In this document: piece after piece, positions 1 to 64,000 of the stretch
How the letters are laid out: each line of letters begins with the position of its first letter
How positions within the stretch are numbered: position 1 is the first letter of the stretch
Source: a virus
Direction: 5' to 3' (one strand)
IMG/VR virus record: IMGVR_UViG_3300044691_000429
Span: 1 to 64,000 of that record
DNA: 64,000 nucleotides
Notes under the pieces: model-generated
Told to the model about the DNA's origin: nothing
The model's database searches: none
Seen by the model: the letters and a program-made list of their open reading frames with translations, nothing else
Translations under genes and position numbers: made by a program

Positions 1-20
1 GGGTGGTACCGCCGCAGAAA

Positions 21-276
21 CCCCCTCAGCACCCCCTTGGTCCGACGATCAGTACGTTCAAAGGGGTTCCGATGCAGGTCAAGAGGCTGTAGCGGTCATC
101 TCGTTGTAGTACTGCATGTTGAGCCACGCATGAGAGCGCCACCTGCTCCGTCGTATCGAGAGTGGGGCTGACGTGGGCATATCTAGTTCCCGATAGTTCC
201 CGGACTATCGGGATACCCCCGCTCGGTTCCCCCCTTGAGCCCCCCTTGGGCATCGGAGCCCCCCTCAGCACCCCCT
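21..276. repeat. Direct repeats CCCCCTCAGCACCCCCT (21-37, 260-276), a variant near 230-250, and inverted repeat CCCGATAGT/ACTATCGGG (189-212)
   Basis: Read directly from sequence. Confidence 0.6.
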
Positions 277-587
277 GGGCAACGCCCGTGACGCGTCCTG
301 ACGTGGTCCGAATAAGCAGCCGCCCCGCACTATGGGTCAGTGCGGGGCGGCGCCCAAACCCGCCCCATCGCGGACGCTTCCCAACGAAGACGGCGGAGCG
401 GGTAGTCCTGGGCGCGGGGGGATCGCCGCGACGCCGGCTAGGGCGGCGGAGCACCTGGGGACTCTGCTCATCTCGCGGGGTCTCGGCGAGGAGCTGGTCG
501 AGCGGGTGGGGCCGCTCCAGACCATGATCGAGAAAAACTTCAAAGTTGCTGTGGGCTAAAGATCATTTTCGGCACAGCGTTTACCGA

Positions 588-836
588 GTGCCTGTACAGC
601 CGCCGCTTCCCGACTGGGTTCACGTCCGACGCCGTATGTACGGCCGCCGTATCCAGCAGTGGCGCGAGCATCGGAGCTTGACGCAGGAGCAGTTGTCCGA
701 GCGTACCGGCCTGTCCGTGTCCAGCGTGCAGCGTGTCGAGGCCGGCGGGGAGATCCGATTCTCGGCGATCATCCTTGCCGCCGATGCGCTCGGTGTGCCC
801 ATCGGGACTCTCCTCTCGGCCGATCCGGGGGCGTAG
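588..836 (+). CDS. XRE-family HTH transcriptional regulator
   Basis: IQQWREHRSLTQEQLSERTGLSVSSVQRVEAG is a classic HTH_3 pattern; GTG start at 588 chosen. Confidence 0.85.
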   Translation: MPVQPPLPDWVHVRRRMYGRRIQQWREHRSLTQEQLSERTGLSVSSVQRVEAGGEIRFSAIILAADALGVPIGTLLSADPGA

Positions 837-1060
837 GTTGCCGCGAGCCCGCGGATTCCCGCCCCAGTACGGGGGCGTCCGGGGGGCGGGAAACGTTCCC
901 ACTGTCCCTCTACCCGCATAGACGCGTCCACCCTTCGGACGGGATTGAGGGCGCAATGCTGCCCCGGCCCCCGGGATTTGTCCCGCCGCCGCCCGACGGG
1001 GGCGACGAGCGACGGCGGGACTGGACCACCGGCGGCCATTGCCGTCCCGCCGGGGCCCGG

Positions 1061-1234
1061 CTATGCGGGCAGTGCGCGCCTGGTGCGGGTGTTCGCGGCT
1101 TCTGCGCGCGCCTGGTTGCAGGCTGCGGGGTCGGTGCACCAGGTGACCTCAAGGGGTCCGTGGTCGTCTTCGACGGGGCGGGTGGTCCAGTCCGTGACGG
1201 TCCGGTCGCAGCGGTGGCACTGGCGGGGTGTCAT
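1061..1234 (-). CDS. Small Cys-rich hypothetical protein
   Basis: MTPRQCHRC...WCTDPAAC; ATGA overlap with upstream ORF. Confidence 0.5.
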   Translation of the reverse strand: MTPRQCHRCDRTVTDWTTRPVEDDHGPLEVTWCTDPAACNQARAEAANTRTRRALPA

Positions 1235-1416
1235 ACGGGCTCCCCGTGCGGGACGTCGTGCGCCCGAACGGCCAGCGGAATGATCCCGTGGGCGCGGATG
1301 CAGCCGATGCAGGCGTAGGTGGGCATGCCGGGCCCGGAGCCGGTTTCGACGGCGCCGACGATCTGCGCATCCTCGTCCTGGACGGGGCCGTGGTGGATGC
1401 AGCACCAGCGGCTCAC
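1231..1416 (-). CDS. Small hypothetical protein (WCCIH...GSGPG..YACIGC)
   Basis: GTGA-coupled start; pattern resembles small Streptomyces phage proteins. Confidence 0.5.
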   Translation of the reverse strand: MSRWCCIHHGPVQDEDAQIVGAVETGSGPGMPTYACIGCIRAHGIIPLAVRAHDVPHGEPV

Positions 1417-1628
1417 GGGGTGCGCCGCCGTCCGCATGTGGGGCCGCAGGTGTGCCGCATTTGGGCGGACACCGTGGCGCCGGGGGCGTGGACGACGAGG
1501 ATCGTGCTGGTCTGCACGCTGCCGTCCTGACGGGTGACGGTGTCCGGCACGGCGGTCGACTCCAGCGAGGCGAATTGCCGCCGCGGGGGACTCACCTGCA
1601 TGGGGGTGTCGCCGGTATTCTCGGTCAT
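1413..1628 (-). CDS. Hypothetical protein
   Basis: ORF coupled to downstream gene; start uncertain. Confidence 0.35.
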   Translation of the reverse strand: MTENTGDTPMQVSPPRRQFASLESTAVPDTVTRQDGSVQTSTILVVHAPGATVSAQMRHTCGPTCGRRRTP

Positions 1629-1786
1629 GTCGGCCTGCCTCGCTTCGGGTCGTCCATCCCCCGGGCCGTGCCATCGGCTGCGGGGATTTTTCGTTCCCTC
1701 ACGGTACACCCAGCTATAGACCTCTGTAGAGGAGTGCGGAGGGATCTGGAGAGGCGTGCAGGTCAGCACGTATCTACGTTGATCGT

Positions 1787-2050
1787 GTGAGTGACGATCC
1801 GCGGGACCTCATTGACCACGAGTCGGGCCGGCCGGTGTATGTGCAGCTCGCCGATCTGGTGGCGGCGCAGATCGCGGCGGGCGCGCTGGTCGTGGACCGG
1901 CCGATCCCGGCGGAGTCGCGGCTGGCGGAGGAGTACGGGGTGGCCCGGCTGACGGCGCGGCGCGCTGTGCGGGAGCTGCGGGAGCGGGGCCTGGTGTACA
2001 CGGTCCAGGGCAAGGGCACGTTCGTCGCCGCGCCCCCGCCCGCCGAGTAG
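1787..2050 (+). CDS. GntR-family winged-HTH regulator (HTH only)
   Basis: PVYVQLADLV...IPAESRLAEEYGVARLTARRAVRELRERGLVYTVQGKGTFV; TACGTT-N6-GTG leaderless-type promoter. Confidence 0.92.
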   Translation: MSDDPRDLIDHESGRPVYVQLADLVAAQIAAGALVVDRPIPAESRLAEEYGVARLTARRAVRELRERGLVYTVQGKGTFVAAPPPAE

Positions 2051-2114
2051 TCGGCATATGCCGTCCCGCCTGCACGTATACCCCGCTGTCACACCCGGCG
2101 CCTAAGCTTGGATC

Positions 2115-2300
2115 ATGCCCCGCACTTCCTGTCCCTGCGCTGCCGCACGCCCTGTGCCTCCGCGCCCGGCTACCGCGGCCCGGTCGCTCGAAGCGGTGAA
2201 CCAGGAGATCCACGCTCTGGTGGAACGGGCTCCGCTGGCGGCCGCGGATCAGGTGCGGCTCGCGGGGCTGTACGCGGAGTGGCTAGAGCTCGCGGCGTAG
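2115..2300 (+). CDS. Small hypothetical protein
   Basis: TAAGCT-N6-ATG leaderless signature; followed by hairpin. Confidence 0.6.
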   Translation: MPRTSCPCAAARPVPPRPATAARSLEAVNQEIHALVERAPLAAADQVRLAGLYAEWLELAA

Positions 2301-2513
2301 GACAGCGGAACGCCCCCGCCGGCTCGACGGGGGCGTTCTGCGCGCGGAGTCTGTGACCCTTGGCCGGCCGATGGCCAGCGCGGGCGGCGCGCACCGCCTG
2401 CGCCTATCGTGCCACCGTCCCCGGTGCCCCCGGCGGCTCAACCAGCCGGGGGCGTGGCCAGCACGGCCGGGAATGGGACGGCCAGCCTACGGGGCGGGGC
2501 CGACAGAGTCGGG

Positions 2514-2951
2514 TCAGACCTCGGACCTCGAGGCCCGGTCGGCCTGCTTCCACATTTCCTCGCCGCGCAGTCCCTTGTCGATGGCATCCCCGAGGGCCGT
2601 GTCGTATGCCTTGGCGCGATTCTTCGGCCGCCCGTACTTCTCGAGCAGCCGGTAGAGCCGGGACGGGGGCATGGCGGCGGCGATGGCGATGCCCTTGCGG
2701 TCGGCGAGCGGGTGGGTGGCGTCGGCTTTGACGATGGCCAGCTCGCGGAACGCTTCGAGGTGCTGGATGACGCGGGTGGTCTGGGCGATGGTGCCGACGA
2801 GTTCGTTGTACTCGGTGGCGTGGCGCGGGGACGTGGCCAAGACGTTGTTGCGCAGCGCGGCGAGGAGGTGGTCGGCGAGGTCGGGGGCGATGTCGAAGAC
2901 GGGCTGCTCGGTGCCGTCCTGGTCGCAGATCTTGGCGTATCGCTTCTTCAT
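2514..2951 (-). CDS. Hypothetical protein, possible C-terminal HTH
   Basis: TAGTGT-N7-ATG; RKGIAIAAAMPPSRLYRLL resembles an HTH. Confidence 0.6.
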   Translation of the reverse strand: MKKRYAKICDQDGTEQPVFDIAPDLADHLLAALRNNVLATSPRHATEYNELVGTIAQTTRVIQHLEAFRELAIVKADATHPLADRKGIAIAAAMPPSRLYRLLEKYGRPKNRAKAYDTALGDAIDKGLRGEEMWKQADRASRSEV

Positions 2952-2971
2952 GGTGCGAACACTACTCGCAT

Positions 2972-3081
2972 CGCGTTCGCTACACAACTCGAGCAGACTT
3001 CAGCAGCGAACTAGCAGGTGGCAAGACTATGGCGCCGGCCGGTTCTGCTCGAGCTCAAGCGCGTTCGCTACACGACTCGAG
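2972..3081. repeat. 22-bp direct repeat CGCGTTCGCTACAC(A/G)ACTCGAG (2972-2993, 3060-3081)
   Basis: One mismatch; lies between divergent genes. Confidence 0.75.
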
Positions 3082-3146
3082 TCCGCGAACCCTGCCCGTC
3101 GGGTGCGGCCCGAGCCCCGGCAACCGTGCCCCGGTATCCTCGCCCG

Positions 3147-3407
3147 GTGGCTGATGAACCTGAGATCCCCGCTGACCTGATCGCTCTCCAGCGCCGTTTT
3201 GACGCCGCGCACGCCGCGGTGGTGGCCGCGTCCGCCCACCCGGGCCCGGTTGCCGACTGGCCGGCGGACGCGGTGGCCGAGCTGCGGCGGGCCCGGGAGG
3301 CGGAGCGGCAGGCGACGGTGGACCTGTACCGGGCGCGGGAGGGGACGCCGTTCGCCGCGTACCCGGCGCAGGAGCGGCTGCGGGACGCGGCGGCCGAGCA
3401 GGGGTGA
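3147..3407 (+). CDS. Hypothetical protein
   Basis: TATCCT-N6-GTG; IPADLIALQRRFDAAH helical protein. Confidence 0.6.
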   Translation: MADEPEIPADLIALQRRFDAAHAAVVAASAHPGPVADWPADAVAELRRAREAERQATVDLYRAREGTPFAAYPAQERLRDAAAEQG

Positions 3408-3505
3408 GGCGGGGCCTGTCCGCCACCGGGCTCACTCCCTATTTGTGTGCGTATGCCGCATTCGGGCACCCGACCTAGGGCAACCCCCAAGGAACGGAGC
3501 CAGCC

Positions 3506-3790
3506 ATGGTCATCAAGAAATTGCACGACATGGGCCTGCGCAGCGAGCACGCCTACCTCGCCGCGTTCGCCTCCATCGGCATGACGGTCTTCACCTGGGC
3601 CGGATCCCTCAAGGCCGATCCCAGCGCCGACCTCGCCCGCGCCGACCGGTGGGGAATTTTCGTCGGAGAGTGGGCCCCCACGTTCTTCGGCCTCGGTCTC
3701 GCGCTGTCGCAGTTCGAGCAGCAGGACGGGACGCTGGAAGAAGCCGGCGTCCCGCACATTCGCGAGGCGAAGGAGCGGGCGGCGTCCTGA
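3506..3790 (+). CDS. Small membrane protein
   Basis: GGAG RBS, GC3-rich codons, two hydrophobic segments (…ADRWGIFVGEWAPTFFGLGLAL). Confidence 0.75.
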   Translation: MVIKKLHDMGLRSEHAYLAAFASIGMTVFTWAGSLKADPSADLARADRWGIFVGEWAPTFFGLGLALSQFEQQDGTLEEAGVPHIREAKERAAS

Positions 3791-3811
3791 CGGACATGGC
3801 AGCGACGACGA

Positions 3812-3838
3812 AGCCCCCGGCCGGGGGGGTCGGGGGCT
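3812..3838. terminator. GC-rich hairpin between convergent gene and CRISPR-like array
   Basis: AGCCCCCGGCC ... GGTCGGGGGCT inverted repeat. Confidence 0.6.
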
Positions 3839-4038
3839 GTCGTAACCCCGCAGGTGCGGGGAGCAGGGTCATCCACCGACAGTTAGCCGGTTCATCCCCG
3901 CATGCACGGGGAAGGGCGGTGCTGTGAATCTGGACCACTCATCGGGATCGGTCCACCTCCGCCTGCGCGGAGAGAGGTTGCGCTATGGATCTGCGCCACC
4001 AGCCAGAACCGGTACACCCCCGCGCGAGCGGGGAGTTC
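3838..4038 (-). CRISPR. Orphan degenerate type I-E-like mini-array: 4 repeats, 3 spacers (32, 32, 21 nt)
   Basis: Minus-strand 29-nt repeats GAACTCCCCGCTCGCGCGGGGGTGTACCG (4038-4010), CCTCTCTCCGCGCAGGCGGAGGTGGACCG (3977-3949), CCCTTCCCCGTGCATGCGGGGATGAACCG (3916-3888), CTGCTCCCCGCACCTGCGGGGTTACGACA (3866-3838); 61-bp period for the first three; no cas genes recognised in window. Confidence 0.85.
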
Positions 4039-4040
4039 GC

Positions 4041-4069
4041 CAACCGGGGCGGGCTTAACGCCCCGGTTG
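4041..4069. repeat. Perfect 11-bp hairpin just upstream of the array
   Basis: CAACCGGGGCG-ggcttaa-CGCCCCGGTTG. Confidence 0.8.
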
Positions 4070-4146
4070 AACGCCTTCACCCTAGCGTGCCATGTCGTCC
4101 GGCGGGGTCGGAATGCCTCAAGAGCGAGGCACTGTCAGCGAACCTC

Positions 4147-4176
4147 TTGACGCTTCCTATTTTAGGAAGCTACGGT
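4147..4176 (+). promoter_or_regulatory. Housekeeping-type promoter with palindromic operator in the spacer
   Basis: TTGACG (4147)-N18-TACGGT (4171); GCTTCCTA-ttt-TAGGAAGC at 4152-4170. Confidence 0.8.
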
Positions 4177-4228
4177 TACGCCATCGGGTCAGGGGAACAG
4201 CCCCAGACCCCGCCGGAAGGAACCGGAC

Positions 4229-5218
4229 ATGACCAGCACCGTCCGCATCATCCCCTGCACCGAACCGGCCGGCCTGCACCGGCACTTCGGCCAGGAGGGC
4301 GAGGCCCAGCCCTGCTACATCGAACTCGACCTCCGTGCGGACACTCTCCTTGCGACCGTGGACGTCGAAGTCGGCGGCGCCGTCCCGTTCTCGACCCACT
4401 ACGGCTTCGAACGCCGCTACGGCATTCCCGTCCTCACCGCCGAGGCGGCGAACCGTGCGATGGAGGCGCTGCGGCCCTTCGCGGAGCGGATCCTCGCCGA
4501 CTGGGAGGAGCACTGGAACGGCGAAAACATGGTCGCCCGCCTCGGAGAGGACGCCAAGGCCGCCGAGAGCGCCATCTCCGACCACCTCGGCCTCGGAGAA
4601 GCTTCCTACGGCGGTGAGGGCGTCTTCGACGCGTCCGACCTGGTTGCGGAGTGGGACCTGGAAGGCGCTGTCAACGGCCTGGAGGCCGACGAGTACGACA
4701 TCATCGCCGACACCACGGACGACCGCCTCGCGGAGATCGCCTCCGAGATCACCGAGGGTCTTGCGGCGAGCGGAGAGAGCAGCGTGGCCGTCGTCCACGG
4801 CCTGGACGAGTACCTCGCGGAGATCCGCGACGGCCTTGCCGAGGCGGAGCGGATGAGTGACGCCGAGTTCCGGGTGCTGCGGGAGTCCCTCGGGCTGACC
4901 GCGGACTGGCTCGCCGGGCACCTGTCCGTCTCGAACCGCACCGTCCGCCACTGGGAGCAGGGCAAGTACCCGGTGCCCCACGGCGTCGGCAAGACCCTGC
5001 GCGACCTGGAGGAGGAGACCGCGGCCCTGGTGAAGGAGACCGCGGACGAACTGCTGGAGGACTACGCGACCGGCCCGCAGCCTGAGATCACGGTGTACCG
5101 CACGGACGAGGCGTACCTCGCCAGCGACCCGGAGCCGGTCCGGTCTGCGTCGTGGCACCGCGCGTTCGTCGCCCGCGTCGCACAGCAGGCGCCGGTGACC
5201 ATCACCTACGACGCCTGA
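4229..5218 (+). CDS. Acidic N-terminal domain fused to Aca2/YdiL (DUF1870)-like HTH repressor; candidate Acr-Aca fusion
   Basis: C-terminal MSDAEFRVLRESLGLTADWLAGHLSVSNRTVRHWEQGKYPVP...YRTD...ASWHRAFVARV from 4853; N-terminal 208 aa D/E-rich, unrecognised. Confidence 0.75.
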   Translation: MTSTVRIIPCTEPAGLHRHFGQEGEAQPCYIELDLRADTLLATVDVEVGGAVPFSTHYGFERRYGIPVLTAEAANRAMEALRPFAERILADWEEHWNGENMVARLGEDAKAAESAISDHLGLGEASYGGEGVFDASDLVAEWDLEGAVNGLEADEYDIIADTTDDRLAEIASEITEGLAASGESSVAVVHGLDEYLAEIRDGLAEAERMSDAEFRVLRESLGLTADWLAGHLSVSNRTVRHWEQGKYPVPHGVGKTLRDLEEETAALVKETADELLEDYATGPQPEITVYRTDEAYLASDPEPVRSASWHRAFVARVAQQAPVTITYDA

Positions 5219-5235
5219 TCCTGCCGACTGCAGAA

Positions 5236-5278
5236 ACGACGCCGCCCCCGTTGGATGCCCCGACGGGGGCGGCGTCGT
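5236..5278 (+). terminator. Hairpin terminator
   Basis: ACGACGCCGCCCCCGT / ACGGGGGCGGCGTCGT perfect 16-bp stem. Confidence 0.75.
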
Positions 5279-5290
5279 ACCGAGCTACGA

Positions 5291-5306
5291 TCGAACGCGT
5301 GTCCGA
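5291..5306. promoter_or_regulatory. Putative actinobacterial LexA (SOS) box
   Basis: TCGAAC-gcgt-GTCCGA, one mismatch to TCGAAC-N4-GTTCGA; overlaps TACGAT -10 and GTG start. Confidence 0.6.
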
Positions 5307-5676
5307 CCCATCCCCTCCCCCTCCCCGCGTCTCGGTCACCCTCCCCGGTGGCCGCACGGTGTCGGGCCGCCTCCTCTGCTGGCGCCAGACGGCGGACGGG
5401 ACGTGGCACCCCGAGGTGGCGCTGACTGTCCCCGCGGCGGCCGTGACCCCGGTGGACGGCGAGGACTACAGCCAGGTGCCCCGCGAGCCGGCCGAACCAC
5501 CGGCGCCCATATGGACCATCGCCCCTGTGGGCCGCGCGGACGACGGGCCCCGCGAGGTCCACGATGCGGCCCGCTGCTGGCTGGTCCGCGGCGGCCGTAC
5601 CGTCACCCTGGCCGAGGCCCGCGCCGCCATCGCCCAGGGCGTCCCGGGCTGCACCGTGTGCCGGCCGGAGCCCTGA
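5299..5676 (+). CDS. DUF6233-like protein
   Basis: VHDAARCW...EARAAIAQGVPGCTVCRPE C-terminal motif. Confidence 0.7.
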   Translation: MSDPSPPPPRVSVTLPGGRTVSGRLLCWRQTADGTWHPEVALTVPAAAVTPVDGEDYSQVPREPAEPPAPIWTIAPVGRADDGPREVHDAARCWLVRGGRTVTLAEARAAIAQGVPGCTVCRPEP

Positions 5677-5806
5677 CACGCCGGCGCCCCGCTGGCCATG
5701 GGGGTGCCAGCGGGGCGGGGCGAGGGGGGTGGGGCGAGCCTGGCACCGAGCGGGGTGGCGGGCGGTGGGGATGCGGGGGAATGCGACGAAGGGCGTAGGG
5801 GGTGGG

Positions 5807-6073
5807 TCAGGCAGGCGGGGTGGGGGTGGCCGGGTGGTCGACGCGCCCGAGGACTTCCTGGCAGCAGCACCCGTCGATCGGGCCCCAAGACGGACAGACG
5901 CTGGTGATGCCCGCCTTGTGACCGCAGGGCTCGTTCCAGAAGCTCTCGTCGCAGCCGCACTTGTCGCTGTCGTGCCAGGCCGGAACGGGCTGCTTGCACT
6001 GGTCGCAGACGAGGTGCGGGTTGGCGAAGGCGATCTCGGTGTGGGTTCGGGTGTGCGTGCGCGTGATGGTCAC
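5807..6073 (-). CDS. Cys-rich hypothetical protein
   Basis: GAGGAG RBS; multiple CxxC/CxC. Confidence 0.65.
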   Translation of the reverse strand: MTITRTHTRTHTEIAFANPHLVCDQCKQPVPAWHDSDKCGCDESFWNEPCGHKAGITSVCPSWGPIDGCCCQEVLGRVDHPATPTPPA

Positions 6074-6076
6074 GAT

Positions 6077-6271
6077 TCAGCTCTCCTCGGGCGGGGTGGG
6101 GGTGGGCTCCGGGTGTGTCGTCATGAGGTCGCTCTCCGACCACTCTCCGAGGGCTTCGTCTTCGTGCCGGTCGGCTGGTTGGTGGCCGCGCGGTAGGAAG
6201 CACACCGCGTCGATGGCCTCAATGTCCGGCCAGAAGACGGTACGGGCGCCGCACGCCTCTTTCTCGGTCAT
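6077..6271 (-). CDS. Hypothetical protein
   Basis: Coupled ORF (C...C.LPRGH motif). Confidence 0.6.
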   Translation of the reverse strand: MTEKEACGARTVFWPDIEAIDAVCFLPRGHQPADRHEDEALGEWSESDLMTTHPEPTPTPPEES

Positions 6272-6501
6272 GGCGTCCCCTTCTTCGGTCCCGGCTTGGC
6301 GGGCTCGATGCCTGCGAGGCGGGAGAACTTGCGGACATAGGCGGCTGTGAACGGGGAGTGGTTGACCACGTCGGTGGGGCGCTTGTCCGCCTTGAGGGCT
6401 GCGATCACGGCGTCGATCGCCTGCCGACGAGCCTCTTCGTGCGCCGCTTCCGTCTCTCGATAGCGACTCGTGGCCTGATCAAGGGCCTCCAATTCATCCA
6501 T
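6268..6501 (-). CDS. Small HTH-like DNA-binding protein (paralog of 15291-15587)
   Basis: RPTDVVNHSPFTAAYVRK..AGIEP; TACTCT-N7-ATG. Confidence 0.65.
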   Translation of the reverse strand: MDELEALDQATSRYRETEAAHEEARRQAIDAVIAALKADKRPTDVVNHSPFTAAYVRKFSRLAGIEPAKPGPKKGTP

Positions 6502-6502
6502 G

Positions 6503-6591
6503 CGCAACAGAGTATCGCAACAGGGTTGCGCGGTCACTCCCTAGCGCGCTACTTTGAATCGCAACAAAGAAGCGATTGCATAAAGCGCAAC
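6503..6591. promoter_or_regulatory. Divergent promoter region with CGCAAC-N3-GTTGCG operator and extra CGCAAC half-sites
   Basis: Palindrome at 6516-6530; half-sites near 6503, 6560, 6586. Confidence 0.65.
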
Positions 6592-6602
6592 AGGGGGACC
6601 CG

Positions 6603-6923
6603 ATGACCCGCACCGCCCGCCGCACGATCCGCAGCATCCGCCGCAGCATCCGCGCCGCAGTCCAGGCCGGTCAGAAGCTCGTCACCGCCGTGCGCGGGGC
6701 GAGGTTCGGCGTGCTGGTCGCCCTGTTCGCCGCGATCGACCGGGGCGCCACCGTGCGGATCGGCTACGTCGACTCCAAGGGCGTCGCCTCCGTCCGCGAC
6801 ATCACCCCGCACCGCCTCGACCCCACCACCGCCGGGAACATCACCTGCCGCGCGTTCGACCACCGCGACGGCGAGGACACCACGTTCCGGGTCGACCGGA
6901 TGACCAGCCTGGGGGTCGGTTAG
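6603..6923 (+). CDS. Stand-alone WYL-domain protein
   Basis: AIDRGATVRIGYVDSKGVASVRDITPHRL...RAFDHRDGEDTTFRVDRM. Confidence 0.85.
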   Translation: MTRTARRTIRSIRRSIRAAVQAGQKLVTAVRGARFGVLVALFAAIDRGATVRIGYVDSKGVASVRDITPHRLDPTTAGNITCRAFDHRDGEDTTFRVDRMTSLGVG

Positions 6924-6947
6924 GCCGAGTTCAACGCGGTCGCCGAA

Positions 6948-7169
6948 GTGATCCCCGCGCCCTTCAAGTTCGCCGCACACCTGACCCCCGGCGACCGGAT
7001 CGCGCTGCACGGGTCGGATCAGACCGTCGCCTACGTCGAAAACTGGAGCGGACCGACGGCCGCCGTGTTCACCGACGTCACCGGCGACGACCCGTGGCTC
7101 CTCGACCCGGGCGCCCACGTCACCATCTGCCTCGCGCAGGAGATCCGATTTCCCAACCGCCCCGCCTGA
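6948..7169 (+). CDS. Hypothetical protein
   Basis: GC3-biased ORF in operon. Confidence 0.55.
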   Translation: MIPAPFKFAAHLTPGDRIALHGSDQTVAYVENWSGPTAAVFTDVTGDDPWLLDPGAHVTICLAQEIRFPNRPA

Positions 7170-7203
7170 TCCCCCACCCGCCTAACGAAACCGAAGGCGC
7201 ACC

Positions 7204-7617
7204 ATGGACCAAACTTCGCGCGCCGCCTACGACCTCGTCCGGTCCTCCTGGATCGACCTGATCCGCCAGCATGGCTGGTCCGAGATCTACAACCGCGCGG
7301 AACTCGACCGGGCCCGCTCCCACTGGCGACAGTTCACCGACGGGGACGACTGGGTCGAGGCCGGGATCACCGCCCACCGCGCCCACTGGGACGGCTCCTG
7401 CAACCGCCCGACGTGCCAGCTCCACGGGGAGACCGAGCCGGCCGCCGCCGAGGACGAGGGCGACGGCGACTGGGGCGCCCCGGGACCGCTCAGCCTCGGC
7501 GACAGCTACCGGCCGGAGACCGACCCGGTGAAGATCCGCGTCCAGGAAGAAAACCTCGCCCGACTGCGCGCCCGGATGCGGGGGCTCCACGAGGAACAGG
7601 CGACTTGGACCCCCTAA
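7204..7617 (+). CDS. Hypothetical protein
   Basis: GAAGG RBS, GC3 bias. Confidence 0.65.
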   Translation: MDQTSRAAYDLVRSSWIDLIRQHGWSEIYNRAELDRARSHWRQFTDGDDWVEAGITAHRAHWDGSCNRPTCQLHGETEPAAAEDEGDGDWGAPGPLSLGDSYRPETDPVKIRVQEENLARLRARMRGLHEEQATWTP

Positions 7618-7711
7618 CCCCCACCCCCGTCCCGGCCGTCTCCCCCAAGCGCGCGGCCGGGTCGGGTGGGGGGTGGCTGACCCGCTGACTGAGAAGGAAG
7701 GACCACCCGTC

Positions 7712-7954
7712 ATGACCCGAGGCACGCTCCACCCGGGAGTCGTCCGCTGTCCCCCGTATGCGATCGCCAGTCGCCGCCTCAACGCGTTCTCCGACACCGC
7801 GAGCCTTGAGCAGATCCAGGAGCAGATCAACGCGCGCCGCGCCGAAGTCCGCCCGCTGGAACGCCACATCGAATGGCTCGAAGACCTCCTCGCCCGGCGC
7901 ACGGAACACGTCGCCAACGGGGGCAACCCGCCCCGGGGCTACGACCCCGCCTGA
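7712..7954 (+). CDS. Hypothetical coiled-coil protein
   Basis: GAAGGA RBS before ATG 7712. Confidence 0.6.
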   Translation: MTRGTLHPGVVRCPPYAIASRRLNAFSDTASLEQIQEQINARRAEVRPLERHIEWLEDLLARRTEHVANGGNPPRGYDPA

Positions 7955-7996
7955 CCACCACCTGCCCGCCGCACCATCCGATCAAGGAGCCACCGC

Positions 7997-8317
7997 ATGA
8001 GCATCGCCATCTCAACCTCAGTAGGACCGATGGACGTGGCCACCACCGAGCCCGTCCCCGGCCTGCACGTCTACGAGATCCCCGCTGGAGTCAGTCCCGA
8101 CTCGCCGTACCGCTGGATCCTCGCCCACCACGCGGGTGCCGCACTCGCCTCGTTCGAGACGGCCGAGGCGGCGACCCGGGCCGCCGAGAGCGTGGGCCCG
8201 CTCGCCGACTGGTCCCGGAACGCGATGACCACGGCCAATCAGGTCAGCTTCGGCGGCAACACCGAGCGCCTGATGGAGCTGCTCACCGAACACGGCGGCC
8301 AGCACCCCAACGCCTGA
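7997..8317 (+). CDS. Hypothetical protein
   Basis: AAGGAG RBS, GC3 bias. Confidence 0.7.
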   Translation: MSIAISTSVGPMDVATTEPVPGLHVYEIPAGVSPDSPYRWILAHHAGAALASFETAEAATRAAESVGPLADWSRNAMTTANQVSFGGNTERLMELLTEHGGQHPNA

Positions 8318-8403
8318 TCGCCACCCGGGTGCGCGGCCCCAGACGTGCGCCCTGCGAGGCACTCAGCCCGATCAGCCCGCCACTCGAAGAAAGGCACGAC
8401 CGC

Positions 8404-8802
8404 ATGATCCGCGAAGACCGCTTCCTGATCAGCCGCCGCCCGTATGCGGTGGACCTGTCCAGCCTGCGCGGCGACACCGCCCCCACGCCGAACGGCCGCC
8501 GGCCCAGCAGCTTCGACGGCCGCATCAACGCCGTCTGGTTCCGCCGCAAGCAGGGCACGACCGCCGCCTGCATCGGCACCCTGTGGGATCTCCAGTACCC
8601 CACCCCGGCCGACGCCACCGCCTTCCTGCTCGCGCACGAGGACGGCCGGTACGGAGGCGACTGCGAAGGCCGATGGGACGGCGACAGCTACTGGGGCAAC
8701 GTCACGCTCACCGTGCAGGAACAGCACCTGGCCACCCTCCGGCCGATGCTCGCCGCGTACCCCGCCATCCCGGCCGGCTACGACGGGTGGTGGAGATTCT
8801 GA
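8404..8802 (+). CDS. Hypothetical protein
   Basis: AAAGG RBS; MIREDRFLISRRPY... Confidence 0.7.
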   Translation: MIREDRFLISRRPYAVDLSSLRGDTAPTPNGRRPSSFDGRINAVWFRRKQGTTAACIGTLWDLQYPTPADATAFLLAHEDGRYGGDCEGRWDGDSYWGNVTLTVQEQHLATLRPMLAAYPAIPAGYDGWWRF

Positions 8803-9008
8803 TGGCCGCCGAACCGATCACCGCCTGCCTGCTCCACGCCGACTTCCACACCATGGAATCGGGCTGCTGGGAGATCACCCTCAACTGGTACTTCGAGCAC
8901 CAGGAGTTGTCGCCCGCCGCCCAGCGAGCCGCCTATCAGGCCGCGGTGGAGCGCCGCATTCTCTACGGCCTGCGCACCCCGGCCGGACAGGAAGCCACCG
9001 ATGGCTGA
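8802..9008 (+). CDS. Hypothetical protein
   Basis: TGATG coupling. Confidence 0.55.
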   Translation: MAAEPITACLLHADFHTMESGCWEITLNWYFEHQELSPAAQRAAYQAAVERRILYGLRTPAGQEATDG

Positions 9009-9177
9009 GCTGCACCAGCACCGCGACCCTCACGGCCGCCGCCTGTACGCGACCACCGACAACAACCGCATCGTCCTCGTTCTGACCACGCCCGCAGCAC
9101 CCGGCGCCGTCCGCGTCGAGTTCACCCCCGCCGAATGGCAGGCCCTCACCGACGCGATCAACGAGACCCCCGCCTAA
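9001..9177 (+). CDS. Small hypothetical protein (MAELHQHRDPHG...EFTPAEWQAL)
   Basis: 58-aa ORF below track cutoff, AGGA RBS. Confidence 0.55.
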   Translation: MAELHQHRDPHGRRLYATTDNNRIVLVLTTPAAPGAVRVEFTPAEWQALTDAINETPA

Positions 9178-9209
9178 CCCCGCCGCCGTCCCGAGAGGAG
9201 CCCCCCGCC

Positions 9210-9434
9210 GTGTACCTCCACCAGTTGCGCGCCGCGATGGCCACGATCCGCGCCCGCTGGGAGCACGGGCACGACGGGCTCACCCCGGGGTGCGCGCTGT
9301 GCGCCGACGAGCAGGCCGAGGTGCGGGCGCTCATCGCCGTCGACCGGGCGCTGACGGGGCGGCACGAAACCCGCTGGCCGGCCCCGCACGGAACGTCCAC
9401 CATCAGGACCACCCACCAGAAAGGCCCGCTGTGA
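9210..9434 (+). CDS. Hypothetical protein
   Basis: GAGGAG RBS; GTGA overlap with RNA ligase. Confidence 0.55.
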   Translation: MYLHQLRAAMATIRARWEHGHDGLTPGCALCADEQAEVRALIAVDRALTGRHETRWPAPHGTSTIRTTHQKGPL

Positions 9435-10558
9435 CCCAGCTCGACAGCCTCATCCCGCCCGCAGACCTGGCCGCCGCGATCGAGGCTGGCCACGTCACCC
9501 GCAAGACCCACCCGGCGCTGCCTCTCTCGATCTACACCTACACGCGGGAGTGCCAGTACGGGCACATCTGGACGCCGGTCACGATGCGGTGCCGCGGCCT
9601 GATCTCTGACGACGTGTCCGGCGAGGTGGTGGCCCTGCCGTTCCCGAAGATTTTCGTGACCGGCATGCACGGCGTCTTCGATTTCGCGCCGCCGCTCCCG
9701 GCCGAGCCGTTCGAGATCTTCGAGAAGGCCGACGGCTCGCTGATCATCGCGTTCTACTACGACGGCCGGTGGCACGCCGCGTCCAAGGGCTCGTTCATCA
9801 GCGAGCAGGCCGTGTGGGCGCAGGAAGTCCTCGACAGCGCGGACCTGAGCGGCCTCGACACGGGCCTGACGCACCTGGCCGAGGCGATCTACCCGGCCAA
9901 CCGCATCGTCGTGGACTACGGCTCGCGCGAAGAGCTGATGCTGCTGGCCGCCTACCGGCCGGCCGACGGGACCGAAGCCCCGCTGTCCGAGGTGGCCTCC
10001 CAGTGGAAGCCGGTCGGCCCCGTCGTCCGGTCGTGGGGCCTGAGCGATGGTCTCGCCGAGCTGGAGCAGCTTGCCGTCGCGAGCACGACTCTCGCCGGCG
10101 CCACGGTCGGCGGCACCGAAGAGGAGGGCTACGTCATCCGGTACGCCTCCGGTGCCCGCGCGAAGATCAAGCTGTCCGCCTACCTGACGCTGCACAAGCT
10201 GTTCACCGGCACCAACGAGCGCACCATCTGGGAGGTGCTGGCGTCCGGTCAGGAGCCCGCCGTGCTGTTCGACCAGGTCCCGGACGAGTTCGCCGACTGG
10301 GCCCGTGGGATCGCGGCCGGCCTGCGCGAGCAGCACGACCTGCTCGTTGGCGAGGCCACCGACGCCTACGGAACCGTCATGGCGACGCTCCCCGCCGACC
10401 CCGACCGGAAGACCTTCGCGCTGGCCGCGGTGAAGTCCGAGTACCGGTCCGCCCTGTTCCTCGTCCACGACGGCCGCGACAAGGCGGTCGGCGACTGGGC
10501 GTGGAAGCAGATCAAGCCCCGCGGCGACAAGCCGTTCAAGAACGACGAGGAAGGCTGA
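9431..10558 (+). CDS. T4 Rnl1-like RNA ligase
   Basis: CRGLI, PFPKIF, motif I EKADGSL, motif IV EEGYVI, motif V KIKL. Confidence 0.92.
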   Translation: MTQLDSLIPPADLAAAIEAGHVTRKTHPALPLSIYTYTRECQYGHIWTPVTMRCRGLISDDVSGEVVALPFPKIFVTGMHGVFDFAPPLPAEPFEIFEKADGSLIIAFYYDGRWHAASKGSFISEQAVWAQEVLDSADLSGLDTGLTHLAEAIYPANRIVVDYGSREELMLLAAYRPADGTEAPLSEVASQWKPVGPVVRSWGLSDGLAELEQLAVASTTLAGATVGGTEEEGYVIRYASGARAKIKLSAYLTLHKLFTGTNERTIWEVLASGQEPAVLFDQVPDEFADWARGIAAGLREQHDLLVGEATDAYGTVMATLPADPDRKTFALAAVKSEYRSALFLVHDGRDKAVGDWAWKQIKPRGDKPFKNDEEG

Positions 10559-10559
10559 C

Positions 10560-11477
10560 ATGCCCACGATCCACGTCATGACCGGGTTGCCAGCAAGCGG
10601 CAAAACAACGGCGGCCCGCCAGATGCTCGCCGAGTCCAAGGGCCGCATCCGGCGCGTCAACCTGGACGACCTGCGGGCGATGCTCGACTACTCCGGCACC
10701 GGTGAGCGGGTGTGGTCCCACGCCCACGAGCAGACCGCGCTGGGCATCCAGGACTCTGCGGTGCGCGAGGCCATAGCGGGCGGCTTCGATGTCGTGGTCG
10801 ACAACACGCACCTGACGCCGCATATCCCGAAGCGCCTCAAGGCCGCCGCGCTCGGGCAGGCCGCATTCCAGGTGCACGACTTCACCGGCGTGCCCATCGA
10901 GGAGTGCCTGCGCCGGGATGCCGTCCGGGAGGTGTCGGTCGGCGAAGACGTGATCCGCAAGCTGCACGCCAACCACGTCAAGGCCACCCGCAACGGCTGG
11001 CGCCTCACCGATGCGTGGATGAACGACGCCCCGGCCGTCGAGCACTACGTGCCCGACGTCTCGCTGCCGTCCGCGATCATGTGCGACATCGACGGGACCC
11101 TCGCGCTCATGGGCGACCGCGGCCCGTTCGACTTCGCCCGCTGCGGCGAAGACCTCCTCAACGAGTCCGTGCGCCGGGCGCTCGTCTCGTTTCGCCTGGC
11201 GAACGACGACCGGATCGTCCTGCTGTCCGGCCGCGGCGACGACTTCCGTACCGAGACCGAGGCGTGGTTGGCCAAGCACGACGTGCCGTTCGACGAGTTG
11301 TGGATGCGCGCGACCGGCGACTCCCGCCGGGACGACATCGTGAAGGCCGAGCTGTTCAACGAGCACGTCAGGAACCGGTTCCACGTGCGGGTCAGCCTGG
11401 ACGACCGCGACAGGGTCGTGGCCCTCTGGCGGCGCATGGGGCTGCCGACGTGGCAGGTCAACTACGGAGCCTTCTAG
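10560..11477 (+). CDS. Polynucleotide 5'-kinase/3'-phosphatase (T4 PseT-like)
   Basis: GLPASGKT P-loop, DxxR, HAD DIDGTL, SGR, DDR..V..W...G...WQV. Confidence 0.93.
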   Translation: MPTIHVMTGLPASGKTTAARQMLAESKGRIRRVNLDDLRAMLDYSGTGERVWSHAHEQTALGIQDSAVREAIAGGFDVVVDNTHLTPHIPKRLKAAALGQAAFQVHDFTGVPIEECLRRDAVREVSVGEDVIRKLHANHVKATRNGWRLTDAWMNDAPAVEHYVPDVSLPSAIMCDIDGTLALMGDRGPFDFARCGEDLLNESVRRALVSFRLANDDRIVLLSGRGDDFRTETEAWLAKHDVPFDELWMRATGDSRRDDIVKAELFNEHVRNRFHVRVSLDDRDRVVALWRRMGLPTWQVNYGAF

Positions 11478-11696
11478 CCGCGACCACCCCTACCCCGCCA
11501 CCCGGGGCGAAACCCGGGCGAGGGCGGGCGGGGCGGGGCAGGATGACCGCTCCCCCCGCGCGTAACGGTCGGCCGACCGCGGGGGAGTTGGCCCCCTTCG
11601 CTCCCGTCATCCGAGGCCCGTTACCGGCGGTAGCCTCGTATAATTTCCCTTGTAAGTCCCTAAGTTGCCGACGCGTCAGCCGCCCAAGGAGAGCCC

Positions 11697-12530
11697 GTGG
11701 AATCCTCTCGATCCCTCGCCGCAGTGCCACCGCAGTCGGACCGGAAGCCTCGTAGCTACGAGGAGATCGTGCGCGCGATCTACAACGACCGACGTGCCGA
11801 CCTCAAGCAGCGGGAGTTGCTTATGGCGGTGGCCTACGCCCTGTACGTGGCACGCGAAGAGGGGGTGAGCCCGCTACGGGAGGCCCGCCGGGTGCTGGGG
11901 CGCGAGAGCGGCCTCGCGCGGTACGACCAACTGATGCAGGCAGACCTACCCCGCTACGAGTCGCCGAGGGAAGCCGGGAACTGGGGACCCAGCAACGCCC
12001 CGTCGTGCGAGGCCCCGCGCCTGCGCCCGTACCGGCAACGCCTCGGCAAGTCCAGCGAGCCGGACCCCACCGCCCCGGTTCCCATCCGCCCCTACGAACT
12101 GCCCCCGGAGCTGGCCGCGCTGAAGGAACAGGCAATGGCGACGTACACGCCGCCTCGGGACTGGCGAACAGAGGACGGCGTGTGTGGCGCCCAGTCTCAC
12201 CACAAGGTCATCGAGAAGGACCCGCGCACCGGATGGATCACCCCGCGCTGGTTCTGCAAGCGGCACAAGGACCACGCCGACCGTGTGGCCGAGCAGGTCC
12301 GTGCACAGAACGAAGCCGCGCCCGAGCCGGTCCCCAATCGCGGCGGGCTGCTGCCCTGCTACTTCAAAGCCGACTGGGAGAAGGTCTACCGCCACTACGT
12401 CGGGGAGTTCTGGGAGCCCCCGAAGTACGGGCTGTGCGCAGACGACTGGCCGACGCCCGGCGAGTCATTCACGGCGCACCGGCGCCTGCGCATGGTCCTC
12501 AGCGTTGACGACTCCGAGGGCCAGTCGTGA
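11697..12530 (+). CDS. Hypothetical protein coupled to recombinase
   Basis: AAGGAG RBS; GTGA overlap with recombinase. Confidence 0.7.
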   Translation: MESSRSLAAVPPQSDRKPRSYEEIVRAIYNDRRADLKQRELLMAVAYALYVAREEGVSPLREARRVLGRESGLARYDQLMQADLPRYESPREAGNWGPSNAPSCEAPRLRPYRQRLGKSSEPDPTAPVPIRPYELPPELAALKEQAMATYTPPRDWRTEDGVCGAQSHHKVIEKDPRTGWITPRWFCKRHKDHADRVAEQVRAQNEAAPEPVPNRGGLLPCYFKADWEKVYRHYVGEFWEPPKYGLCADDWPTPGESFTAHRRLRMVLSVDDSEGQS

Positions 12531-13687
12531 CCAACGAGTCCGAGGGGGTGGTCGACGCGGAGCTTGTGGACGGCGACCATCTCCCCGCCATCGCTCCGGC
12601 GCCTGCCGAAGTGATGACCGCCCGCCCATTGGTCGACCGGCACACGATCCTCGTTCCCGGCCAGGCCATCCCGACCGAGGCGGACCAGCCGACGTACACC
12701 GAGCGGGACCTGTACGTCTCCGAGGCCACGGCAGAGCGGCTGAAGAACAAGTCGAAGCCGCGCAACACCAGCCGGAACTACGAGTCGCAGCGGGAGATCT
12801 TCCGGAAGTGGTGCCAGGACCACGGGCGCGTCGCCAAGCCGTGCACCACCGCTACCTACGTGGAGTACGTCAACCACCTCATCGACACCGGCCGTGCCCC
12901 CAACGCGATCAGCGTCGCCATGTCCGCGATCCGCACGTGGATGCCCGACGACAAGAAGCCCGGCACGACCGAGGCGCGCGGCATGCTCAACGAGTACCGG
13001 AAGGAGTGGAACAAGCGCGTCGGCGTGAAGAAGGCCCCCGCGATCACGGAAGAGATGCTGCGCGCCATGATCGCCACCTGCGACCCGACCGAGCCCACCG
13101 GCATCCGCGACCGGTGCGTCCTCCTCCTCGGCCGGGGCGCCCTCAACCGCAGGATCGAACTCGCCGACCTCACCATCGGCAACGTCACCATCGAAGCGGA
13201 CGGCGTCGCCCTCTGGTTCTCGTCGTCCAAGACGGACCAGGAGGCCAAGGGCGAGGAGACGTTCATCCCCGCCTGGGACGACCCCGCCATCGATCCGGTA
13301 CGCGCAACCCGGGCCTGGCTCGACGTGCTGCACCACCTCGGCGTCCACGACGGCGCCCTGTTCCGCGCGCTCACCAAGGGGGGCACGCTCCAGTCCCGGG
13401 TGACGGCGACCGAGCGGGGCGAGCACGTCACCGGGGACGCTATCAACGAGTGGGTGCGCGGCCGGGCCCAGACCGCCGGGCTGGCCGGCTGGAAGAAGGT
13501 CACCGCCCACGGGCTGCGGCGGGGAGGCGCCCAGGCCATCTCCGACGCGGGGGGCGACCCCACGACGCAGGGTCGGTGGAAGCCGGGATCGGCCACGGTG
13601 AAGCGCGAGTACCTCGACCGGGCGCAGTCCCGGGCGAACAACCCGTGGCTGAAGCTGGCGAGGCCGCCGAGGGACGAGGACGCCTGA
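12527..13687 (+). CDS. Tyrosine recombinase, Cre-like
   Basis: GIRDRCVLLLG...RRIEL (R), SKTDQ (K), HGLRRGGA (HxxR), GRW, terminal EYLD (Y). Confidence 0.9.
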   Translation: MTNESEGVVDAELVDGDHLPAIAPAPAEVMTARPLVDRHTILVPGQAIPTEADQPTYTERDLYVSEATAERLKNKSKPRNTSRNYESQREIFRKWCQDHGRVAKPCTTATYVEYVNHLIDTGRAPNAISVAMSAIRTWMPDDKKPGTTEARGMLNEYRKEWNKRVGVKKAPAITEEMLRAMIATCDPTEPTGIRDRCVLLLGRGALNRRIELADLTIGNVTIEADGVALWFSSSKTDQEAKGEETFIPAWDDPAIDPVRATRAWLDVLHHLGVHDGALFRALTKGGTLQSRVTATERGEHVTGDAINEWVRGRAQTAGLAGWKKVTAHGLRRGGAQAISDAGGDPTTQGRWKPGSATVKREYLDRAQSRANNPWLKLARPPRDEDA

Positions 13688-14033
13688 CGCCCCCCACGCG
13701 CGAAAACCGCCCGCCTCTCGGGGAGGCGGGCGGGCGGCAGCGTAGTTGGCGGGGGGCCCTGGGTTCAACCCATCCCGGGAGCACGGGGTTCACGCGGGCC
13801 CTCCATGGACCGCCCGGCGATCAACCGGGCGATGCTCCATCGCGCACCAGTGTGGCACGGGGCGCCGACAGCGGGCGGACACGCCGAAAGCCGCCCCCGC
13901 CCGCCAGTTACGGCAGGAGGGGGCGGCTCGGCGTCTCCGAGCCCTTCGCCGCCGCGTCACAGTCCCATCACAACGCGCACACGCCCGCCGCACCCGCGCC
14001 ACACTCCCCGGGACACCACACCCAGGGGGGAAC

Positions 14034-14384
14034 ATGCGCCACCGCACCACCATGACCGCGCTCGCACTCGCCGCGGCCGGGTTACTGCTCGCCGGCTGCT
14101 CGTCCGGTACAAGCGGGACCCCGCCGGCCGTCACCAGCACTTCGCCGCCAATGGTCACCGCGCGGACGCCGTTCAAGATGCCCAGCCATTCGCCCGAGCC
14201 GCTGTCGACTCTGGCCACGGATCCGGACACCGCGGCCTGCTACAAGGCGATCAAGGCTCAGTACGAACCGGGGACGATCACCCTCACTGGCGCTCCGACC
14301 GAGCCCCCGGCTTGCCAGAGTCTCACCACCGACCAGGTGTCGGAGATCGCGACGGCCGTTATCAACGACCAGTTGGGACTCTGA
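14034..14384 (+). CDS. Lipoprotein
   Basis: Signal peptide with lipobox LLAGC; TTA codon at 14082. Confidence 0.75.
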   Translation: MRHRTTMTALALAAAGLLLAGCSSGTSGTPPAVTSTSPPMVTARTPFKMPSHSPEPLSTLATDPDTAACYKAIKAQYEPGTITLTGAPTEPPACQSLTTDQVSEIATAVINDQLGL

Positions 14385-14475
14385 GTCGGCGCGCGCCGGC
14401 CCGGCCACCAGCAGGACGGTGGCGGCACGGGGCGTGTTCCGGGTCAGCGCGGCCGGCGAGCGGCCGACTGGCGCG

Positions 14476-14721
14476 TCAGCCGCTGTACTGGTCTGTGTAC
14501 ACCGGCCCGCCCGGTTTCGACTCACACCCCTCGGACGCGCCCGGGGTGCCGAAGTGCGTGACCACGAGGCCGTATCCCTGCATGGTGCCGCAGCCTTTGT
14601 CGGTCCAGCGTTGTGCGGCGATCGTCCAGGCGAGGAGTAGCAGGATCACGAATCCGGCGATTGTGGTGCGGCGTCGCATCCAGGGCTTGTCGGCGCCGGG
14701 GGTGGTGCTGGTGTCCGTCAT
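14476..14721 (-). CDS. Small membrane/secreted protein
   Basis: RRR + hydrophobic helix; CACAAT-N7-ATG. Confidence 0.6.
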   Translation of the reverse strand: MTDTSTTPGADKPWMRRRTTIAGFVILLLLAWTIAAQRWTDKGCGTMQGYGLVVTHFGTPGASEGCESKPGGPVYTDQYSG

Positions 14722-14850
14722 GCGCGCGATTGTGCATGCGTTGGAGGTGCGTGGTGGGCGAAGTGATCGGTCCGTGACATGCCGCCGCCCCGTTGCCGGA
14801 TCACACGGCGGCGGGGCGGGAGGGTGGGCAGCCGGTAGTCAGGATGCTGT

Positions 14851-15294
14851 TTAGCCCATCGGCCACCACTCCCGCCGGTAATCCGCGTGCTCGCGGTAGG
14901 GAAGGGTCAGCGTCATCAGCATGGCGAAGTCGTGCATCTGCGCGTCGAAGTCATCGACGCGCCGCAGGTGGTCTTCGATGCAGTCGATCAGTCGCCGCTT
15001 CGCCTCGGCCTCGATGATGACCCGAGCCGGGTCGTGGCGGACGGCGTGGCGTGCCACCTGCTCGGTGTGCGCACCGCCGCCGCTCATCCCACTGCCCACC
15101 ACCTCGATCACCTGCTCGTAGCTACCGGCCCCTGCGGTAGCCACGATGCTCCAGTAGGTGCCGCCGTCGTCGGCGTGACTCCCGGAGAGGCGCCAGTGGG
15201 AGCCGTGGATGCGGCCGCCGAAGTCCGCACTCTGGCGGGCTGCTTCCTCGTCCTCGGCGATCCGGGCCCGCAGGAAGTCGATCAGGTCGCTCAT
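14851..15294 (-). CDS. DUF6221-like protein
   Basis: MSDLIDFLRARIAEDE...RHDPARV..EAKRRLI...LPYREHADYRREW. Confidence 0.85.
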   Translation of the reverse strand: MSDLIDFLRARIAEDEEAARQSADFGGRIHGSHWRLSGSHADDGGTYWSIVATAGAGSYEQVIEVVGSGMSGGGAHTEQVARHAVRHDPARVIIEAEAKRRLIDCIEDHLRRVDDFDAQMHDFAMLMTLTLPYREHADYRREWWPMG

Positions 15295-15587
15295 GTGTTA
15301 CTCCCCTTCTCGGCCGTAGCTCGCGTCTTCATCCGCTCGGCGCGTTCCCTGTAGCGCTCATCGGGTTCGATGCCTGCTTCGCGGGCCATCTTGCGCACGT
15401 GGGCAGCGGTCCACCCGGAGAGTTTGGCGACCTCGGTCGGCCGGTGGGCGCCGTCCCGTAGCGCCGCGAGAACGATTTCCTTCAGCTCGGCGCTGGACTT
15501 CTTCAGCCGATCCTCGTCCCGCTTCCGGCGGGCCCCGGCTGCGGCGATTTCTTCGAGGCTCGGCGGCTCGGGCTCGGTCGCTGTCAT
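15291..15587 (-). CDS. Small HTH-like DNA-binding protein (paralog of 6268-6501)
   Basis: RPTEVAKLSGWTAAHVRKMAREAGIEP; TACCGT-N6-ATG. Confidence 0.7.
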   Translation of the reverse strand: MTATEPEPPSLEEIAAAGARRKRDEDRLKKSSAELKEIVLAALRDGAHRPTEVAKLSGWTAAHVRKMAREAGIEPDERYRERAERMKTRATAEKGSNT

Positions 15588-15600
15588 GGCGCCACGGTAC

Positions 15601-15615
15601 CGCAACTAGGTTGCG
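15601..15615. promoter_or_regulatory. CGCAAC-N3-GTTGCG operator
   Basis: CGCAAC-tag-GTTGCG next to the -10 box. Confidence 0.65.
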
Positions 15616-15715
15616 ATGGGGAGTTGCGCGCTGTAGTTTGGTCTCTAACCTGCGCCTTGGTATCGCTACTCATGATCGATAGTGGCGCACCGAGGAAGCC
15701 GACCAGGAAAGCGAG

Positions 15716-16327
15716 ATGCGAGCCTTGTCGAACGCCCCATCCACCCCCACGCGGACCGCCCGGCCGGCTCGATGGCTAGATGCGCACATCTACGTGTTGG
15801 GCTTCCAGGACGGCCTGATCAAGGTTGGCCAAAGCATCGATGCCCAGAGGCGGATTCGGCAGCACGAAGACAACGGTGCGGCCTACGGCAACCCCGTGGT
15901 GGCACAGTGGGCTTCACCACGGCATCCCCAGGTCGCCGAGAACGAGCGCGCGCTGATAGCTCACTGCATGGAGCACGGGCGGCAGGTCCGGGGGCGTGAA
16001 TGGTTCACGGACGTCACCTTCGAAAGCGTGCGCTCCTATGCGTTGACCTTGCCGTTCGCCTGTGTCACGCCCGAACGGATCGAGCAGCGCGAGCACGTCC
16101 AGAGGCCGAGGCCGAATCCGCGTAAAACTCCCCCCAGAGGCCCGGCCGCCACTGCCCCGGCGCGCGTCCCCGTCGCCGACCTCAGCCAAGTCGTGACCAG
16201 CGCCATCGTGGCCGTGACCGACACCCTCACGTCCGCGCAGGTCCGGGAGATGTCCCGGCTCATCGTCGCCGAACTCGCCCGGCGGGGACTGGCCGACGAA
16301 CCGCCGACCGAAGGAGGAAGCGCATGA
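15716..16327 (+). CDS. GIY-YIG-like (T5orf172/MUG113-type) domain protein
   Basis: HIYVLGF..LIKVGQSIDAQRRIRQH...NERALI...GREWF. Confidence 0.75.
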   Translation: MRALSNAPSTPTRTARPARWLDAHIYVLGFQDGLIKVGQSIDAQRRIRQHEDNGAAYGNPVVAQWASPRHPQVAENERALIAHCMEHGRQVRGREWFTDVTFESVRSYALTLPFACVTPERIEQREHVQRPRPNPRKTPPRGPAATAPARVPVADLSQVVTSAIVAVTDTLTSAQVREMSRLIVAELARRGLADEPPTEGGSA

Positions 16328-16491
16328 GCGATGAAGTCCAGTGCTGGCACATCGAGCCGGGCACCCCGTGCGACTGGGATATCTGCCGCCAGCCCGAGCG
16401 GCTCGCGGCAGGCGATTACGGCACCGACCCGGGCGTGGAGCCGCTGCCTACGCCGAACCTCAACCGGCTACGCCATGGGAGCGACCTCTGA
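16324..16491 (+). CDS. Small hypothetical protein
   Basis: GGAGG RBS, ATGA/TGATG coupling. Confidence 0.5.
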   Translation: MSDEVQCWHIEPGTPCDWDICRQPERLAAGDYGTDPGVEPLPTPNLNRLRHGSDL

Positions 16492-17546
16492 TGACCACCT
16501 ACGACGAACTCACCCCGGACGCCCTCTTCCTGCTGGAAAACCTCAGCGAACTCGACATCGTCCAGGACTGTGCCGACCGAGGCGCCAAGATCGCCGAACT
16601 GCGCGAGGAACTCGTTCAGCAGCGGGAGCGGGCCGACAACGCCGCGCCCCGCCTCGACCTCGCAACGCAAGCCCTCATCGCCGATGGCTACTTCACCCGG
16701 GCCGAGGTCGGCGATGAAGGCAGCCCGGACATCGCCCCCCGCATCACGGAACTCGCCGTCCATCTCCGAGCCGAACTCGCCGCGTTCCACGAGGGCGAAG
16801 AGCCCTATGACGACGACCGGCTCATACCCACGCCGGGTCAGTGGATCTGGCGGTGGAACCGCGCCACGCCCGCTGAACGGCTCGGCGTCGTGCAGGTCAT
16901 CAAGACCCTCGGCGGCCAGCGGGACCGCGTCGAATCCCTCGCGCGGAGTTGGGCGGACGCTCCGCCGCTCATCCCCGGCCAGGCCCTTGCGGACCTCCGC
17001 AACGCTCTCTCCGACGACCCGCAGCCCACCTATGTTCAGGCCGTACAGGCAGGCGATCGCCTGATCCGCGTCACCGGTACCCGCGTACCGACGCCCGACG
17101 AACGCGCGGCGATCGGGGCGCTGCTCGACGCCAACGAGGACGCGCTCGGGCAGAAGCAGCCCGCTACCGGCGGCATATATGGCGCTCTGCACAAGGCCGT
17201 GGCTGAGACGGTCACCCCGCCCGCCGTCGGCAAGACCGTCGACTGCGGGCCGCAGCCCCTCATGGCCCGGGTCCTCGGTGTTGCGGCATGGCCGTGCGAG
17301 TCGGGTCGCCACCCAGATCACCCCATGAACACCTGCGAGGAGTACGACGCGCTGGTTGAGCTGCGGAAGTGCAAGGTCATCGTGCCGCACCCCTTCCAGC
17401 AGGCCACCGGCGAGGACGTGGGCGTATGCAGATGCACCAAGTGGCCCAAGCATCACATTCACACCGGCGATCGAGCGGTCTGCGCCTGCGAGGAATGCTG
17501 CCCCGTGCCATACGAATACCTCCCGCGCACCAAGGAGCAGTCGTGA
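16491..17546 (+). CDS. Hypothetical protein
   Basis: Coupled ORF, Cys-rich C-terminus. Confidence 0.65.
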   Translation: MTTYDELTPDALFLLENLSELDIVQDCADRGAKIAELREELVQQRERADNAAPRLDLATQALIADGYFTRAEVGDEGSPDIAPRITELAVHLRAELAAFHEGEEPYDDDRLIPTPGQWIWRWNRATPAERLGVVQVIKTLGGQRDRVESLARSWADAPPLIPGQALADLRNALSDDPQPTYVQAVQAGDRLIRVTGTRVPTPDERAAIGALLDANEDALGQKQPATGGIYGALHKAVAETVTPPAVGKTVDCGPQPLMARVLGVAAWPCESGRHPDHPMNTCEEYDALVELRKCKVIVPHPFQQATGEDVGVCRCTKWPKHHIHTGDRAVCACEECCPVPYEYLPRTKEQS

Positions 17547-18301
17547 GCCGCTCGGTCACCTGCCGCCAGCCCGCCTACGACGCCGTATTCACGTTCATCC
17601 GATCGCTCCCGAGCAGCGACATCGCACGCAACGGCGTGATCTGGCAGGCCGTCACCTCCGCGCTCGACGCGGCGAACGTCCCCGACTGCCAGGCCGCCGG
17701 GCACGACAGCGGCAGCCACATCGACGAGACCGGCCCGAATACCGAGTACCGGAACTTCTCCCGAGGCGTCCCCGGGGAACTGCCCCCGAGGTGGATCGCC
17801 ACCGAACTGCTCGCCGACCCGCCCATCGATCTCTCCAGCATCCTCGGCGACTACCAGCGCTACGCCGATGAGATGGACACGCATGCTGCGGCCGTTGAAG
17901 GCTTCACCGTCACCGCCAACGTCCCGGCCGCTCTGCGTGGCCCCAACCGCCCCCGGCCGGAGGAAGACCCGTCACCGCTGCGGAAGCTCGCCGAGCAGGC
18001 GCTCGCCGAAGGCGGACCGCTCCCCGGGGTGCGGCCGTTCGCTGAGGTGATGGCGAACACCGACCGAGTCCCCGATGTCCTACTCCCAACCCACGGACGC
18101 CCCAGCGCAGACGGGCTCTACGAGCAGGTCATGGCCACGTTCGGCGGGCCGCTGCCGCAGGATCGGCCCCCGCTCTGCCCGTGCGGGGCGCAGCGACTTG
18201 CCGGGCGGGTCGTCCACAACGCGGGCTGCTGGTGGATGAACGACCCGGCACCGCTGCGCGCCATCGCCGAAGGCGGCTCGCTCCCCGATGAGACATCGTG
18301 A
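17543..18301 (+). CDS. Hypothetical protein
   Basis: AAGGAG RBS, GTGA coupling. Confidence 0.6.
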   Translation: MSRSVTCRQPAYDAVFTFIRSLPSSDIARNGVIWQAVTSALDAANVPDCQAAGHDSGSHIDETGPNTEYRNFSRGVPGELPPRWIATELLADPPIDLSSILGDYQRYADEMDTHAAAVEGFTVTANVPAALRGPNRPRPEEDPSPLRKLAEQALAEGGPLPGVRPFAEVMANTDRVPDVLLPTHGRPSADGLYEQVMATFGGPLPQDRPPLCPCGAQRLAGRVVHNAGCWWMNDPAPLRAIAEGGSLPDETS

Positions 18302-18606
18302 TCGTCGTCCGCGTCCAAGACCCCACCGGGGATCACATCGAACCGCCGCTCGATGAGGGGTGGGACGCCTTCACAAAGCTGCGCTGGAAAGCGGCCGTCA
18401 CCGCGCACGACACGGGACTGACCGTGGACGTAGAGGAGGGCGCCCTGCGCGACGACAGCGGCAACCCGGTGCCCGGTTGGTACGGCATCGGTGTCGGCCG
18501 GTCCGGTGCCGCCGCGTTCGACTTCCACTCCGCGTGGACCTACCTGAACGGGGTCAGCGCTGGCGCCCAGGACCCCCGTGTCCGACCCGAGGAGCCCACC
18601 CCGTGA
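18298..18606 (+). CDS. Hypothetical protein
   Basis: GTGA coupling. Confidence 0.6.
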   Translation: MIVVRVQDPTGDHIEPPLDEGWDAFTKLRWKAAVTAHDTGLTVDVEEGALRDDSGNPVPGWYGIGVGRSGAAAFDFHSAWTYLNGVSAGAQDPRVRPEEPTP

Positions 18607-18998
18607 GCAGCACCTACAACGCGATCTGCCTCAGCCACGACCCGGGCATCGTCCTCGGCCCCGACTTCACCTACGAGGAAGCCAACAGCCTCAAGAGCCG
18701 CGACCGGCTGACCGGCCACGAGACCTGCGACATCGTCATCGGCCGCTACTCGTACCCGCTGGTCGAAGCGGCGTGCCTCGGCCGCCAGCTGCCCGGTCCG
18801 ACCGGCTGCAAGGGCTACCACTCCGGCGTCGAGTGGATCGACCGGGACTGGCTCCGCCTCCTCGCAGCGGCCACCACGCCGCCCAACTCGGTCGACCCGG
18901 AACTGCTCCGGCCGCTGGTCCAGGGCTGCTGGCCACTGGAACGGCTGCACCGGCTCCGCGGCGAACTCCAACTGCCCGCCACCAAGGACCCCGCATGA
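18603..18998 (+). CDS. Hypothetical protein (SSTYNAICLSHDP...GRYSYPLVE)
   Basis: GAGGAG RBS, coupling. Confidence 0.65.
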   Translation: MSSTYNAICLSHDPGIVLGPDFTYEEANSLKSRDRLTGHETCDIVIGRYSYPLVEAACLGRQLPGPTGCKGYHSGVEWIDRDWLRLLAAATTPPNSVDPELLRPLVQGCWPLERLHRLRGELQLPATKDPA

Positions 18999-19305
18999 CA
19001 CCCACCACCTCCGCCGACCGGCGCCGCGTCCTGCGATCCCACCTCGAACCCCAACCCGACCTCGGCCGCTACCTCAAGGTAGAAGGCTACGAATTCTGCA
19101 CCAGCTACTTCTCCTGACCCCACGAAAGGACTGACCGATGAAGCTCCCCGGCGGCGGCTACGCCCCGAAGGGCGACGGCACCAAACCCGGCACGCCCCCC
19201 ATCGAACCGGCCGGAGCCAGCAGCGCGAATGCGGGCCCCGCACCCGCCAGTACCTGCGCATGTGGCAGTCCCTGCGACCACACGCCGAACCAGGAGGACT
19301 GACCC

Positions 19306-19635
19306 GTGACCGCTCTTCTCGTCAGCGATGCCCGGACCTGGGAAGCCACCAGGAAGAACGACCCGAAGAAGTCCGGGCAGTTGCTCGGCTGGCTCGCCGC
19401 CAACGGCATCGACCCTCGCGAAGCCTCATCCGACCACCCGATCACGATCGAGAACGACGGAACCCGACCCGTCATCCGGTACACCGTGTACCTGCGGAAC
19501 GCCGCCGGACGCATCTACGAAGACCCGGCCACGAACAACGCCGCATGCGAGGAACGCGCCACCCCGCTCACTGTGCCGCTGCCCGACACCTGGCCGCAGC
19601 GCGTCGGGCCCGTGACGCCCAAGCCCACCCCGTGA
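19306..19635 (+). CDS. Hypothetical protein
   Basis: AGGAGG RBS. Confidence 0.6.
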   Translation: MTALLVSDARTWEATRKNDPKKSGQLLGWLAANGIDPREASSDHPITIENDGTRPVIRYTVYLRNAAGRIYEDPATNNAACEERATPLTVPLPDTWPQRVGPVTPKPTP

Positions 19636-19756
19636 GCGCCATCTGCGCCGCGCTGGCCGCGCTCTTCGCCATCGCCGTACTCGGCCCCCACCTCGGACAC
19701 GAGTTCCGCTACACCACCCCGGCGCGTGCGACGATCAACGTGCAGGAAGGAGCGCC

Positions 19757-20407
19757 ATGAGCGACGACGACGGCATCGACCCATCGAACTCGGCGAACAG
19801 CCCGGACCCATCGAAGCCCCGCTGTTCAGCCCGCACCAGCCGTGGCCCCTGTGGGAACTACCCGGTACAGGGCGCCACTGTCTGCCGGTTCCACGGCGGC
19901 GCAGCACCCCAGGTGAAGGCGGCGGCGGGGAAGCGACTGGCGGTTGCCGAGTGGGCCCGCTCGTTCGGCGCCCCGGCGGAGGATGCCGACCCGTCGCAAA
20001 CGGTGCTGGACGAGATCCGGTGGTCCGCCGGCCACGTGGCGTGGCTGCGTGAGCGGGTCCAGGAGACGGAGCCCGAGGCGCTGGTGTGGGGTGTCGACTC
20101 CGAAGTGGAGAAAGGGGCGGGCGAGTTCACCGGCACCGACACCACCAGGGCGGCCAAGGCCAGCATGTGGGTGCAGTTGTACGGGCAGGAGCGGGACCGG
20201 CTGACGCGCATGTGCGAGGTCGCGCACCGTATGGGTATCGCCGCCCGGCAGGTGGAACTGGCGGAGCGCGTGGGCTCGCTGATGGCGGACCTGATCCGCG
20301 GTGTCCTCGGCGACCTCAGCCTGTCGGAGGAGCAGCAGCTGGTGGCGGCCGTTGCGGTGCCGCGGCACCTGCAGCTCATCGGGGGCGCGCTGGGTGGCGC
20401 TGCCTGA
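19757..20407 (+). CDS. Probable terminase small subunit
   Basis: C-x-A...C...CRFHGG motif; position just upstream of TerL. Confidence 0.75.
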   Translation: MSDDDGIDPSNSANSPDPSKPRCSARTSRGPCGNYPVQGATVCRFHGGAAPQVKAAAGKRLAVAEWARSFGAPAEDADPSQTVLDEIRWSAGHVAWLRERVQETEPEALVWGVDSEVEKGAGEFTGTDTTRAAKASMWVQLYGQERDRLTRMCEVAHRMGIAARQVELAERVGSLMADLIRGVLGDLSLSEEQQLVAAVAVPRHLQLIGGALGGAA

Positions 20408-20622
20408 TGACCGACTGGATTGACCGGATGCTCGCCGATGGGCTGGCCCGCGCCGGGGGCCTGTTCGCTCAGGAGCAGCATCTCGGGCAGCAGTTGTGGA
20501 GCGTCGGCGGGTGGCGCTGCTACGGGCGCATGATGCCCGATGGAAGCGCCTTGACGATCCGGCGTCCCGGGAAGGCGCTGGCCTACGAGATCGTCGGCGT
20601 GGACCTGGACGCCCTGAAGTGA
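20407..20622 (+). CDS. Small hypothetical protein
   Basis: TGATG coupling. Confidence 0.5.
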   Translation: MTDWIDRMLADGLARAGGLFAQEQHLGQQLWSVGGWRCYGRMMPDGSALTIRRPGKALAYEIVGVDLDALK

Positions 20623-20624
20623 CC

Positions 20625-23003
20625 ATGGCGGTGGCTCCGGGGACGCTGCACCGGTACGAGCCTTGGGGTTCGGCGCTTGATTTGATGGAGTGCCGGCTGC
20701 CGCAGGTCTTGCTGTCGGGGCCGGCGGGTACGGGCAAGAGCCGGGCGTGCATGGAGAAGCTGCACCTGATGGCGTTGGCGAACCCGGGGATGCGCGGGCT
20801 GATCGTCCGCAAGACGCGGGAGTCGCTGGGGTCGACGGCGCTGGTGACGTGGCGGGAGCACGTGGCGAAGGAGGCGATCGCCGCAGGCATCGTGTCGTTC
20901 TACGGGGGCTCGGCGGAGGAGCCGCCGCAGTACCGGTACGTGAACGGCTCGAAGATCATGATCGGCGGAATGGACAAGCCGACGAAGATCATGTCTTCGG
21001 AGTACGACGTCGCCTACGTGCAGGAAGCCATCGAGCTGACGACCACCGACTGGGAGAACATCACCACCCGCCTCCGGAACGGCAAGGTCAGCTTTCAGCA
21101 GCTCATAGCGGACGCCAACCCCGACATGCCCAGCCACTGGCTCAAGCAGCACTGCGACCGCGGCACGGCCCGGATGGTCCACTGCCGCCACGAGGACAAC
21201 CCCGTCCTGTTCAACGCCGACGGCACCATGACGGTCAAGGGCGAGGCGTACATGAAGCTCCTGGATGCCCTGACCGGCGTCCGGCTGCAACGCCTGCGCC
21301 ACGGCCGCTGGGTGTCCGCAGAGGGCATGATCTACGAAGGCTTCGATCCCACCATTCACCTGGTCGATCAGTTCCCCATCCCGGACAGCTGGACGCGTTG
21401 GTGGTCGGTGGACTTCGGCTTCACCAACCCGTTCGTCTTGCAGTGCTGGGCTGAGGATCCTGACGGCCGGCTGTACCTCTACCGCGAGATCTACAAGACG
21501 AAGACTCTCGTCGAGGACCACGCGAAGCGGATCCTGCGCGAAGTCACGGCCTGCACCAACTGCTGCGATTCCACGGCCGACAGCCACGACTGCTACGAGT
21601 GCGACCGGTGCGGCAAGACGTGGACCGAACCGAAGCCGCGCGCGATCATCTGCGACCACGACGCGGAGGACCGGGCGACGCTGGAGCGGCACCTGGGCCT
21701 GTCCACCAGCCCGGCGCACAAGTCGGTGTCCGACGGGATCCAGGCCGTCAACACCCGCTACAAGGTGGCCGATGACGGCCGCGCGCGGCTGTTCATCGTG
21801 CGCGGTGCGGTAGTCGAGCGGGACGAGGCGCTCGACGCGGCGAAGAAGCCGTGCTGCACAGAGGAGGAGATCCCGGGTTACGTCTGGGATCGCGGTACTC
21901 CGTCGCAACAACTCGCGGACAAGCCGCCGAAGGAAGTCCCCGTGAAGATCAACGACCACGGGTGCCTCATCGCCGGAACGATGGTGGCCACTCCCGATGG
22001 CGAGCGCCCCATTGAGTCGATACGCGCGGGAGATCTGGTGATGACCCGTCGCGGCGCCCGTTCGGTCGTGGCGGCGGGGATGACTTCGCCGGAAGCCGTC
22101 ACGGTGTCGGTCGCTTTGAGTAATGAAAGGGTCCTGACGGGCACGGGGAATCACCCGGTGTGGGTAGCGGGGAAGGGTTGGATTCGGCTGGATGCGTTGC
22201 GATATGACGATAAGCTGGTTGCATGTCAGACACCGTCGTCTTCCGGGGTATCAGCTTCCGTCGATACCCCGACTCGCCTCATCTCGCCCAGCGGAACTAC
22301 TACACCCCCGGCATTGCTGACCGTAAGCGAGGGGTGCAACACCTCCACATCGAGATCTGGAAAGCTCACCACGGGTGCGCCGTCCCTCCTGGCTGCGAGA
22401 TCCACCACGTCGACCTCAACCCCCTCAACAACGACCTCGCCAACCTGGCCTGCCTCACCGTGGCCGAACACAAGGAAGTCCACCGCGAGCAGGGAAGGGT
22501 ACGCGGACGAACGCCTGAGTTCCGCGCTCACCTTGACCGAATACGACCCCTCACTGTCAACTGGCATCAGTCAGCCGATGGACGCGAGTGGCACAAGCAA
22601 CATGCGGCTGAGCAGGGCCTCGGCCACGGTGAGCAGCGGTCTTCCGTCTGCGATCACTGCGGGGGCGGGTACGAAACCGCCGTTGTCCACCGCCTCGATC
22701 GCTTCTGCTCCAACAAGTGCAAGTCGGCGGCACGCCGCGAGAGCGGAGTCGACAACGAGCAGCGGTCTTGCGCACGATGCGGAACCGAGTTCACCGTCAA
22801 CCGCTACGCCAAGAAGGAATGCTGCGGTCGTGTCTGTGCGCAGCGTCTCCGCGTCGACAGGGCCCGCGCCGGTGTTCAACCTGACGGTCGCTGACCAGCC
22901 GGAGTACTTCGCCAACGGCGCACTAGTCCACAACTGCGACGCAAAACGGTACGTGGTCGCCGAGCTCGACTTGGTCGGCCGGCCGAACATTCGCTGGCTC
23001 TGA
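20625..23003 (+). CDS. terL: Terminase large subunit with intein
   Basis: GPAGTGKS Walker A, YVQEA Walker B, DANP, VDFGFTNP nuclease motif, NDHG|intein|CDAKRY. Confidence 0.95.
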   Translation: MAVAPGTLHRYEPWGSALDLMECRLPQVLLSGPAGTGKSRACMEKLHLMALANPGMRGLIVRKTRESLGSTALVTWREHVAKEAIAAGIVSFYGGSAEEPPQYRYVNGSKIMIGGMDKPTKIMSSEYDVAYVQEAIELTTTDWENITTRLRNGKVSFQQLIADANPDMPSHWLKQHCDRGTARMVHCRHEDNPVLFNADGTMTVKGEAYMKLLDALTGVRLQRLRHGRWVSAEGMIYEGFDPTIHLVDQFPIPDSWTRWWSVDFGFTNPFVLQCWAEDPDGRLYLYREIYKTKTLVEDHAKRILREVTACTNCCDSTADSHDCYECDRCGKTWTEPKPRAIICDHDAEDRATLERHLGLSTSPAHKSVSDGIQAVNTRYKVADDGRARLFIVRGAVVERDEALDAAKKPCCTEEEIPGYVWDRGTPSQQLADKPPKEVPVKINDHGCLIAGTMVATPDGERPIESIRAGDLVMTRRGARSVVAAGMTSPEAVTVSVALSNERVLTGTGNHPVWVAGKGWIRLDALRYDDKLVACQTPSSSGVSASVDTPTRLISPSGTTTPPALLTVSEGCNTSTSRSGKLTTGAPSLLAARSTTSTSTPSTTTSPTWPASPWPNTRKSTASREGYADERLSSALTLTEYDPSLSTGISQPMDASGTSNMRLSRASATVSSGLPSAITAGAGTKPPLSTASIASAPTSASRRHAARAESTTSSGLAHDAEPSSPSTATPRRNAAVVSVRSVSASTGPAPVFNLTVADQPEYFANGALVHNCDAKRYVVAELDLVGRPNIRWL
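21963..22934 (+). other. Class 1 intein (324 aa) in TerL nuclease motif
   Basis: CLIAGTMVATPDG (block A), TGNHPVW (block B), VFNLTV..PEYFANGALVHN/C (blocks F, G). Confidence 0.93.
22223..22894 (+). CDS. HNH endonuclease with C-terminal zinc fingers, nested out of frame in the intein
   Basis: LHIEIWKAHHG...EIHHVDLNPLNNDLANLACL...EHKEVH; CDHC, FCSNKC, CARC, CCGRVC. Confidence 0.88.
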   Translation: MSDTVVFRGISFRRYPDSPHLAQRNYYTPGIADRKRGVQHLHIEIWKAHHGCAVPPGCEIHHVDLNPLNNDLANLACLTVAEHKEVHREQGRVRGRTPEFRAHLDRIRPLTVNWHQSADGREWHKQHAAEQGLGHGEQRSSVCDHCGGGYETAVVHRLDRFCSNKCKSAARRESGVDNEQRSCARCGTEFTVNRYAKKECCGRVCAQRLRVDRARAGVQPDGR

Positions 23004-23046
23004 CCCACCGTAGGGTCACCATCTGTCACACATCTGGGAGGTTGCC

Positions 23047-23214
23047 ATGGGGAAGCTCTTGGCCCACGTACCGAAGAATTTCCTGCCTTTGGCCATCTTG
23101 ACAGGAGGATTTACACTCATCGCTGTAGGCTGCGGGATAATCGGCGGTTTGGGCGTGGGTCTCGTCGTCGGTGGCGTGCTCGCGTGCGTGATGCAGGCGG
23201 TGGCGTACAGCTAG
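23047..23214 (+). CDS. Small hydrophobic protein between TerL and portal
   Basis: GGAGG RBS; 55 aa MGKLLAHVPK...GLVVGGVLACV. Confidence 0.6.
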   Translation: MGKLLAHVPKNFLPLAILTGGFTLIAVGCGIIGGLGVGLVVGGVLACVMQAVAYS

Positions 23215-23227
23215 CAGAGGGGGTCTC

Positions 23228-24700
23228 ATGGGCAGAACGCTCCTGGACCCCCTCCGCAACCTCCGCAACGCCCTCCCGACCCCCGTCCCGTTCACCGCCG
23301 GCTCCGGCTCCCCCGTCGTCAACCTCCCCTGGACGTCCCGCAACGACGCGATATCCCAGATGCGCGCCATGGGCGCCGTCGGTGCGCTCTTCGCGATCGT
23401 GCACCGCACCAGCACCAGCACCGGACAGGTCAACTGGCGCCTGTGGACGAAGTCCAAGAGCGGACTCCCCGAGGACCGCAAGGAAGTCACCCGGCACGTC
23501 GCCCTCGACCTGTGGAACAAGCCGAACGACTACTACGTGCGGCAGGAGTTCGTCGAGACCGAGCAGCAGCACATCGACCTGACCGGCGAGGGCTGGTGGG
23601 TCGTCGGCCGCAGCGGGAAGGCCACGATCCCGCTGGAACTGTGGCCCGTCCGCCCCGACCGCATGGTCCCGGTGCCGCACCCCACGGAATTCCTGTCCGG
23701 GTACATGTACCTGTCGCCCGGCGGGGAGCAGATACCGCTGCTCCGCAACCAGGTCATCCAGCTGCGCATGCCCAACCCGCTGGATCCGTACCGGGGCATG
23801 GGCCCCGTGCAGTCGATCCTCCCCGACCTCGATGCGTCCCGGTACGCGGCGGTCTGGAACCGGAACTTCTTCCTCAACAGCGCCGAGCCCGGCGGCATCA
23901 TCCAGATGGACAAGAGCCTCGATGACCGCGACTTCGACCGGCTGTCCAAGCGCTGGAACGAGCAGCACAAGGGCATCGCCAACGCCCACCGCGTCGCCAT
24001 CATCGAGCAGGGCCAGTGGGTCGACCGGAAGATCACGCAGCGGGACATGCAGTTCGCCGAGCTGCGCACCATCACCTCCGACATGATCCGTGAGGCGTTC
24101 GGCATCCCCAAGTTCGCGGTCGGCGTGATCACGGACATCAACCGGGCCACCGCCGAAGCGGCCAAGGCATGGTTCGCGGAGCAGCTGACCGTGCCGCGCC
24201 TGGAGCGCTTCAAGCAGGCGCTCAACAACGACCTCTTGCCGATGTTCGGGCCGGCCGGCGTCGGCGTCGAGTTCGACTACGACAACCCGGTGCCGCCCGA
24301 CGCGGAGACGCAGAACGCGAAGCTGACCACGCAGGCCGCCGCCGCGAAGCTCCTGCGCGAGGCCGGCTACGACCCCGACGACGTCCTGTCCGTGGTCGGC
24401 CTGCCCGCGATGCGGCACACCACGACCCTCTCCCCCACCCCGACCGGGTTCGCCGAGCAGGCCGCCGCGCTCCTCGCGAAGAACAGCCGCCCGCAGGCTG
24501 CAGCGAAGGAGTGGGTTGTCGAGGCGCATGAAGACGGAGACGTCTGTCAGCCGTGTCACGACAACGACGGCCACACCTACGCCACTCAGGCCGACGCCTA
24601 CGCGGACTACCCGGGCGGCTCCGGCTACATCAAATGCCTCGGCGCGAAGAACTGCCGCTGCAAGATCGTCACACGCGGAAAGGCCAGCGACGATGCCTAA
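23228..24700 (+). CDS. HK97-family portal protein with C-terminal Cys-rich MuF-like domain
   Basis: LTGEGW, LWPVRPDRM, GMGP, FFLNSAEPGG, DMQFAELR, AFGIP; tail VCQPC...NCRC. Confidence 0.93.
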   Translation: MGRTLLDPLRNLRNALPTPVPFTAGSGSPVVNLPWTSRNDAISQMRAMGAVGALFAIVHRTSTSTGQVNWRLWTKSKSGLPEDRKEVTRHVALDLWNKPNDYYVRQEFVETEQQHIDLTGEGWWVVGRSGKATIPLELWPVRPDRMVPVPHPTEFLSGYMYLSPGGEQIPLLRNQVIQLRMPNPLDPYRGMGPVQSILPDLDASRYAAVWNRNFFLNSAEPGGIIQMDKSLDDRDFDRLSKRWNEQHKGIANAHRVAIIEQGQWVDRKITQRDMQFAELRTITSDMIREAFGIPKFAVGVITDINRATAEAAKAWFAEQLTVPRLERFKQALNNDLLPMFGPAGVGVEFDYDNPVPPDAETQNAKLTTQAAAAKLLREAGYDPDDVLSVVGLPAMRHTTTLSPTPTGFAEQAAALLAKNSRPQAAAKEWVVEAHEDGDVCQPCHDNDGHTYATQADAYADYPGGSGYIKCLGAKNCRCKIVTRGKASDDA

Positions 24701-25880
24701 GACCCGAAGCCGGCCGAGCATGCGGCAGTCCCGCGAGTGGTACAGCCTCCGCAACTCCGGTGCGACCACCGCCGAGCTCTACATCTATGACGAGATCGGC
24801 TACTGGGGCACGACCGCGAGCGACCTGGTGGCGGCCCTGTCGGAACTGCGGGGCGTTACCGCCATCGACGTCCACGTCAACTCCCCCGGCGGGGACGTCT
24901 TCGACGGCATCGCGATCATGAATTGCCTGCGGGCGTGCGCCGCGACCGTCACCGTCTACGTGGACGGCATCGCCGCCAGCATCGCCTCCGTCATCGCGAT
25001 GGCCGGCGACCGCATCATCATGGGCCCCCACTCGCAGCTCATGATCCACGACGCGTCCGGGCTGTGCCTGGGCAACGCCGAGGACATGACCGAGATGGCC
25101 ACGATGCTGAACTTCCAGTCCGACAACATCGCCGCCGTGTACGCCGAACGGACGGGCGGCACGGTGGAGGACTGGCGGGCGAAGATGTCCGTCGAGTCCT
25201 GGTACACCGCCGAGGAGGCGGTGGCTGCGGGGCTGGCCGATGAGGTGGCGCAGCGCCCCGCACCCGCTGCGCCCGGCGTGCCGATGGACAAGGCGTGGGA
25301 CCTCACGATGTTCGCCTACGCCGGCCGGGAGAAAGCCCCGGCGCCTGTCGTCGCGAAGGCTCCACCGGAGACGGTTGAAGTGAAGCCGGCCGTAGGCGAG
25401 CACGTCCTGACCCCGGCCGACGTGAAAGCCGCCGCTCCGTCCGAGCAGGCCAAGCCGGCGCTCACGATCAACATCGCGGAAGCTCTCGACGCGGAAACCG
25501 TCGAAGCGCTGCGGGCCGCGGTGCGCGATCGGGGCGCTGCCGCGGCCGTCGCAGAGTTCGGTATCTCTTTCACCTCCGAAGGCGTCCCGATCGAGCCCGT
25601 GGGGACGGGGCCGGACGGGACCGCCGCCGGCCAGGAGCCTCCCCCCGCGCCTGAGTCGGCGGCGCCCACCGAGCCCGAGGCCGCAGAGGCCCTCCTGGTC
25701 GTGCCCGGCGAAGACATCGCCACCCCGGAGACCGAACCGGCACCCGTCATCGAGCCCGAGCTCGAAGAAGAGCCCGAGCGACCCGACTCGTGGGCGGCAG
25801 CCGTCGCCCGCCTCACCACACCCCCCGCAGAGCCCACCGTGGGCGACCTGCTCGCTGCCCTCAGGGAGGCATCGCTGTGA
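24693..25880 (+). CDS. ClpP-like prohead protease with acidic/Pro-rich extension
   Basis: IYDEIG, NSPGGDVFDG, DGIAASIASVIAMAGD, MIH. Confidence 0.93.
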   Translation: MPKTRSRPSMRQSREWYSLRNSGATTAELYIYDEIGYWGTTASDLVAALSELRGVTAIDVHVNSPGGDVFDGIAIMNCLRACAATVTVYVDGIAASIASVIAMAGDRIIMGPHSQLMIHDASGLCLGNAEDMTEMATMLNFQSDNIAAVYAERTGGTVEDWRAKMSVESWYTAEEAVAAGLADEVAQRPAPAAPGVPMDKAWDLTMFAYAGREKAPAPVVAKAPPETVEVKPAVGEHVLTPADVKAAAPSEQAKPALTINIAEALDAETVEALRAAVRDRGAAAAVAEFGISFTSEGVPIEPVGTGPDGTAAGQEPPPAPESAAPTEPEAAEALLVVPGEDIATPETEPAPVIEPELEEEPERPDSWAAAVARLTTPPAEPTVGDLLAALREASL

Positions 25881-27325
25881 TCGGAACCAAGCCCACCCCC
25901 GGGCAGCGCCACAAGCTCCACCGCATGGGCGTCAGTGCCCGCCGCGTCGGCCGCACCTTCAACCGGGCGACGCTGCCGGTGCCGAAGAACGCCGCCGAGC
26001 TCGAAGAGATGCTCAACGACGGCGCCAAGTCGCAGGAGATCCTCAAGGACAAGGAGTCCCTGAAGAACTTCATCACCGACTACGCCAAGGAGCAGCAGGG
26101 CGACGGCACCGAGCTGCGGCGCACCATCACCGACGAGACCACGCGCGTCCTGACGCAGATGCTGAAGGAGAAGGAGGTCTCCGACAAGGAAGCCGACGGC
26201 ATCCGCCGCCTGAACCTGGACCCGCAGACTCGCCCGGTCAACATGCTGACCAGCCACCGGCAGGCCGCGGCGTACAACCCGAAGGCCAGCGGTGCGGTCC
26301 TCGACAAGGAGTTCAAGTCGGCGGCGGAATTCTTCGCGACCGCCTGGCACCTGAACCCGAACCCCGAGGCGCGCGGGCGGATGGAGTCGCTCCGCAACGC
26401 GTACAGCAGCACGGTTCCGGCCGACGGCGGGTTCCTCGTCCCGGAGACGCTGCGGTCCCAGCTGCTCCAGATCGCGCTGGAGATGGCCATCATCCGGCCG
26501 CGCGCGACGGTCGTCCCGATGGAGACGGCCCGCGTGCCGTTCCCGATGATCGACGTCACGAGCAACCAGCTCTCCGTCTTCGGCGGGATGGTGGCCTTCT
26601 GGGGCGAGGAGGGCGCGGCCCTCATCGACTCCTCGGCGAAGTTCGGGCGGGTCGTCCTGGACGCGAAGAAGCTGACGGGCCTGAGCATCGTCCCGAACGA
26701 GCTGCTCACCGACTCGCTGCTGTCGTTCGCGGCGCTGATCGAGGCGCTGTGGCCGAAGGCGCTGGCGTTCTACGAGGACATCGGTTTCCTGACCGGGTCC
26801 GGCGTCGGCGAGCCGCTCGGCGCGCTCGGCAACCCGGCGACCGTCGCTGTCGCTGCCGAGTCCGGCCAGGCGTCTGGCACCATCCAGCTCGAAAACATCA
26901 TCAAGATGTACGCCCGCATGCTCCCGAGCTCGCTGGGCCAGGGCGTGTGGCTGGCCACCCCCGAGGCGTTCCCGCAGCTCATGACCATGGCACTGTCGGT
27001 GGGCACCGGCGGCTCCGCGGTCATGCTCACCAACGCCGCCGGGCCGGCGCCGATGACCGTCCTCGGCCGCCCGCTGATCATCACCGAGAAGGCCAAGCAG
27101 CTCGGCGCGCAGGGCGACCTCGCGTTCGTCGACCTCTCGTATTACCTCGTGGGCGACCGCCAGCAGATGACCGCGGCCAGCAGCACGGACTACAAGTTCG
27201 GCAACGACCAGACCGCGTTCCGCCTGATCGAGCGTGTCGACGGCCAGCCGTGGATCAAGTCCCCGATCACCCCGCAGAACGGCGGACCGGCCCTGTCCCC
27301 CTTCGTGGAGCTGGCTGCCCGCTAA
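25877..27325 (+). CDS. Major capsid protein (HK97 fold)
   Basis: DGGFLVPE, WGEEG, AKKLTG, GSGVGEPLG, LGRP, FRLIERVDG. Confidence 0.93.
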   Translation: MIGTKPTPGQRHKLHRMGVSARRVGRTFNRATLPVPKNAAELEEMLNDGAKSQEILKDKESLKNFITDYAKEQQGDGTELRRTITDETTRVLTQMLKEKEVSDKEADGIRRLNLDPQTRPVNMLTSHRQAAAYNPKASGAVLDKEFKSAAEFFATAWHLNPNPEARGRMESLRNAYSSTVPADGGFLVPETLRSQLLQIALEMAIIRPRATVVPMETARVPFPMIDVTSNQLSVFGGMVAFWGEEGAALIDSSAKFGRVVLDAKKLTGLSIVPNELLTDSLLSFAALIEALWPKALAFYEDIGFLTGSGVGEPLGALGNPATVAVAAESGQASGTIQLENIIKMYARMLPSSLGQGVWLATPEAFPQLMTMALSVGTGGSAVMLTNAAGPAPMTVLGRPLIITEKAKQLGAQGDLAFVDLSYYLVGDRQQMTAASSTDYKFGNDQTAFRLIERVDGQPWIKSPITPQNGGPALSPFVELAAR

Positions 27326-27422
27326 CCCTCTCGGCCGGCGCCGGCAATCGACCCCCGGCGCCGGAGTTCGACCGGTCCGGCAGCGCCGCCCCGGACCGCA
27401 CCACAAGCGAAAGGCACGACCC

Positions 27423-27860
27423 ATGGCACAGAAGGCCCTCGGGCGCCTCTTCAACTTCACCCCCGCCGGTGACGGCACGTGGATCAACCTCAAGGACTGC
27501 GGCGGCGTCACCTTCGCCTGCTACCTGTCCGGCGCAGCGGGCGACGTGTACACCCTCCAGGAAGCCAAGGACGCCGCGGGTACCGGTGCGCAGAACCTGC
27601 CGGTCATCTCCACGTTCTGGACGAACACCGGCAACGGCACCGACGCGTGGACGATCCACTCTCAGGCTGCCGTGGCGACCGCCACCACGACCGCCACCGC
27701 TACGCAGAACGCGATGGTCGTCGAAGTCCTCGGGACCTCGCTGGACGACGGTTACAAGTTCGTGAAGCTCACGTCCACCGGCGCGGGCCTCGTCAACGTC
27801 CTGACCACGGACCTCAAAACCCAGCGCAGCCCGTCGAACCTCCCCGCGATGGGGGTCTGA
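27423..27860 (+). CDS. Virion structural protein (possible head decoration)
   Basis: Position after capsid, AAAGG RBS. Confidence 0.6.
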   Translation: MAQKALGRLFNFTPAGDGTWINLKDCGGVTFACYLSGAAGDVYTLQEAKDAAGTGAQNLPVISTFWTNTGNGTDAWTIHSQAAVATATTTATATQNAMVVEVLGTSLDDGYKFVKLTSTGAGLVNVLTTDLKTQRSPSNLPAMGV

Positions 27861-27862
27861 CT

Positions 27863-28336
27863 ATGAGGAAGCGCACTCTTGTAGCGACGCTCGCGGGCGT
27901 AGCCCTCATTCCGCTGATTGCTGGCATCGGCATCGCTTATGCGTCGATCCCGGCGACGGACGGCACCGTTCACGGCTGCTACCAGAGCGGCGGACTCGGT
28001 AACGGTTCGTTGTACGTCATCGACTCCGCCGCCTCCTGCCCCACCGGCTACACGGCGCTGAACTGGCAGCAGACTGCGCCCGTCGGCATCGCCGGATACC
28101 AGGTCGTCTCGCATAACTTCAGCGTTCCAGGGCCAAGGGGGCCCAGTACCTACGACGACACCGTGAGCTGCCCCGCTGGGAAGGTTGCACTGGCAGGCGG
28201 CGTGCCCGGTGCCGTCATCTCGTGGCCCACAACGGACGGCACAGGGTGGGACTTCGAAGTCAATACCCCGTCAGTCGAGGCCGGGGCCTTCTTGTCGATC
28301 AACGCCCGAGTGGCGTGCGCAACGGAAGGGGTCTGA
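27863..28336 (+). CDS. Secreted protein (signal peptide) inserted in head module
   Basis: MRKRTLVATLAGVALIPLIAGIGIAYA; GCY...CPTG...LNW, CPAGKVALAGG; atypical codon usage. Confidence 0.65.
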   Translation: MRKRTLVATLAGVALIPLIAGIGIAYASIPATDGTVHGCYQSGGLGNGSLYVIDSAASCPTGYTALNWQQTAPVGIAGYQVVSHNFSVPGPRGPSTYDDTVSCPAGKVALAGGVPGAVISWPTTDGTGWDFEVNTPSVEAGAFLSINARVACATEGV

Positions 28337-28337
28337 C

Positions 28338-28811
28338 ATGGCCTCCGGAGTTCCGGGCCGCGACCAGCGGAAGCTGCTGTTCGGCACGAAGGTCGAGGAG
28401 CCGGCGGCCGTGCTGCCTGCGACCGCCACCGCGCACATTTTCACCGTCGCGGGCGGCCGGGTCATCGTCACGAGCCTCACCGGGCAGTGCACCACGGTGT
28501 GCTCGGCGACCGCGACCACGGTGTCCGTCGGCCACACCCCGCTCACCGGCACCGCGTCGGTGAGCGCTCTGGCCACGGCGAGCAGTGTCGCCTCGGCGGA
28601 GGTCGGGTCGCTGGTGTCCCTGCCGATCACCAAGGGCGCGCTGCTCGTCAACCTCTTCGCTGGCGGGTCGGCTCAGGCCCCGGGGTCAGGCGGCTACGTC
28701 GTGCCCCCGGGTCAGATCGACATCGTCACCAGCGCCACGAACACCGGGGCGTTCAAGTGGACGCTGACCTACGTGCCGCTGGACGACGGCGCCACGGTGG
28801 TGGCCGTCTGA
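28338..28811 (+). CDS. Virion structural protein (putative)
   Basis: Beta-rich, ends YVPLDDGATVVAV. Confidence 0.65.
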   Translation: MASGVPGRDQRKLLFGTKVEEPAAVLPATATAHIFTVAGGRVIVTSLTGQCTTVCSATATTVSVGHTPLTGTASVSALATASSVASAEVGSLVSLPITKGALLVNLFAGGSAQAPGSGGYVVPPGQIDIVTSATNTGAFKWTLTYVPLDDGATVVAV

Positions 28812-29401
28812 TGAGCGTCCTGGTCTGCGGCGCGTGCACCGCCCGGTACGCGGTGGGCGCGGAGAAGTGCCCCCAGTGCGGGGCGACCGAGGCGCGCGAG
28901 GAGCACGAAGTGTCGCTGCTGGCATCGCTCACTGTCGCCTGCCTGCCGGACAACGCCGGCTGTCGGTACGGCGGCGTGAAGCGACGGGTGATGCTGCCGC
29001 AGATCGTGCCCGGCGTCATCGACATGCCGCAGCTGCACTGCGCGGGCTGCGGCGCCGAACTGGTCCGCATCACCAACGAACCCCAGCAGGAAGTGGAGGA
29101 CGACGTGCCGAAGAGCACGGTGCACACCGGGGCCAGCAACGAGGCCGCCGAACTCCCGGCCGACGACGCCGGGCAGCTGGTGCAGGCCGACACCGAAGGT
29201 GGTGAGGACGTATCTCCTGGTACCAGCTCCTCGACATCGTCCGAGAAGCCGCCGCCCTCGCCGCCGACGAGCGAGCCCGAGGCCCCATCGCCTGCCCGCA
29301 AGACGGCGAGCCGCTCCTCCAAGGGCCGGACGGCGGCCTCTACTGCCCCTTCGACAACTGGCGACCCGACGGCACCCAGCTCTGACGGCGACGAGGGCTG
29401 A
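28811..29401 (+). CDS. Zinc-ribbon hypothetical protein with disordered tail
   Basis: CGACTARYAVGAEKCPQCG. Confidence 0.65.
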   Translation: MSVLVCGACTARYAVGAEKCPQCGATEAREEHEVSLLASLTVACLPDNAGCRYGGVKRRVMLPQIVPGVIDMPQLHCAGCGAELVRITNEPQQEVEDDVPKSTVHTGASNEAAELPADDAGQLVQADTEGGEDVSPGTSSSTSSEKPPPSPPTSEPEAPSPARKTASRSSKGRTAASTAPSTTGDPTAPSSDGDEG

Positions 29402-29404
29402 CGG

Positions 29405-29620
29405 ATGAGCACACCCACACCGCTCAACGGCTACCGCATCACGTGGGCCTCGGGCGACGGCGACGGTTCCCGCATACACGCCCACGAGGTGCAGGCGACG
29501 AACTGGGCAATCGACCCCAGCATCGGCTTCGCCATCTTCAAGAACGCGGACGACACGACTGTCTTCGCGATCAACGTCGAGTTCCTCGTCGCCGTCGAGC
29601 GCGTCACCGAGAAGAGCTGA
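29405..29620 (+). CDS. Hypothetical protein
   Basis: ORF in operon. Confidence 0.55.
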   Translation: MSTPTPLNGYRITWASGDGDGSRIHAHEVQATNWAIDPSIGFAIFKNADDTTVFAINVEFLVAVERVTEKS

Positions 29621-29628
29621 GGGAGGGT

Positions 29629-30684
29629 ATGAGCACGGCCTGGTTCGCGACCAGGGAGGACGTGAGGTCCGCCCTGAGCTCGGCTTCGTCTGCGCGTGAT
29701 GACGCGCAGATCGACCGCGCCCTCGCTTCGGCGACGACCGCGGTCTCCGAGCTGTGCCACCGCGATTTCCAGCCCGTGCTCACCACCCGCACCTTCGACT
29801 GGCCCGACGCGCAGACGCCCCGGTCGTGGCGCCAGTGGCTCGACCGCAACGAACTCATCTCCGCCAGCCTCGTCGTGTCCGGCGGCGTCACCATCCCCGC
29901 CACCGACTACTACCTGGAACCCAACAACGACGGGCCGCCCTACGACCGGATCGAGATCCGCCTCGACCGGCAGTCCGCATGGTCCATGGGCTCCACCCAC
30001 CAGCGCGCCATCTCGGTGACCGGATGGTTCGGGTACCGCGACGACCAGGCGGCCGCCGGGGCGCTCGCCGCAGCCATTACCTCGACCACCGCCACCACGG
30101 CCACGGTCACCGACTCCACCGCGGTGGGCGTCGGCGACCTCCTGTCCTGCGGCGCGGAGCGCATGACGGTCGCCAACAAGCGCCTGGTCAGCACCGGGCA
30201 GACGCTCCAGTCCCCGCTCGGCGCGGCCAAGAACGATGTGCTCATGAGCGTTGCCGACACCACGGCGTTCGCCGTCGGGGAGACGCTGACCCTCGGCGCC
30301 GAGCGCGTCTGGGTGCGGGACATCACCGACACCCTCCTCGTGGAGCGCGCCTACGACGGAACCCAACTTGACTCCCACAGCGGCGAGACGATCTGGGCCC
30401 CGCGGCTGCTGACCCTCACGCGGGGCGCGGCCGGCACGCTTCCCGCAACGGCGGCCGGCGGGACGGCGCTCACCCGGTGGGCGCCTCCTGGGATGGTCAA
30501 GTCGCTGGCTGTCGCAGAGGCCATGTGCACGCTTTACAACGAGCAGGCCGGCTACGCCCGGACCGTGCGCACGCAGGCAGGCAGCGGCACCCGCTCGGTG
30601 GCCGCAGTCACGGTCGAGCGGGACAACCTGCGGGCTCAGGTCTATTCCAGCCTCGGCCGCCAGGCCCGGATCAGGGCGGTGTGA
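29629..30684 (+). CDS. Head-to-tail adaptor-like protein
   Basis: FATREDV...IDRALASAT..V..LCHRDF; position. Confidence 0.7.
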   Translation: MSTAWFATREDVRSALSSASSARDDAQIDRALASATTAVSELCHRDFQPVLTTRTFDWPDAQTPRSWRQWLDRNELISASLVVSGGVTIPATDYYLEPNNDGPPYDRIEIRLDRQSAWSMGSTHQRAISVTGWFGYRDDQAAAGALAAAITSTTATTATVTDSTAVGVGDLLSCGAERMTVANKRLVSTGQTLQSPLGAAKNDVLMSVADTTAFAVGETLTLGAERVWVRDITDTLLVERAYDGTQLDSHSGETIWAPRLLTLTRGAAGTLPATAAGGTALTRWAPPGMVKSLAVAEAMCTLYNEQAGYARTVRTQAGSGTRSVAAVTVERDNLRAQVYSSLGRQARIRAV

Positions 30685-30685
30685 C

Positions 30686-31078
30686 ATGGGAGTCACATAC
30701 GGCGTCAACGTCCGCCTGAAGGGCCCCATCGTGGAGGGGCGCGGCAAGATCGCCACGGCGCGCATGACGTCCACCGCGCTGCGCGATGTCGCGGACTACG
30801 CCAAGTACGAGGTCAGCATGGACCTGACCAAGGTGCTGCGCCACCCCACCGGCTACTACGAGTCGCGGATCGTGAAGGAGCTGCGTGGCCCCGGGGTGTA
30901 CAGCATCAACGACTCCGGCGTGATCTACGGGCCATGGCTGGAAGGCGTTAGCTTCCGCAACCAGACCAGCAGTTTCAAGGGCTACGCCACGTTCCGCCGC
31001 GCCCGCAACCGCGTCTCACGAAAGGCCACCGCCATCGGTGAGGCCGCCATCGCCCGAGGGGTGGGACTGCTCGGATGA
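30686..31078 (+). CDS. Neck/tail completion protein (HK97 gp10-like)
   Basis: HPTGYYES, IYGPWLEG, FKGY. Confidence 0.65.
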   Translation: MGVTYGVNVRLKGPIVEGRGKIATARMTSTALRDVADYAKYEVSMDLTKVLRHPTGYYESRIVKELRGPGVYSINDSGVIYGPWLEGVSFRNQTSSFKGYATFRRARNRVSRKATAIGEAAIARGVGLLG

Positions 31079-31536
31079 GCCTCGACGTCACCACCATCCT
31101 CGACGCGATCCAGTCCCACGCGCTGGCCAGTGGCTACTTCACCAAGGTCAACGGCGCCGAGCCCAAGAGCCCGCCGGACACCTCGGGAATCCTCTGCGCG
31201 GTGTGGGTCGAGGAGATCGGCCCCGCCACCGGAGCCTCCGGCCTGGACTCCACCAGCATCCGCCTCGCCTTCTACGTGCGGCTGTACGCGGGCCTGCTCA
31301 CGGAGGCCGAGGATGCCATCGACCCGAACCTGATGACCGCCCTCGACGCGCTGATGGCTGCGTACAGCAGCGACTTCACCTTGGGCGGCCTGGTGCGGCA
31401 GGTCGATCTTCTCGGTGCGTTCGGCAATCCGCTGGCGGCCCGCGCCGGCTACCTCGTTGAGGGCGGCGCCGAGTTTCGAGTCATGACCATCACGCTGCCC
31501 GTCGTGGTCAACGACCTCTGGGAGCAGAGCGAATGA
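31075..31536 (+). CDS. Tail terminator-like protein
   Basis: Position; DFTLGG motif. Confidence 0.6.
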   Translation: MSLDVTTILDAIQSHALASGYFTKVNGAEPKSPPDTSGILCAVWVEEIGPATGASGLDSTSIRLAFYVRLYAGLLTEAEDAIDPNLMTALDALMAAYSSDFTLGGLVRQVDLLGAFGNPLAARAGYLVEGGAEFRVMTITLPVVVNDLWEQSE

Positions 31537-31832
31537 GCGATCCCGTCATCACCGTCACGGCGACCGTCATGGACGGCCAGGTCGCCCGCTGGTACCGCAG
31601 TGTCGAGGACGCCACGATCCACCGCGCCGTGCTCAGCGCGTCCCGAAGCGGGGTCAGCGTCTACGCCGAGTTCCTGACGGACGTGCCGCAGGAGTGGATC
31701 GACGCCGCGAAGGCCGCACATGCCGAGCTCGCCGCCGACCGGAACGCCGACGTGCGGCACCTGGCCACACACAGGAACCGGGGCTTCTCGAACGGCCCGC
31801 TGGAACCGGTAGAGAAGGGAGACCAGTCGTGA
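31533..31832 (+). CDS. Hypothetical protein
   Basis: Coupled ORF. Confidence 0.6.
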   Translation: MSDPVITVTATVMDGQVARWYRSVEDATIHRAVLSASRSGVSVYAEFLTDVPQEWIDAAKAAHAELAADRNADVRHLATHRNRGFSNGPLEPVEKGDQS

Positions 31833-32566
31833 CCAAGCAGGGCGGCCTCGGCGACAACTTCTACGTCAGCGGCTTCAACGCGTCCGGCAGCATCAACGCG
31901 CTCGGCAACGTCGGGGGCGGTCCGGCTGCGCTGGACCTCACGGACATCACGCAGTCCGCGATGGCCCGCCAGGGCGGTGTCAGGGACGGCCGGATCGACT
32001 TCACGAGCTTCTTCGACCCTGCGCTCGGCATGACTCACGACAAGCTCGCGGCGCTGCCGACGGCGGACGTTCTGTTCACCTACTGCCGGGGTACCACGCT
32101 GGGCGCCCCCGCATCGTGCCTGAACGGCAAGCAGATCGACTATGCCGGGACCCGCGGCCAGGACGGGTCCTTCACCTTCGCGGTCAACGGGCAGGCCAAC
32201 GGCTTCGGCCTGGAGTGGGGACTGCTGGGCACCGCTGGCATCCGCACCGACACCGCGGCGACCAACGGGACGGCCCTGGACAACGCGGCCTCCAGCGCGT
32301 TCGGGTTGCAGGCCTACGTGCAGGTCTTCTCCATCACCGGTACCAGCGTGACCGTGAAACTCCAGGACTCCCCGGACAACGTCACGTTCACCGACGTGGT
32401 CGGCGGCGCGTTTGCCGCGGCGACCGTGGCCGGGGCGCAGCGCATCGCCACCTCGAACGCCCAGACCGTGGCCCGCTATGTGCGGGTGGCGACCACCGGG
32501 ACGTTCACCAACGCGCAGTTCGCCGTCGTGATCTGCCGCAACCCGATCGCAGGGGTGACCTTCTGA
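31829..32566 (+). CDS. Tail structural protein (tail-tube-like)
   Basis: G/T/A-rich beta protein, VKLQDSPDNVTFTDV. Confidence 0.6.
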   Translation: MTKQGGLGDNFYVSGFNASGSINALGNVGGGPAALDLTDITQSAMARQGGVRDGRIDFTSFFDPALGMTHDKLAALPTADVLFTYCRGTTLGAPASCLNGKQIDYAGTRGQDGSFTFAVNGQANGFGLEWGLLGTAGIRTDTAATNGTALDNAASSAFGLQAYVQVFSITGTSVTVKLQDSPDNVTFTDVVGGAFAAATVAGAQRIATSNAQTVARYVRVATTGTFTNAQFAVVICRNPIAGVTF

Positions 32567-33003
32567 TGAGCGTGATCGAGCCCCGCATGGGCCCCGAGTC
32601 GTACAAGACGTATGCGATCGCCTCGCCGCTGGCGACGCACTGGCGCCCCGCGTCGTGCGAGGAGATCGACTGCCAGGACTTCCTGAACGGCTGGCGGACC
32701 CGCGTTGAGGGCCTGGCCCCCGAGGTGCTGCACGCGGTGCGGCACCAGAGCGGCCGGAAGTTCACGGAGCTGCCGGTCGTCGAGGGCGAGACGTGGCTGG
32801 TCTTCGAGCCGGGTCAGCCGTGCTGGCGGGCCAGTCTGCACCGGATCCCCGTCGGCCGGCCGGAGCTGTACGTGGTGCGGGACGGCGACCGGCGCGGTAA
32901 TCCGCGCGGCACCAAGGACCGGCTGCACGTCAAGCCGGAGCACTGGCAAGAGGACTTCGCGACGCACCAGCAGGGGCTCGCGGACGCCATCGAACGCGGA
33001 TAA
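32566..33003 (+). CDS. Hypothetical protein
   Basis: TGATG coupling. Confidence 0.65.
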   Translation: MSVIEPRMGPESYKTYAIASPLATHWRPASCEEIDCQDFLNGWRTRVEGLAPEVLHAVRHQSGRKFTELPVVEGETWLVFEPGQPCWRASLHRIPVGRPELYVVRDGDRRGNPRGTKDRLHVKPEHWQEDFATHQQGLADAIERG

Positions 33004-33030
33004 CGGCATTTACAGCAATTCAGAGAGGGA

Positions 33031-33441
33031 GTGAGTCCCATTTCGAAAAGCTCGGGATTGGGCTGGAGTACGTGCACGGTGGACGATGCGTCCGGCACGC
33101 CGACCATCATCAAGAACGACGTCACCAACCTCCAATTCGCCACGCCTCGCGCGGTGCAGGACGTCACGGGTATCGACAAGTCGGCGATGGAGCGGCTGCT
33201 GCTGCTCGCCGATGCCAGCATCACGTTGCAGACGGTGTTCAACCCGACCGGGGCGCACCTGGTGTTCTCCACGGTGCCGTCCACGTCGGTGGCCCGGACC
33301 ACGACTCTCACCGTCAGCGGAAAGACGCTGGCGATGGAGATCCTGTACACGGACTACCCGTTGCAGCGGTCGAATGCGGGTGACCTCACCGCGTCCATTC
33401 CTGGTGTCTTGGCGGACGGAAATGTGCCCACATGGGCGTGA
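33031..33441 (+). CDS. Probable major tail protein
   Basis: QDVTGIDKSAMERLLLLAD; directly before the chaperone. Confidence 0.6.
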   Translation: MSPISKSSGLGWSTCTVDDASGTPTIIKNDVTNLQFATPRAVQDVTGIDKSAMERLLLLADASITLQTVFNPTGAHLVFSTVPSTSVARTTTLTVSGKTLAMEILYTDYPLQRSNAGDLTASIPGVLADGNVPTWA

Positions 33442-33477
33442 GCGAGTAACGGCCCGTTTCGAGCAAGGAGTAACACC

Positions 33478-33885
33478 GTGGGCAGCAGGCGGAATCCGAC
33501 GCTGTACAAGCTGACGTTCGATGAGACCACCGACGATCCGGGTTTGGAGATCACCCTCAGGTCGATGTCGATCCGGAAGCTCAAGGAGCTGAGCGGGCAG
33601 CGGCGAGACGGCGAGACGGACGACGAGGTGTTTGACCGCCTGTGCTCGCTGATCGCCTCTCAGCTCGTCTCCTGGAACCGGGAGGACGAGGACGGCAACC
33701 CGGTCCCGGCGACGCTTGAGTCCCTGGAGGACGAGGAGCCGAAGCTCGTCCACGCCATCATCGCCAAGTGGAATAACGCCATGGTGGGCGTCCCGGCCCC
33801 TTTGGAAAGCGACTCGCCCTCTGGCGAGCTTTCCCCGGTGGAATCGATTCTGACGGAAATCCCGTCCGAAAGCCTCGCGAGCTAG
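33478..33885 (+). CDS. Tail assembly chaperone (gpG-like)
   Basis: LVSWNREDEDGNPVPAT; upstream of tape measure. Confidence 0.8.
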   Translation: MGSRRNPTLYKLTFDETTDDPGLEITLRSMSIRKLKELSGQRRDGETDDEVFDRLCSLIASQLVSWNREDEDGNPVPATLESLEDEEPKLVHAIIAKWNNAMVGVPAPLESDSPSGELSPVESILTEIPSESLAS

Positions 33886-34040
33886 AGGACGCCGAGTTCC
33901 TGGACGAACTTTGCCGACGGTGGCACGTGCCGCCGTGGGAAGTCGAGAACGCGCCTGCGGAGTATTTGCAGTACCTAGAAATCCTGCGATTGGGGGTGAA
34001 TTCCGATGTCGAACCTGGTGGAAATCCTGGTAACGGCTAA
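33478..34040 (+). CDS. Tail assembly chaperone gpGT-like -1 frameshift product
   Basis: Slippery C CCT TTG at 33798-33804; -1 frame open to TAA 34040 (…LDELCRRWHVPPWEVENAPAEYLQYLEIL…). Confidence 0.75.
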
Positions 34041-37000
34041 AGACCTGACGGGCCCGGCGATGGCCGAGGTCAACGCGAAGGTCAACAGTGCATCCAAGGG
34101 CATGGCCGTCTTCCACAAGACGGCGCTGCTAGCCGGGGCGGGTTTCGCGGCCATTGGTTTCGAGGCCGTGAAGATGGCCAGCCGGTTCGACAGCGAAATG
34201 ACCCTGTTGCAGACGCAGGCCGGGGTGAGCAAGGACAAGATCGGCGGCCTCAAGCAAGGCGTTCTCGACCTTGCGGGGAAGGTCGCGCAGAGCCCGGACA
34301 GCCTCGCCGAGGCGCTGTTCCACGTCGAGTCGAACTTCGAATCGATGGGCATCACCTCGACGAAGGCGCTCGCGCTGACCGAGACCGCAGCCAAGGGCGC
34401 CACCGTCGGCCACGCGAACCTCGTGGACGTCACCAACGCCCTGACCGCCGCCGTCGCCTCGGGAATCCCCGGGGTGCAGAACTTCGACCAGGCCATGGGC
34501 ATGTTGAACGCCACGGTCGGTGTCGGCGACATGAAGATGTCCGACCTGGCTTCCGCGTTCAGCACCGGCATGGTCGCCACCGTCAAGGGCTACGGGCTCA
34601 GCATCACGGACGTCTCGGCCGCCCTGGCCGTCTTCGGTGACAACAACATCAGGGGTACCAACGCGGCGACCCAGCTGCGCATGGCCGTGCAGTATCTGGC
34701 CAAGCCCGTGGCCGGCGGTGCGGCTCAGTTGCAGGCTCTCGGGTTGCAGACGGACACCCTGGCGAAGGACATGCAGAAGGGCGGCCTGAAGCTCGCCCTG
34801 GAGGATCTGGTCGGGCATATGCAGGCGGCGGGTATCGCCTCCGATCAGCAGGGCCAGGTCATCACCAACGCGTTCGGCAAAAAAGCTGGAACCGGGATCA
34901 ATATTTTGGTCGACCAGCTCGGCCGCATGGAGAGCAAGTATCCGGCGCTGGCCGCGGGTGCGATGGGTTTCCAGGACGCGTGGACGGCGACGACGAAGAC
35001 GGCGGCGTTCCAGGCGAAGGCGCTCCAGTCGTCGTTCGACGCGTTGATGATCAGCATCGGGGAGAAGCTGCTGCCCCCGTTGCAGTCGCTCCTGAATCTG
35101 CTGTCGTCACACAAAGCGATCACCATGGGCGCGACCGTGGCGACTCTCGGCCTGCTCGGCGCTGTGGTGCTGGTGTCCGCGGCGATGAAGACGGCGGCGG
35201 CAGCCACGATGCTGTGGTCTGCGGCGACGAAGGGCGCGGCAGGCGTAGCGGCCGTGTTCGAGACTGTCGCCCTCAAGGCCATGTACATGAAGGACGCGTC
35301 GATCGCGGCCGGTGGTGGCCTGAAGGGTCTCGGTGCCGCGTTCGGCACGCTGTCCACCGGGGCGAAGCTGGGCGTCGCCGTGGCCGCGATCGGCGCGCTG
35401 GTGCTGGTCCTGGACAAGCTGTCGAACTCCGGGAAGCACGCCCCGGACGTTGACCGGATGGCCACGGCTCTCGGGGATCTGGCGCTGAAGGGCAAGGCGA
35501 CGGGTGAGCTTTCGAGGACGTTCGGCGCGGATCTCAGCGGCCTGGGCGACGACATCGCGAAGCTCAGCGGCAAGAAGGACGCGCTCGATCACTTCAACGA
35601 CGTGATGAACAAGATCTTCACCCTCGGCATGGGGCACTCCAACGGGCCGAGGCAGGCGGCGGAGGATATCGGCGCGGTCGACAAGGGCCTCGCGTCGCTG
35701 GTGACGTCGGGGCACGCGGACCTGGCAGCGATCGCTCTGGGCAACCTGCAAAGGGCCGGGACGAAGATCGACCCGAAGTACCTGGACGCCTACACGCACG
35801 CGCTCGCCGACACCCAGTACCAGAGTGATCTGACCGCGCAGGCGCAGGGCAAGTTCGGCAAGCAGGCCCAGGACGTACAGGCCGCGCTCGACGTGCAGAA
35901 GGCCGCAGCGGACGGGCTGGCCCTGTCGCTCCAGGCGCTGGACCAGATCAACCAGGACTCGTACAACTCGCAGACCAAGTTCGAGGACGCGATCAGCAAG
36001 GGCACCGCCGCACTGAAGACCAACGGCGCGACCCTCGATGTCCACACCGACAAGGGCCGGGCCAACCGGGACGCGCTCGCTGCGATCGCGGCCGGCACGG
36101 ACGACTACACGGCCAAGCTCGTCAAGCAGGGAGCCACGTGGGACACGGTCAACGGGGTGTATCAGCGGGGTTACAACTCGCTGGTGAAGTCGGCCATTGC
36201 CATGGGCGACAGCCGGCAACAGGCCGAGGCGCTGGCGAACAGTCTGATCCACATTCCGAAGGAGGTGAAGGTAGGCGGCAATATCTCGGATGTCGAGGCG
36301 AAGCTGAAGAAGCTCAACGGGGAACTCAAGACCGCCACCGGGTCGAGGACGACGAAGGTCAAGGCGGACATCGCTGACGCCGAGAAGAAACTCGCCGACT
36401 ACAAGTGGCAGTTGGCGCAACTGGGCCCCAAGACCGTCACGCTCACCACGTTCTTCAACTCGGTGTACTCGGGTCCGAACCTCGGTGGTCTCCCCAAGAG
36501 GGCGACCGGTGGCCAGATCAAGGGCCCGGGTACAGGCGCCAGCGATGACGTGCTGATGTGGGGCAGCAACGGCGAGTACGTCATCAACGCGGAGCAGACG
36601 AAGAAGCACAAAGGGCTGCTCGATGCCATCAACGGCGGCCTCGACGGGTTCGCCGGGGGTGGCCTTATCGGTTACGCCAAGGGCGGGAAGGTCACCGCAG
36701 CCCGGAAGGCAGCGCAGAAGGCAACCGCAGCGGAGCAGCAGGCACGCGGTGACGCACTGAGCCAGCTCGACGTGAGCGGGTACGGGCGGGTGGCCGGGTA
36801 TTCCGCGTCGCCGTTCGAGCATTCGACGTCGGGTGCGGGCAGTGTGGACAGTCTCGTTAGCGCGTTGAATGAGTGGAACGGCCGTATCCGGGCGGCGACC
36901 CGCGGGGCGACCGAGTCGAAGCTGCTGAACGCGCTGAACAACTTCGGCGCGGGGATGCTCAAGAACGAGAAGGCCCTCGAACGGGTCAACGGGCAGCTCG

Positions 37001-37806
37001 ACGGCGCGCGGGCGAAGCTCACGAGCCTGAAGGACTCCTTCAATCAGCTGCGGGACTCCGTGGCGTCCTCGGTCACCTCATACGGCTCCATCGCGAAGTC
37101 CGGCACCGGCCAGCCGGGCGGGGCGGCGAGCGTCATCAACCAGCTCCAGACCGATACGACCACGGCGAAACGATTCGCCTCCGACCTGGCGGCGCTGAAG
37201 AAGAAGGGCCTGAACGCCCAGTCCCTCACGGAGATCGCGAACGCCGGCATCTCGGGCGGCGGCCTGGAGACCGCGGAACGCCTCCTCGGCTCGTCCAAGA
37301 GCGACGTGAAGACCATCAACGCCCTGGAGAAGCAGCTCCTCGCCGCGGGCAACGCAGCGGGCACGACCACCGCGAGCAGCATGTACGGGGCGGGCATCAG
37401 CCAGGCGCAGGGCCTGGTGAACGGGCTGGCGAAGCAGCAGTCGCACCTGAACGCGATCATGGAGAAGGCCGCGGACGCCATGGCCGCGCAGCTCAAGCGG
37501 TCCCTGTCCGGCAAGGCGTCCGGCGGCATCGTGGGCGCCGCGGCGTCCGGAGGCAACCGGTGGGGCCGGACCCTGGTCGGCGAGTACGCGCCGGAACTGG
37601 TCGACCTGCCCATCGGGTCGCGGGTGCACTCGGGCCCGGACACCGCGCGGATGCTCTCCGGCGAGGGTGGACGGATGGCTCCGATCCTCGTCCAGGTCGT
37701 GATGGACAGCCGCGTCGTCGCGGAGCAGCTGGTCGAGCCCACTCGGAACCTGGTGCAGCGCAAGGCCGGCGGGGACGTGCAGAAGTTCTACGGGGGGCGG
37801 CTCTGA
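34006..37806 (+). CDS. Tape measure protein
   Basis: 1266 aa Ala/Gly-rich helical; TP901-like core; GGQIKGPGTGASD..NGEYV, LVGEYAPEL. Confidence 0.93.
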   Translation: MSNLVEILVTAKDLTGPAMAEVNAKVNSASKGMAVFHKTALLAGAGFAAIGFEAVKMASRFDSEMTLLQTQAGVSKDKIGGLKQGVLDLAGKVAQSPDSLAEALFHVESNFESMGITSTKALALTETAAKGATVGHANLVDVTNALTAAVASGIPGVQNFDQAMGMLNATVGVGDMKMSDLASAFSTGMVATVKGYGLSITDVSAALAVFGDNNIRGTNAATQLRMAVQYLAKPVAGGAAQLQALGLQTDTLAKDMQKGGLKLALEDLVGHMQAAGIASDQQGQVITNAFGKKAGTGINILVDQLGRMESKYPALAAGAMGFQDAWTATTKTAAFQAKALQSSFDALMISIGEKLLPPLQSLLNLLSSHKAITMGATVATLGLLGAVVLVSAAMKTAAAATMLWSAATKGAAGVAAVFETVALKAMYMKDASIAAGGGLKGLGAAFGTLSTGAKLGVAVAAIGALVLVLDKLSNSGKHAPDVDRMATALGDLALKGKATGELSRTFGADLSGLGDDIAKLSGKKDALDHFNDVMNKIFTLGMGHSNGPRQAAEDIGAVDKGLASLVTSGHADLAAIALGNLQRAGTKIDPKYLDAYTHALADTQYQSDLTAQAQGKFGKQAQDVQAALDVQKAAADGLALSLQALDQINQDSYNSQTKFEDAISKGTAALKTNGATLDVHTDKGRANRDALAAIAAGTDDYTAKLVKQGATWDTVNGVYQRGYNSLVKSAIAMGDSRQQAEALANSLIHIPKEVKVGGNISDVEAKLKKLNGELKTATGSRTTKVKADIADAEKKLADYKWQLAQLGPKTVTLTTFFNSVYSGPNLGGLPKRATGGQIKGPGTGASDDVLMWGSNGEYVINAEQTKKHKGLLDAINGGLDGFAGGGLIGYAKGGKVTAARKAAQKATAAEQQARGDALSQLDVSGYGRVAGYSASPFEHSTSGAGSVDSLVSALNEWNGRIRAATRGATESKLLNALNNFGAGMLKNEKALERVNGQLDGARAKLTSLKDSFNQLRDSVASSVTSYGSIAKSGTGQPGGAASVINQLQTDTTTAKRFASDLAALKKKGLNAQSLTEIANAGISGGGLETAERLLGSSKSDVKTINALEKQLLAAGNAAGTTTASSMYGAGISQAQGLVNGLAKQQSHLNAIMEKAADAMAAQLKRSLSGKASGGIVGAAASGGNRWGRTLVGEYAPELVDLPIGSRVHSGPDTARMLSGEGGRMAPILVQVVMDSRVVAEQLVEPTRNLVQRKAGGDVQKFYGGRL

Positions 37807-40800
37807 TGGCGTTCCCCCTGACCCGGCTGCCCATCACCGTCGAACTCCAGATCAACGGGACCTGGACCGACATCTCGGGCGACGTCCGCACGCAGGGCGG
37901 CACCGACGCGATCAGGACCGACCGCGGCATCAAGGCGTCGGGCGGCACCGTCGCGGATGCGGCGACGTGCTCGATGACACTGGACAACAACTCCGGGAAC
38001 TATTCCAACCGCAACCCGACGTCGCCCTACTTCGGGTTCCTCGGGCGGAACACGCCGCTCCGGGTCGGTGTCGCCTTCGGCACTCCGTGGTTGAACGTCT
38101 CCGAAGGCGGCACGGAGCATGCCACGACACCTGATGCCGCAAACCTCGACATTACCGGAGATATCGATATCCGCCTCGACTTCGAACCCGCCGTATGGGG
38201 CGACTATCGCGACCACTCGGGTGGCGTCGGCTTGGGCGACACCGACCTGATCGGGAAAGAAGTCCTCACCGGCAACCAGAGATCCTGGCGGCTGCTGCTG
38301 ACCGACCAAGGGCGACTGAACTTCGGCTGGTCGCCGGACGGCGTCGCTGTCATCTTTGCGGAGTCCACCACCCCCTTGAGCCTTCCGCCGTACACGCGGC
38401 TGTCGGTCCGGGCGACTCTGGACGTCGACAATGGGGCGAGCGGCAATACGGTCACTTTCTACACGAGCACCACTGCCGGCACGTCCGGTCCGTGGACGCA
38501 ACTCGGCTCTCCTGTTATCACCGCAGGGACGACGGCGATCTTCAATAGCACGGCGCCGCTAGAGGTCGGCGACATTGCCGAGACCGCCTTCGTCAGTCTT
38601 GCGAAGAAGATATACAAGGCCGAGGTCCGCAGCGGGATCGCCGGAACAGTCGTCGCCAACCCCAACTTCGAGGGACAGGCGGTCGGTGCGACATCGTTTG
38701 CGGACACTGCGCCGTCCCCCCGGACGTGGACGGTCGCAGCCGGGGCGCTCACCAACGTGTACCGCCGCTTCGTGGGCGAGGTGTCCGAATGGCCGCCGCA
38801 GTGGGACACGGGCGGCAAGGACGTCACCACCCCCATCACCGCGTCCGGGATCCTCCAGCGGTACAACCAGTCCAAGACGGTGCTCCAGTCCACGCTGCGC
38901 CGGCGCATCCCATCCCTGGCGACACTGACCGCGTACTGGCCGATGGAGGAAGGCGCCACCGCCACGCAGGCCGCCAGCCCGATCGCGGGCGTGCAGCCCA
39001 TGCAGGTCACCGGGTTCACCTGGGCCGCCGACAGCAGCCTCGCCGGATCGGGGCCGCTTCCGCAGCTCGCCCCGCCGTCCACGATGACGGCCCGGGTCCC
39101 ATCAGTGGCGCCCGGGGACTGGCAAGTTGAATGCGTCTACAAGCTCGGCACTCTCCCGGCCGCTCCGACGCTGATGATGCAGGTCAGCCTTTCGGGTGGA
39201 ACTGGCGCACAGGTGCAGTTCCTGGTCGGAGTTGCAGTAGCCCGCATTCAGGTTCTTGACTCCACCGGCACTGTCGTGGCAACGGCGGACTCAACGCCCG
39301 ACCACTTCACGGACAACTGGGGGCGCCTCCAGATCAAGATGTCTACGGTGACGGGGGTTGTCACTGCCCGGGTGGCGTGGCTTGTCATCGGCGCCAGCAC
39401 TGCGGGAAACGTTGCAGCGGCTTTCACGGGGACTCCAGGCGCGGTGACGAAAGTGGCCGGGCTCTGGGATAGCGGCTTCTCAGGGATGAGCATCGGCCAC
39501 CTGGGTGTCTTCCCGTTCAGCAGCGTCAGCCCCTACGACAGTGCGGACATCGCGTTCGACGGGGAGACTGCGGCGGCTCGGCTCTCCCGAGTTGCCGTTG
39601 AGCAGGCCGTCCCGCTGTCGATCGCGGCCCGTACCGCCGACACCGAACTGGTGGGACCGCAGGCGCAGGACACGTTCCTCAACGTCATCACCAGTGCCGC
39701 GCAGACCGACGAGGGGATGCTGCATGAGGCGCGCGAATTCCTCGGCATCCGCTGCCGGGGCCGCGCTTCGCTGTACAACCAGCCGTCCGCACTGGATCTG
39801 CCCTACGTGGCCACCCCGCAGGCGCTGATGGCTCCGCTCAAGCCCGTTGACGACCTGCAAGGCGTCCGCAACGACTCCACCGTGACGCGTCTCAACGGGT
39901 CGTCCGGGCGCAGCGTCGTCACCACAGGCCCGCTGTCCACCCTTCCCCCGCCACTCGGGATCGGCACCGGCTACGACGAGAACGTCACCCTCAATCTCCA
40001 CTCGGACGACCAGACCGCACTCCACGCCGGGTGGCGCACCCACATCGGCACCTGGGACGAGGCGAGGTTCCCCCAGGTCAACCTCAGCTTGGAGAAGAAC
40101 CCGGCACTGATCCCCGCCGTGTGCCGCATCGACACGGGCAGCCGCATGCGGATCACCCCGCCGCTGCTCAAGCAACTGCCGCCGGACGCGATCGACCAGC
40201 TCGTACTCGGCTACGAGGAGAACATCAGCCAGTTCTCCTGGCGGCTCGCGTTCGCCTGCCAGCCCTACGGCCCATACGGGGTCGCGGTCGCCGACGACGC
40301 GGTCCTGGGCCGGGCCGATGTCGACGCCAGCCAGGCAAGCCAGCTCAACGCGGGCATCACCCCGACCGCGACGTCCATGCAGATCGCCACCACCTCGGGC
40401 CCGCTTTGGACCACCGACCCCGCGCAGCACCCGCTGCTCATCCGCATGGGCGGCGAGACGATCCGAGTCGACTCGGTCGGCGCCACCATCATCAACGCCA
40501 ACCCGTACCTGGATACCGGCCTCACCGGATGGACCGGAGCAGGCGCCACCCTCGGCCTGGCCACGACCCCGGTGTACGACATCGCCCAGCACGCCGTGCT
40601 CATCACCCCCGACGGGGTGAGCGCGTCCGGCGGCGCCAACTCCACCCGGTCCGCCGCGGGCACCGTCACGGCAGGCGCCTCGTATGTGGCGTGCCTGTGG
40701 GCGTACTCCCCGGGCGGATGGTCGGATCTGCGGCCGTCCGTGGACTGGTCGGACGCATCCGGAGTGTTCCTGTCCTCGTCGCTCGGTACCGGGTCCACCG

Positions 40801-41063
40801 TTCCCGCGGGTGCCTGGACGTTCCTGACGCAGACGTTCACGGCGCCGGCCAGCGCGAGCATGGCGACGGTGCGCGCCCGCCACGGCGGCACCCCCGCAGC
40901 GGCGAACACCTGGAATGCGTGGGGAATTCGCCTCCTGCCTGTAGCTGCCGCGCCATCGAGTCCGCAGACCGCGGCCGTCACCCGCTCCGTCAACACGGTG
41001 GTCAAAGCGCAGACCGCAGGCACCCCCATCACCGTCGCAACTGCCGCCATCGCGGCGCTCTAG
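37806..41063 (+). CDS. Large minor tail/baseplate protein with LamG-like and carbohydrate-binding-like inserts
   Basis: WTDISGDVR, LDNNSGNYS..NPTSPYF, AYWPMEEG, VTRSVNTVVKAQ. Confidence 0.8.
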   Translation: MAFPLTRLPITVELQINGTWTDISGDVRTQGGTDAIRTDRGIKASGGTVADAATCSMTLDNNSGNYSNRNPTSPYFGFLGRNTPLRVGVAFGTPWLNVSEGGTEHATTPDAANLDITGDIDIRLDFEPAVWGDYRDHSGGVGLGDTDLIGKEVLTGNQRSWRLLLTDQGRLNFGWSPDGVAVIFAESTTPLSLPPYTRLSVRATLDVDNGASGNTVTFYTSTTAGTSGPWTQLGSPVITAGTTAIFNSTAPLEVGDIAETAFVSLAKKIYKAEVRSGIAGTVVANPNFEGQAVGATSFADTAPSPRTWTVAAGALTNVYRRFVGEVSEWPPQWDTGGKDVTTPITASGILQRYNQSKTVLQSTLRRRIPSLATLTAYWPMEEGATATQAASPIAGVQPMQVTGFTWAADSSLAGSGPLPQLAPPSTMTARVPSVAPGDWQVECVYKLGTLPAAPTLMMQVSLSGGTGAQVQFLVGVAVARIQVLDSTGTVVATADSTPDHFTDNWGRLQIKMSTVTGVVTARVAWLVIGASTAGNVAAAFTGTPGAVTKVAGLWDSGFSGMSIGHLGVFPFSSVSPYDSADIAFDGETAAARLSRVAVEQAVPLSIAARTADTELVGPQAQDTFLNVITSAAQTDEGMLHEAREFLGIRCRGRASLYNQPSALDLPYVATPQALMAPLKPVDDLQGVRNDSTVTRLNGSSGRSVVTTGPLSTLPPPLGIGTGYDENVTLNLHSDDQTALHAGWRTHIGTWDEARFPQVNLSLEKNPALIPAVCRIDTGSRMRITPPLLKQLPPDAIDQLVLGYEENISQFSWRLAFACQPYGPYGVAVADDAVLGRADVDASQASQLNAGITPTATSMQIATTSGPLWTTDPAQHPLLIRMGGETIRVDSVGATIINANPYLDTGLTGWTGAGATLGLATTPVYDIAQHAVLITPDGVSASGGANSTRSAAGTVTAGASYVACLWAYSPGGWSDLRPSVDWSDASGVFLSSSLGTGSTVPAGAWTFLTQTFTAPASASMATVRARHGGTPAAANTWNAWGIRLLPVAAAPSSPQTAAVTRSVNTVVKAQTAGTPITVATAAIAAL

Positions 41064-41075
41064 GAAGGGGGACCG

Positions 41076-41543
41076 ATGGCCTTCACCGCATGGGCTGGCG
41101 GAGACAAGCTCACCGCACTGCGCCTCAACGGCATGGTCGGCACGCCCACCGCATACACCCCGGTCGTCACCAACGGCGGCAGCGCCACGTTCACGACGAA
41201 GACCGGCATCTTCGTCATGGTCGGCCCCCTGACCTGGATCAACGTCGACATCACTATTGGCACGGCCGGATCCGGCGCGGGCGTGGTGACGATCTCCATG
41301 CCCACCACCCCGGACCGCACGCAGCGGCAGGTCGTCACTATGCACACCGAGTCGATCGGCGCCAACGGCAACGCGATCAGCCACATCGGCGGCGGTGAGG
41401 CGGTGTTCCTCGCTGGCGGGTCCGGCGCCGCCACCGACCGGCTCCGCACCGACGAGGGCAGCACCACCGCCCGCGAGAACAACATTCTCGGCGCCGACCT
41501 GCTCACCGGCGGCCACATCACCATCCAGGGGTTCTACCTGTGA
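41076..41543 (+). CDS. Minor tail protein
   Basis: WAGGDKLTALRLN N-terminus. Confidence 0.65.
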   Translation: MAFTAWAGGDKLTALRLNGMVGTPTAYTPVVTNGGSATFTTKTGIFVMVGPLTWINVDITIGTAGSGAGVVTISMPTTPDRTQRQVVTMHTESIGANGNAISHIGGGEAVFLAGGSGAATDRLRTDEGSTTARENNILGADLLTGGHITIQGFYL

Positions 41544-41568
41544 CCCCGCCAGCGCCCCGGGAGGGCAC

Positions 41569-42432
41569 ATGACCATGACGTTCCGCGCGGGTAGGAAGCC
41601 CGCGCAGCCGGCCCGACCGCACCTGAAGTTCTCCGCGGTTCTCGCCGAGGCCCGGGAGAAGTCGACCCTGGAAGTGGCCGCGCCCCCGGTGTCGGCCCTG
41701 TACGCCGACGCGTCGATCACCTGGGACATGCTCGGCAACGACGCGGTCGGAGACTGCACCTGCGCCGAGGTCGGGCACCAGGTCAACCAGTTCACCTGGT
41801 ACGGCTCCGGCGCCGAGGTCAAGCCGACTACCGCGCAGGTGCTCGCGTTCTACTCGGCGATCACCGGCTACAACCCGAACGACCCGAACAGCGACACCGG
41901 CGCCTACGTGCAGGACGTCCTCGCGTACTGGCGGAAGGCGGGCCTGATAGGTCACACGATCGTGGCCTACGCCGCGGTCGACGTGGCGAACGTCATCGAG
42001 GTCAAGCAGGCGCTCGCCCTGTTCGGGTCGCTGAACGTCGGCCTGAGCTTCCCCGGTTCCGCGATGGACCAGTTCAACGCGGGCCAGGACTGGGACGTCG
42101 TCCCGGGCGCCACCATCGAGGGCGGCCACTGCGTGATGGTCGTCGGCTACGACGCGGCCGGGCTGGACCTGATCACCTGGGGTCGCCGCATTCGGATGAC
42201 CTGGGCTTTCTGGCGGGCCTACGTCGATGAGGCGTGGCTCGTTCTCGACGCGGACGGGGTGAAGAAGGCGGGCGCGTACTTCACCGGGCTGGCCAGTTTC
42301 TACGCGCTCGGGCAGGCGTTCACCGCGCTCACCGGGCAGGCCAACCCGATCCCCGCGCCGGCTCCGACCGGGGTCACCGGAGCGCAGGTCGCTGCTGGGG
42401 TGCGAGCGGCACTGACCAAGCTGGGGGTGTGA
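41569..42432 (+). CDS. Papain-like cysteine peptidase-fold protein (putative)
   Basis: MLGNDAVGDCTCA (Cys), EGGHCVMVVGYD (His), ITWG. Confidence 0.65.
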   Translation: MTMTFRAGRKPAQPARPHLKFSAVLAEAREKSTLEVAAPPVSALYADASITWDMLGNDAVGDCTCAEVGHQVNQFTWYGSGAEVKPTTAQVLAFYSAITGYNPNDPNSDTGAYVQDVLAYWRKAGLIGHTIVAYAAVDVANVIEVKQALALFGSLNVGLSFPGSAMDQFNAGQDWDVVPGATIEGGHCVMVVGYDAAGLDLITWGRRIRMTWAFWRAYVDEAWLVLDADGVKKAGAYFTGLASFYALGQAFTALTGQANPIPAPAPTGVTGAQVAAGVRAALTKLGV

Positions 42433-42433
42433 C

Positions 42434-42718
42434 GTGGACGCCATCTACCGCGAGCGCGCCCACCTCGTAGCGCACCTAGCTGCCATCTACCCGTCACACA
42501 TCGGGCACACCGACCCCGACGAGCCGGAGTGGGCTGTCGTCACTATCAGCCTGCCTACCGGCCAGGCCACGTGGCACGTCGCGCCCGACGACATGGACCT
42601 CTTCGGGCACGTCCGCACGGACATCAGCGAACCGTGGGACGGCCACACCACCGAGCAGAAGTACGCCCGCCTGGACCATGCGACCCGCGTGAAGGCGGCC
42701 GGGGAGTGGGTGGCCTGA
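42434..42718 (+). CDS. WDGH-domain protein
   Basis: YRERAHLVA...LPTGQATWH...WDGHTTEQKYARL. Confidence 0.75.
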   Translation: MDAIYRERAHLVAHLAAIYPSHIGHTDPDEPEWAVVTISLPTGQATWHVAPDDMDLFGHVRTDISEPWDGHTTEQKYARLDHATRVKAAGEWVA

Positions 42719-43650
42719 TGACCGCCATCCCCGGTGTCGACTACTCCTCCGGCCGCCCGGGCGGCGCCGCGCTCGCGGCCGCGGGCAAGGCGTTCGCGGC
42801 GCGGTACGTGAGCACGCCGGGCAACCCGAAGAACATCACCCGGGCGGAGGCTGACGACCTCGCCGCGCACGGCGTGTGGTCCGTCGTCGTGTGGGAGACC
42901 ACCGCCAACCGGGCCGGCGCCGGCCGCGCCGCGGGCATCGCCGATGCGCACGACGCCGTGGCCCAGGCGACCGCCGCAGGGATGCCGGGCAGCCGTCCGC
43001 TGTACTTCGCCGTGGACTGGGATGCCGACCCCGCCACGGTCGTCCCCTACTTCCAGGGCGTCGCCTCGGTACTCGGGTTGCCCCGGGTCGGCGGCTACGG
43101 CGGCTTCAAGGTCATCAAGTACCTGCTCGACCACGGCCTGATCACCTACGGATGGCAGACCGCAGCCTGGTCGCAGGGCAAGCGGGACCCGCGCGCGGCC
43201 ATCTACCAGCCCGCCACCGGCGTGCACATCAACGGCGTGGCCTGCGACAACGACACCGCGACCGTCACCGACTACGGGCAATGGATGCCCGGCAAAACCC
43301 CGGAGGCCCCCGTGCCTGACCTGACCCCGCAGATCGCCGACGACACCAAGACCCTGCGCTCCGACCTGACCAAGGTCGCCTCCCTCACCGAAAAGGACGC
43401 GGCGGGCCACCCGGCGATCCACCCGGCGTCGTACTACCTCGCGCACACCCACTACGACGCGGTCCTGCTCAACACCAAGATCGACGGCCTGACCTCGCAG
43501 GTCGCCGCCCTGGCCAAGTCCCCGGGCGGCGCCACCCTGACGGATGCCCAGGTCTCCGCCATCGCCGCGCAGGTCGCAGCCAGCCCCGTCCTCGCCGCAG
43601 CGGTGGCGACGGCCGTCGTCGACATCGAAGCCAAGCGTCTCCAGTCCTGA
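42718..43650 (+). CDS. Endolysin, DUF1906/GH25-like glycoside hydrolase
   Basis: FAARYVS..KNITRAEA, VVWE, LYFAVDWD, GGYGG, WQTAAWS. Confidence 0.88.
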   Translation: MTAIPGVDYSSGRPGGAALAAAGKAFAARYVSTPGNPKNITRAEADDLAAHGVWSVVVWETTANRAGAGRAAGIADAHDAVAQATAAGMPGSRPLYFAVDWDADPATVVPYFQGVASVLGLPRVGGYGGFKVIKYLLDHGLITYGWQTAAWSQGKRDPRAAIYQPATGVHINGVACDNDTATVTDYGQWMPGKTPEAPVPDLTPQIADDTKTLRSDLTKVASLTEKDAAGHPAIHPASYYLAHTHYDAVLLNTKIDGLTSQVAALAKSPGGATLTDAQVSAIAAQVAASPVLAAAVATAVVDIEAKRLQS

Positions 43651-43685
43651 CCCGACCCGACCCCACCAGCAGAAACGGTTACCCC

Positions 43686-44054
43686 ATGAAGTTCAAGATC
43701 TTCGGCTACGAGCCCGCCCTGATCATCGGCGCGCTCTCGGCCGCCCTGTCCCTGGTCGTGACGCTCGGCCTCGGCCTGACCACCGACCAGGCGGGCGCCT
43801 GGGTCGCCGTCATCAGCGGCGTCTTCGCCGTGGTCACCGCAGTCACGACCCGGCCGATCGCCCCGGCCGCGTTCACCGGGCTCGTCGCGGTCGTCGCCGC
43901 GCTGCTGTCGGCCTACCACTTCGGCGTCGCCCCGGGAACGGTCGCCGCGATCAACACCATGGTGCTCGCCGTCCTGACCCTGCTGACCCGCGGCCAGGTC
44001 TCCCCGACCGCGACCGCGAAGGCCCCGGCGGTGTCCGCTCGGTCTGACGCCTGA
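43686..44054 (+). CDS. Holin
   Basis: IFGYEPAL, four TM helices, TRGQVSP; follows lysin. Confidence 0.8.
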   Translation: MKFKIFGYEPALIIGALSAALSLVVTLGLGLTTDQAGAWVAVISGVFAVVTAVTTRPIAPAAFTGLVAVVAALLSAYHFGVAPGTVAAINTMVLAVLTLLTRGQVSPTATAKAPAVSARSDA

Positions 44055-44085
44055 CTCGATCTGATGTGCGCGCCCTGGAGATCAC

Positions 44086-44364
44086 GTGAGCACCGCCATG
44101 GTTGGGGCCGTTGCCGCACTGCTGGCCTCGGTCCTGACCGCACTGGCGGCCATGTACGGCAGCCGGGGCGCGAACCGGGCATCAAGGGAGGGCGGAGCCC
44201 TGAACGGCTACAACAATCTCACTGACCAGCTCCAGGAGGAACGCAAGGAGTTGCGGGCCGAACAGCGCGCCGAACTCGCCGCAGTCCGGGCGGACCTGGC
44301 AGCGGAGCGCCTGGAGTCAGCGAGGCTCCGCCTGATGGTTCAGCAACTCGGGGGTACGCCATGA
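44086..44364 (+). CDS. TM + coiled-coil lysis-cassette protein
   Basis: N-terminal TM, LTDQLQEE. Confidence 0.65.
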   Translation: MSTAMVGAVAALLASVLTALAAMYGSRGANRASREGGALNGYNNLTDQLQEERKELRAEQRAELAAVRADLAAERLESARLRLMVQQLGGTP

Positions 44365-45098
44365 CCCGGCTGGAGCGGGCGCTGGTCCGGCGCCGCACGA
44401 TGCTGTTCGTCGTCGCCGCGCTCCTGTTCCTGGGCAGCGCGGTGACGGTGGCGTTCATCCTGATCGGCCGCCAGACGGACCGCGCCAACCAGCTCGCCAC
44501 CGAGGCGGACCTGCGCGGTACCGCGGTGAGCACGCTGGCCGGGGACGTGCGGGCGCTGCGCTCGCAGGTGCAGGCCGGCGGTCACACCCCCGTCGCGCCC
44601 GACCCCAGCAAAGCCGTCAGCAACCTGCCCGCGCGCACCGAAGTGCCGGTGCCGATCCCGGGGCCGCCCGGACCCAAGGGGGATCAAGGCGCGCGGGGAG
44701 CGTCCGGCGCGTCCGCATCCCCGATCCCCGGGCCGAGCGGACCCGCAGGCTCGCCGGGCGCGGGCTCCAACGTTCCCGGCCCGGCCGGTTCACCGGGCGG
44801 CGCGGGGGTGCAGGGCATACCCGGAGCGCCGGGCGCCCCGGGCAAGGACGGCACCGATGGCACAAACGGGGCCGACGGCACGAACGGCCGCGACGGAGCA
44901 GCCGGTCAACCCCCCGCCGGCTGGACGTACACCGATCCCGCCGGCCAGTCCTACACCTGCTCGCCGGTCTCCGGGTTCGACCCGTCGGCGCCGCGGTATG
45001 CCTGCACGGCCGATGCGGCGCCGTCGCCGAGCCCGTCACCCAGTCCATCCCCGAGCACGACCCCGCCCGCGCTGCTGTCCACTCGCCGCCGGACCTAA
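44361..45098 (+). CDS. Membrane-anchored collagen-like (Gly-X-Y) protein
   Basis: TM, coiled coil, GPPGPKGDQG... repeats. Confidence 0.75.
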   Translation: MTRLERALVRRRTMLFVVAALLFLGSAVTVAFILIGRQTDRANQLATEADLRGTAVSTLAGDVRALRSQVQAGGHTPVAPDPSKAVSNLPARTEVPVPIPGPPGPKGDQGARGASGASASPIPGPSGPAGSPGAGSNVPGPAGSPGGAGVQGIPGAPGAPGKDGTDGTNGADGTNGRDGAAGQPPAGWTYTDPAGQSYTCSPVSGFDPSAPRYACTADAAPSPSPSPSPSPSTTPPALLSTRRRT

Positions 45099-45107
45099 GG
45101 AGCTGTC

Positions 45108-47198
45108 ATGGGTTTCCCGGCGAGTGCGCAGACCACCGTTCTCACGGTCACCGCGACCGCGGCGAACGGTGCGGCGGAGCGCGAGACGATCACGCTGACA
45201 CCGTCGCCGCCGCAGATCGTGTCCACAACGCTCAACCACATCGTGGACGGCGACCCGGTCACCATCACCCCGGACCGCGGCAGCGGTGCGGGCGCCCTGC
45301 GCCTGCTGAACACGGACGCCTCCGGGTACAACCCGACGGGGTGGACGTACACGGTGCAGCGCGGCACCCGGGCCCCGTACTCCGTCAGCATCCCGGCGTC
45401 CCTCGGCCCGACCGTGGACCTCGCCGACCTCACCCCGGTCACGTCCACCCCGGGGACATATGACCTGCTCATCCACGCCACGGACCTCGGTGGCGCTGCC
45501 GCGCTGAACGTCGGCACCGGCGCGGGCACCGTGGCGGCCGGCGACGACAGCCGGTTCGGGAACTCCAGCCCGTGGCGGTTCAGCATCGCGGACTACGGCG
45601 CCGTCAGCGACGCGGTGCTGGTCCACGACGGGGCGGTCACCGGCGGGGTGGCAGCGGTCACCTGCGCGACCAGCACCCCGTTCCCCGCCGGGCTCACCGG
45701 GAAGTCGATTCTGGTCCAGGGCGCCGGCCCGACAGGCGTCACCGCGTTCCGGTCAACGATCACGGGGCGCACCAACTCGGGCACGGTCACCCTGGCCGAC
45801 ACTCCACCGACGAGCATCACCGGCGCCATCGTAGCGTTCGGCACGAACAACTACGCCGCGATCCGCCGGGCCGCAGCAGCCGCCGAGGACTACCTCAACG
45901 GCACCGGGGTCGGCGCAGCATCAACGCCCCACACCTACGCGCAGGTCTACACCCCGCCCGGCGTCTATGCCCTCGACGGGCCGCTGGACACCAGCAAGAG
46001 CGGCAACGGGCAGGTGCCGCTCGGGGTCTACCCGACCACCGGCGTGAAGAAAGTGCCGGACTTCTACGGCGAGGGCTCCGGCGCCGGGGTCCGCCACTGG
46101 GAGCAGTTGGTGCCGCAGTTCGGCGGATCGTGCTGGATCTCGTTCGGGTTCTACACGTCCACGTCGGCGCAGCTCAACGACATCAACGCCAACGGCAACC
46201 CAGGCATCATCAGCGGCCCGAACGAGGGCACGGGCAACGGGCTCGCCTATGGTGCAGCGGCGCGGTTCTCCAACATCATGCCGATGATCAGGAACATGGC
46301 GTTCCTCGTGCCGCACACAAGCTTCGGCCTGCCCTACGCCGCTTGGAGCTTCTTCGGGTGCGCGAACGCCCACGTCGAGAACGTCAGCGTCTCCACGCTG
46401 GGCGTTGTGCCCGGCTCGGACTACGCCACCCCGGGGACGTTCGGCACGGGGCTGAGCATCGGCGCGCTGATGCCCGCGCCCGGCAATAACGACCTGAGCG
46501 TCATCCGGAACCTGTCGATCCAGGGCGGTTTCACCTACGGCCTGTTCCTGTCCGAGCACACCATCGTGGACCGGGTGATGGTCCTGTACTGCTGGGCAGG
46601 CCTGTGCCCGGTCGGGAGCTACGCCGGGTCGGTCGGCGCCGTCCACGCGATCAAGGTCGCTACCGCCAGCATCGAGGCGTGCGGCCGGGAGGTGTACATC
46701 ATCGGCGCCGGCAGCCAGGGCGTGGGGCCGCGAATCGACATCGACCAGCTGCAAACCGAGTCCGGCACGCCGACTTTCGATGGCAACAGCACGGCGGCGC
46801 TGGCCAGCGCGGAGGGCCGCATCGTCCTGACGGGGCTGTTCACGCCGTCGGGGGTGAGCATCGCGCAGCCATCGGGGATCGAGCTGGTCAACGGGCAGGT
46901 CCCGCGCGCCATCACCATCCAGACCGCGAACTACGCGGCCGGCCCGCTCGACCGGACGGTGCTGATGGACACCACCGCGGGGAACCTGACGCTGTCCCTG
47001 CCGGATGCCGACTTCAACCCGGTCGAGTACATCGCCAAGAACGTGGGCGCGAACACGCTGACGGTCGCGGCGCTGACCAGCCCGCAACAGAAGATCTACG
47101 ACACGTCCAGCGCCAACAGCATCAGCCTCGCGGCCGGGGTGTCCGCCCGGCTGCAGGCGAAGTACAACGGGACCGCCTGGAGTTGGTACCGGGTGTGA
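45108..47198 (+). CDS. Tail fiber/tailspike-like protein with beta-helix (pectin-lyase-like) domain
   Basis: GTVAAGDDSRF, IADYGAVSD, VYTPPGVY, DTTAGNLTLSLP. Confidence 0.7.
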   Translation: MGFPASAQTTVLTVTATAANGAAERETITLTPSPPQIVSTTLNHIVDGDPVTITPDRGSGAGALRLLNTDASGYNPTGWTYTVQRGTRAPYSVSIPASLGPTVDLADLTPVTSTPGTYDLLIHATDLGGAAALNVGTGAGTVAAGDDSRFGNSSPWRFSIADYGAVSDAVLVHDGAVTGGVAAVTCATSTPFPAGLTGKSILVQGAGPTGVTAFRSTITGRTNSGTVTLADTPPTSITGAIVAFGTNNYAAIRRAAAAAEDYLNGTGVGAASTPHTYAQVYTPPGVYALDGPLDTSKSGNGQVPLGVYPTTGVKKVPDFYGEGSGAGVRHWEQLVPQFGGSCWISFGFYTSTSAQLNDINANGNPGIISGPNEGTGNGLAYGAAARFSNIMPMIRNMAFLVPHTSFGLPYAAWSFFGCANAHVENVSVSTLGVVPGSDYATPGTFGTGLSIGALMPAPGNNDLSVIRNLSIQGGFTYGLFLSEHTIVDRVMVLYCWAGLCPVGSYAGSVGAVHAIKVATASIEACGREVYIIGAGSQGVGPRIDIDQLQTESGTPTFDGNSTAALASAEGRIVLTGLFTPSGVSIAQPSGIELVNGQVPRAITIQTANYAAGPLDRTVLMDTTAGNLTLSLPDADFNPVEYIAKNVGANTLTVAALTSPQQKIYDTSSANSISLAAGVSARLQAKYNGTAWSWYRV

Positions 47199-47235
47199 CC
47201 AGGGCAGCAATTCGCACCCGCCCGAGCGGGCGGAG

Positions 47236-47430
47236 TCAGCTCAGTCCACGCCGCGCCCGGCACCACTGCCGCCCGCAGTCGATCAACTCGGGGTCGGAGT
47301 GGTCGGGGACGCCGTCGCCGTCGGCGGCCGCCGTGATGCCGAGGTCGCCTTCCAGTGTGCGGATCACCAGCGGCCACGCCCGGTCGTGGACATCGCAGCG
47401 GCGGGCGATGCGGCGCAGGATGCCGGTCAT
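47236..47430 (-). CDS. Small hypothetical protein
   Basis: GGAGG RBS, ATGA coupling. Confidence 0.5.
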   Translation of the reverse strand: MTGILRRIARRCDVHDRAWPLVIRTLEGDLGITAAADGDGVPDHSDPELIDCGRQWCRARRGLS

Positions 47431-47858
47431 GTCCCCTCCTCCGTCCAGCCCCAGCCCTCCGCGAGGGCGATGAGGGTGTCGCAGTAGCCGCGGCCGTCGA
47501 CGCGATCGTCCCGCTTGTGGCATGTCCGGCAGCCGAACCGCGTGATCCTGATGTCGCGGACGTCCCTGGTGATCGGGTGCGCGGCGAGGATCTTCCGGTC
47601 GGCCGCGATGCGGCGGAGGACGGCGGCCGGGTCGTGGCGGGCGATGTGGACGGCATCGGGGAGAGCGTGGTCGCTGCTGGCGCTCACCACCAGGGGGCCG
47701 AGCGGCAGACCGCTTCCGCTTCGCTGCCCACTGTCGTGCACGACCGCAACATTGTGGTGAGCGTTCCACACAGTCCATGGTCCCGGCCGCGCCGCTTCAG
47801 CCTCCTGCTCTACCGCGTCCAGGGTGGCGTGCAGGTAGGCCAGCGGGGTGGTGGTCAC
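47427..47858 (-). CDS. DUF6221-like protein (second copy)
   Basis: HIARHDPAAVLRRIAADRKILAAH...CDTLIALAEGWG. Confidence 0.75.
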   Translation of the reverse strand: MTTTPLAYLHATLDAVEQEAEAARPGPWTVWNAHHNVAVVHDSGQRSGSGLPLGPLVVSASSDHALPDAVHIARHDPAAVLRRIAADRKILAAHPITRDVRDIRITRFGCRTCHKRDDRVDGRGYCDTLIALAEGWGWTEEGT

Positions 47859-48226
47859 GGGGTCACCGACCCGCTGGCCGGTTCTTCGGCGGTCTCGCGC
47901 TGGGCGTCGCGGAGTTCCTTCACCAGGTCGTCCAGCTTGTCGGACGCGTAGTAGACGTTGCTGGCCTCGAACGGCAAACCGGCAGACCGCAACTCCTGGT
48001 ACAGGTCGTACAGCTCGCTTGCGTGGGCTTCGGCCTGCTGGATGGCGCGCGGCAGGGGCTGCTCCCACGCCGGGGTCTGGCCTGCTGGCACGACAGCGTC
48101 GGGGCCTTCGGGCTGGCCGTAGACGAGTCGGTTCGTGACCCGCTTGATCCGCTGAGCGCCGCAGCCTTCCGCTCGCATCGCGTCCTCGACCTCCGCCATG
48201 ACGCGGCGCAGTTCCCCATCGTCCAT
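47855..48226 (-). CDS. Hypothetical protein
   Basis: GACACT-N6-ATG; coupled. Confidence 0.6.
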   Translation of the reverse strand: MDDGELRRVMAEVEDAMRAEGCGAQRIKRVTNRLVYGQPEGPDAVVPAGQTPAWEQPLPRAIQQAEAHASELYDLYQELRSAGLPFEASNVYYASDKLDDLVKELRDAQRETAEEPASGSVTP

Positions 48227-48266
48227 GCGCCCAGTGTCCCCCCGCCGCCCGACAACGCCGCGGGGG

Positions 48267-48602
48267 TTACTGCGGCAGCGGCACGCCCGCGTGTTCCTCG
48301 GCCATGTGGTCGAGGCCGCATTCCCGGGCCTCCCGCTCGTTGCTGCCGTAGGTCATCTCGGCGGCCAGCCACCGGTCGCAGTGGGGGCACCAGTAGTCGT
48401 AGGCATCAGGGCCGTGCTCAGGCTGGGGCCGCACGCGGATGGTGTCCAACCGCGCCTGGTGGCGCTGGTCGATGTCGCGCATCAACTCACCGGCCAGGTT
48501 GCGGCGCTTGGGGCCGAACGGGACGTCCTGGAACGCGAGAGACGGCGACGCCAGGAAGCCGGTTCGGTGCGCGATCCGCTTGAGTGTCCAGCGAAGGGTC
48601 AT
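48267..48602 (-). CDS. Hypothetical protein
   Basis: MTLRWTLKR...WCPHC. Confidence 0.5.
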   Translation of the reverse strand: MTLRWTLKRIAHRTGFLASPSLAFQDVPFGPKRRNLAGELMRDIDQRHQARLDTIRVRPQPEHGPDAYDYWCPHCDRWLAAEMTYGSNEREARECGLDHMAEEHAGVPLPQ

Positions 48603-48702
48603 CCCCCCATCATCCCCTCCACCGGACGCGCGCGGGCCCCCGCCGCGGTGACGGCAGGGGCCCGGGGGGATCGGTTCTCCTCTTCGGGAATGCGGACCCC
48701 GC

Positions 48703-48909
48703 CTAGTCGATGAAGCGGAACGCGGCGAAGGCGGTGTGACGCGGGTGGGCGGTGGCGGCGCAGATCCGGTCGGCTTCGTCGACGTCGCCCCGATTGACGG
48801 CAGCGGCGGCACGCTTGGCGGCGTCCCAGTCGACGGGGTTGTCCAGGTCGATCGGCTCGACCTCGCGGGCGGTGGGCTTGCGGCAGAGCAGCGAGCGGAG
48901 CAGGGACAC
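48703..48909 (-). CDS. Hypothetical protein
   Basis: AGGAG RBS. Confidence 0.6.
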   Translation of the reverse strand: MSLLRSLLCRKPTAREVEPIDLDNPVDWDAAKRAAAAVNRGDVDEADRICAATAHPRHTAFAAFRFID

Positions 48910-48918
48910 GGCGGTCTC

Positions 48919-49182
48919 CTATCGGTCGGGAGTCTGGTACGCACGGACGGCGTAGACCGGCGGCATCCGGGGCGGGTCGGCGGGTTCGGCGGGTTCGAGG
49001 TGTTGGTCGCCGAAGACGTGCAGTCCGCTCACCCGGTCGTGCCAGGTGAGCCCGGCGACGATGTTCATGCCGTTCTCGTGCTCCCACACGGTGCCGGTGC
49101 GGCCGATCAATTGGCGGTGCTTGTGGGGCGGGACGAGGTGGTCGACGGACAGGACGGTCACGCGGGAACCGGAGGGGTACAT
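48919..49182 (-). CDS. Hypothetical protein
   Basis: AGGAGG RBS. Confidence 0.6.
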   Translation of the reverse strand: MYPSGSRVTVLSVDHLVPPHKHRQLIGRTGTVWEHENGMNIVAGLTWHDRVSGLHVFGDQHLEPAEPADPPRMPPVYAVRAYQTPDR

Positions 49183-49493
49183 GGGTGCCTCCTATGCAGG
49201 TCGGGTGGGATGAGTGCCCCTGGTCACCAGATGGCGGCGAGGCGGGCGTGGGCGCCGCATCCGGTGCAGGTCGTGGCGGCGCGGTGGTTGCCCCAGTTGC
49301 AGCGGGCGCAGTCCCAGCCCCGCAAGTCCGCGACAAGCCGGCCCCGGCGTGTTCGGCGGCTTCCTTCTCCAGGTCGGCCTTGCGGGGGGTGCCGCCGGTG
49401 TTGCAGCCGGAGCAAGACCAGCGTGAACCCAACGGCCCCGAGCGGACCGTGACCTTCTCGCCCATCTGGGTGGGCATGCTGAGGTTCACCGGG

Positions 49494-49682
49494 TCACGCC
49501 TCCTGCTTCTGGCCGTAGTAGCCGGAGCGGGGGTTGGTGGTGTCGGACAGGTGGACGCGGTACCCGTCGGTGGCCAGGACGAGCGGGTCGCTGGCGGTGC
49601 CGGGGTGGCCGCAGGCCGCGCAGGTGTTGCGCTGGCCTTTGTGGTCGCGGGCCTGCTGGGTGGTGTTGATGTAGCCAGCCAC
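49494..49682 (-). CDS. Small hypothetical protein
   Basis: AAGGAGG RBS. Confidence 0.55.
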   Translation of the reverse strand: MAGYINTTQQARDHKGQRNTCAACGHPGTASDPLVLATDGYRVHLSDTTNPRSGYYGQKQEA

Positions 49683-49685
49683 GGG

Positions 49686-49862
49686 TCAGCCCTCCTTGAT
49701 GACGTAGATGGCGCCGTTCGGGTCGATGGCGAGGACGGTGCCGCAGCCGCCGCACTCGTAGACCCGGTAGCCGTCTCGGCTGCCCTTGTGGGCCATGACC
49801 TCTTTGCAGCAGACAGGCGGGTCGTCGGTCATGCGGGAGTTGGTGACGGTTCGGGATGCCAT
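49686..49862 (-). CDS. Small Cys-containing hypothetical protein
   Basis: MASRTVTNSRMTDDPPVCC...YECGGCG; AGGAG RBS. Confidence 0.5.
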   Translation of the reverse strand: MASRTVTNSRMTDDPPVCCKEVMAHKGSRDGYRVYECGGCGTVLAIDPNGAIYVIKEG

Positions 49863-49864
49863 GG

Positions 49865-50059
49865 TCAGTTCTCCTGCTTCTCGCCGAGCCGGACTTCCAT
49901 GGAGGCGCGGCCGAGTTCGGCGATCTCGCTGCCGTCGGTGGTGCGAGTGGCGAAGCGTGCGTTGACCTCGGCGACGATGCGGTCGGTGGTCCTGATGTCG
50001 CCGCGCCGCTTGGCAGCGACGTACTCGCGGACGGAGTCGTGCTGGTAGTTGGTGGACAT
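49865..50059 (-). CDS. Small hypothetical protein
   Basis: AAAGGA RBS. Confidence 0.6.
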   Translation of the reverse strand: MSTNYQHDSVREYVAAKRRGDIRTTDRIVAEVNARFATRTTDGSEIAELGRASMEVRLGEKQEN

Positions 50060-50212
50060 GGGATTCCTTTCGATCTTGGTTGAGCCGGTCCGGGGCCGGT
50101 CGGGACCCGGTCGGTGGGGGTGTTTGCCCTAGTCTGTGCCCGGACGGAGGCCGGACGGGACTCGCAGCCAGCAGTTCTGGCGGCCAGCCCCCGGCCGGGC
50201 CGAACCCGGGTG

Positions 50213-52276
50213 CTACCCGGCCTGAGACCGGGTCCCGGCCGGGTCCATCAGCCCTGCGGCGGCCTGTTCGACCGCCGACCGCTCCCAGCCGCGGAGCCGG
50301 CCGTTGGCCTCGGTGTCCCGGCTGGCGGTCACGCCCGGCGCGTGCTTGCGGAGAATCCGGCCAAGGCGCTCCGAATCCATCTCGCCATACCCGGAGTTGT
50401 GGAGCGCGGGCAGCAGCGTCTCGGACGTCGGCAGGAAGTCGGCGGCGCCCAACTCGAACTCCCGCAACAGGATGGCGACCAGCCGTGCATCGTCCACTCC
50501 GCCCTGTGAGGCCAGGGCGTCAAGCCGGTCGGCGATAAGGTCGCCACGCCCGGACGTCGAGAGGTTCGCCCCGGAGCCGATCAGGGTGTCGGCGTCCATG
50601 CGGGGCCGGCCCGCCTTGAGACGCTCGGGCAGGGCGGCGGTGATCTGCGGGCGGGTGTACTGGTTGAACTGGTGGCGGATGGCCCGGGTCAGCGCGCCGC
50701 CCATGATCATGGCCTGGCCCGCGTCGTTCGCAACGGGGCCAACGGCGGGCTTCATGCGGTCCGGCCGCCAGCCGAGAGCGCCAGCACCCACACCGAACGC
50801 AATCTTGACGTCCTCGAAGCGGCAGGCCATCAGTATCCGGTAGGCGACGATCGCCGCGATGGCGTCACCGAGAGCGTCGGCTGTAGCCTCCTGACCGGCC
50901 ATGATGAGGTAGATGCCGTACTGGCGGCCCGTCCGCAGGATCTTGATCGCGGCGTCCTTGCCCTTGGCACTGAGCTGGATGAACTCGTCGATGTTGATGT
51001 ACAGGTTCGGGTGCTCCGGGGTGGCGTGCCACCGGTCGCCCATCCCCAGGGTGTGCATGAGCTTGCCGCGGGCGGACACGTAGGTCAGGGCCTCGTCCAG
51101 CGCTTCCTCGCACTCCTCGGGCCCCCTCGCCCGGCGGGCCATGAGGTCGCCGAACTCGGACAGCCCGCCCTTGATCGGGTCCAGGTCCCACACGACGGCG
51201 TCCCGGCACGCGGTCAGGGCCTCGTTGATGGTGCGCAGCGCTCCGAGGCTCTTGCCCGCGCCCATCGCTCCGATGATCAGAGCGCAGAACCCATCGAGGC
51301 TGAGTTCGAGGGTGCTCCCGTCCATGGTCCGGCCCATGTGGACCACATCGTGCACGGACAGGGAGTTCGGGGGCCGCACCGCGGGCTTCGGCATGTCCGC
51401 GAACGGGTTGGACGCGACGAGCCGCACGGTGACCCTGGACTTGTCGCGACTGTCCGGCTCGGGCATGAACCCGCCGTCGGGCAGGGCGAGATGCCCCTCG
51501 ATCTGGTCGGACGCGGCCATGACCTTGCCCGGGGTGGCGCCCTTGAGTTCCAGGGCGATCTCCCAGCCCCAGCCGCGGTAGCCGAGCACGTTGATCTGCC
51601 GGGCGCCGATGCCCTCGGCCTTGAGGGCGCGCTGGATGCAGGTCCGGACCTGCTCGCCGTCCTTGCACCAGGCCAGCGGGAACGGCTCGCCGTCGTCCAC
51701 CTCGGGCTCCGGGCCGGGTCCGATCGCGGTCGCGACCGGGGCGGCCTCCAGCGCCCGCCTGATGTTGATGCGCCGCCCGTACCCGGTGACGACAGCCCCG
51801 GCGATCGCGGTCTCGGCCGCGGGCGCCGCGAGGAACGCCTCCCCGGCGGGCATGCCCACACCCAGCACGAGGCCGAGGGATGCCGCAACGGTGAGGACGA
51901 CCCCGCCCCCGGCGGTGCCCGCGGCGGTGATCCACCGGCGGTGGCGCTCCTCGCGGATCTTGTCCCAGTCCGCATTGCTGCGGGGCTCCACGGACTCGAC
52001 GCGATCGGTCGCCCGCACGTACCGCCAGCCCGCGCGGGTCGTGCCGTGCAGACCCCGCCCGAGCCACCCTCCGCCGGTGCCTGCCGCGCGGGCGGTGTGG
52101 CCGAGGCCGCGCCCGGTCGCCCTAGCAGCGACCAGCGCGGCGGACTGGGTGGTGCGCGGCGCCGGCCGGGTGGTGGGCACGTCCGGCGCCGCGGGCTTCG
52201 CGGGGACGTAATCCGGCTTGAGGAAGTCCGGCACGTCGATGTCGGCGGCCGTGCGGGAGGAGCTGTCGATGGCCAT
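50213..52276 (-). CDS. traB: FtsK/SpoIIIE-family DNA translocase, TraB-like conjugative transfer protein
   Basis: N-terminal TM pair, GAMGAGKS Walker A, YINIDEF Walker B, RTGRQYGIYLIMAGQ. Confidence 0.8.
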   Translation of the reverse strand: MAIDSSSRTAADIDVPDFLKPDYVPAKPAAPDVPTTRPAPRTTQSAALVAARATGRGLGHTARAAGTGGGWLGRGLHGTTRAGWRYVRATDRVESVEPRSNADWDKIREERHRRWITAAGTAGGGVVLTVAASLGLVLGVGMPAGEAFLAAPAAETAIAGAVVTGYGRRINIRRALEAAPVATAIGPGPEPEVDDGEPFPLAWCKDGEQVRTCIQRALKAEGIGARQINVLGYRGWGWEIALELKGATPGKVMAASDQIEGHLALPDGGFMPEPDSRDKSRVTVRLVASNPFADMPKPAVRPPNSLSVHDVVHMGRTMDGSTLELSLDGFCALIIGAMGAGKSLGALRTINEALTACRDAVVWDLDPIKGGLSEFGDLMARRARGPEECEEALDEALTYVSARGKLMHTLGMGDRWHATPEHPNLYINIDEFIQLSAKGKDAAIKILRTGRQYGIYLIMAGQEATADALGDAIAAIVAYRILMACRFEDVKIAFGVGAGALGWRPDRMKPAVGPVANDAGQAMIMGGALTRAIRHQFNQYTRPQITAALPERLKAGRPRMDADTLIGSGANLSTSGRGDLIADRLDALASQGGVDDARLVAILLREFELGAADFLPTSETLLPALHNSGYGEMDSERLGRILRKHAPGVTASRDTEANGRLRGWERSAVEQAAAGLMDPAGTRSQAG

Positions 52277-52279
52277 GGG

Positions 52280-53623
52280 TCAGGCGTCCTTCGGAGTCGC
52301 GGTCTTGGCGGTTATGGCGGCCTGCTTGCGGGCGGCTTCAACGAACGGGGCGGTGTCCCCCGGGCGGCGTACTCCACGCACCGGAGGACCGGTAACCGAG
52401 CCCCTACGGCGAGTAGGGGGGACTTGCGGATTCACCTGCGCGTTGCCGATCTTCCACACGGTCTTGTCGGGGGCGTCCGCGCGGGCGTCGAGCATGCGTC
52501 GGGCAGCCGCGTTCCGGAGCTGCTGGGCCTCCGCGGAGTCGCCCGGGTCGGTGCCCTCGACGTCCTTGTGGGCCCGCCTCCAAACGGTCTCGGTGACGGT
52601 CGTTTCGCCGAGCGCGGCGGCCAGTTTGACGGCGTGCTCCCACACCTTCGGGTACAGCGTTTCGCGGTCCTTCGTGAGCTTCTCGAAGGCCGCCTTCGCC
52701 GCCTTCTCGGCGGCCTCCTTCTCGGCCTTCACAGCTGCCTCGCGGGCGGCCTTCTCGGCAGCAGCCCGCTTCTCCGTGCGCTCCTGATCCTTCCGCTCGC
52801 GACCCGTCAGGGCGCCGTCGCGCTTCCGGATCCGGCCGTGCTCGTGCAGGTCCCACACGCCGGGGCCGGCGACCGAGGCGAAGGCGGTAGCGAGAGCCGT
52901 CGCCATCCCGAAGTGCCCCAAACCGTGCGTCAGGTTGATGCCCGCAGCAACAAACGCCAGCGCCCACGCGATCAGGCGGTAGTGCCAGTGCGGCCGGTGG
53001 TCATCGACCGCTGCAGCAGCACCGCGGAGGACAACCCACGCGCCGCCTTCGAGGAAGAGCGGTGCGGCAACGAGCCAGGGTGCGGCAGGGTTCCAGAACG
53101 CGGATGCCTGCACCGGGAGCGCAACAACGGCGCACACGACGGCGAAGCCGAGGGCGGCACGCTTCCAGGAGGACGCGGACTTGCCGTGCTTGGCCTGCTG
53201 CTCGATGTCGGCCTGCCGCTGCGCTGCGGCTGCGAGGCGGCCGTCCTCGCGTGCCCGGTCGGCCTCATCTCGCTTGCGATTGGATTCGGCGATGCGCGCC
53301 TCACTGGCGGCGTCTTCCTCGCGGGCACGCCGGGCGGTCTTGTCGTTGGCGAGCTGCAGCCGACGGGCTTCCTCTGCCGCCCTGACCTTCTCGGCTTCGG
53401 CCTTGCCTTCGGCTTCGATCAGCAGGGCTGCGGCTTCGGCCTCGGCGCGGGTGCGGATGGCGGCGGCTTCGGCGGCGGCCACCAGGTCCACGGCCGGCCC
53501 AGCGGCGGGCGCCGGCTCGGGTGCGGTCTCGGGTTCGGCGATGCCGCCGATGCGGATGGGCGTGAACGGCTCCCATGTGGGCACGTGGGGCCGCGTGGTG
53601 CCGTTCAGGGTCTGGCCGGACAC
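52280..53623 (-). CDS. SpdB2/DUF2637-like multi-TM coiled-coil plasmid spread protein
   Basis: Coiled coil, four TM segments, AGINLTHG; adjacent to traB. Confidence 0.65.
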   Translation of the reverse strand: MSGQTLNGTTRPHVPTWEPFTPIRIGGIAEPETAPEPAPAAGPAVDLVAAAEAAAIRTRAEAEAAALLIEAEGKAEAEKVRAAEEARRLQLANDKTARRAREEDAASEARIAESNRKRDEADRAREDGRLAAAAQRQADIEQQAKHGKSASSWKRAALGFAVVCAVVALPVQASAFWNPAAPWLVAAPLFLEGGAWVVLRGAAAAVDDHRPHWHYRLIAWALAFVAAGINLTHGLGHFGMATALATAFASVAGPGVWDLHEHGRIRKRDGALTGRERKDQERTEKRAAAEKAAREAAVKAEKEAAEKAAKAAFEKLTKDRETLYPKVWEHAVKLAAALGETTVTETVWRRAHKDVEGTDPGDSAEAQQLRNAAARRMLDARADAPDKTVWKIGNAQVNPQVPPTRRRGSVTGPPVRGVRRPGDTAPFVEAARKQAAITAKTATPKDA

Positions 53624-53642
53624 GGTCGGGTCTCCTTCGGGG

Positions 53643-53921
53643 CTATCGGGTGGGCTGGTTGTAGGCGTCGCGGAACTCTTCGGCGAACGCGGCGGCGAGG
53701 ACGCCGATCCCGGTCTGCGACAGCGCCGGGTGCCCGGTGCGGGCGGCGAGCTGCTGCTCGGCGTGGACAGCGGCGGCGGTGGCCACGGTGACGATCACCC
53801 GCAGGGTGCGGAGGACCAGCACCAGCACCCCCAGCAGCAGTTGCGCGACGACCGCGAGGACCGCCAGCACCAGCCGCCGCCATGGGGTCGGGGCGCGGGC
53901 CACCAGGACGCGGGGCATCAG
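53643..53921 (-). CDS. Small membrane protein
   Basis: GGAGG RBS before MPRVLVAR; long hydrophobic helix. Confidence 0.55.
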   Translation of the reverse strand: MMPRVLVARAPTPWRRLVLAVLAVVAQLLLGVLVLVLRTLRVIVTVATAAAVHAEQQLAARTGHPALSQTGIGVLAAAFAEEFRDAYNQPTR

Positions 53922-54081
53922 GCGTACCTCCGGGGGGCTTTGCCGTCCCGCGCGGACACGGCCCAGGCGCTGGCCCATCGGCCGAGGTCGGGCAGGAGGA
54001 CGGTCGGCAGCTCCTGCTCGAACTGCTTGCGCACGGGCGCCGGGCAGGCGGCAATGAGCCCCAGAAGGTCAGACCAGCGCG

Positions 54082-54669
54082 TCATGACGCCCCCTTCGCT
54101 GCGGTACGGACCAGGCCGAGCGCCTGCTCCCCGGTGGCGCCCGGCATCTCGTTCCACCGCGGGTACGGCATCGTGATCCCCCGGCTGGCGAGGGCGCCCT
54201 GGATCTGCCGCCCCGCCTCGACCGCGGTGTGCTCGGTGCCGTAGCCGAGGGCGTGCACGGCCCGCTGCGCGCCGAGGATGCAGCGCCCACCGGTCGCAGT
54301 GCGGATCCGGCGGCCCGACTTGGCCCACCCCCACCGCTCCAGGACCAGCGCGGTCAGCTCCAGGTGCTCCGTGGTGGTGATCCGCGCCCGCTGCAGGCCC
54401 TCACCCCGACGGGGGCGGAGGACGAGCAGCCGGTCCGGCAGCACCCGCCACAACCCGCCGGGCAGCTGCGGGCCGGCCGGAGCCGACGGGGCGGGCTCGC
54501 TGCCGACCGCCAGCCGCACCAGGTCGGCCGTCGGCAGCGTCACGAGCCGGTGCGCGGTCCGCGTCGGATCCGTCAGCCACGCCACAGCCTCGGCCGCCAG
54601 CTCGTCGGCGACGCCGTCGAACAGGTCCAGGTCGGGCAGGCTCGGGATTGCGGTCGTCATGTCAGACAC
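54082..54669 (-). CDS. DUF6197-like protein
   Basis: VLERWGWAK...GGRCILGA...YPRWNE. Confidence 0.7.
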   Translation of the reverse strand: MSDMTTAIPSLPDLDLFDGVADELAAEAVAWLTDPTRTAHRLVTLPTADLVRLAVGSEPAPSAPAGPQLPGGLWRVLPDRLLVLRPRRGEGLQRARITTTEHLELTALVLERWGWAKSGRRIRTATGGRCILGAQRAVHALGYGTEHTAVEAGRQIQGALASRGITMPYPRWNEMPGATGEQALGLVRTAAKGAS

Positions 54670-55030
54670 CCGCCGGGGTGGCGTGGCTGATTACCTCGGC
54701 CGGGTCGGGGCCGAAGATGCCGGGCCGGTTGCGCAGTTCCTGGAACGTCATCAGGCCGCCGGGCTTCCGCTCGTGGATCGGGCCGTAGCCGAGCCACGCA
54801 CCGGCGGCGGTCATGTGGTCGCAGCGGGCCTCCTGGCCGATCCACCGGCCCGGCCGGCTGAACGTCCACTCCATGAGGGCCCGCTTCGGCGCCCCGGGGT
54901 ACTTCGCGTTGAGGTCCACCACGCTGTAGTAGGTGTGGCCGGGCTTGACGGTGGCGGCGAAGGTGGCGGCCTCCTTCTGGGCATTGCGACGCGCCACGGT
55001 CGCTGGCGCGATCAGGCTGAGCGGGTTCAC
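54662..55030 (-). CDS. Hypothetical protein
   Basis: AAGGAG RBS. Confidence 0.6.
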   Translation of the reverse strand: MNPLSLIAPATVARRNAQKEAATFAATVKPGHTYYSVVDLNAKYPGAPKRALMEWTFSRPGRWIGQEARCDHMTAAGAWLGYGPIHERKPGGLMTFQELRNRPGIFGPDPAEVISHATPAGV

Positions 55031-55114
55031 GGTGCTCCTTCGGTTGTGTGGCGGGCGGGGTGTCTGGCGGTTCTCCTCACCACCCAGCGCGGGGCTGGGT
55101 GGTGAGGGCAGGCG

Positions 55115-57823
55115 TCAGGCGGCGGGTCCTCGGCGCCACCGGGGAAGCGGCTTGGCGGCCTGGTTGGCGGCGGCGTTCAGCTCCAGGTATTCGGGCGTCT
55201 CGTCGCGGATACCGGCGCGCCTCTCGCGGGCGCTGTTCCGGTGCAGGGCGGCGTCGGCGGCCTTGGACGCCTTGACGTCCTCGGGGCGGCCGAGGATCTT
55301 GTCGCGGATGCTCATTGGGTTCCTTTCGGGTCGGGGTGCCGGGCCGGCCTGCGGAGGGGTGCTGGCCGGCCCGGCGGTCGGGGGGTCAGATCTCTTCGGC
55401 GGGGGCGCGTCCGGCTTCACGCTCGGGGCTGTCGTCGGTCGGCGTGGCCACGGTGGTCTCCTGGTCGTAGTCGTTGCGGGGGTAGAACGGCCGGTCGTGC
55501 TGCGGGCAGAGCAGGTGCGGGTCGTTGCAGGCGGCGACCGGATGGCCGGTCACGTCGGCCGGTCGGCCTGGGCCCGCTCCATCGCCTCGCCCATGTCGGT
55601 GGCGCGCTCGTCGGGCTCGGGCACGGGCGGCGGGGGGACGGACGCGGTGACCCGCCCGTTCGCGGCCAGGGCCTCGGCGGCTGCGGCGTGCTCGGAGGGG
55701 ACGGTCACGGTCACCACCAGCCCTTCTTCTTCGGCTTGGGCGGGGTGGCGATGGCTTCGTGGCGGGCGGCTTCGGCCAGGTGGCGGGCGGCCAGGTCCTG
55801 GTGCCGTCGGCCCTTCTTCGAGGCGTCGGCTGCCTTCTCCGGGTCGGAGTAGTCCTTGCCCTCGCGGCCGTAGACGTCGACAACCATCTGCTGCCGCTCG
55901 GCCTCGTCGTGGTGCTTGCCTGCGGCTTCACGGGCACGCTGCGCGGCGGCACCGGCCTGGCGGCGGACGTACTCGGCTTCGGGGGACTCCATGTCGCGGA
56001 ACTTGCGGCCCACGGTCACCACCCCCTCGTCTGTACGCCGCGCCGGTGCGCGGTCGGGTCGGTCAGGTCGGACGGGAGCGGCGGCAGGGTGACCGGCTTG
56101 GCGACGATCACGCGGGCGAGCGCCTCGTCCGCCTGGCTCCGCTGCTCGCGGGGCTCCGGGCGGGCGGTCACTTCGCACCCCCGACCGGGCAGACGTCGTC
56201 CGGGTTGGCGTGGGTGTGGTTGGCGCCGCTGCGGGCGGGCCGGGCGATCCACTGCTGCGGCCCGGCGACCGTGTCCGCCCAAGCGCGGGCCTCCGGCTCG
56301 CCGTTCGGCGGGGCACCGACCGGGAAGCCGACCAGCGTGTCGATCAGCCGGCCCCGGTAGCGGAGCTGCCACCCGTACACGACCCCGTGGAGCAGGCCCC
56401 ACATCAGGGTCAGGTCCGCGTTCGGGCAGAACCACGCCGGGGTGAACGGGGCCGCGGGGGAGGGCGCCCGCTGATCGGCCCCGTCCGCGGCGTCCAGCTC
56501 GGCGCACTCCCGGTACAGGTCCAGGAACGAGGTGCCGTCGGGGGTCTGCATCGCGCCGAGAACCTGTTCGATCTCCGCGTCGGTGGCGGGCCGGCCCTCG
56601 GGGCTGTCGCCGTCGTGGATGGTCGAGATCACGACTGCCTCCCGTTCCGGTCGTCGCGGGCGACGATGACGTCCAGGCAGCCGTCGGGAAGGCCCACCAC
56701 CCAGTCGAAGTCGGCGAGGGTGATGCCGTGACCGGCTGCGGCGGCGAGCATGTCCGTCAGCAGGGCGGTCGCTGCGGCGCGCTGCCCGTCGGTGGCCGGA
56801 GGGCCGTTGCGGTGCACGGCCGCGATACGGGCGGCGGGGTCCTGGGTCACGACTTCCTCCCGTGGGTGTGCGGCGCGGCGGTGATGGTCTCGGGGGTGTC
56901 CGTGTTGCGGCCGGCGTAATCGGCGGCCGCGGCCTCGACCGTCGCCGGCTCGGCGACGACCGTGGACGGCTGTGGCGGGGCGGGCGGCCGGTGGGTGGAC
57001 TCGGTCACGACTGCCCCCGCAGCTGCTCGGCCTGCTGGCGGGCGGCTTCGGCGAGACGCGAGGCCTCGGCGGCATCCGCGATGTGCTGCTGCGCGATGGC
57101 GTCCGCGGCCTGCTGCTCGGCGATGGCGCTCATGCCGCACCGCCCGACTCGGTCTCAGCCGTCTCGTCCACGCGGGGCCCGGTCAGGCGCCCCGTGAAAT
57201 CCAGGGCCGTGTACGCGGTGGCGCTGGTCGCGATCACGGCCAGAGTCACCGGAACACCGGGCTGGGCCGCCAGCACCGCAACCTGAGCCGTGGCGGCTGC
57301 CGTGGCCACCCAGCCCACCGTGCGGGCCAACGACGGGCGGTTCATGCCGCACCGCCCGGCGTCCGGCAGTCGCTGGCGTGGGCCTTGGCGTCGTCGCGGC
57401 AGTACGGCAGCACGCTGTAGCGCTGCTCGGCGTAGTGCCCGGCGGTGCACGTCCAGTCGTAGGGGATGCGGCTGCCCAGGATCGCCGTGACGGTGACCGT
57501 GGCACCGGACGGAGTCGGGTACGTCATGGGCCGACCGTCGGAGACAACGGGGACCGGCTCCGGCTGCGCCTTCATGCCGCCACCCACGCCTCGTACTCGG
57601 CGAGGCCCTGGCTGGTGGCGTCCCAGGCGGCCTCGATCTCCAGCCGCTGGACAGCGCTGGTCGCCCGCTCCAGCGCGGCCCGGCCCTTCGGCGACAGGTG
57701 CGAGGCCGACTCGTGGGCGGCCTGGTCGGCGGGGGACATCGGGACCGGCCGGTAGGACGCGGCGATACGGTCCGCGACGTGGGCGGGGAAGGTGGGCGGG
57801 GTGATCTTGCGGATACTCTGCAC
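55115..57823 (-). other. Run of about a dozen small, translationally coupled hypothetical genes (e.g. 55115-55315, 55711-56019, 56168-56632, 56629-56850, 57130-57345, 57342-57587, 57572-57823)
   Basis: Repeated GTGA/ATGA overlaps on the minus strand, as in AICE/plasmid spread operons. Confidence 0.6.
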
Positions 57824-57903
57824 TTCGGCTCCCGTTGGGCTTAGCGGCTTCGGGTGGTCATGGCCCCGGTCGGCGTTCGCAGCGCCGGTCGGGGTTTTTG
57901 CTG

Positions 57904-58149
57904 TTAGGCGGCGTCGTCGGCGGAAATCTGCGACGCCCGGAGGAACTCGGCCACGGCCGACTCGGGGATGCGCAGTCCGCGCTTCCGCAGTCGCCCTTCG
58001 CCGATCCGGTGGGCGCGGATGCGCCCGGAGTCGGCGAGGCGGTACACGGTGGACACGTGGACGTCGAGGCGGTCCGCGACCTGCTGCGCCCGCAGCAACG
58101 GCTCAGCAGTGGCGGGGGCCGTAGTCGGGGCAGTCGGGTCGTGGCACAC
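57904..58149 (-). CDS. Excisionase-like HTH_17 DNA-binding protein
   Basis: LLRAQQVADRLDVHVSTVYRLADSGRIRAHRIG...LRIPESAVAEFL; AGGAG RBS. Confidence 0.88.
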   Translation of the reverse strand: MCHDPTAPTTAPATAEPLLRAQQVADRLDVHVSTVYRLADSGRIRAHRIGEGRLRKRGLRIPESAVAEFLRASQISADDAA

Positions 58150-58186
58150 GGAATCTCCTAGGGCATGGGCAGCGGGGCGCACATCT

Positions 58187-58231
58187 TCTTCGAAGAGGCA
58201 CCTCTTCAGTGAAGCTGAGTTCTTCGAAGAA
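58187..58231. promoter_or_regulatory. Two TCTTCGAAGA palindromes upstream of xis/transfer operon
   Basis: 58187-58196 and 58220-58231; third copy at 59156-59167. Confidence 0.7.
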
Positions 58232-58326
58232 GGCAAGCTCTTCTAGCTCGCACAGCAGCAGGCCGCGTCGGACACGCAAAGAAGCCCCCCGCTGCCGAAG
58301 CAGCGAGGGGCGGAGGACTTCGCAGG

Positions 58327-59076
58327 TCAGGAGGAGAAGACGTACTCCAAGATGTAGTTGGACCCGTCGAGCGTCATCTCATTGACTTCTACGAGGCGGT
58401 CATTCTGGTCCGCCGCGATGCGGATGATCTGGAAGACGGGAGTGCCAGGGCCCAAACTGAGATCGGCCGCCTCCTGGGGGGTGGGCATCCTAGTCCTCAC
58501 CTCCTCCTTGAACCGCGTGGGCGCATGGCCACTCTCGGCGAGTCGGGCGTACATACCGCCGGGGCCAGTGTCCTGCTGAGTGATGGCCGTGCCAGCCGCC
58601 AAGCTCATTGGCACATACGAGACGGCGGTCTGAATGAGCCGCTCCTCCACATAGAAGCGCCGGCTCCGGCGGCACATGCGCTCGTCAGACTCCAGGAGTT
58701 GAGCCACGTGATCGGGCGCATCGACCTCGTTGACGTCCACCTCGACGCGACGCGGGCGGTCCTCCAGGTCAACGTCCCAGATCGACCGCCCGGCATGCCA
58801 CACCTCCGAAGAGAGGCGCTGCACTGCGGGCCGTCTGATTGGGCGGAAGGCGCGGACGGTGACGCCGACCCCCTGCCTGCTCTCAACGAGGCCTTCTGCG
58901 CGAAGGGCGTCCAGGGCCTGCCGCACGGTGGACCGAGCGGCCGCATGCCGCTCCATGAGGCCGTTCTCGCCTTCGATCTTCGACCCCGGCGCCAGCTCGC
59001 CGCCGAGGATCTTCGCGCGCAGCTCGTCCGCGATCTCCTGATGGCGGCGCGGCCCGCGCTCGGGCTTGCTGGGCAA
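58327..59076 (-). CDS. GntR/HutC-family regulator with UTRA domain (KorSA-like)
   Basis: HQEIADELRAKI...RSTVRQAL..L..EGLV...GVGV; EEVRTRMPT.QEA..L...VEVN. Confidence 0.92.
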   Translation of the reverse strand: MPSKPERGPRRHQEIADELRAKILGGELAPGSKIEGENGLMERHAAARSTVRQALDALRAEGLVESRQGVGVTVRAFRPIRRPAVQRLSSEVWHAGRSIWDVDLEDRPRRVEVDVNEVDAPDHVAQLLESDERMCRRSRRFYVEERLIQTAVSYVPMSLAAGTAITQQDTGPGGMYARLAESGHAPTRFKEEVRTRMPTPQEAADLSLGPGTPVFQIIRIAADQNDRLVEVNEMTLDGSNYILEYVFSS

Positions 59077-59241
59077 GGCATTCCTCCTAGATCGGCTTCT
59101 TCAGAGATGTTAGCTACCGACCGGTTGACGTGCGAACTCTGCGAATCCCTTGCGGTTCTTCGAAGAAGTGGTCAGAATCAATGCTACGCAACGCCGCTTC
59201 ACGAACGGAAGTGGCCACCCTGCGTAGCCGAGGGGATACGT

Positions 59242-59802
59242 ATGCCCGATGAGGGGCGCACCGCGCTCTACCGCCTCTACGACGCCGACGAACGCCTGCT
59301 GTACGTCGGGATCACCGCCGACCCCGAGTACCGCTGGACGCAGCACGCGAAGGACAAGGAGTGGTGGCCGTCCGTAGCAAGAAAGAGCGTCGAGTGGTTC
59401 GAGGCGCGAGGGAGGGCCGCCAGCGCGGAAATCTCCACGATCCGCCAGGAACTCCCGCAGTACAACCGACAGCACGCCTCCTGGCCGGTCGATGACGCAC
59501 TGCGACACCAGGTGCGGACGATCGGGGTCCTGGAGCTTGCGAACAACCTCCCCGCCATCATCGGCCACGTTCTAGTGACGGGAGCGCCGGTCCGCGTGAC
59601 GCGGCACTGGAAACCGACCGTCGTGATCATCCCGCACTGGGCCGCCGACGAATCCGTTGTCCCGCCCTCGAAGCAAGGCGCCTTGGCTGAAATCCCGATC
59701 GAGAAGCCACGGGTTGCGGCGGAAGTACTTCACCAGCGCATGAGCAAGAAGGACTTGGTCACCCTGACTCAGGCACTCGTGGCGCTGGTCGCCAAGGGCT
59801 GA
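59242..59802 (+). CDS. GIY-YIG-like domain fused to Phd/YefM-like domain
   Basis: TALYRLYDADERLLYVGIT...RWTQH...P.YN; IGVLELANNLPAII..V...GAPVRVTRHWKPTVVIIP. Confidence 0.7.
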   Translation: MPDEGRTALYRLYDADERLLYVGITADPEYRWTQHAKDKEWWPSVARKSVEWFEARGRAASAEISTIRQELPQYNRQHASWPVDDALRHQVRTIGVLELANNLPAIIGHVLVTGAPVRVTRHWKPTVVIIPHWAADESVVPPSKQGALAEIPIEKPRVAAEVLHQRMSKKDLVTLTQALVALVAKG

Positions 59803-59981
59803 GCCGCAACTGGACACGCCGACCGGCCTCGCACCAAGACCTACGACGACGCCACCGCAGCCTTCTGCCGCTTCCACTGAGCAGCAGAAAGGCCGACCGG
59901 GTTGGAGCCCGGCCGGCCAGGTGACCAGCGGTACCAGCCGCTGATCGTGAACCATCCCCCGCGAAGAGAACGGATTCGTCA

Positions 59982-60503
59982 ATGAGCTTATCGCCCCGGC
60001 CTGCCCCCGCCCACGCGTCGGAAGGCGCTGTGCCCACCGTCACGCCCCGCCCCCAGCGTCGCCGGGCGGTGTGCGCCGGCTGCCAGGTCCACCAGTACGT
60101 GCGTCGGGACGGGCTGGTGTGCAAGCACCGGTCGCGGGCGACGAACGGGCGGTGCGCGGGCAGTGAGACGGTTCCGATCCCCGTGCCCACACCGAACTAC
60201 AACCTGTCGCCTGAGCACCGGCACGACGGCAAGCTCCTGGACCGGTGGGATTTCCTCTCGATGCCGCTGATCGTCCTGCAACAGGTGACCCGCGCGCACC
60301 CCTGCGAGATCGCGGCCCCGGACTTGGGTTTCCGCGGGTCCATCCGCGCCGTGCGGGGCGACTACTGGGTCAACTGGGTGCTGTCCATGCCGATCGGCAT
60401 GGACCCGATGGAACGCGACCTGACGGCCCGTGGCCTGCTTGCTGCGGCCCACGGGATCGACGTCAGTGACTGGCCGATCGAGATGGAGATTCGGCCAGCC
60501 TGA
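59982..60503 (+). CDS. Hypothetical protein with N-terminal Zn-binding motif
   Basis: CAGC...KH...CAGS; start uncertain. Confidence 0.6.
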   Translation: MSLSPRPAPAHASEGAVPTVTPRPQRRRAVCAGCQVHQYVRRDGLVCKHRSRATNGRCAGSETVPIPVPTPNYNLSPEHRHDGKLLDRWDFLSMPLIVLQQVTRAHPCEIAAPDLGFRGSIRAVRGDYWVNWVLSMPIGMDPMERDLTARGLLAAAHGIDVSDWPIEMEIRPA

Positions 60504-60584
60504 ACACCCCACGGCCGGGCGGTCCAAATCCCGCCCGGCCGTTCTACAGATGGACCTACCGACCCCGATCAGGAAGGCGCTTCC

Positions 60585-60893
60585 GTGGGCGTACAAGACG
60601 GACCGGACCCGCAGGCGACACCGCCAGACGATGACGACGACTTCCCGTGGGATGCCCCGATCCACGTCGTCCGCTCAACACCGCAGAACGACTTGCCTGC
60701 CGAGTGGGCGCAGGATCGGACGCTGAGCCTGGGCGCCCGGGGCCTGCTCGCCGAGATCATGGCGCACGGCGGCGAGTGGGACATCGACGCGGAAGGGCTG
60801 GCCGAACTGAGGCCGACCGAAGACGTTGACGCCATCCGCGGCTACATCGCCGAGTTGGAGCGGGCCGGCTACCTGGACCCGTCAGGCGACTAG
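60585..60893 (+). CDS. Short wHTH protein resembling replication-initiator N-terminus
   Basis: QDRTLSLGARGLLAEI...ELERAGYL. Confidence 0.65.
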   Translation: MGVQDGPDPQATPPDDDDDFPWDAPIHVVRSTPQNDLPAEWAQDRTLSLGARGLLAEIMAHGGEWDIDAEGLAELRPTEDVDAIRGYIAELERAGYLDPSGD

Positions 60894-61004
60894 CCGGACA
60901 TAGCAACGGCCGGAGGGATATGGAGTCCCGCCCGGCCGTCGGCGAACCAGCAGGCAGCCACCCGCTCGGTTCGGACACAACGCATCGCCCTGCAAGAGAG
61001 AAGG

Positions 61005-61856
61005 TTGCTCGTTGAAGGTACAAGGCTGCGCCCGATGCTGCCAGCAGGCGGGGGGTCTCCGGTGAGGACGTTTCGCATGATGCCGCCGGAGGGCTGGGTG
61101 CCGACGGCAAACGTGACAGCTCAGAACTCTCGGTTGAGCTGGCGGGCGAAGGGGCTGCTCCTCGACCTGCTCAGCTACCCGGACGGTTACAACGTCACGT
61201 TCGACTCGCTGATGAAGGAAGCGAAGCGGGCTGGCGACCCGGACGTTGAGGGCCGGGACGCGATGCGCAAGGCGATGCAGGAGCTGGAGCGCAAGGGCTA
61301 CCTCGCTCATCGCCGGGTCGCAGTGATGGATCCGGCGCCCGGAGCGCAGAAGTGGCGCACAGAGACCGCGATCTCGGATCTGCCCATCTTCGCAGGTCGG
61401 CCCGGAACTACGGGTTCCCAGTACCACCAGGATTCAGTACCTCCAGACTTCAGTACTTCCAGTGATCAGGAGGTCTTTAACAACACGGGGTTTAACAAGA
61501 AGAACCAGCAGCAAGATGAAGCGGGCAAATCCTCCTCCGCACTCGCTGCCGCTCGTGCGGGCCAGGGAGCCAGCGCGCAAAAGCTGCGGCCGGACATGCA
61601 GGGCTGGTACGACGCGGCGGACAAGCTCTCCGATGACCGACTGCGGCGCCACCTGCTCGCGTTCGAGCGGAAGCGCCCGCAGATCTACCGCGAGTGCCGT
61701 CAGTCGGCGCTCGTCCAGATCGGCGGGAAGCCGGGCGGCAAGGAGTTGATGGCCGGCCGGGACGGCGTTCGCGTGATCGACATGCTCAGCTTCAAGTACG
61801 CCCTGCTGCACTACGTGGACCGCATGCCGGACTGGCTGATCAAGCTGCCGCGCTAG
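61005..61856 (+). CDS. Putative phage replication initiator (N-terminal wHTH)
   Basis: NSRLSWRAKGLLLDLLSYPDG...EGRDAMRKAMQELERKGYL; internal iterons; start may be later (61078). Confidence 0.75.
   Translation: MLVEGTRLRPMLPAGGGSPVRTFRMMPPEGWVPTANVTAQNSRLSWRAKGLLLDLLSYPDGYNVTFDSLMKEAKRAGDPDVEGRDAMRKAMQELERKGYLAHRRVAVMDPAPGAQKWRTETAISDLPIFAGRPGTTGSQYHQDSVPPDFSTSSDQEVFNNTGFNKKNQQQDEAGKSSSALAAARAGQGASAQKLRPDMQGWYDAADKLSDDRLRRHLLAFERKRPQIYRECRQSALVQIGGKPGGKELMAGRDGVRVIDMLSFKYALLHYVDRMPDWLIKLPR
61419..61505. repeat. Iteron-like repeats plus AT-rich tract (candidate origin)
   Basis: CAGTAC(CA/CT/TT)CCAG at 61419, 61435, 61451 (16-bp period); TTTAACAA at 61476 and 61491. Confidence 0.7.
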
Positions 61857-61879
61857 CCACCGAACGAGAGGTGACGACC

Positions 61880-62755
61880 ATGACCGACATACGACCCCAA
61901 GACCTGCCCGAGCTGCGGGCCGGCCTTGTCGAGTCGCGCCAAACTGGAAGCCCGTCCCGACTGCCTGTCTACCAAGCATGCGGACTCACTGAGAACGATG
62001 TTGACCAAGCAAGAGCCGAAGCTCTTTCTGTCGCAGATCTGTTCTATGTCGCGCCAGCCATGGGCGAGCTGGCGTCCATAGCAAGGCTGACCCTCCCTCC
62101 CACTCCTCTCGCCTCGCAGGACATGCCCAGCACGTGCGGGCTTCTGTTCTTCGACCAACCGCCGGAGACGCTGACGTTCGGCGGCGTAGATGGAGCAACG
62201 GTCATCGCTGGGGCGTTGTGGAACGTTGTCGTCGGAGCGAAGGGGCAGAGCTACGCTCTCCTCTTTGGAATCGTGGATCTACACGCTTCCACGCGTCGCA
62301 GGGGAGGCGAGCCTCGCCCCGGACTGGCGCGGTTTGCCTATCGGCGGACAGCGATCCCGGTCGCGATGGGCAACGAGGAACCGCCCCTCCCTTATGCAAA
62401 TAGCCATACGTCGGGGGTCGTAGAAATCGTGCGAACTGCATGGTTGCTGATGCAGCAGCCGCTTGCCGCCCTCTCGGTGACCGAGCCCGATCGCGCAGCA
62501 AAGAAGCGCCTGCGCCGTGCTGGCCAGGAGCCGAAGTCGGTTCGCGTGATCGAACTGCGCCGCCCGAAGTCCTCTGGCGAGCAGGGCGACGGCGAGTCGA
62601 ACTACCACCACCAGTGGATCGTGCGCGGGCACTGGCGGAATCATTGGCACCCGAAGCGCGAAGTTCACCGCCCCGTCTGGATCGCACCGCACGTCAAGGG
62701 CCCGGAAGGGGCGCCGATGATCGGCGGCGAGAAGGTCTACGCCTGGAAGCGGTGA
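61880..62755 (+). CDS. Hypothetical phage protein with C-terminal VRGHWR..WIAPHVKGP motif
   Basis: GAGG RBS; N-terminal part has lower GC. Confidence 0.7.
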   Translation: MTDIRPQDLPELRAGLVESRQTGSPSRLPVYQACGLTENDVDQARAEALSVADLFYVAPAMGELASIARLTLPPTPLASQDMPSTCGLLFFDQPPETLTFGGVDGATVIAGALWNVVVGAKGQSYALLFGIVDLHASTRRRGGEPRPGLARFAYRRTAIPVAMGNEEPPLPYANSHTSGVVEIVRTAWLLMQQPLAALSVTEPDRAAKKRLRRAGQEPKSVRVIELRRPKSSGEQGDGESNYHHQWIVRGHWRNHWHPKREVHRPVWIAPHVKGPEGAPMIGGEKVYAWKR

Positions 62756-62853
62756 GCGCGAGGGGCTGGCCGACGGCTGACCCACCCTGTCCGGTTCCCC
62801 CCTCGCCGCGCCCGCCCCGGTGCGGCAGGCTGTCCCCGACCGAGGGGGTTGGA

Positions 62854-63183
62854 GTGTTCTGTCCGAGCAAGGACTGCGGGTCAACGAACGTGGAGCTGCT
62901 GTCGCACTACTGGTCGGGCTTGTCGCCCGATTCGCCGTCGTCGCGGCGGTACGCCCCGCCGGCCGAGCCCGAGACCCGCAACCGCCTGCTCCTCGCGGCC
63001 CTGGCGGTCGCCGGCCTGGTGCTGGCGGTGACGGGCCAGGTCGCGGTGGGCCTGGTGGCGCTGGCCGTGGGTGCGGTCGGCGCCGTCGTGGCGCACGGGC
63101 GGATCGAGGCGGTCGAGGCGGCGCGGGCTGTGTGGGAGCGGCGGAGGATATGCCTGGCGTGCACGCATCTTTGGGAGGCGTAG
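62854..63183 (+). CDS. Membrane protein with Cys motifs
   Basis: CPSKDCGS...two TM...CLAC. Confidence 0.6.
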   Translation: MFCPSKDCGSTNVELLSHYWSGLSPDSPSSRRYAPPAEPETRNRLLLAALAVAGLVLAVTGQVAVGLVALAVGAVGAVVAHGRIEAVEAARAVWERRRICLACTHLWEA

Positions 63184-63332
63184 GCGCCGACCCCGACCCG
63201 CCCTCGGCGCTTCGGCCCGGGGGGCTTCGTCAAGCCCGCCGTGACACCGGTCACGCCATCTGACCTGCGGTGATGCGGCGTCAACTCGGGTGCGGGGATG
63301 GCGGTTGGGGGGCGGATGCGAGACAATCAGGT

Positions 63333-63659
63333 ATGACAAACCAGGAGGAAGCGACCGACAAGCCCGCGCTGCCGAGCCGCATGTTCGACCCGTTCCCGCG
63401 CATCGCCGTCGACACCGGCGACGGCAGCCCGTTCCGTCATCTCCTCGGGCTGGCCATCAGTGCCGCTCACGGCTGGACGTTCGGCCCCGACGGTCCGTAC
63501 AAGTCGCCGGGGCAGACCGGGGCGGAGGTCACCCGGATGGAGGTCTCCGAGGCGCTGCTGCACCTGCTGGAGCTGGGGTTCATCGACATCGACACGGAGC
63601 GGATGAAGTCTGCCCCCGGGTGGCCCATGAAGCGCGAGACCGGGGAGGAGGCATCATGA
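63333..63659 (+). CDS. Hypothetical protein
   Basis: GACAAT-N5-ATG; ATGA coupling. Confidence 0.6.
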   Translation: MTNQEEATDKPALPSRMFDPFPRIAVDTGDGSPFRHLLGLAISAAHGWTFGPDGPYKSPGQTGAEVTRMEVSEALLHLLELGFIDIDTERMKSAPGWPMKRETGEEAS

Positions 63660-64000
63660 CCGCAAACCACACCACCGCCGGCGCGATCGGCGTCGGGATG
63701 CCCGGGATGCTGCACCTGGAAGCGTTCGGCCGGGAGATCCGCGATGCGTTCGGACACTTCCCGTATCTCGTGGGCAGCGCCGCCGTCAGCAAGGAGTGGC
63801 GGGACGTGGACGTGCGGCTGATGCTGCCCGACGACACCTTCGATGACATGTTCCCCAAACACCGCAAGCCGGACCGACAGGACGGCAAGTGGGGGCTGCT
63901 GTGCGCCGCCCTGTCCGAACTCGCCCGCGTCCGCACCGGGCTCCCGGTGGACTTCCAGATCCAGCGCACCAGCTGGGCGAACGATCGCTACGACGGGCCC
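63656..64000 (+). CDS. Pol-beta-superfamily minimal nucleotidyltransferase-like protein (truncated by window end)
   Basis: YLVGSAAVSKEWRDVDVRLML...PVDFQIQ; GGAGG RBS. Confidence 0.7.
   Translation, partial: MTANHTTAGAIGVGMPGMLHLEAFGREIRDAFGHFPYLVGSAAVSKEWRDVDVRLMLPDDTFDDMFPKHRKPDRQDGKWGLLCAALSELARVRTGLPVDFQIQRTSWANDRYDGP

Follow-up and report, generated by a model that had tools for sequence, protein, structure and literature searches.

A mixed-repeat crRNA-like array on a Streptomyces phage-plasmid is a candidate RNA anti-CRISPR aimed at type I-E immunity

Why would a phage without cas genes carry four type I-E-like CRISPR repeats, each with a different sequence? Two kinds of RNA give the question a background: the Racr RNA anti-CRISPRs, including RacrIE1 and RacrIE2 (Camara-Wilpert et al., Nature 2023, PMC10651486), and the Cracr arrays, which are viral crRNA-like regulatory anti-CRISPR RNAs (Liu et al., bioRxiv 10.1101/2024.10.29.618823) that mimic CreR, a host RNA encoded, like CreA, by a degenerate mini-CRISPR (bioRxiv 10.1101/2023.03.10.532045). 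The locus lies in the soil virus record IMGVR_UViG_3300044691_000429, of which positions 1 to 64,000 form the window analysed here. The record is a complete virus of 93,141 bp that has terminal repeats and encodes portal, HK97 capsid and tape-measure proteins, and the element is a cas-less soil Streptomyces phage-plasmid. In line with the original prediction, which recognised no cas gene in 64 kb, cas genes were not found: Cas6e, Cas7e, Cas5, Cas1 and Cas3-HD were unmatched in six frames of the whole record, in a search whose E. coli control was silent for two families. The prediction had named a cas operon elsewhere on the element as evidence that would count against it; none was found in six frames of the 93-kb record. 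The array is therefore virus-encoded and outside any CRISPR–cas locus, as Cracrs are. From sequence evidence, we favour with moderate confidence the reading that the locus is a phage-encoded crRNA-like RNA array, a Cracr/Racr-type RNA anti-CRISPR aimed at host type I-E systems.

Coordinate extraction bore out the predicted anatomy, with four 29-nt type I-E-like repeats on the minus strand from 4038 to 3838 and stem starts at periods of 61, 61 and 50 bp (Table 1). Each repeat follows the same plan: a flank of 5 nt, a stem of 6 bp, a loop of 4 nt, the returning 6 nt of stem and a handle of 8 nt. All four sequences differ (pairwise identity 16–21 of 29 positions, 55–72%), as do all four loops, and the 6-bp stems are perfect in 4 of 4, one wobble and one compensatory form among them. 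The handles are intact in R1–R3, and that of R4 is degenerate. Counted by segment, identity among R1–R3 was 6/15 in the flank, 14/18 and 16/18 in the stem, 5/12 in the loop and 19/24 in the handle. Conservation in the array tracks the needs of Cas6e and Cascade: stems and handles are kept, and loops and flanks are free. S1 and S2 are identical at 18 of 32 positions in register (P about 0.002), so these two pseudo-spacers are related; S3 is 11 nt shorter than either.

Table 1 Features of the array and of the divergent neighbour gene (positions in the window)
Feature	Position	Strand	Description
Terminator-like hairpin	3812..3838		G+C-rich; directly 3' of R4; also 3' of the upstream plus-strand gene
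R4	3838..3866	-	Terminal repeat; canonical first 21 nt (flank CTGCT, stem CCCCGC/GCGGGG, loop ACCT); degenerate handle TTACGACA
S3	3867..3887	-	Short pseudo-spacer, 21 nt
R3	3888..3916	-	Stem CCCCGT/GCGGGG with G-U, loop GCAT, handle ATGAACCG
S2	3917..3948	-	32-nt pseudo-spacer
R2	3949..3977	-	Stem CTCCGC/GCGGAG, loop GCAG, handle GTGGACCG; mimics the second host I-E class
S1	3978..4009	-	32-nt pseudo-spacer
R1	4010..4038	-	Flank GAACT, stem CCCCGC/GCGGGG, loop TCGC, handle GTGTACCG
Perfect 11-bp hairpin	4041..4069	-	2 nt upstream of R1; from sequence alignment and fold
Promoter of Aca2-like gene	4147..4176	+	TTGACG, 18 nt, TACGGT; 19-bp palindromic putative operator 4152-4170 fills the spacer
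Neighbour gene	4229..5218	+	329 aa; N-terminal PF26929 domain of unknown function, predicted C-terminal Aca2-fold HTH domain

Could hairpins of this kind have nothing to do with CRISPR and instead bind proteins or be terminator-like elements of a generic sort? Hairpins rich in G+C are common at 70% GC, and an Rfam search of the locus gave no family at threshold, CRISPR families included. Against this, the match to native I-E repeats spans 21–25 nt, including the 8-nt handle, the 29 + 32 register is exact and the pattern lies far above chance, which together make a non-CRISPR origin very improbable. A degenerate I-E pattern gave three matches in the 64-kb window where 0.27 were expected, none of 100 shuffles reached three, and in the whole 93-kb record the array is the only such cluster. 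A consensus scan recognised no promoter for the array; the perfect hairpin that precedes R1 may fold at the 5' end of the array transcript or act as an insulator. In the minimum-energy fold of the whole transcript, R1 pairs with R3 in place of local hairpins; long-range pairing between repeats is possible in ordinary arrays too.

The repeats point to hosts. When they were compared with native repeats, as had been proposed, each of R1–R4 matched a different Streptomyces I-E variant, and both host casA classes were covered. R1 agrees with the native G075 array repeat at 25 of 29 positions and resembles the GTGTTCCG-handle type; the GTGTTCC-handle type is also present in genomes G286, G067 and G196. 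In its stem-loop, R2 does not differ from the array repeat of G112 and G090, and the R2 handle GTGGACCG is identical to that of the first pseudo-repeat in two host CreRs, L244 and L360. R3 shares 24 identical nt with a native repeat in G382 and is almost the same as repeats of G089 and G330, and the first 21 nt of R4 are identical to the array repeat of G301. Viewed by type, R3 and R4 match two CTGCT-CCCCGC repeat types and R2 the CTCCGC type. The array thus has the host-like pseudo-repeats, with 5' handle and 3' hairpin kept, that characterize Cracrs. When the module was aligned by BLAST to G286, G292, G089 and G301, the long alignments were rejected as evidence of homologous spacers; they are periodic matches to ordinary arrays.

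One argument of the original prediction did not survive this comparison. Covariation in the stems had been taken as showing selection on RNA structure; the compensatory CTCCGC/GCGGAG and wobble CCCCGT/GCGGGG stems are native Streptomyces repeat types (for instance, 75 copies in G112; arrays in G382 and G330), and the covariation argument therefore fails. The variant stems were borrowed from hosts and did not evolve in place.

A rival explanation is a non-functional relic: a recombined fragment of a host CRISPR array in decay. The locus does depart from a canonical I-E array. It has the 29-nt repeats, the I-E stem-loop, the 8-nt handle part and, in R1–R3, the 61-bp register; it does not have near-identical repeats, those of three genuine arrays being almost invariant, and it combines related S1 and S2 with a 21-nt S3, protospacers that were not found and a replicon on which cas genes were not found. 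Consistent with decay, the repeats have diverged to 55–72% mutual identity, the last handle is degenerate, one spacer is truncated and no target of S1–S3 was found. Decay of a single array, however, cannot give four repeats that match different native classes with perfect stems, and the loops vary while stems and handles are kept. A hairpin and a terminator flank the unit, which also adjoins an Aca2-fold gene. Many unrelated elements have the same architecture, with conserved families of pseudo-spacers, and so does the plasmid-phage ZL12, which has almost no genes in common with this phage; change in a close variant preserves the structure. We consider a relic unlikely.

The recurrence takes the form of a class. 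Across 29 loci with a short-period signature, we found mostly mixed-repeat mini-arrays of 3–7 repeats on viral or genome contigs. The phage array is a member of this class, which is widespread on the mobile elements of actinomycetes and consists of I-E mini-arrays with mixed repeats and, often, short spacers. The commonest format has a period of 49–50 bp, with a 20–21-nt spacer (31 of 69 spacers); S3 fits it, and a host CreR-like unit in locus L198 shares it. Handle conservation is lost in terminal repeats throughout the class, and a hairpin like the one that follows R4 also follows the last repeat in ZL12 and in two other loci, L137 and L343. One conserved pseudo-spacer family has its first 13–14 nt in common with the host CreR-like unit beside casA in L198, so the class members with this start fall within the published definition of Cracrs.

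In ZL12 (NC_013420, around 83.8–84.0 kb), a homologous, unannotated module has three repeats that align to R2–R4, periods of 61 and 49 bp, a similar terminator hairpin, and a palindromic operator and divergent gene upstream. The ZL12 module differs in that it is without the R1–S1 unit and has other pseudo-spacers and another neighbouring gene, and only around five genes are common to ZL12 and this phage. A soil contig of about 95% identity keeps all handles, replaces the G-U pair of R3 by G-C and retains a 32-nt S1 despite two indels; just upstream of R1 it diverges completely, which is cassette behaviour. Its pseudo-spacers change about as often as its loops, which suggests weak guide constraint and so favours a decoy over a guide role.

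Divergent from the array and 190 bp away lies a gene for a protein with a predicted Aca2 fold, composed of an HTH and a C-terminal Aca2/YdiL domain. Pfam placed HTH_31 and Aca2_YdiL above cut-off, with PF08965 at 27.3 bits against a cut-off of 23.8. For the AlphaFold model (pLDDT 93.7), Foldseek returned 7ezy, 7vjq and 7b5j at TM 0.71–0.76, and VIA-align superposed 116 of 118 residues on 7vjo_B (Z 14.4, rmsd 2.8). Co-location with acr or aca genes, a feature of Racrs, is thus provided here by the Aca2-fold gene. The Aca2/YdiL fold is not confined to anti-CRISPR loci, and no validated acr gene was identified, nor is one known in the operon of the Aca2-like gene. Hit lists for the model were dominated by the HTH part, so the lack of a structural match for the N-terminal domain is not evidence of a new fold; a protein atlas search gave no usable match. 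The closest homologues are 65–72% identical, the family occurs on Streptomyces plasmids of 80–105 kb, and a 52%-identical homologue on plasmid NZ_CP108117 has an I-E mini-array adjacent to it. Near distant relatives of the gene in IMG/VR, I-E hairpins were not found. The N-terminal PF26929 domain may act as a protein partner.

The promoter assigned to this gene was not listed by the consensus promoter scan; L343 has an analogous palindrome upstream of its own homologue of the gene. Aca2 regulators repress acr operons by way of inverted repeats in the promoter; here the palindrome lies in the promoter of the gene itself, and the Aca2-fold protein probably controls its own expression. In the same region, positions 4162–4193 of the phage are matched by a genuine I-E spacer of Streptomyces at 28 of 32 positions with a perfect seed, above all 842 shuffled controls, and relatives of the element are therefore under I-E attack. 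A GGGTCAGGGG motif shared by the 5' UTR of the Aca2-like gene, a host CreR (L172) and an L343 spacer was dropped, because it is part of a UTR stem-loop and because the L343 spacer fails to match the upstream region of L343 itself.

As an observation in its own right, Streptomyces I-E systems carry autoregulatory CreR-type mini-CRISPRs with AAG-flanked promoter targets, including a form with a 20-nt spacer. Such units lie upstream of casA; the Streptomyces examples set beside the phage array are L171, L198, L225, L236, L240, L244, L245 and L360. Of 12 host CreRs examined, nine carry a site with a flanking PAM, which is AAG in seven cases and AAC in two, and with 7–15 PAM-proximal matches; L360 adds one more, flanked by AAG and with 16. 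L243, L244 and L360 open with a pseudo-repeat that combines a CTCCGC stem with a GTGGACCG or GTGAACCG handle and continue, after around 32 nt, with a pseudo-repeat that has a CCCCGC stem; unit 2 of the phage array has the same mixed layout. Mimics of Streptomyces CreR units are carried by many actinomycete mobile elements.

What might the phage units target? The spacers were compared with phages, plasmids and cas promoters, as the original prediction had suggested, and targets of S1–S3 were not found in any set. There were no protospacers in 50,697 phage records, no match to S2 in an IMG/VR pattern scan and no spacer-only match in a BLAST search of the module against 400 Streptomyces genomes, plasmids and prophages included. 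Within the element itself (93 kb), no seed-plus-PAM match rose above shuffled controls. Two candidates were rejected as chance: an S1 match in IMG/VR to two copies of one giant-virus sequence (30% GC, TCT PAM, 22/32), and a single metagenome match to the handle plus S2 seed, within a coding region and without a hairpin.

Host regulatory sites gave a similar outcome. Two sets of casA upstream regions, around 122 in all, were scanned. In the first set, of 95, PAM-proximal matches did not exceed a shuffled null; in the later 27, a set with no null of its own, no run was longer than 9 and no run adjoined an AAG PAM. When S1–S3 were compared in register with 26 host pseudo-spacer windows (21 + 5), from sampled Streptomyces species only, they matched at no more than 8 of 12 positions. 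Over its whole length, S1 only weakly resembles the pseudo-spacers of three host CreRs (z 2.5–2.8), and S2 begins with ATCC like the pseudo-spacer of the L244 host CreR (6/12 in register). Cracrs are defined by at least nine PAM-proximal bases that match a host CreR/CreA or its promoter target (bioRxiv 10.1101/2024.10.29.618823); no such match was found for S1–S3 across the 26 windows, the roughly 122 casA upstream regions and the 400 sampled Streptomyces genomes. Cracrs are further marked by maturation that depends on Cas proteins and by repression of a cas or creT promoter.

These searches bear on two further explanations. The locus could be a mini-array competent for interference that turns host Cascade and Cas3 against competing phages or plasmids, for which it has S1 and S2 of the canonical 32-nt length, repeats that look processable and its own terminator; mini-arrays in inter-viral conflict are on record in parts of the literature cited in PMC10651486 and PMC11656645. 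We nevertheless find this doubtful: protospacers were not found in the phage records, IMG/VR scans, Streptomyces genomes or the element, and the kinship of S1 and S2, together with an S3 too short for normal interference, is unlike independent spacer acquisition. The other explanation is a regulatory guide array, through which host Cascade would repress non-CRISPR genes, either of host defence or stress or of the element's own lysogeny or plasmid-maintenance switch. CreA and CreR are the precedent, in that guides which are truncated or match only in part repress transcription and leave the target uncut (bioRxiv 10.1101/2024.10.29.618823, bioRxiv 10.1101/2023.03.10.532045), and both the short S3 and the position of the array, divergent from a regulator gene, would suit it. 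However, no recurrent match was seen in the 400 Streptomyces genomes, and positive evidence is absent. Seed-plus-PAM matches of S1–S3 in the 93-kb genome were not above shuffles, for which reason CreA-like self-regulation inside the phage was rejected. A regulatory guide array therefore seems to us rather improbable.

For the Cracr/Racr-type anti-CRISPR that we favour, we infer transcription, processing, loading and an effect on immunity from the layout of the DNA. Minus-strand transcription would begin between 4070 and 4228, pass through R1–S1–R2–S2–R3–S3–R4 and end at the hairpin at 3838–3812. Host Cas6e would cleave each repeat hairpin at its 3' base and release three crRNA-like species, each joining the 8-nt 5' handle of a repeat variant to the 3' hairpin of the repeat after it; these species would then be assembled into host Cascade. 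At a minimum, these decoys would compete with genuine crRNAs for Cas6e, Cas5, Cas7 and Cascade; given a seed-plus-AAG match in the natural host, guided Cascade may in addition repress a cas or safeguard-toxin promoter, as CreR does. Because the four repeats copy at least three host repeat types and both Streptomyces casA classes, one transcript could serve several hosts. Another reading, which we regard as a long shot, is that the array is no copy of host CreRs and that its chimeric guides are a 'universal adaptor': with handle and hairpin from different I-E classes, they would programme Cascade in several unrelated Streptomyces hosts against a target such as another defence system or a competing plasmid, in concert with a new protein anti-CRISPR made up of the PF26929–Aca2 fusion.

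If the favoured reading is true, RNA-based anti-CRISPR arrays extend to Streptomyces phage-plasmids, and a single transcript mimics the repeats of both major Streptomyces I-E lineages. The PF26929–Aca2 fusion would be a candidate marker of anti-defence loci. The Streptomyces CreR circuits and their mobile-element mimics may matter more than the locus itself, since they bear on why the native I-E systems of streptomycetes so often look silent and, in a genus of industrial importance, on the host range of plasmids and phages.

How does the array compare with known systems? The original prediction of an anti-CRISPR or hijacking array was right in kind, given the cas-less element, the panel of host variants, the Aca2-fold neighbour and the recurrent arrays; its covariation argument and its novelty do not stand. 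The phage trick of RNA decoys and reprogramming was already described between 2023 and 2026, and the locus is thus a new example and not a new principle. Inter-element mini-arrays (PMC11656645) are likewise short, cas-less, carried by mobile elements and reliant on host Cas proteins, but they have near-identical repeats and spacers that match competitors, whereas the phage array is heterogeneous and no protospacer was found for it. Racrs bind Cas6 and Cas7 into aberrant subcomplexes and so inhibit interference (PMC10651486). The phage array resembles them in that it mimics repeats, lies on a mobile element that lacks cas genes and has an anti-CRISPR-associated gene nearby, and decoy action on Cas6 and Cas7 would require no target. 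Racrs are solitary repeat units, however, and the SRUFinder rules set aside arrays and mini-arrays (PMC10651486); the phage locus is an array of four repeats with spacers of canonical or CreR-like length.

Host CreR and CreA units have the same order of pseudo-repeat, 20–34-nt pseudo-spacer and pseudo-repeat, the same mix of CTCCGC and CCCCGC stems and an identical GTGGACCG handle. They differ in that host CreRs lie 130–250 bp from an AAG-flanked target next to casA, whereas the phage array has no cas neighbour. The closest published Cracr example is a two-spacer CracrIE array of a Salmonella enterica prophage, and three-spacer I-E arrays against different host variants are also among those described (bioRxiv 10.1101/2024.10.29.618823). 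The phage array differs in that no PAM-proximal match of at least nine bases to a host CreR/CreA or its promoter target was found for S1–S3 in the sets searched, the hosts are Streptomyces rather than Enterobacteria, and the four repeats span two casA classes. Like Cracr arrays, the locus is phage-borne, lies outside a CRISPR–cas locus and has degenerate pseudo-repeats that keep the 5' handle and 3' hairpin; its units are stacked against different variants of one CRISPR type, Acr/Aca-type genes are associated, and other members of its Streptomyces class copy a host CreR-like pseudo-spacer.

The Cas-less mini-array of four type I-E-like repeats (R1–R4) probably serves the phage as an RNA anti-CRISPR array, of the published kind that includes Cracrs (viral crRNA-like RNAs mimicking host CreR/CreA) and Racrs (solitary repeat mimics). 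The window covers the initial 64 kb of a virus record that is complete at 93,141 bp (127-bp terminal repeat, 70% G+C) and comes from a soil metagenome. The element encodes a portal protein with 49% identity to its counterpart in Streptomyces phage Dagobah, together with an HK97-type capsid protein, a tyrosine integrase and a GntR regulator, and it has a weak FtsK-like match. The middle third of a 1266-aa ORF of tape-measure size is 30% identical to the longest tail-region ORF of ZL12, and the element's backbone recalls this Streptomyces plasmid-phage (pZL12, NC_013420). Six-frame searches of the whole record for Cas6e, Cas7e, Cas5, Cas1 and Cas3 HD were negative, with an E. coli control that was silent for two families, so the element can be called Cas-less over its full length. 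The absence of cas genes, originally noted for 64 kb, thus extends with that qualification to the complete element; a cas operon elsewhere on it, named beforehand as contrary evidence, was looked for in the whole record and not found.

The array lies on the minus strand between a plus-strand small gene (ending at 3790) and a plus-strand gene (starting at 4229). All four 29-nt repeats follow the type I-E plan of a 5-nt flank, 6-bp stem, 4-nt loop, 6-nt stem and 8-nt handle; coordinates and stems confirm the predicted four minus-strand repeats, the first three at a 61-bp period. Because the stems begin at intervals of 61, 61 and 50 bp, the pseudo-spacers S1, S2 and S3 are 32, 32 and 21 nt long, the last being shorter than the others. 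Pairing is perfect in all four stems, the four loops differ from one another, and the handle NTGNACCG is retained in R1–R3 and degenerate in R4. No array promoter was recognised by consensus scan, and a looser hairpin scan found no second repeat cluster anywhere in the record. The degenerate I-E unit pattern occurs three times in the window where 0.27 would be expected, and 0 of 100 shuffles reach three; that this is a non-CRISPR element is hardly credible.

Coordinates of the mini-array and related features (window positions unless a locus is named)
Feature	Coordinates	Strand	Description
R1	4038-4010	-	repeat
R2	3977-3949	-	repeat
R3	3916-3888	-	repeat
R4	3866-3838	-	repeat, handle degenerate
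Upstream hairpin	4041-4069		perfect 11-bp, two bases upstream of R1
Terminator-like hairpin	3838-3812		G+C-rich, immediately 3' of R4
Neighbour gene	4229-5218	+	329-aa protein; divergent from array
G196 spacer match	4162-4193	+	
47-nt stretch	4187-4233		5'UTR stem-loop and start codon of neighbour gene
WYL-domain protein	6576-6923		
RNA ligase, kinase-phosphatase	9290-11477		
277-aa ORF	11697-12530		no Pfam match
ZL12 mini-array	L132 2890-3080 (NC_013420 ~83.8-84.0 kb)		
NZ_CP108117 mini-array	L343 4640-4750		two repeats and terminator

Across 400 surveyed Streptomyces genomes, 166 of which have type I-E casA, native I-E repeats are of at least three types: one combining a CTGCT flank and a CCCCGC stem with handles of the ATG or TTG type; one with a GTGTTCC handle; and one with a CTCCGC/GCGGAG stem and GTGAnCC handles, which accompanies a divergent casA class. 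The variant panel seen in the original prediction is real, each repeat matching a native one over 21–25 nt or a whole stem-loop: R1 is 25/29 identical to a repeat of genome G075, the R2 stem-loop is identical to that of a 75-copy repeat of G112, R3 matches a G382 repeat over 24 nt, G-U pair included (with near matches in G089 and G330), and the first 21 nt of R4 are identical to the G301 array repeat. R1–R4 are, by these matches, borrowed host repeat types. The argument from covariation falls with this, because the supposedly compensatory and wobble stems are native repeat types and did not arise in place.

Conservation among R1–R3 is 14/18 and 16/18 in the stems and 19/24 in the handle, whereas it is 5/12 in the loop and 6/15 in the flank. 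A related contig from another soil metagenome is ~95% identical to the array and diverges completely immediately upstream of R1; its handles are unchanged, its sole stem change turns the R3 G-U pair into G-C, and its S1 is still 32 nt in spite of one insertion and one deletion. This profile and this contig argue for constraint on the array; that an array with a degenerate last handle is a decaying relic seems unlikely.

Compared with 26 host pseudo-spacer windows, S1–S3 reached at most 8/12 in-register identity, with no cognate, and S1 showed weak whole-length similarity to three host pseudo-spacers (z 2.5–2.8 in 63 tests). No PAM-flanked seed match rose above the shuffled null in ~122 casA upstream regions. 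The proposed spacer searches returned no cognate: there was no spacer-only match when the module was compared with the 400 Streptomyces genomes, and no credible match in the phage collection, IMG/VR or JGI metagenomes. An interference array directed against competitors, which would carry spacers with such matches, is a doubtful reading. Nor was there a seed-level self-target in the phage genome, and a Cascade-based regulator of other genes is quite improbable. S1 and S2 are related (18/32 in register, p ~0.002), to a degree comparable to that seen when homologous CreR pseudo-spacers of different host strains are aligned (20–31/32; median for unrelated pairs, 10/32). This kinship would fit equally two guides against two variants of one target or a duplicated unit that has since drifted.

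Streptomyces carry degenerate two-repeat CreR-type units upstream of casA. In 9 of 12 units examined, a same-strand PAM site (AAG in 7, AAC in 2) lies 130–250 bp away with 7–15 matching PAM-proximal bases, and one additional unit (L360) has AAG and 16 PAM-proximal matches. A PAM with a PAM-proximal match near cas genes is the signature of CreR-guided cas autorepression (bioRxiv 10.1101/2023.03.10.532045). AAG/AAC-flanked sites with 9–16 PAM-proximal matches, at a distance of 130–250 bp, occur at CreR-type loci L171 (930-1313), L225, L236, L240, L244, L245, L360 and L198 (~790-870). L198, a host unit beside main-class casA, has a 20-nt pseudo-spacer whose first 13–14 bases recur in pseudo-spacers of mobile-element arrays; the arrays with this seed therefore show the match by which viral Cracr RNAs are defined (bioRxiv 10.1101/2024.10.29.618823).

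A short-period signature search returned 7 viral and 22 genome loci, mainly from Streptomyces, Kitasatospora and other actinomycetes. Most are mini-arrays of 3–7 repeats with loops all different and the last handle degenerate; periods in the class are 43, 48–50, 55 or 61–63 bp, and the short pseudo-spacers form families whose 5' (seed) part is conserved across unrelated elements. ZL12, which has only ~5 genes in common with the element, carries an unannotated homologous module of three repeats (periods 61 and 49 bp) with the same kind of terminator; upstream of it lie a putative operator palindrome and a small divergent ORF, also unannotated. Its repeats align with R2–R4, so R1-S1 is an extra unit. 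Judged by sequence, the array belongs to a widespread class of I-E mini-arrays on actinomycete mobile elements. Cas-less members on actinomycete viral and genome contigs with 49–50 bp periods and common pseudo-spacer families are L038/L150, L140/L165, L141/L146, L142-L145, L147, L149, L151 and L156-L163.

The C-terminal 120 residues of the neighbour protein align end to end with solved Aca2 structures (supported by Pfam; model pLDDT 93.7, TM 0.71–0.76, Z 14.4); the N-terminal PF26929 domain is of no known function. The predicted promoter (TTGACG, 18 nt, TACGGT) has a 19-bp palindrome occupying its spacer, a predicted autorepression layout. The PF26929-Aca2 family occurs on Streptomyces plasmids of 80–105 kb, and a 52%-identical homologue on one of them (NZ_CP108117, 84 kb) has an I-E mini-array alongside, convergent with it, whose spacer is similar, allowing one indel, to the pseudo-spacer of the host CreR L172. 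A genuine I-E spacer of Streptomyces genome G196 (L314, G196:C439 array) matches the putative promoter/operator of the neighbour gene at 28/32 with a perfect 12-nt seed, exceeding all 842 shuffled controls; relatives of the element are thus targets of host I-E systems. The PAM position here is ATT, not AAG, and this phage copy may escape. A 47-nt stretch recurs, with two changes and unrelated flanks, in three further soil metagenome runs, where the contigs are larger, and looks like a mobile promoter/UTR cassette.

Also in this neighbourhood, less than 7 kb away, lie a T4 Rnl1-like RNA ligase followed by a polynucleotide kinase-phosphatase, the classic tRNA-repair pair against host anticodon nucleases, and a small WYL-domain protein. 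The latter sits near the array amid several short ORFs without family match, a possible anti-defence or regulatory island. The 277-aa ORF, 60% identical to ZL12 gp109, is the best-conserved gene between these otherwise unrelated elements, and lies a few kb from the mini-array in both.

For an RNA anti-CRISPR array, host Cas6e would process the transcript and the products would be loaded into host Cascade, the mixed repeats suiting several host I-E lineages. Its guides could in addition silence a host promoter, as those of Cracrs proper do, or the array could act purely as a decoy that soaks up Cas proteins; because spacers change about as frequently as loops in the ~95%-identical contig, we lean towards the decoy role. 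The host CreRs L243, L244 and L360 have the same mixed layout as phage unit 2 (R2-S2-R3), and L244 and L360 carry exactly the handle of this unit. A preprint already reports Cracr arrays of type I-E whose two or three pseudo-spacers are directed against different variants of one CRISPR type; they occur in phages of three phyla, Actinomycetota among them (bioRxiv 10.1101/2024.10.29.618823). The kind of system is thus already published, and the array would be a further instance of it, on a Streptomyces phage-plasmid.

Follow-up and report, generated by a model that had tools for sequence, protein, structure and literature searches.

Aca2 is a regulator that acts on both DNA and RNA, binding an inverted repeat that overlaps the promoter together with two hairpins in the 5′ UTR, as described in an excerpt of PMC13551039. 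According to the same excerpt, the cargo that Aca2 regulates often consists of COG4889+HA helicases and PAPS reductases (Feussner et al., NAR 2026, PMC13551039). A further precedent is AcrIF24, an Acr–Aca fusion that is genetically linked to Cracr arrays (bioRxiv 10.1101/2024.10.29.618823). Here we analysed a 64,000-nt stretch of DNA (hereafter the window) and describe a gene that joins an acidic N-terminal domain (N-domain) to an Aca2/YdiL-type C-terminal domain (C-domain) under a palindrome-bearing promoter of its own (Table 1).

The window opens an IMG/VR record of 93,141 bp with 127-bp terminal repeats and ~70% G+C, of which it spans the initial 64 kb. This element encodes a portal, a major head protein and a 1,266-aa tape-measure protein, as well as a tyrosine integrase and an FtsK/TraB-like ATPase, and relatives of the fusion gene reside mostly on circular 80–95 kb Streptomyces replicons annotated as plasmids. 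This phage gene set and these plasmid-borne relatives suggest that the element is a Streptomyces temperate phage or phage-plasmid. Its sole near-complete occurrence was in a soil metagenome, and no RNA dataset was listed as containing it; a plasmid search for near-identical DNA gave no hit, and an Rfam search of the window returned no family. Elsewhere in the window, 4 kb from the fusion gene, a T4-like RNA ligase adjoins a polynucleotide kinase, a pair that would suit the CRISPR-related context described below.

Table 1. Features of the fusion-gene locus, in window coordinates
Feature	Position	Strand	Basis or remark
cas-less type I-E repeat-like mini-array, 4 repeats, spacers of 32/32/21 nt	3838–4038	−	~110 nt from the promoter
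−35 hexamer TTGACG	4147–4152	+	Read directly; 7 related loci have TTGnnn there
Palindrome GCTTCCTA-ttt-TAGGAAGC	4152–4170		Fills the 18-nt promoter spacer; candidate operator
−10 hexamer TACGGT (TAnnnT type)	4171–4176	+	TAnnnT right after the palindrome in 8/8 aligned loci
5′ leader, two hairpins	4186–4210 and 4213–4226	+	Predicted fold; AAGGAA RBS within the second loop
Fusion ORF, 329 aa	4229–5218	+	GC3 of 0.92; G+C by codon position as in a real gene
N-terminal acidic domain, residues 1–208	4229–4852	+	PF26929 by precomputed annotation
C-terminal Aca2/YdiL-type HTH plus dimerisation domain, residues 209–329, with stop	4853–5218	+	Pfam, PDB and fold
Terminator-like hairpin, 19-bp stem	5236–5278	+	Fold of 5219–5295 (77 nt)

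Two domains of the fusion gene

The initial annotation had described a single gene with a very acidic, unrecognised N-terminus of 208 aa, followed from an internal Met by an HTH domain assigned by eye to Aca2/DUF1870. A single ORF is indeed present, encoding a protein with a pI of 4.38. Residues 209–302 match Pfam PF08965 (Aca2_YdiL, DUF1870) with 27.3 bits against a cut-off of 23.8, spanning profile positions 1–93 of 118, and the C-domain also matches HTH_31. Four Aca2 entries were the best hits in a PDB sequence search (E = 1e-4 to 9e-4), with HigA2 antitoxins behind them. Foldseek on the predicted model retrieved 7EZY (TM 0.74), 7VJQ (TM 0.70, ~121 columns) and the YdiL-like proteins 2OX6 and 1S4K, each with a probability of 1.00, and the superposition of this model on Aca2 extends over the whole length of Aca2. 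By sequence and predicted fold, residues 209–329 are a member of the Aca2/YdiL family, as the by-eye call had it. Weaker HTH matches to HigA, MqsA and HipB fall far below their cut-offs; assignment to an antitoxin HTH was rejected, the Aca2/YdiL match outscoring all three. Stand-alone homologues of the C-domain (44–49% identity), which occur in Streptomyces, Mycobacterium and Thermobifida phages, are annotated simply as HTH DNA-binding proteins.

Met209 does mark the beginning of the C-domain, at position 4853, but Met is found there in only 8 of the 39 fused homologues, with Leu in the rest. An internal start is therefore not a family feature, and we discarded it as a source of free Aca2. The full-length AlphaFold2 model (pLDDT 95, pTM 0.81) suggests that the two domains pack rigidly against each other.

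The N-domain is as acidic as first noted (pI 4.19, net charge −31), but it can no longer be called unrecognised. Protein-database annotation places residues 1–205 in PF26929, a large family for which a profile search returned 2,170 clusters at E ≤ 1e-3 and 1,507 at E ≤ 1e-10, and most of whose members stand alone under a different operator. Among the closest 100 N-domain proteins, ~39 are fused to an Aca2-like domain and ~60 are stand-alone proteins of ~208 aa; the median pI of stand-alone members is 4.15. Intermediate arrangements also occur. In L013 the N-domain and Aca2-like parts are adjacent genes in one frame with a stop codon between them, in L104 an insert of ~375 nt separates the two parts, and in L101 they are fused. 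A Phd/YefM DNA-binding domain precedes the N-domain in two distant relatives; it was the only added domain found in longer fused relatives, whose cluster names were uninformative. The link between the N-domain and Aca2 is modular, and on a mobile element the N-domain can be fused to an aca gene (as here) or placed directly upstream of one (split, in L013). The family is rare and patchy: of 401 genomes sampled from each group, it was present in 6 of Streptomyces and 12 of Streptomycetaceae. N-domain identity across species is 50–60%.

The N-domain is modelled confidently by AlphaFold2 (pLDDT 94.3, pTM 0.87), and a Foldseek search of this model against the PDB gave no solved-fold match (best E = 0.56). 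A wide VIA-align search reached Z ≤ 5.0, with matches confined to the C-terminal helices. In BFVD, one uncharacterised phage protein shares the fold (TM 0.60), while ESM Atlas yielded no usable match and the N-domain profile retrieved no PDB sequence. The N-domain of the window was likewise unmatched in Pfam, PHROGs, NCBIfam and PADLOC; 9 of 67 distant members weakly match phrog_25332, whose function is unannotated. No known Acr or anti-restriction protein was matched by homology or fold in Pfam, PHROGs, NCBIfam, PADLOC, PDB, Foldseek or VIA-align. Across the 67 distant members, L16, Q27, A42, P67, N75, P83, A109, A112, D164, L196 and R200 are near-invariant. As judged from the alignment, this set, which includes few polar residues, does not look like an active site, and no enzyme-like (nuclease- or kinase-like) invariant residues were seen among these members.

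Promoter palindrome, leader and terminator

The initial annotation had further proposed a TTGACG-N18-TACGGT promoter, a perfect palindrome in its spacer that serves as the gene's own operator, and a 16-bp terminator stem. Promoter and palindrome are both in place, the former at 4147–4176. A generic sigma-70 scan left this promoter uncalled, since TACGGT shares no more than three of its six bases with TATAAT; TAnnnT is the −10 form used by actinomycetes, and TACGGT fits it. The palindrome is perfect, with an 8+3+8 architecture. A scan of the 93-kb genome disclosed no other perfect AT-rich palindrome with arms of at least 8 nt, nor was a second copy found anywhere in that genome at up to three mismatches.

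The order of −35 hexamer, palindrome and TAnnnT recurs in seven related loci. Four fused homologues, including that of the window, possess their own promoter, and in all four a palindrome lies inside the spacer. At the same promoter position, L014 (plasmid NZ_CP108117.1) carries ACACCCTA-att-TAGGGTGT, L015 carries GTTACACCCT-gcttt-AGGGTGTAAC, and L025 carries CCCTAAtTTAGGG with the arms CCCTAA/TTAGGG. The arm sequences vary among the four loci yet stay self-complementary through compensatory changes. Because relatives keep the position of the palindrome while both arms change in a compensatory manner, autorepression of the fusion gene through this element is well supported in silico, and the palindrome appears to behave as a conserved operator, in line with the original proposal. 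Stand-alone N-domain genes (L003, L019, L020, L022 and L053–L055) share the layout and have one or two copies of another palindrome, ACTTACCCC-nn-GGGGTAAGT.

The leader (4177–4228) folds with −22.9 kcal/mol and a modest z of −2.07. Two hairpins are predicted per leader in seven related leaders as well, and the RNAalifold consensus on a MAFFT alignment of the leaders is weak. Downstream of the gene, the segment 5219–5295 folds with −49.9 kcal/mol (z = −7.43). Its stem is the one foreseen as a terminator, although it comprises 19 pairs rather than 16; a generic scan missed it because it lacks a T-run. The regulatory half of the locus is well supported as an Aca2-family autorepressor with an operator, next to a leader for which structure is predicted.

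CRISPR-like array and exchangeable cargo

The mini-array beside the promoter has its crRNA polarity, a CCCCGC-N4-GCGGGG stem followed by a handle ending in ACCG, on the minus strand and is therefore divergent from the fusion gene, as had been claimed. Its repeats resemble I-E arrays on Streptomyces plasmids. Near members of the gene family, cas-less I-E repeat mimics were found at 4 of ~45 loci (~550 kb searched), one of them the window. In L014, the fused gene is closely followed by two repeats that lie on the opposite strand; in L062, two repeats with a short spacer and a terminator lie downstream of the Aca2-like gene on the same strand; and in L003, a solitary repeat with a terminator lies ~2.3 kb upstream of the stand-alone N-domain gene on the other strand. 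Four such occurrences in ~550 kb would be far above the chromosomal background. Homologues and repeat-like sequences do co-occur in this sense, but the position of the repeats is not conserved and most loci carry none. An operator region is shared at most in the window, because the repeats of the other three loci are downstream or ~2.3 kb upstream. The putative single protein-plus-RNA cassette of the initial annotation would thus be a matter of co-localisation at these four loci, in three of which repeats and gene cannot share an operator region.

When the array spacers were compared with phage and plasmid collections, no protospacer was found, the matches being other I-E repeats; comparison with the flanks of 30 Streptomyces cse1 loci gave no match above shuffled controls. 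Cse1 is encoded by 13 of 20 genomes that carry the N-domain, as against 166 of 401 (41%) in the Streptomyces sample. This is a weak enrichment (one-sided binomial p = 0.029; Fisher within the genus sample, p = 0.047), with statistics uncorrected for phylogeny or genome size.

The wider neighbourhood was informative about the regulator. Across ~25 actinobacterial loci with stand-alone Aca2-like genes, the upstream gene differs each time, many of these upstream genes have acidic C-terminal ends, and a G+C-rich hairpin sits immediately 5′ of the RBS. A conserved protein of ~190 aa with an excisionase-like HTH is often encoded upstream of N-domain, fused or Aca2-only genes. Just downstream of N-domain, fused or stand-alone Aca2-like genes, a TtrA-like SF2 helicase (COG4889+HA repeats) is present in L003, L016, L018, L019, L020, L022 and L034, and a PAPS reductase is found near the gene in L002. 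Since the upstream genes are varied and the helicases and PAPS reductase recur as in the NAR 2026 survey, the Aca2-like gene is a hub whose cargo can be exchanged, PF26929 being one cargo that is often fused to it. That the N-domain is repeatedly fused to, split from or adjacent to Aca2-like genes fits the cargo-plus-regulator unit that the initial annotation envisaged.

Proposed function and comparison with known systems

The explanation we favour, giving it a little less than an even chance, is that the fusion gene is a self-contained, self-repressing acr–aca2-type cassette, in which cargo and regulator form one polypeptide and an acidic, binding-type payload is directed against host defence. 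Once the element has entered a cell, its strong promoter would fire. By analogy with Aca2, we infer that the C-domain dimerises, binds the spacer palindrome and switches transcription off; it may additionally bind both leader hairpins, one of which would sequester the RBS. The 208-residue acidic N-domain would be the payload, most likely a binding protein (a nucleic-acid mimic, for instance) and not an enzyme, and could inhibit a host defence or DNA-targeting factor, with type I-E CRISPR–Cas and restriction systems as the leading candidates. A cargo effector fits the modular distribution of the N-domain, its charge, its non-catalytic conservation pattern, its carriage on mobile elements, its CRISPR-mimic neighbours and the Acr–Aca precedent; an anti-defence function is plausible. 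That the N-domain is specifically a type I-E Acr seems to us quite unlikely. We think it just as doubtful that PF26929 is a large binding-type anti-defence family whose member here inhibits I-E Cascade/Cas3 jointly with the array RNA, as a counterpart of acrIF24–cracr.

Several observations count against the favoured cassette. The searches gave the N-domain no homology or fold match to a known Acr or anti-restriction protein. Most N-domain loci have neither CRISPR-like repeats nor an Aca2 gene. At 208 aa and 50–60% identity, the N-domain is larger and far better conserved than typical Acrs. The leader z-score is only modest and the Cse1 excess weak. Aca2-like regulators occur in many non-Acr contexts, according to PMC8434428. 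Rigid domain packing, as suggested by the model, would also suit a regulatory domain, which leads to a different reading of the whole protein, namely a dedicated transcription factor whose N-domain serves as a sensor, oligomerisation or partner-binding module tuning the HTH. Besides the fixed inter-domain arrangement to which pTM and pLDDT point, this reading would accommodate the repeated joining of the N-domain to DNA-binding modules (Aca2 HTH, Phd/YefM) and a conservation unlike that of fast-evolving Acrs. We nevertheless hold it to be unlikely: most family members stand alone behind their own operator-bearing promoter with no fused or adjacent HTH, Aca2-like genes have many other upstream partners, and no regulon is visible because the operator occurs once in the 93-kb genome.

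Type II toxin–antitoxin operons, too, typically repress themselves through a palindrome in the promoter. The HTH could be an autorepressor of the antitoxin type, with an N-domain that acts as a toxin or neutralises one and so stabilises a plasmid-like element, a toxin–antitoxin-like or addiction module into which the weaker HTH matches to HigA2, MqsA and HipB-type antitoxins, the N-terminal Phd/YefM antitoxin-domain fusions of some relatives and their location on 80–95 kb plasmids would fall. The best HTH matches are, however, to Aca2/YdiL and not to antitoxins, and the N-domain is extremely acidic, lacks nuclease- or kinase-like invariant residues, is common without an adjacent antitoxin-like gene, and fits no toxin family in Pfam, PHROGs or NCBIfam, with no PADLOC match either; such a module is very unlikely. 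We see a similarly slim chance that the N-domain belongs to a TtrA-helicase-associated transfer or end-maintenance set of Streptomyces replicons, with a role in DNA transfer or establishment. The HA-repeat helicase is downstream in the seven loci listed above, several loci are close to the end of a contig or replicon, and ttrA is subtelomeric and tied to conjugal transfer (bioRxiv 10.1101/2024.11.13.623437); yet the element of the window has no such helicase and its gene keeps its own promoter and terminator, and the circular plasmid L002 likewise keeps the gene without the helicase. This reading overlaps with that of an Aca2-regulated cargo, because the helicase itself has been reported as such cargo.

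To our knowledge, very few inhibitors of Streptomyces defence systems have been described, and Streptomyces are hard to engineer. The Aca2 hub supplies a concrete, regulated candidate in the form of an acidic 208-aa domain that is conserved and confidently modelled, with a fold that matches no solved one. If the N-domain is active, it would represent a new and large family of anti-defence proteins and could be used to improve DNA delivery into actinomycetes; if it is inactive, Aca2-type control would serve other accessory functions.

Among described systems, acrIF8–aca2 of Pectobacterium phage ZF40 resembles the cassette in the inverted repeat over its own promoter, the 5′ leader (with two hairpins predicted here) and carriage on a mobile element, and the predicted C-domain shares the HTH-plus-dimerisation fold of the Aca2/YdiL structures 7VJO, 7VJQ, 7B5J and 7EZY. 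The two differ in that one polypeptide here replaces two genes there, the acidic 208-aa cargo here is conserved and bears no relation to AcrIF8, and the operator sequence is another one; moreover, the host here is a high-GC actinomycete. ArdA and Ocr are acidic DNA-mimic anti-restriction proteins, to which the N-domain compares in net charge (−31), pI (4.2), mobile carriage and tight, early-type regulation. In the protein itself this likeness is one of charge only, the N-domain having no solved-fold match, a result that is still compatible with mimicry.

AcrIF24 resembles the proposed cassette in that an effector and an autorepressing HTH share one protein and a CRISPR-repeat-mimic locus adjoins. 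It has no sequence or fold relation to the fusion protein, and the repeats are of type I-E here and of type I-F there. In contrast to the AcrIF24/Cracr arrangement, no cas-promoter target was found for the spacers in 30 cse1 flanks, and the position of the array is not conserved. Aca2-regulated operons of actinobacteria, as presented in the excerpt of PMC13551039, share the common hub, the TtrA-like helicases, the PAPS reductase and the succession of a promoter motif and a (here putative) leader RNA motif, whereas PF26929 cargo and its fusion go unmentioned in that excerpt. The control design and the idea of an effector–regulator fusion are already known; the fusion of the widespread, fold-orphan PF26929 domain to Aca2 is a new variation on them.

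Repeat mimics and Cse1 in Streptomyces

Three relatives of the Aca2-fusion gene have type I-E repeat mimics without cas genes in their vicinity: one on plasmid NZ_CP108117.1 (L014, fused homologue), one at L062 (Aca2-like gene) and one at L003 (stand-alone N-domain gene). Separately, a 31-nt stretch that matches repeat 3 of the array in the window at 87% identity (E = 0.7) was observed in the lytic Streptomyces phages Piccadilly, Ignacio, Vondra, Cumberbatch, Eastland and HFrancette. This stretch may represent a solitary repeat unit, but given its E value it may be a chance match. Cse1 was found in 166 of the 401 Streptomyces genomes sampled. Many Cse1 matches sit in open frames of 1,500–1,800 aa (genomes G294, G074, G271 and others; L071–L100), suggesting that Cas3–Cse1 fusion genes exist in Streptomyces type I-E loci.

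Features of the window and of related loci
Feature	Location	Strand	Match or remark
Operator half-site, recurrence	window 4598-4609	+	within coding region
DUF6233 protein gene	window 5299-5676	+	past terminator; PF19746, E = 1.5e-8
Small WYL-domain protein gene	window 6576-6923	+	PF13280; PADLOC WYL
T4-type RNA ligase and polynucleotide kinase genes, side by side	window 9290-11477	+	phrog matches
Virion module (portal, capsid, tape measure), FtsK/TraB-like ATPase, tyrosine integrase	window 23228-47198 and 50213-52276
Two repeat mimics, 61 nt apart	L014 6141-6230 (= L002 9141-9230)
Two repeat mimics, spacer ~23 nt, then terminator	L062 1074-1147
Solitary repeat mimic and terminator	L003 ~3690-3745
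31-nt repeat-3-like stretch	e.g. OL455886.1 34714-34744		unannotated phage DNA
Gene for ~190-aa excisionase/MerR-like HTH protein	L013 4292-4942

Partners and control elements of Aca2-like genes

At ~25 loci with stand-alone Aca2-like genes (L005–L012, L027–L045), the preceding gene differs in every case, and the products of at least two recurrent families among these preceding genes have an acidic C-terminus. These loci also have a G+C-rich hairpin (CCCCGG...CCGGGG type) 10–25 nt 5′ of the ribosome-binding site, which may act as an intergenic RNA control element. A conserved ~190-aa protein with an excisionase/MerR-like HTH and a weak PADLOC mad1 match is encoded directly 5′ of N-domain, fused or Aca2-only genes; homologues of its L013 representative occur at L012, L017, L018, L021, L024, L026, L027 and L034. 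Within the coding region of the Aca2-fusion gene, the operator half-site recurs as ...GAAGCTTCCTA..., in which the 8-nt palindrome GAAGCTTC is embedded; this recurrence may be due to chance.

Nature of the element and a possible anti-defence region

Besides its tailed-phage virion genes, the 93,141-bp record carries genes for an FtsK/TraB-like ATPase and for a tyrosine integrase, and the closest relatives of the Aca2-fusion gene are carried by circular Streptomyces replicons of 80–95 kb labelled ‘plasmids’; together, these features point to a phage-plasmid or conjugative-phage hybrid. The DUF6233 and WYL genes come next downstream of the Aca2-fusion gene; PADLOC classes the WYL protein as a cas-associated signalling type. 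The side-by-side genes for a T4-type RNA ligase and a polynucleotide kinase match phrog_562 (E = 4e-48) and phrog_505 (E = 3e-82), respectively, suggesting that an anti-defence region surrounds the Aca2-fusion gene, since these two enzymes are the classic pair for tRNA repair against anticodon nucleases.

Follow-up and report, generated by a model that had tools for sequence, protein, structure and literature searches.

How one stretch of DNA can be read through as part of a terminase and at the same time carry a complete nuclease gene in another frame is the question raised by the terL gene of the window (the whole stretch of 64,000 nucleotides of viral DNA analysed). An intein is inserted in frame into a conserved nuclease motif of TerL, and an HNH endonuclease gene lies inside the intein. 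The features of the locus are listed below in order of position.

20625..23003, + strand: terL precursor gene, 792 aa (from the ORF list, with Terminase_3 and phrog_2 matches)
20625..21962, + strand: N-extein, with the ATPase domain and most of the nuclease domain, last residues ...PVKINDHG
21963..22934, + strand: class 1 intein, 324 aa, with C1, block B T61..H64, block F VFNLTVADQPEYFANG and block G ALVHN
21963..22232, + strand: N-terminal Hint lobe, intein aa 1-90, AF2 pLDDT 91-98
22211..22216, + strand: TAAGCT, a -10-like TANNNT hexamer 6 nt 5' of the HNH ATG, in intein codons GAT-AAG-CTG
22223..22894, + strand: nested HNH endonuclease gene, -1 frame (offset +2), 223 aa, Pfam HNH_3 and phrog_15471
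22233..22829, + strand: intein-frame linker, intein aa 91-289, the terL-frame (+1) reading of the HNH gene
22830..22934, + strand: C-terminal Hint lobe, intein aa 290-324, blocks F and G, pLDDT 94-97
22935..23003, + strand: C-extein CDAKRYVVAELDLVGRPNIRWL and stop codon, holding the conserved TerL nuclease motif DAxRY

We read this locus, with a probability of about 0.8, as a composite homing element in terL, in which a splicing mini-intein houses a nested, separately expressed HNH gene that drives homing.

The open frame of terL spans 20496-23003 with a GTG at 20496 as its upstream limit, and the ATG at 20625 is the likely start; alignments of homologues begin near residue 9 when this ATG is taken as the start. 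The product after splicing is predicted to be about 468 aa. Compared with TerL proteins that lack an intein, the N-extein shows 60% identity to that of Thermobifida phage P1312 and 56% to that of Streptomyces phage Dagobah. The C-extein aligns with the intein-less alleles ('...DDHG|MDA(M/L)RYMVA...') and with 77 intein-less relatives, and the insertion site is located at NDHG|CDAKRY (DH-G|C-DAxRY). Besides P1312 and Dagobah, 77 of 80 IMG/VR relatives are uninterrupted at this site ('DDHGMDAMRY'). The intein-less allele of L137 reads '...GACCACGGCATGGAC...', and the intein-less allele of L165 bears a Cys. A megablast search of 50,697 phage records with the region gave zero matches, and therefore no close cultured relatives are found there.

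The intein begins with C1 in 'CLIAGTMV...' and ends with '...ALVHN' followed by C+1, the H323-N324 pair being present; C1, H64 and N324 are invariant among 41 homologues, and the pattern '..VYNLTVE..EYFANGxLVHN' of the C-terminal Hint lobe is kept across homologues. The Pfam models Hint_2 and PT-HINT matched above cut-offs, and Intein_splicing below (28.8 vs 35.8). These matches, together with the ORF coordinates, support the initial claim, made by a sequence-only reading of the locus, that TerL stays open through a 324-aa intein at this position. Foldseek with the intein model retrieved the gp41-1, DnaB and RecA mini-inteins at E values of 5e-6 to 1e-4, of which the gp41-1 intein gave 5e-6. 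The stretch between the lobes, described in that reading as Ser/Thr/Pro low-complexity sequence, is indeed composed of 62% S+T+P+A, versus 34% in the Hint lobes. This linker of about 190 aa is modelled by AF2 with a pLDDT of about 40 and without secondary structure, and the terL-frame product is thus predicted to consist of a Hint fold plus a disordered linker. Since the catalytic residues are intact and terL is essential, we infer that the intein undergoes protein splicing.

The -1 frame was claimed to encode a 223-aa HNH nuclease with zinc fingers that ends inside block F, and profile searches agree: the HNH_3 (PF13392) match scored 47.1 bits against a cut-off of 24.8 (1.8e-12), and that to phrog_15471 8e-36. 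The protein is arranged as an HNH_3 domain (aa 40-83), a helical linker and two CxxC..CxxxC zinc ribbons. Its TGA stop falls within block F ('VFNLTV'), so that its last residues, 'GVQPD', are block F read in the other frame. Among 44 nested copies of 33-67% identity, 23 residues are invariant, including the HNH motif (H61, H62, N70, N74 and H83) and all eight zinc Cys, and the HNH core is interrupted in none of 75 copies. In some copies (L018-L024 and others) stops seemed to interrupt the gene, but these marked the natural C-termini of the proteins, past which tblastn had extended its alignments. The AF2 model shows a confident fold (pLDDT 94.9). The top solved match is I-HmuI (1u3e), the HNH nicking homing endonuclease of Bacillus phage SPO1, but the scores are modest both by profile (E = 8.4e-4 over the HNH core) and by structure (VIA-align; Z 5.8, rmsd 6.8, 110 residues), and a Foldseek PDB search with the whole model returned nothing significant, zinc-finger matches staying below significance. 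Both proteins have an N-terminal beta-hairpin followed by the HNH core, with separate DNA-binding modules after the core, but I-HmuI is intron-encoded and ends with a helix-turn-helix, whereas the window protein is housed in an intein and ends with two zinc ribbons. As judged from profiles and model, the nested protein appears to be an I-HmuI-like HNH_3 plus double zinc-ribbon endonuclease.

That both frames are free of stops, another point raised at the outset, is weak evidence in the window alone, where the GC content is 64% and the probability of zero stops is 0.13 by synonymous-codon shuffle. It becomes strong by comparison: the terL frame across the HNH gene carries zero stops in 5/5 nested phage copies, with P < 0.001 in nested phages of 31% and 39% GC, whereas non-nested homologues carry 1-12 stops in the equivalent frame in 6/6 cases. 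Within the overlap, the first, second and third HNH codon positions show 0.39, 0.37 and 0.60 differences per site, and in the Hint-N lobe, unlike the overlap, substitutions gather on the third positions of the terL frame. These patterns indicate that constraint on the terL frame gives way to constraint on the HNH frame within the overlap. Amino-acid identity in the overlap reaches 0.49 for the HNH frame, against 0.28 for the terL frame and 0.26 for the third, non-coding frame, and therefore the terL frame is merely held stop-free.

A search for other inteins with an off-frame HNH, which had been recommended together with the initial description, found that 75 of the 91 viral loci with homologues, and 25 of the 39 such loci in cellular (genome) assemblies, have the same layout with the same -1 offset and insertion site. 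The loci range from 29 to 70% GC and from actinobacteria to Bacteroidota, cyanobacteria and archaea, and include the cultured phages TJE1, Highwayman and phiCDHM19; matches to the cassette in IMG/VR exceed 589. An in-frame HNH version of the cassette was found in none of 130 loci. The suggestion that a dual-coding, free-standing type of HNH gene is housed in a mini-intein therefore does not depend on the window: about 100 loci, the constraint on the HNH frame and the invariant catalytic and zinc residues all bear it out. The out-of-frame layout is real, maintained by selection and widespread. Inteins with a shifted-frame homing nuclease are then not rarities: at this one terL site they make up a large family, found across bacterial phyla and in archaeal viruses. 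Annotation pipelines overlook it, as they annotate the long terL or the HNH gene but not the two together.

Non-nested HNH homologues always adjoin terL or terS, the truly free-standing ones being located beside terL. An Rfam scan of 19 such loci detected no group I/II introns, which speaks against these homologues being intron-encoded. In L010 (Lactobacillus phage CL2), L058, L105, L116 and L120 the layout is split, with the HNH as a stand-alone gene between TerL-N/IntN and IntC/TerL-C. The terL of Lactobacillus phage CL2 is likely split and misannotated, an example of the terL genes that this family flags. The family offers a test bed for the length of disordered insert that a Hint domain can tolerate, for the sharing of sequence by overlapping genes of which one needs an open frame only, and for the interconversion of inteins, split inteins and free-standing homing genes.

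The distribution of the cassette is patchy. Among the 80 closest TerL relatives in IMG/VR, the 77 without the intein also lack the HNH gene, and three carry the cassette, which otherwise occurs across unrelated TerL families. Between the window and L017, L025 and L030 the N-exteins are 26%, 24% and 22% identical (BLASTP), and between the window and L042 no BLASTP match was obtained; for the same four loci, identity is 54-64% in Hint-N and 46-53% in the HNH protein. The cassette is far better conserved than the exteins and therefore fits a mobile homing element. The nested HNH probably spreads the intein.

For expression of the HNH gene, signals were looked for around its start. ATG or GTG is present at the aligned HNH N-terminus in 54 of 55 loci, and a stop in the HNH frame precedes it by 9 nt in the window and by a median of 12 nt across loci. 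No Shine-Dalgarno (SD) sequence was detected at the ATG of the window (dG -4.7, 29th percentile), and a promoter/terminator scan of 21700-23300 with an E. coli-type model gave nothing. Of 55 distinct loci, 24 (the window among them) have a TANNNT hexamer at a spacer of exactly 6 nt, where 0.5 would be expected, and in many of the others its position is occupied by an SD-like hexamer. The codon choice at the hexamer opposes the GC bias: Asp is encoded by GAT in 13/14 cases versus 28% in the background, and Arg by AGA or AGG in 6/6. Since the hexamer coincides with a conserved stretch of the intein (RYxD-K/R-L) and the loci share ancestry, the enrichment statistics overstate independence. Neither the ATG, which spans the intein codons GCA-TGT, nor the T, first A and last T of the hexamer can be altered silently with respect to terL. 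In addition, bases 22211-22213 double as the TAA stop in the HNH frame, and the T and A of the hexamer could be selected instead as a TAA/TAG stop. The TANNNT and SD sites before the start suggest independent expression of the HNH gene, the hexamer serving as a putative -10 element. From the conserved signals a concrete model for the expression of a nested selfish gene can be framed and put to the test; if the model is true, the timing of the HNH would be decoupled from late terL expression via a leaderless mRNA. A wider proposal is held only tentatively, at somewhat below even odds: that one homologous cassette displays every stage of intein nuclease acquisition (free-standing, split and dual-coded), and that the HNH is switched on by TANNNT and leaderless mRNA in high-GC hosts and by SD in low-GC hosts, uncoupled from late terL.

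In the composite homing element that we propose, the class 1 mini-intein in DH-G|C-DAxRY would be translated within TerL, its Hint lobes bridged by the disordered spacer of about 190 aa, and would splice in cis to yield an active TerL of 468 aa. The DNA of the spacer is at the same time, read in the -1 frame, the gene of the I-HmuI-like endonuclease with its HNH_3 domain and double zinc ribbon, and the HNH protein would be made separately from its own ATG. In the high-GC phage of the window this would likely proceed from a leaderless mRNA directed by the TANNNT element placed in intein codons 6 nt upstream, and in many lower-GC relatives from an embedded Shine-Dalgarno sequence at the corresponding position. 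The HNH protein would then nick or cut site-specifically the intein-less terL of co-infecting relatives near the insertion site, and repair of the cut terL would copy the intein and HNH together.

Other explanations have to be weighed against this one. The window comes from a metagenome-assembled virus record, and two compensating sequencing or assembly indels, named in the sequence-only reading as a possible refutation, could mask an ordinary in-frame HNH intein. Such an artefact is effectively refuted because the layout is conserved: the identical -1 arrangement recurs over the whole GC range in about 100 independent loci, isolated and sequenced phages among them, the HNH ORF has a start of its own just after an in-frame stop as well as its own stop, and the in-frame version was seen in 0 of 130 loci. 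Programmed -1 ribosomal frameshifting from the terL frame, giving a TerL-N/Hint-N/HNH fusion, would agree with the HNH being in the -1 frame at every locus of the cassette family, as also in the Gordonia EndoVII-type inteins. The HNH-frame stop lies so close upstream of the ATG, however, that a slip site could hardly fit between them; with the aligned ATG/GTG starts, the promoter-like or SD-like hexamers before them and the stand-alone HNH gene of the split-intein relatives, frameshifting appears very improbable.

The HNH ORF might instead be an unexpressed relic in a vertically inherited mini-intein, the spacer keeping the imprint of an old gene. The lack of a Shine-Dalgarno sequence at the window ATG and the tendency of high-GC DNA to hold spurious ORFs open are in line with such a relic, but substitutions track the HNH-frame codon positions, the 23 invariant residues and the uninterrupted core are retained, the fold is predicted with confidence, and the patchy distribution with exteins less conserved than the cassette speaks against vertical descent; we regard a relic as quite unlikely. 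It is also unlikely, though in our estimate a shade less so, that the HNH is no homing nuclease but has been domesticated to assist the terminase in packaging, similar to HK97 gp74 and other HNH proteins encoded beside terminase genes, and is kept in terL for co-regulation. Such a role would account for the constant location of non-nested homologues beside terL or terS; terminase-associated zinc-ribbon HNH nickases are known (PMC3592412), and the idea was raised for brucellaphages (PMC4422536). Proteins of the HK97 gp74 type, however, are short PF01844 proteins that are co-conserved with the terminase and required for it, whereas the window protein is a 223-aa HNH_3 protein of I-HmuI-like type, terL is intact in the 77 relatives, P1312 and Dagobah, all without the HNH, and the cassette crosses between unrelated TerL families.

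Out-of-frame nuclease inteins have been reported before, in brucellaphage terL in 2012-2015 (PMC4422536; GenBank NC_019446) and by Gosselin et al. 2025 (bioRxiv 10.1101/2025.01.02.630785), and non-canonical inteins go back to Gorbalenya 1998, as cited in later literature. In the window, as in Brucella phage Tb and Gordonia phage Affeca, the region that separates the two Hint lobes holds an intact nuclease ORF, read on the same strand but in a different frame, and the host gene stays open across it. In the brucellaphages Tb/Pr (Perisivirus; NC_019446 gp07 'intein present', gp08) the host gene is likewise terL, which stays open across a zinc-ribbon HNH-superfamily gene located wholly inside the intein. 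There the intein lies in the ATPase domain (aa ~175-506), the HNH is in the +1 frame, and the nuclease is a PF01844 protein with N-terminal zinc ribbons and C-terminal HNH; in the window the intein lies in the C-terminal nuclease motif, the frame is -1, the domain order is reversed, and the two HNH proteins share only a local match of 54 aa (E = 1e-7). Affeca gp2 (Gosselin 2025) resembles the window in its class 1 terL intein, its nuclease ORF in 'frame 3' (= -1) and an unstructured in-frame stretch between the splicing lobes. Its nuclease, however, is a PF02945 Endonuclease_7 of 151 aa, unlike the window HNH (BLASTP E = 1.5), its insertion site is the ATPase motif TRWHEDDL in place of the nuclease motif, and all known examples of this type come from a few Gordonia DE1 phages; it was proposed to have arisen when a free-standing homing endonuclease gene (HEG) invaded an intein (bioRxiv 10.1101/2025.01.02.630785). 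The layout was thus known before, but the nuclease family and insertion site differ from those of Affeca and Tb, and therefore the window represents a separate lineage of this same kind of element.

Fractured genes (Dassa et al. 2009, PMC2677866) also have a free-standing HEG at the endonuclease-insertion point of an intein. Their host gene is broken and their HEGs are GIY-YIG and Vsr-like, whereas the nuclease of the window is an HNH and its terL frame stays open, so that the HEG shares its DNA with an unbroken intein. The split relatives of the cassette, such as phage CL2, do have the fractured-gene layout. Overlapping-frame homing nucleases are further represented by the cyanobacterial DnaX intein, which as cited from Gorbalenya 1998 (bioRxiv 10.64898/2026.09.14.751524) has an out-of-frame LAGLIDADG nuclease and differs from the window in both host gene and nuclease, and by the hidden HNH of ShiLan (PMC11855218). 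As in the window, the nuclease frame is under purifying selection in these elements with the constraint on the host frame relaxed, and leaderless initiation is discussed for actinobacterial hosts in the same literature (bioRxiv 10.64898/2026.09.14.751524; PMC11855218). The ShiLan element differs from the window in having no intein at all.

The source record of the window is complete in IMG/VR (93 kb, 65% GC, with terminal repeats), and its terL is located within an ordinary head/packaging module composed of a phrog_3678 gene, a 71-aa ORF, terL, portal, and head-maturation protease. The phrog_3678 gene (19757-20407) and the 71-aa ORF (MTDWIDRML..., 20407-20622), which begins at the stop codon of the former and finishes 2 nt short of the ATG of terL, are tightly packed at the position expected for the small terminase, and neither matches a named terS family. 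The features of the terL region are listed below.

20496-23003, + strand: terL open frame, likely start ATG at 20625
21963-22934, + strand: intein of 324 aa, entering after ...PVKINDHG, starting with CLIAGTMV, carrying T61..H64, and ending with ...VFNLTVADQPEYFANGALVHN, followed by CDAKRY
22211-22216: TANNNT hexamer TAAGCT, 6 nt upstream of the HNH start
22223-22894, + strand: nested HNH ORF of 223 aa in the -1 frame (Pfam HNH_3, 1.8e-12; phrog_15471, 8e-36)

Hint_2 and PT-HINT were matched in the intein above the Pfam threshold, the stop codon of the nested ORF falls within intein block F, and the intein-frame linker consists of 62% S+T+P+A. The anatomy described by the sequence-only reading, a 324-aa terL intein with an S/T/P-rich linker and a 223-aa HNH nuclease in the -1 frame, was thus correct in every detail checked.

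Such an arrangement might arise by chance or by sequencing error. In the window by itself, a 672-bp stretch open in two frames is unremarkable at 64% GC, the terL frame being stop-free in 13% of synonymous shuffles of the HNH gene. By tblastn, however, HNH homologues were identified inside the annotated terL of Tetrasphaera phage TJE1, Acinetobacter phage Highwayman, Clostridium phage phiCDHM19, and a Rhodobacteraceae phage, with the -1 offset and the intein site identical to those of the window in all four; in phages of 31% and 39% GC, the open terL frame has a chance probability of P < 0.001 by synonymous shuffling, and the equivalent frame of six out of six non-nested HNH homologues contains 1-12 stops. 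An IMG/VR scan for cassette homologues matched at least 589 stretches, and among the 91 loci examined, the layout is nested in 75, the ORFs being about 720-1000 aa long and terminating in ..VYNLTVE..EYFANGxLVHN, followed by C.DAxRY. The same layout was found in 25 of 39 loci from one-genome-per-species assemblies, of which the named hosts include Streptomyces, Frankia, Nocardiopsis, Corynebacterium, Prevotella, Bacteroides, Nostoc, a Luteolibacter MAG, and Woesearchaeota. Further inteins with an off-frame HNH, as the sequence-only reading had proposed to look for, therefore exist in number; sequencing error is excluded by this recurrence in cultured phages, viral records, and assemblies, and we regard the comparative evidence for a real two-frame layout as decisive. 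The related phages phiCDHM19, annotated with one 800-aa terL across the intein, and phi CD119 (AY855346; 778-2595), annotated with a short 'ter2' (778-1746) and, apart from it, ORF3 in the HNH frame (1897-2595), illustrate how pipelines choose one frame or the other.

The constraint on each frame was compared in 294 pairs of loci. In the Hint-N lobe, terL codon positions 1/2/3 showed 0.44/0.38/0.67 differences per site, as expected where terL is the frame being read, and within the overlap the wobble falls on HNH codon positions instead (0.39/0.37/0.60). Over the overlap, amino-acid identity was 0.49 in the HNH frame versus 0.28 in the terL frame, a value no better than the 0.26 of the third, non-coding frame. 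The 44 nested copies compared have 23 invariant residues in common, including H61/H62, N70, N74, H83, and all eight zinc cysteines, and no interruption of the HNH core was found among the nested copies. This pattern indicates purifying selection on the HNH gene, with the overlapping intein frame required only to stay free of stops, in agreement with the dual coding claimed earlier.

The HNH-frame product gave a predicted fold with a mean pLDDT of 94.9. Among solved structures, the nicking homing endonuclease I-HmuI comes closest to it, with modest values that rank first (profile E = 8.4e-4; VIA-align Z 5.8 over 110 residues), and Foldseek with the whole HNH model yielded no significant match. 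In the intein-frame model, two Hint lobes (aa 1-90 and 290-324, pLDDT >94) match the gp41-1, DnaB, and RecA mini-inteins with E down to 5e-6, and residues 93-283 stay at a pLDDT of about 40 without secondary structure, so that this frame is predicted to yield a mini-intein with a long disordered tether.

With respect to expression, the aligned HNH N-terminus carries ATG in 44 and GTG in 10 of 55 distinct loci, shortly after a stop in the HNH frame (median 12 nt upstream; 9 nt in the window), which argues against production of HNH by frameshift fusion. TANNNT lies exactly 6 nt 5' of the HNH start in 24 of the 55 loci, against 0.5 expected per offset, an enrichment to be read with the overlap of the hexamer with a conserved peptide and the non-independence of loci in mind; at GC of at least 0.55 the fraction is 16/23, the window included. 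The hexamer is embedded in intein codons Asp-(Lys/Arg/Ile)-Leu, and against GC bias the Asp codon is GAT in 13/14 (background, 28%) and the Arg codon AGA/AGG in 6/6. Hexamer-less loci, such as those of phiCDHM19 and the Rhodobacteraceae phage, often have a GGAGG-like Shine-Dalgarno sequence at the same position. We give about even odds to a scheme in which, in actinobacterial hosts, TANNNT would act as the -10 element of a leaderless HNH transcript and, in other hosts, initiation would be internal and driven by the Shine-Dalgarno sequence; as a caveat to the -10 reading, TAA/TAG of the hexamer doubles as the HNH-frame stop. A promoter scan of E. coli type detected nothing at the terL intein/HNH region.

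The closest cultured TerLs, those of Thermobifida phage P1312 (60%) and Streptomyces phage Dagobah (56%), point to an actinobacterial host; both are intein-less and read ...DDHG-MDA(M/L)RY.... Intein and HNH are both absent from 77 of the 80 closest IMG/VR TerL relatives (50-73% identity) and both present in the other three. The cassette is far better conserved than the host TerL exteins, as seen for four compared loci.

Identity to the window
L017: N-extein 26%, Hint-N 64%, HNH 53%
L025: N-extein 24%, Hint-N 64%, HNH 48%
L030: N-extein 22%, Hint-N 54%, HNH 53%
L042: N-extein no BLASTP hit, Hint-N 57%, HNH 46%

Hint and HNH identities correlate (r = 0.55), which indicates that the two travel together, and this patchy, extein-outpacing conservation bears the signature of a homing element aimed at a conserved catalytic motif. 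We infer that the intein is spliced out, that the HNH is expressed, which site it would cleave, and that the cassette spreads by homing. The reading of an off-frame HNH housed in a terL mini-intein is supported by recurrence, frame-specific constraint, predicted folds, and patchy distribution. Cys at +1 (DHG-C-DAxRY) is already present in many intein-less relatives (L150, L157, L159, L165, L168, and others), of which L165 reads DDHGCDAKRY like the predicted spliced product of the window, and Met, Val, or Ala occupies this position in the rest. Alleles with Cys could represent targets ready for invasion, or else mark places from which an intein was once precisely lost.

The layout itself is already described. 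Non-canonical inteins with nucleases in alternative ORFs date, as cited in later work, to Gorbalenya (1998). Gordonia phage Affeca (1386-1841), an example of Gosselin et al. (2025), shares the -1 layout with the window but differs in its PF02945 (EndoVII) nuclease, without similarity to the window HNH (E = 1.5), and its ATPase-motif site. A terL intein with a nested gene was reported in brucellaphages (PMC4422536, 2015), and the layout was verified here in GenBank NC_019446, where terL is annotated 'intein present' with nested gp08; Brucella phage Tb (3170-3856) differs from the window in using the +1 frame, an ATPase-domain site, and a PF01844 HNH of reversed domain order. The three combinations are unrelated: HNH_3 in the nuclease motif and EndoVII in the ATPase motif, both in the -1 frame, and PF01844 in the ATPase domain, in the +1 frame. 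They indicate that terL inteins have captured nucleases out of frame on several independent occasions. The window cassette belongs to a separate HNH_3 lineage of this kind at the terL nuclease motif, apparently very large and widespread. No paper linking an intein to TJE1, phiCDHM19, or Obolenskvirus was found within the limited searchable literature.

Relatives of the HNH were identified also in other states. Free-standing homologues directly adjoin terL or terS in Acinetobacter BP10, Pseudomonas FBPa53, Sphaerotilus SN1, Salmonella PhiSTP1, and Exiguobacterium EauM-23, and neither Hint flanks nor Rfam introns were found at these homologues. In five loci, Lactobacillus phage CL2 and L058, L105, L116, and L120, the last four Firmicutes-like and with low to mid GC, TerL-N plus IntN runs to a stop and is followed by the HNH gene and then by an IntC plus C-extein ORF overlapping the HNH 3' end. 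The terL region of CL2 (KR905067) looks naturally split by the cassette.

473-2774: CL2 terL region
ending at 1954: TerL-N plus IntN ORF, ...AHDH followed by CLTGDT...VVRVR and stop
1967-2590: HNH gene
within 2490-2774: unannotated IntC plus C-extein ORF, ...DVYNMEVESHHNFAVDGGFIVHN followed by CMDATRY...

The HNH family thus spans free-standing, fractured (split-intein), and contiguous dual-coded states, as Dassa et al. (2009) and Gosselin et al. (2025) had predicted. In L203, an IMG/VR TerL relative with an intein start and an HNH match, the terL frame closes 165 codons past the junction, possibly marking a further copy that is split or degraded. In Brochothrix phage BL3, only the C-terminal zinc-ribbon part of HNH is left (2238-2411; 58 aa at 57% identity); it reaches from the end of terL (gp2) into gp3 and looks like a decayed free-standing copy beside terL.
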